Positions 1-7,944 of a stretch of 7,944 bases of DNA are shown here, piece by piece (position 1 is the first letter of the stretch; every line of letters starts with the position of its first letter). The stretch is from contig QMWL02000031.1 of assembly GCA_003661605.2 (NCBI GenBank), positions 1-7,944 of the forward strand, read 5' to 3'. The notes beneath the pieces were generated by a model. It saw only the letters and a list, made by a program, of their open reading frames with translations, searched no databases and had not been told where the DNA came from. The position numbers were made by a program, and so were the translations under genes. Source of the stretch: an archaeon. GTDB lineage: Archaea; Thermoproteota; QMWL01.

Positions 1-189
1 CATAAGGAGCTGTCCGACTACATGAGCAAATGGGCGGAAGAAAAACCTTCGCGAAGTAAGATACTCGGCGAAGCGCTCTCAGTTCTCGAAACAAAGTTCT
101 CCGGTAAAACTCTCCTCGTGGAAGCACGTCCTCACAAAATCAACGATGTGTATGGAGTCGTAATAACAAGGATTGTAGAAGTTAGTTAA
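1..189 (+). CDS. Hypothetical protein, C-terminal fragment (the gene start lies upstream of the window)
   Basis: Frame +1 is open from nt 1 to TAA at 187-189. Translation: HKELSDYMSKWAEEKPSRSKILGEALSVLETKFSGKTLLVEARPHKINDVYGVVITRIVEVS*. It is absent from the ORF track because it has no start in the window. The segment KPSRSKILGEALSVLE weakly resembles the second helix of ribbon-helix-helix (CopG/Arc-like) domains, but this is only a motif-level impression. It is convergent with iorB, with a 3-nt gap. Confidence 0.45.
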   Translation, partial: HKELSDYMSKWAEEKPSRSKILGEALSVLETKFSGKTLLVEARPHKINDVYGVVITRIVEVS

Positions 190-192
190 ACG

Positions 193-792
193 CTAGCGAA
201 CCTCCACCTCCTCGCGCGCAAGTCCTGCGTGAAGGGCTCGCAAGTTTACTTCCAGGAATCTCGGAGGCGACACTACTCTCAAAGCACCCTCTACATCCTC
301 AACGGAGATCGGTAGTATACCTAGCGACAAAAGCACTCCCGCAACGAAAACATTCGTAGCTCGCGGGCTTGCCACCCGCGTAGCTGTTTTTGTAAAATTC
401 CCAATAGCTAATTTACCAACCCTTTGCTTCAAGATGGGATATATTTGGCTAAGTGCTGGAACGTCTTCACCTAGGAGTGCTGCCAGAGGTCGTATTACGT
501 CTAAGTTTAAAATCAAAACTCCATCTCTTTTTAATTTATGTAATTGGCGTAGTCCCTCTATATACTCTAATGCAACTAGAATATCATAGTCACCGTGACT
601 GGCGGGTGCGTGAACTCTTGTTCCATAACGCAGTTCGACGAGAACGCTTCCTCCTCTTTGTGCCATGCCGTGAATTTCTGCTACGCGGACATCTAACCCC
701 CTTCTCATAAACGCATTTGCTAGGAGTTGCCCAAGGAATAGGATACCCTGGCCGCCAACGCCGCATAGACCGATATTTCTTACAGCACTCAT
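193..792 (-). CDS. iorB: Indolepyruvate:ferredoxin oxidoreductase, beta subunit (2-oxoacid:ferredoxin oxidoreductase gamma-like domain)
   Basis: 199-aa ORF with an ATG start. The N-terminus NIGLCGVGGQGILFLGQLLANA...EIHGMAQRGGSV is the typical Gly-rich signature of the POR-gamma/IorB family. The size fits IorB (about 190-200 aa). Its ATG overlaps the stop of the upstream iorA (ATGA at 789-792), which indicates an iorAB operon. Confidence 0.9.
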   Translation of the reverse strand: MSAVRNIGLCGVGGQGILFLGQLLANAFMRRGLDVRVAEIHGMAQRGGSVLVELRYGTRVHAPASHGDYDILVALEYIEGLRQLHKLKRDGVLILNLDVIRPLAALLGEDVPALSQIYPILKQRVGKLAIGNFTKTATRVASPRATNVFVAGVLLSLGILPISVEDVEGALRVVSPPRFLEVNLRALHAGLAREEVEVR

Positions 793-2606
793 GTCTTCAC
801 TATAGCTTTACTTGGACATACTTGCGCGCACACACCACACCCTGCGCATAGCTCCCTTCTGATTACAACACTTCCATCGACCAGCTGAATTGCAGGGCAT
901 CCTAGCAACCTAATGCAACTCATGCACTTTGTACACTTTTCCTGATCTATGCGGTAAATGGTTCTCGGCTTTTCCCGCTCCAGCAGAACACATCGCCGGC
1001 GAAAGATTACACAAGTAACTTCGTCTCTCTCCCACAAACTTCGAACCGCTTTCTCAGCCTCCTTCAAATTATACGGATCAACGACTTTGACATTACGGAC
1101 CCCACAGCCCCTCACAACGTCCTCTAGTAGCACGCGAACGCCGCGATCCCCCAAACCGCGTATACCTGTGCCTGGATGTGGTTGATGACCTGTCATTGCG
1201 GTTGTTCCATTGTCAAGAATAACAATCATTATATTATGTTTATTATACACCGCATTCACAGTACCAGGTAACCCTGCATGAAAGTACGTTGAGTCCCCTA
1301 TTACAGCTGCAACACGCTGTCCAGTAGCTACGGCAATTCCGCAGGCGATTCCGATGCTAGCTCCCATGCACACTAGGACATCTCCCAGTTCCAATGGGGG
1401 CAGTACTTGAAGCGCATAGCATCCGATGTCTGTTGTTGCTACCGCATCTCCGATAACACGTTTTAGTACAAGTGCGCTTGCTCGATGGGGACATCCTGGG
1501 CACAGTACTGGTGGACGTTTAGGTACCTTGATAGGAAGTAATTGTTTACTTTCTTCAACTTTTTTACCCAATTTATGAGCGATATTTTTCAAAAGAGTGG
1601 GTATTGATAATTCCCCGCAGCGAGGCAGTAGGTTCTTTCCATGTACTACGATCCGATCTTGGTGCTCAGCTATAACTTGTTTAACGATGCGTTCTAGGTA
1701 AGGCTCCAACTCCTCTATCACAATAACTTCTTCAAACCTCTTGATGAAATCCCATATCAGCTGTACAGGTGGCGGGTATATGAAGCCCAGCTTTAGAATA
1801 GCAATATCCTCGCCCAACTGTTTAATTGCATCTGCGACATACCCGTAGGATACTCCTGATGTTACTATGCAAACCTTACTATCTGTTATATGTACCTTAT
1901 TAATGGGTGCGTTTTCTGCTATTTGCTGTGCCTCCTCGAGCTTTTGCAGAAGCACTTTATGTCGCGTACGTGCGTGAGCAGGTATCATAACAAATCGCGC
2001 TCTATCTCGTACGAAGCCCTTCGCTCGCCGTTCTTTTATTGGTCCGAAAACAACGGGCCCCCTCGTATGGCTAATACGCGTAGTCGTGCGAAGCATCACC
2101 GGGAGCTCCAGTTTCTCTGACAGCTCGAAGGCATACAGTGTGAAGTCTTTCGCTTCCTGAGGGTCGCTCGGCTCGATGCAGGGTATGCTAAAGAGTGGCG
2201 CATATAACCTATTGTCTTGCTCATTCTGCGAAGACCACGCATTTGGATCATCTGCACTAACGACAACAAAAGCGCCTCGTATACCAACATACGCAAGTGT
2301 GGCTAGCGTATCTGCTGCTACATTCACTCCCACATGTTTCATCGTAGTAACCGCACGCGCTCCTGCAATTGCAGCTCCGCCTGCTACCTCAACAGCAACC
2401 TTTTCGTTAGTTGAATACTCCATATAGAAACCGCCTTTAGAGGCCAGTTGCGATAGTGTGTCCGCTATCTCTGAGGACGGTGTCCCTGGGTACGCTGTGA
2501 CAACATCTACTCCTCCTTCTATACAACCACGCGCAATAGCCTCATTGCCTAAGAGAAGGTACCGCTCCCCTTCCCTTCCATACAGTATGTGGTCGAACTT
2601 GCTCAA
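789..2606 (-). CDS. iorA: Indolepyruvate:ferredoxin oxidoreductase, alpha subunit (TPP-binding, with a C-terminal 2x[4Fe-4S] ferredoxin domain)
   Basis: 605-aa ORF with a TTG start at 2604-2606. The N-terminus LLLGNEAIARGCIEGGVDVVTAYPGTPSSEI matches the IorA/POR-alpha pyrimidine-binding domain. GDSTYFHAGLPG is the TPP-binding motif. The C-terminus has two Cys clusters, CTKCMSCIRLLGCP and CAGCGVCAQVCP. There is a 4-nt overlap with iorB. Confidence 0.93.
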   Translation of the reverse strand: MSKFDHILYGREGERYLLLGNEAIARGCIEGGVDVVTAYPGTPSSEIADTLSQLASKGGFYMEYSTNEKVAVEVAGGAAIAGARAVTTMKHVGVNVAADTLATLAYVGIRGAFVVVSADDPNAWSSQNEQDNRLYAPLFSIPCIEPSDPQEAKDFTLYAFELSEKLELPVMLRTTTRISHTRGPVVFGPIKERRAKGFVRDRARFVMIPAHARTRHKVLLQKLEEAQQIAENAPINKVHITDSKVCIVTSGVSYGYVADAIKQLGEDIAILKLGFIYPPPVQLIWDFIKRFEEVIVIEELEPYLERIVKQVIAEHQDRIVVHGKNLLPRCGELSIPTLLKNIAHKLGKKVEESKQLLPIKVPKRPPVLCPGCPHRASALVLKRVIGDAVATTDIGCYALQVLPPLELGDVLVCMGASIGIACGIAVATGQRVAAVIGDSTYFHAGLPGTVNAVYNKHNIMIVILDNGTTAMTGHQPHPGTGIRGLGDRGVRVLLEDVVRGCGVRNVKVVDPYNLKEAEKAVRSLWERDEVTCVIFRRRCVLLEREKPRTIYRIDQEKCTKCMSCIRLLGCPAIQLVDGSVVIRRELCAGCGVCAQVCPSKAIVKT

Positions 2607-2625
2607 ACGCCGACCTTTCTCTAAC

Positions 2626-2636
2626 GCTTATTTCAC
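2626..2636. promoter_or_regulatory. Candidate shared (bidirectional) TATA-like element between iorA and trpB2
   Basis: The divergent intergenic region is only 44 bp (2607-2650). Its only A/T-rich element is GCTTATTTCAC (GTGAAATAAGC on the other strand). It is centred about 24 nt from the iorA TTG (2606) and about 21-24 nt from the trpB2 GTG/ATG (2651/2654). This spacing fits archaeal TATA-to-TSS distances for leaderless transcripts. It rests on position and composition only. Confidence 0.3.
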
Positions 2637-2650
2637 TATCCCTGTGGGTC

Positions 2651-3976
2651 GTGATGACCCCAAAAGCAGAAGATGTGATAGTTCTATCTCCTGATGAGTT
2701 TCCCCGCTACTGGTATAACATCCTCCCAGACCTCCCGGAATCTCTGCCTCCTCCCCAAAATCCTCCTACTGGTGGAGACCGTATAGCGGAGCTTCAGCAG
2801 ATAATGATACCTGAGTGCCTTCGTATGGAGTTCTCAGATAATCGCTGGATACCAATTCCTGACGAATTAAGGGAGGTATACATACGCATAGGGCGCCCAC
2901 GCCCCCTCATGCGGTGCCGTCGGCTCGAACGATATTTGAAAACACCTGCGAAGCTATATGTAAAGAGGGAAGACATGGGTAGTCCCACGGGATCTCATAA
3001 GATCAATACCGCTCTTGCTCAGGCATTTTTTGCGGCAAAAGCCGGATTTGAAGGTCTTGTTACAGAAACTGGTGCTGGGCAGTGGGGAAGTGCTCTCGCT
3101 TACGCCACCGCTTTATTCGATCTCCGCTGCGTCATATTCTGGGTACGCTTTGCCTACAACTGGAAACCTGGGCGAAGAATCTTCATGCAGCTATATAGAG
3201 GAGAGGTCCATGCATCTCCAAGTCCTATAACAGAAGTCGGTCGAAAGCTCCTAGAGAAGGATCCCAATCATCCGGGCTCTTTATCTATAGCAATCTCAGA
3301 GGGTTTAGAGTATGCAAGAGTGCACGACGAGTTTCGCTACGCATTGGGTAGTGTTCTCAATCATGTCTTACTACACCAAACTATCATAGGCCTAGAGACT
3401 CTCCTTCAGTGCGAGAAAGCGGGCATTCAGCCAGATATCATGATAAGCAGCCTAGGTGGTGGTAGCAACTTTGGCGGGTTTGTTCTGCCTGCTATAGGTG
3501 AGGTGTTGAAAGGAAAGCGGCAGTGCGAGTTTCTTGCCGCACAGTCCCTCGCAGCCCCCAACCTCGTTAAAGGCGAGTATCGATACGACTATGCCGATGC
3601 AGCGGGCACCACCCCTCTTCTGAAAATGTATACGCTCGGTCATGATACTGAAATGCCTGTCATACGCGCAGAAGGCTTACGCTATCACGCTGCTGCGCCG
3701 ATAATTAGCTATTTACGGTATAAAGGCATCGTACGTGCAGTAGCGTATGCTATAGATGAAAAAGAAGTGTTCGAGGCTGCACGCATTCTCGCACAAACCG
3801 AGGGAATTACCCCTGCTCCAGAATCTGCATACTCTGCAAAAGCTGCCATAGATGAAGCACTTCGATGTAGAGAGTCAGGGGAGGAGAAGGTGATTCTCTT
3901 CAGCATCTCAGGCCACGGCTTTTTGGACCTTGACGCCTACGCTGAGAAACTGTTCAAGGAAGAGCTTCGGCGATAG
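2651..3976 (+). CDS. trpB2: TrpB2-type tryptophan synthase beta-subunit paralog (PLP-dependent), stand-alone with no trpA or other trp gene in the window
   Basis: 441-aa ORF. The N-terminus EFPRYWYNILPDLPESLPPP is typical of the N-terminal extension of TrpB2. SPTGSHKINTA contains the PLP-binding Lys. SSLGGGSNFGG is the PLP phosphate loop. ETGAGQWGSALA is also conserved. The length (about 440 aa) fits TrpB2 rather than TrpB1 (about 390-400 aa). The start is a tandem GTG(2651)-ATG(2654), so the true start may be 2654. Confidence 0.9.
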   Translation: MMTPKAEDVIVLSPDEFPRYWYNILPDLPESLPPPQNPPTGGDRIAELQQIMIPECLRMEFSDNRWIPIPDELREVYIRIGRPRPLMRCRRLERYLKTPAKLYVKREDMGSPTGSHKINTALAQAFFAAKAGFEGLVTETGAGQWGSALAYATALFDLRCVIFWVRFAYNWKPGRRIFMQLYRGEVHASPSPITEVGRKLLEKDPNHPGSLSIAISEGLEYARVHDEFRYALGSVLNHVLLHQTIIGLETLLQCEKAGIQPDIMISSLGGGSNFGGFVLPAIGEVLKGKRQCEFLAAQSLAAPNLVKGEYRYDYADAAGTTPLLKMYTLGHDTEMPVIRAEGLRYHAAAPIISYLRYKGIVRAVAYAIDEKEVFEAARILAQTEGITPAPESAYSAKAAIDEALRCRESGEEKVILFSISGHGFLDLDAYAEKLFKEELRR

Positions 3977-3979
3977 CGC

Positions 3980-4342
3980 TTAGGTAAGCCACTCAAGAAG
4001 GCACATTACTAGCCTGTTTTCTTGCTCGACGACGACCTGGAAACTTCCGAGGACCCAAGCTACCTTCACTGCGTGTAAGTGGTAGCAGTAACATTTCTCG
4101 CCAGATAGCACTCTGAAAAAGGAGTCCGGGCATGTACAAACGCCTTCATCTGGCTCTACAATGTACTCCTTCTCCTTACCTACAACTACCCAAATACCGT
4201 CTCTCAGCTGCTTTCCGAAGAAATAGTGTTTAACCCGCCCATAGACTGCTGCTACCACTCCGCTTAAGGAAGTAGGATCTCGGACTGCTTGCTGCCATAG
4301 TGCCGTAAGCTCCCTATATACCGCGCGAGAGGACTGTAGCAC
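3980..4342 (-). CDS. Small SWIM-type zinc-finger protein (archaeal COG5431-like, predicted nucleic-acid/protein binding)
   Basis: 120-aa ORF with a GTG start at 4340-4342. The CxC...CxH signature is visible as C69-T-C71 ... C86-Y-H88 (VCTCPDSFFRVLSGEKCYCYHLHAV, nt about 4073-4138). The size is typical of the stand-alone archaeal SWIM proteins. It is convergent with trpB2 (3-nt gap) and divergent from the phosphoesterase (12-nt gap). Confidence 0.7.
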   Translation of the reverse strand: MLQSSRAVYRELTALWQQAVRDPTSLSGVVAAVYGRVKHYFFGKQLRDGIWVVVGKEKEYIVEPDEGVCTCPDSFFRVLSGEKCYCYHLHAVKVAWVLGSFQVVVEQENRLVMCLLEWLT

Positions 4343-4354
4343 GTTATGCTTTAG

Positions 4355-5161
4355 TTGATCTTAATTGATAACACTGCCGCCTTGCGTTTAGCCATACAGT
4401 ACCCCTATCCCGCGCTTCTCATCGATATTGGAAAGCGCAGGTATCTGGTTATTGCAGACTTGCATATAGGCTTCGAGTACGAACTAGCAAAGTATGGTGT
4501 GAAACTACCAGTTCAATATAATAAGTTATTGAGTAACATCGGGAATCTACTCGATCAAACGAAGCCAACGCACTTTGTAATTCTTGGTGATGTAAAACAT
4601 AGCGTATCAGGTATCGCCCCTATCGAGATATCTGGATTAGTGGATATACTGCAATTTCTATCAGAACGTGTAGACCGTGTGATAATAGTTCCCGGTAATC
4701 ACGATGGTAGCCTTGATCAGCTCGTTTACTCACTCAGATTAGAGAATGTGACAATTGCGTCTCGTCGAGGGTCCGTTATCCGCGGCACTTCTATAGGAAT
4801 TTTTCACGGCCATATTCGACCCGCATCTCACGTCTTTAGACGCGATACTCTTGTTATGGCACACATCCACCCCGTAATTGTAATCAGAAGCACATTCGGA
4901 TATGTTATGCGCGTACCTGTTTGGGTTAAAGCGCGGCTTCCTAAATCTCGACGTAAACTACTCATCCTCCCTGCTTTCAACGAACTTGTCGGAGGTGTTT
5001 CCATCGATAGGGTTCTCTCTAGTGGATCAAGCTTGCGAATCCCAATAGCGATCGACATAAAATCTGTAGAACTTTACACAACAGAGGGTGATTTTCTAGG
5101 ATCCTTGCAATGGTTGAGGGATAAGGGCTTAGTAGGCAGTGCGTACTTGTCGCAAGCTTGA
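4355..5161 (+). CDS. Calcineurin-like metallophosphoesterase, archaeal MJ0037 / SbcD-Mre11-related family (COG1407-like)
   Basis: 268-aa ORF. All five metallophosphoesterase motifs appear in order: IADLH (DxH), ILGDVKH (GDxxH), VPGNHD (GNHD), FHGH, AHIHP (GHxH-like). The length and the roughly 30-aa N-terminal lead-in match the MJ0037 family. The start is ambiguous: TTG at 4355 (longest) or the in-frame TTG at 4382. Confidence 0.85.
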   Translation: MILIDNTAALRLAIQYPYPALLIDIGKRRYLVIADLHIGFEYELAKYGVKLPVQYNKLLSNIGNLLDQTKPTHFVILGDVKHSVSGIAPIEISGLVDILQFLSERVDRVIIVPGNHDGSLDQLVYSLRLENVTIASRRGSVIRGTSIGIFHGHIRPASHVFRRDTLVMAHIHPVIVIRSTFGYVMRVPVWVKARLPKSRRKLLILPAFNELVGGVSIDRVLSSGSSLRIPIAIDIKSVELYTTEGDFLGSLQWLRDKGLVGSAYLSQA

Positions 5162-6534
5162 ACGCTGATGTAGTGATAGTTGGCGCTGGACCGGCGGGGC
5201 TTTTCGCAGCCCGGGAGCTCGTCGTGCACGGATTCTCAGGAAGCATCTTGATAATCGACGAAGGTCCTGACGTTGAGGAAAGGAAGTGTCCAGAACGTTT
5301 TACGAAGATCTGTGCTAGGTGCAAGCCTTGCTTAATGGTATCTGGTGTGGGTGGAGCGGGGATTTTTTCGAGTGGGTTGCTAAATTTACACCCTCAGATA
5401 GGAGGTGATTTAGGCGAATGGCTCGACCCCGAGCAACAATGGCGTATTGTAGAATACGTCGATAGTGCTTTTGTTGAATTTGGCGCGCCGACGCGTTTAT
5501 ACGTTCCTGATCCTATTAAGTCTGCGGAACTCTCTAGAAAGGCCGCCGCGGTTGGCATGCGCTTCATACCGATTAAACAGCGGCATATAGGTACTGAAAA
5601 CTCAATCCGGGTTATCGCAAACTTTAGGGATTTTTTGAAAAATCGTGGAGTACACTTCTTGCTAAAGACACGAGTTGAGTCTTTTAATAAAGGATTTGTA
5701 GTATTAAAGGACGGGAAACGTATTGAATGCAGATATGTAATACTGGCACCCGGTAGATCTGGTGCTGATTGGCTTGCCCGAGAGTGTAAGCGTCTTGGCA
5801 TTCAAACGCGGTTTGAACCCATCGACGTAGGGGTTCGTGTAGAGGTACCTTCAGTTATACTAGATCCTGTAGTCGAGGTTAGCGTAGATCCTAAGTTCCA
5901 CATCTATACCAAGACTTACCGCGACTTCGTTCGTACTTTCTGTGTAAATCATCGAGGGTTTGTCGTTAGAGAGGTATACAACAACTATGTGGGCGTTAAT
6001 GGACACACTTTTGAATCGGTAAAATCTGAGAACTCGAATTTTGCGTTCCTCGTTCGAGTAGCGCTTACAGAACCTGTGGAAAACACTCTCGCCTACGGAG
6101 ACGCCATCGCTAAGCAAGCTGCTACCATAGGCGGTGGAAAGCCCATCCTACAGACACTAGGAGATCTTCGTAGAGGACGCCGCTCTACGTGGGGTCGTAT
6201 CAGAATGGGCTTAGTGCGCCCAACCCTTACTGATGTTACTCCTGGTGATATAGGGATGGCGCTCCCTCACCGGATCGTCATAGATATCATAGAGGGACTA
6301 GAAAGCCTTGATAACGTAATACCTGGAGTCGCTTCCGACTCTACGCTCCTTTACGCTCCTGAGATAAAATTCTCCGCCCTACGTGTTGAAGTCGACAAGT
6401 ATATGGAGCCCTCCATAGAAAACATCTTCGTAGCAGGCGACGGTGCTGGTCTCTCAAGGGGGATAGTTGTTGCAGCAGCCACTGGTGTGCTTGCTGCTCG
6501 AGGAATACTGCGTAAAGAGGGGCTCATTAACTAG
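5158..6534 (+). CDS. FAD-dependent oxidoreductase of the uncharacterised COG2509 type (NAD(FAD)-utilising dehydrogenase-like)
   Basis: 458-aa ORF. It has an N-terminal Rossmann dinucleotide motif, DVVIVGAGPAGLFAAREL...IIDEG. GVGGAGIFSSGLLN matches the GxGGAGxFSDGKL-type second motif. The C-terminal NIFVAGDGAGLSRGIVVAAATGVLAARGI is an FAD-ribityl motif. The TTG start overlaps the phosphoesterase stop (TTGA, 5158-5161). A C-x7-C-x2-C-x2-C cluster lies at residues 44-58. Confidence 0.85.
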   Translation: MNADVVIVGAGPAGLFAARELVVHGFSGSILIIDEGPDVEERKCPERFTKICARCKPCLMVSGVGGAGIFSSGLLNLHPQIGGDLGEWLDPEQQWRIVEYVDSAFVEFGAPTRLYVPDPIKSAELSRKAAAVGMRFIPIKQRHIGTENSIRVIANFRDFLKNRGVHFLLKTRVESFNKGFVVLKDGKRIECRYVILAPGRSGADWLARECKRLGIQTRFEPIDVGVRVEVPSVILDPVVEVSVDPKFHIYTKTYRDFVRTFCVNHRGFVVREVYNNYVGVNGHTFESVKSENSNFAFLVRVALTEPVENTLAYGDAIAKQAATIGGGKPILQTLGDLRRGRRSTWGRIRMGLVRPTLTDVTPGDIGMALPHRIVIDIIEGLESLDNVIPGVASDSTLLYAPEIKFSALRVEVDKYMEPSIENIFVAGDGAGLSRGIVVAAATGVLAARGILRKEGLIN

Positions 6535-6536
6535 CA

Positions 6537-6671
6537 TGGTGGGCCCGGTGGGATTCGAGCCCACGGCCTTCGGGTCTCTCCGAGCTCCAGAGGCGCCGTC
6601 ATTCCATAGCGGTCTGCAGACCCGTTCTCTCCTCTGGAGCCCGACGCCATTCCTGGCTAGGCCACGGGCCC
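6537..6671 (-). tRNA. trnW: tRNA-Trp (anticodon CCA) with a 58-nt intron at the canonical 37/38 position and a genome-encoded 3' CCA
   Basis: The minus strand reads GGGCCCG-TG-GCCTAGCCAGGAATGGC-G-TCGGG-CTCCAG[intron]A-CCCGA-AGGCC-GTGGG-CTCGAAT-CCCAC-CGGGCCC-A-CCA. It has a 7/7 G-C acceptor stem, a GTGGG/CCCAC T-stem with a CTCGAAT loop, G18G19 in the D-loop, and a TCGGG/CCCGA anticodon stem. The anticodon CCA lies at 6637-6635. Exon 1 is 6671-6634, the intron is 6633-6576, and exon 2 is 6575-6537. The spliced length is 77 nt including CCA. Confidence 0.92.
6576..6633 (-). other. tRNA-Trp intron (58 nt) with a bulge-helix-bulge splice motif and box C/D-like guide features
   Basis: Intron sequence: AGGAGAGAACGGGTCTGCAGACCGCTATGGAATGACGGCGCCTCTGGAGCTCGGAGAG. 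C32-C35 pair with intron GGAG (i53-56). This helix is flanked by 3-nt bulges A36-G37-i1 and i57-i58-A38. Two further antisense elements and GA-containing box-like motifs are described in the findings. Confidence 0.85.
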
Positions 6672-6692
6672 TCCTATACCTGATAGGTACCC

Positions 6693-6698
6693 TTTAAT
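6693..6698 (-). promoter_or_regulatory. Candidate TATA box of tRNA-Trp
   Basis: The minus strand reads AAAAGCTGATTAAAGGG. ATTAAA is centred about 25 nt upstream of tRNA nt 1 (6671), with a purine-rich BRE-like stretch (AAAAGC) just upstream. This rests on position and composition only. Confidence 0.4.
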
Positions 6699-6721
6699 CA
6701 GCTTTTCCTCCACATCTAACC

Positions 6722-6729
6722 TTAAATAT
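6722..6729 (+). promoter_or_regulatory. Candidate TATA box of the 5S rRNA gene
   Basis: TTAAATAT is centred about 23-24 nt upstream of the first nucleotide of 5S helix I (6749). It lies 23 bp from the oppositely oriented tRNA-Trp TATA candidate. Confidence 0.45.
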
Positions 6730-6748
6730 GGGCTCTTTAACACACTTC

Positions 6749-6880
6749 GGGGTGGTGTCGGCCATAGGGGTGCGGGAACCACGCGATCCCGTTCCGAACT
6801 CGCCAGTGAAACCGCACCCCGTTCCCGGTGGTACTGTGGTGCGGGAGCCCACGGGAAGCCGGGAAGCCGATGCCACCCCC
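6749..6880 (+). rRNA. rrf: 5S ribosomal RNA, stand-alone (not linked to 16S/23S in this window)
   Basis: Helix I: 6749-6762 GGGGTGGTGTCGGC pairs with 6866-6879 GCCGATGCCACCCC (14 bp, 2 G.U). Helix II: GGGGTGCGG (6767-6775) pairs with CCGCACCCC (6812-6820). Loop C has the conserved CCCGTTCCGAAC. Helix IV/V: TTCCCGG (6822-6828) pairs with CCGGGAA (6859-6865), and CTGTGG pairs with CCACGG. A GGTACTG loop-E-like segment is present. By my hand count it is about 70% G+C. The ends are good to roughly +/-3 nt. Confidence 0.9.
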
Positions 6881-6883
6881 ACC

Positions 6884-6890
6884 CTTATAA
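6884..6890 (+). promoter_or_regulatory. Candidate TATA box for the downstream DUF1512-like gene
   Basis: CTTATAA lies 4 nt after the 5S 3' end and is centred about 27 nt upstream of the first in-frame start candidate (TTG 6915). This is consistent with a leaderless mRNA. It rests on position and composition only. Confidence 0.3.
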
Positions 6891-6914
6891 CGCCTGAAGA
6901 ACCACCTTCTTAGA

Positions 6915-7944
6915 TTGATACCGACAGTGCCCTCCGATCAGTACTCCTTCTGGCAACTAGTGTCTCTTGCTGTGTTCTTGTTATTCATTGTTGTGTACAC
7001 TTTATTCGGGTCGCGTATTCAGTTCCATCTCATCATGTCGGAGGTTGGTTCTCATCTCCGTATGCTCTCGCGCATGCGTCAAATCCTCTTGGCAAGAGTT
7101 ACTGAGTTTATCCGAAAGAACGCCAAGGATGATACGGACGTGGAGGGCTTCGTATCTACTATGACTGACTATTTTGTAGTAGAACCCGTTAGCCTTGACC
7201 CATCAGGAGTAGTTTGGAAGCTAGAACATCTCATTCGCACTGCTGAAACGCATCTAGAGAACAGCGTGCGTGGAGTCCTGGCTAATCCCTGTGAGGACCT
7301 GGTTAAACGCGCTACTTACATGATCGAAGTTGCTCGTGCGTTCTCTGCTATTCATAAGATTGTGAATCATTTCTATATTTTAGCTAGAAAAACGAACAAT
7401 TTATTCATTGCAATGCAGCTTCACTTTATGCTTCCGCTGATCGCGAGGGAAGCCAACGCGCTCTTTAACGCTGTTCAAGCCTTTGAACTCAGAATACCTA
7501 TTGGTGATGGTGCTGGTGTGCTCGCTGTCTCTCATCTAGTAACTAGGGACGCCCCCTATCGCACTATAGCAAGGCATACTATATGTTACGAGACTTCAAT
7601 TAACGGTCGACCTGCGTTCATCATTCGACCTAAAGGTCCAGAAGGCAATACAGGAGAACTGGGGCGTGCTGTAGAGCACGTTCTCGCGGAGATAGCTCCC
7701 TCTGCAATTATAACGGTAGATGCTGCGGTAAAGTTAGAGGGTGAAAAAACAGGTTCTATTGCTATCGGTACTGGCGTAGCCATCGGTGGCGTAGGTGTTC
7801 AACGATTTCGTATCGAGGAAATTGCAAGTAAACATCACGTTCCTTGCTACGCTATTGTTATCAAAATGTCCTCATCAGAAGCTCTACTACCGATGAACGA
7901 GGCTATCGCTGAAGCGTCGCGTAAAGCTGCTGCAGCAGTAGAGC
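6915..7944 (+). CDS. Membrane-anchored protein of unknown function, DUF1512-like (archaea-specific family). Partial: the 3' end lies beyond the window
   Basis: The frame (positions divisible by 3) is open from the TAA at 6888-6890 to the window end. I verified this by hand translation, with no in-frame stop. It is absent from the ORF track because it has no stop in the window. Translation: ...YSFWQLVSLAVFLLFIVVYTLFGSRIQFHLIMSEVGSHLRMLSRMRQ...FVVEPVSLDPSGVVWKLEHL...IPIGDGAGVLAVSHL...ITVDAAVKLEGEKTGSIAIGTGVAIGGVGVQRFRIEEIA... It has one N-terminal hydrophobic helix followed by a soluble domain. Start candidates are TTG 6915, GTG 6927, GTG 6960 and ATG 7035; the ATG would delete the TM helix. 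The DUF1512 family call is from memory of the architecture (confidence about 0.4). The CDS call itself is strong. Confidence 0.8.
   Translation, partial: MIPTVPSDQYSFWQLVSLAVFLLFIVVYTLFGSRIQFHLIMSEVGSHLRMLSRMRQILLARVTEFIRKNAKDDTDVEGFVSTMTDYFVVEPVSLDPSGVVWKLEHLIRTAETHLENSVRGVLANPCEDLVKRATYMIEVARAFSAIHKIVNHFYILARKTNNLFIAMQLHFMLPLIAREANALFNAVQAFELRIPIGDGAGVLAVSHLVTRDAPYRTIARHTICYETSINGRPAFIIRPKGPEGNTGELGRAVEHVLAEIAPSAIITVDAAVKLEGEKTGSIAIGTGVAIGGVGVQRFRIEEIASKHHVPCYAIVIKMSSSEALLPMNEAIAEASRKAAAAVE

Follow-up and report, generated by a model that had tools for sequence, protein, structure and literature searches.

A 58-nt tRNA-Trp intron from a poorly sampled lineage of Thermoproteota as a candidate diverged homologue of the archaeal box C/D intron guide, reduced to one kink-turn

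The tRNA-Trp gene on a 7,944-nt archaeal metagenome contig (QMWL02000031.1, taken whole; hereafter the window) carries a 58-nt intron that appears to keep both antisense guide elements, the C'/D' motif and a D-like tetramer of a box C/D methylation guide, and to have lost box C and the terminal kink-turn (K-turn). We propose that this intron is a diverged homologue of the archaeal tRNA-Trp intron guide, reduced to one K-turn and probably still guiding 2'-O-methylation in trans, a reading to which, taken whole, we give an even chance. For Euryarchaeota, it is textbook knowledge that this intron carries the guide for Cm34 and Um39. The functional definition of the tRNA-Trp intron guide is reportedly that of Clouet-d'Orval 2001 and Singh 2004.

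The Rfam tRNA model detected a minus-strand tRNA at 6671..6540 (49.1 bits) with the anticodon CCA; with an exon/intron parse, the tRNA-Trp(CCA) gene occupies 6537..6671, its 3' CCA being encoded through 6537. ARAGORN, run on the window, missed the gene. Exon 1 comprises 6671–6634 and exon 2 comprises 6575–6537, and the intron lies between them at the canonical 37/38 site (6576..6633, minus strand; i1 = 6633, i58 = 6576). In an enforced fold, GGAG (G53–G56) of the BHB strand GGAGAG (i53–58, 6576..6581) pairs with C32–C35 to form a 4-bp helix. This helix separates two 3-nt bulges, A36 G37 i1 and i57 i58 A38 (A57 and G58, with A38, make up the 3' bulge), and the h' helix consists of G2-C52 and G3.U51. 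The cleavage sites fall inside the bulges, as expected of an archaeal BHB intron, and both the geometry and the layout of the strand are those drawn for the H. volcanii pre-tRNA-Trp (PMC2584109, Additional file 3). Thermofilum tRNA-Trp has an identical anticodon arm without any intron, indicating that the intron is evolutionarily dispensable.

For comparison, one genome per species was scanned with an exon-1 pattern, which yielded 120 loci, mostly from Halobacteria and Methanosarcinales/Methanotrichales and only four from Thermoproteota; a metagenome scan added 20 loci, among which a single contig, L133, came from the same species as the window. Parsing left a control set of 93 distinct tRNA-Trp introns from Euryarchaeota, about 96–211 nt long and all genuine box C/D guides. 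At N+5 from the base that pairs with C34, 66 controls have CCGA and 27 have CUGA (93/93). At N+5 from the partner of position 39 the sequence was CCGA in 45, CUGA in 36, CAGA in two and UCGA in one (84/93), with the tetramer missing or mis-parsed in 9/93. This parse is consistent with the annotation of Grosjean et al. 2008, in which the haloarchaeal boxes are C = G(G/U)GACGA, C' = UGACGA, D = CCGA and D' = CCGA/CUGA (PMC2584109, Additional file 4). MAFFT misaligned the short introns, and anchored, scripted comparisons were used instead.

Two antisense elements in the window intron address positions 34 and 39. The 13-nt spacer i39–51 (6583..6595, minus strand), assigned by sequence parse with a duplex extent as in all controls, carries the D guide, here guide (a). 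Within it, CCUCUGGAGC (i41–50) pairs with G31–G37 and i1–3 over 10 bp without a mismatch, this segment (CCTCTGGAGC) being their perfect reverse complement. G47 pairs with the wobble base C34 (6637). The tetramer CGGA (i52–55, 6579..6582) begins one base past i41–50, making G47 the fifth base upstream and C34 the predicted 2'-O-methylation target under N+5 geometry. The D' guide, here guide (b), is i10–17 (CGGGUCUG, 6617..6624), assigned by antisense parse, by covariation and by its identity to aCGGGUCUg of the Rfam sR3 consensus. It can form 7 bp with i57–58 and A38–G42 (i10–16, CGGGTCT) or 8 bp with C35–G42 of the spliced tRNA. G13 pairs with C39 (6574), and CAGA (i18–21, 6613..6616) follows directly, so that G13 is the fifth base upstream and C39 is the predicted target. 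Two haloarchaeal introns (L027 and L108) likewise have CAGA as D'. Antisense of about 10 bp adjoining D/D' with an N+5 target, as expected of guide elements, is thus present, guide (b) reaching only 7–8 bp. The intron also has the arrangement of a tRNA-Trp intron guide: it sits at 37/38, with the D guide over the 5' junction and the D' guide over the 3' junction. A first-pass annotation of the window had already described both elements and their N+5 geometry. Every string and coordinate that it gave (i41–50, i52–55, i10–17, i18–21, GAGAGAA at i3–9 and ATGACGG at i32–38) was verified in the sequence, and the positions of the two elements are those seen in the 93 distinct euryarchaeal introns.

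The combination is far beyond what chance produces. We shuffled the intron 100,000 times, keeping i1 and the six 3'-terminal bases (the BHB-forming tail) in place. Antisense of at least 10 bp over C34 arose in 79 shuffles, a run of at least 7 bp over C39 in 1,694, and both runs of at least 7 bp in 78; no shuffle (0/100,000) had both runs together with CNGA at N+5. Compensatory changes are evidence that selection acts on the pairings. Duplex (a) spans G31 to i3 in every clade, always with exactly three paired intron bases, and the pairs between i1–3 and the guide are AGG:CCU in haloarchaea and the window, CGG:CCG in Methanosarcinales and AGC:GCU in Bathyarchaeia-type introns. Guide (b) tracks the anticodon stem across clades (ACUGAU in haloarchaea, ACGGGU elsewhere), and in the Bathyarchaeia type it reads UUC when the intron ends in GA and UCU when the intron ends in AG. 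Such covariation with the two terminal intron bases suggests that the guide pairs with the 3' junction before splicing, as in haloarchaea.

These data bear on the suggestion that the elements amount to accidental complementarity on top of the pairing required of every BHB intron. A BHB indeed needs GGAG close to the 3' end of the intron, and this explains three of the four bases of CGGA. Against this stand the empty shuffle count for the combined pattern, the occurrence of the same modules in 93 euryarchaeal introns and the compensatory changes between clades, and we regard the suggestion as effectively refuted. The first-pass annotation had named a version of it, splice pairing plus the internal palindrome, as the reading to adopt if the boxes and guide (b) drifted freely. 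The palindrome GGUCUGCAGACC fails as a full explanation of guide (b), since the same guide occurs without it in Methanosarcinales and since the guide covaries with the ends of Bathyarchaeia-type introns.

The two guides flank a well-formed internal C'/D' K-turn, at least as read from the primary structure. CAGA (C18 A19 G20 A21) is its non-bulged strand. The segment i22–30 (CCGCUAUGG, 6604..6612, minus strand) provides the short C-stem and loop, with the pairs C22-G30, C23-G29 and G24.U28, in the layout CC-AAUGA-GG of the short intron L136. Next, i31–38 (A-AUGACGG, 6596..6603) supplies the bulge A31 A32 U33 and the C' box, whose assignment is also informed by the L133 form; after the bulge come G34.A21, A35.G20, C36.A19 and G37-C18. 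The K-turn finder thus recovers the internal C'/D' K-turn characteristic of archaeal box C/D sRNAs. The order D', hairpin, 3-nt bulge and GA is common to 63/93 controls, as detected by the automatic finder, and to L136 (CAGA-CC-AAUGA-GG-GAU-GA), in agreement with the D' = CAGA and C' = AUGACGG assigned in the first-pass annotation. In Bathyarchaeia-type introns the internal K-turn lies one base further along (UNGA-CCCGC-loop-GCGGG-GAU-GA). The C-stem of the window K-turn has just 2–3 bp, and the layout arises in 2.4–8.8% of i22–38 shuffles; by itself, it is only moderately unlikely by chance. The Bathyarchaeia-type introns have the D' GA at N+6, and most have no GA at the D position, indicating that box geometry is not uniformly conserved among the short introns.

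The order of modules follows that of a known family. The consensus of Rfam RF01133 (sR3), which is exactly the tRNA-Trp intron guide, reads AUGAUGA-acAaCGGGUCUg-CUGA-loop-UGAUGA-aCCGUUGGAGCa-CUGA, and the window intron reads ...AACGGGUCUG-CAGA-CCGCUAUGGA-AUGACGG-CGCCUCUGGAGCU-CGGA. Module by module, AACGGGUCUG-CAGA corresponds to acAaCGGGUCUg-CUGA, AUGACGG to UGAUGA, and CGCCUCUGGAGCU-CGGA to aCCGUUGGAGCa-CUGA, with a short hairpin loop in both. Global alignment of the window intron with the sR3 consensus gave z = 4.8, a score reached by 0/2000 shuffles, and alignments with A. fulgidus and M. thermophila gave similar results. The Rfam search that the first-pass annotation had recommended returned no C/D family match in the intron, and RF01133 (gathering threshold 41 bits) did not match the window even at E <= 10. 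RF01133 matched Methanosarcinales and Methanothrix controls at 57.6 and 53.6 bits and also missed the Halorubrum control L001, so its failure on the window weighs little.

The window intron departs from a canonical guide at its 5' end. The purine-rich segment i1–9 (AGGAGAGAA, 6625..6633, minus strand), whose first three bases belong to the target of guide (a), is where the first-pass annotation had placed box C (GAGAGAA, i3–9). The automatic finder located a terminal C/D K-turn in 86/93 controls; in the window, in L133 and in Bathyarchaeia-type introns, none could be drawn. A complete two-motif guide, with C = GAGAGAA joined to D = CGGA and C' = AUGACGG joined to D' = CAGA, draws some encouragement from the three GA steps in i3–8, which allow tandem G.A pairs with G54 A55 to be written on paper, and from the distance of 5 nt between D and the GA run in a circularised molecule, as in the A. 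fulgidus K-loop (parsed here from a published box table). We nevertheless consider it quite improbable: the proposed motif has no flanking stem, would place G.G and A.C (positions 3b.3n and 4b.4n) beside the G.A pairs and implies a C-D' spacer of 8 nt. The segment is, moreover, unrelated in the nearest short introns, reading AAAACCAAAGAU in L136 and AGCGCUA, with zero GA, in the Bathyarchaeia type. Two further placements were rejected. A K-loop formed by circularisation (CGGA-GAGAG-GA) can be drawn on paper and is not supported, given the 5' segment without GA in Bathyarchaeia-type introns. A box C across the 5' splice junction (C35–i4, CAGAGGA, with 13/13-nt spacers) would require a 2-nt bulge, and its G37-A1 step is a trivial GA whenever i1 = A.

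The D-like tetramer, too, is not supported as a box D. CGGA occurs as box D in 0/93 controls, and a search with the K-turn finder for a partner C box found none. Three of its four bases are set by the BHB strand GGAG that it overlaps, so its match to NNGA is partly forced. The C'-D spacer, which the first-pass annotation had taken as typical, is 13 nt in the window compared with 12 nt in 80/80 controls with a measurable spacer; the 12-nt spacing of archaeal box C/D sRNAs is therefore absent on the C'-D side, and on the C-D' side box C itself is unassignable. Among 11 distinct short introns with C34 antisense, the D position reads CGGA in two, GCGA in one, GUGA in two, GAGG in four and GGGG in two. 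Judged by drift among orthologous introns, the test that the first-pass annotation had set for itself, its guides, D' and C' hold, its box C drifts and its box D drifts in part; neither GAGAGAA as box C nor CGGA as a true box D is sustained.

Duplex (a) also competes with splicing, and the minimum-free-energy fold of the pre-tRNA includes it. In cis it can be extended to 13 bp (C28..i3 with i41..i53, one G-U). With the cloverleaf enforced, the fold with helix (a) has −58.8 kcal/mol at 37 °C and −20.0 at 75 °C, compared with −52.6 and −16.3 kcal/mol for the fold with the anticodon stem and BHB. Helix (a) is thus favoured by 6.2 kcal/mol (37 °C) and 3.7 kcal/mol (75 °C), bearing out the earlier statement that duplex and splicing fold are mutually exclusive, and it is a real structural competitor of the BHB.

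Based on these findings, we propose a plausible route by which the intron could act. L7Ae would bind the internal C'/D' K-turn, and Nop5-fibrillarin would then assemble; the RNA component would be the pre-tRNA or the intron after excision, probably as a circle. The guide RNP would pair in trans with another pre-tRNA-Trp. Trans action would be needed because the box-like elements abut the cis duplex and leave no slack, and the substrate would have to be unspliced because duplex (a) includes three intron bases. The RNP would direct ribose methylation of C39, the more secure predicted target since guide (b) ends directly at the real K-turn. The RNP may methylate C34 as well, a less secure prediction because the D-like box has no partner and the second platform that it would need was not found. 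The endonuclease could cut only once the cis duplex (a), the more stable of the two competing structures, had opened. The main argument against precise guiding is that single-site C/D RNPs, though active in vitro, lose site specificity (Hardin and Batey 2006, PMC1635284).

That argument feeds the main competing explanation, a possible though rather doubtful one, in which the intron descends from a guide and no longer methylates. Its antisense elements and K-turn would instead shape the pre-tRNA, with duplex (a) hiding the anticodon loop and delaying the splicing motif and L7Ae perhaps acting only as a folding chaperone, or else decay would simply be slow. The missing terminal K-turn and the specificity loss of single-site RNPs (PMC1635284) favour this explanation, as do the stability advantage of helix (a) over the BHB fold at both temperatures and the drift of the D box to GAGG, GGGG and GUGA in Bathyarchaeia-type introns. 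So do the intronless Thermofilum gene and the tolerance of H. volcanii to intron removal (Joardar 2008, as cited in PMC4090602). A folding role, however, needs neither the exact extent of the duplex (G31 to i3, 10 bp) nor the N+5 register, and both are kept. The C' box and K-turn architecture are likewise kept across otherwise very different short introns, and changes in guide (b) compensate those in the last two intron bases.

The euryarchaeal guide (RF01133 sR3; Pyrococcus sR50; the 103-nt intron of H. volcanii), which directs Cm34 and Um39, shares with the window intron the host gene, the intron position, the 10-bp D duplex from G31 to i3 and the D' guide over the 3' splice junction. The selection of 34 and 39 by N+5, the D'-hairpin-C' K-turn and the competition with the BHB are also alike. 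The differences lie in size (about 96–211 nt in the controls, 58 nt here), in the absence from the window intron of box C, a terminal stem, a terminal K-turn and a match to the Rfam model, and in box D, which is CGGA fused to the BHB strand with a spacer of 13 in the window and CCGA/CUGA with a spacer of 12 in the controls.

The first-pass annotation had regarded the arrangement as new to crenarchaeotes; two published cases precede it. The 65-nt tRNA-Trp intron of Sulfolobus solfataricus has no consensus boxes and 7-bp complementarities to positions 34 and 39, and Danan et al. 2012 put forward, as a proposal only, that it guides modification (PMC3326292). Compared by description only, it and the window intron both have crenarchaeote-type hosts, no consensus C/D boxes and complementarity to 34 and 39; the Sulfolobus intron is a very stable circle (PMC3326292). 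For Pyrobaculum arsenaticum, whose host lineage, like that of the window, lies in Thermoproteota, Grosjean et al. 2008 tabulated a canonical tRNA-Trp C/D guide (PMC2584109, Additional file 4). Its D guide UGGUCUGGAGCU followed by CUGA resembles CCUCUGGAGCU followed by CGGA in the window, and its C' (UGAAGA) is that of L136 and the Bathyarchaeia type. Unlike the window intron, it has canonical C (UGAUGA), D' (CUGA) and D (CUGA) boxes, and the overall alignment of the two is weak (z = 2.1; score reached by 58/2000 shuffles). The idea of a degenerate crenarchaeal tRNA-Trp guide is therefore already in print, and the window extends it. What appears to be new is the record of which modules survive and which go, together with a family of 58–62-nt Thermoproteota introns that share the reduced layout.

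We further raise, as an unlikely but consequential idea, that the 58–62-nt Thermoproteota tRNA-Trp introns (the window lineage, L136 and the Bathyarchaeia type) may be natural single-K-turn methylation guides, having shed the terminal C/D motif and retained C'/D' and both antisense elements. The synthetic single-site (hemi) C/D RNPs of PMC1635284 offer a parallel, since each combines one K-turn platform with guide sequence; they are artificial and active and show no single-site selection, whereas the window intron occurs naturally and carries two guides. In such a class the second platform could come, for example, from pre-tRNA helices, dimerisation or a ligated circle. If the class is real, site specificity would not always depend on the two-motif architecture that has been considered necessary for it. 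Should the reduced intron still guide, it would serve as a natural experiment on how much of the bipartite C/D architecture is required, and it would help to explain Cm34 in tRNA-Trp of crenarchaeotes, for which no consensus guide is known there; Cm34 is present in tRNA-Trp of the crenarchaeote S. acidocaldarius (Wolff et al. 2020, PMC7668247). Should the intron instead be a relic, it would document an order of decay that starts with the terminal motif and ends with the antisense elements and internal K-turn.

Scans of the genome collection and of metagenomes found no close intron orthologue beyond L133, and a sequence-cluster look-up found no further strains in the collection. L133 is a 39.6-kb contig that is 99.4% identical to the window over 2,073 bases. 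Its intron differs at i38 (G/A) and i51 (U/G), affecting no guide pair or GA dinucleotide, and its C' box, AUGACGA, is nearer consensus and matches the haloarchaeal UGACGA. Genes for aminoacyl-tRNA synthetases, GAPDH and DnaG also lie on L133. A set of 5.8 billion proteins contains no relative of its PheRS alpha chain above 45% identity, and the named matches belong to Bathyarchaeia, Methanomethylicia, Hecatellales, Nezhaarchaeota and Thermoprotei. The source lineage thus appears deep and poorly sampled, and the earlier label 'crenarchaeote-like' is fair in the broad TACK/Thermoproteota sense. The FAD oxidoreductase gene flanking the tRNA has homologues of at most 65% identity from many phyla and is of no use as a synteny anchor.

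Bathyarchaeia-type tRNA-Trp introns (L050, L056, L121, L122, L125, L127, L128, L130, L135, L139 and L140), which we compared with the window's, are 59–62 nt in size and retain both antisense stretches, together with a strong C′ box (AUGAAGA; AUGAUGA in L139) and a K-turn stem of 5–6 bp. Their D′ GA is shifted one base farther from the partner of C39, so that the N+5 rule for box D/D′ targets would pick A38, and the D position carries no GA in most of them.

Within the window intron, a perfect 12-nt palindrome, GGUCUGCAGACC, occupies positions 6611–6622 of the minus strand (i12–23). Guide (b), the antisense element i10–17, looks, along with D′ and the first bases of the C-stem, like the anticodon stem-loop copied in degenerate form: the intron reads CGGG-UCUGCAGA-CCG, compared with CGGG-CUCCAGA-CCCG in the anticodon stem-loop. 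The Bathyarchaeia-type introns share this feature (CGGGUUCGCUCGACCCG). Guide (b) could be sequestered in a hairpin, which would then compete with the kink-turn.

The tRNA-Trp of Thermofilum (L087, L126 and L129) is identical to that of the window across positions 7 to 44, and the intron is absent altogether. The ~54-nt tRNA-Trp intron of the Thermoproteota MAG INS_M20_B145 (L090) harbors two GAUGA boxes but shows no obvious antisense match to nucleotide 34 or 39 of its host tRNA, and this intron may be a guide aimed at a different target. At L136, a second intron-containing tRNA (10422–10568; 147-nt span; Rfam, 39.8 bits) lies ~600 nt downstream of tRNA-Trp.

The 5S rRNA gene of the window (6754–6875, plus strand; Rfam, 83.4 bits) is transcribed divergently from tRNA-Trp across an 82-nt spacer, which presumably contains back-to-back promoters for the two genes.

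In the T arm of the window tRNA-Trp (6552–6564, minus strand), the T-loop is CUCGAAU: position 54, almost always a U, is here a C. Contig L133, from the same species, carries the usual UUCGAAU, and the discrepancy between C54 and U54 represents either a true polymorphism or an assembly error. Past the end of the window, L133 carries consecutive genes for TrpRS, PheRS alpha, PheRS beta and TyrRS (3789–9226), 3–8 kb from tRNA-Trp, thus placing the tRNA near the gene for its cognate synthetase. Next after this row come genes for GAPDH, DnaG and an NcsA-like tRNA thiolase.
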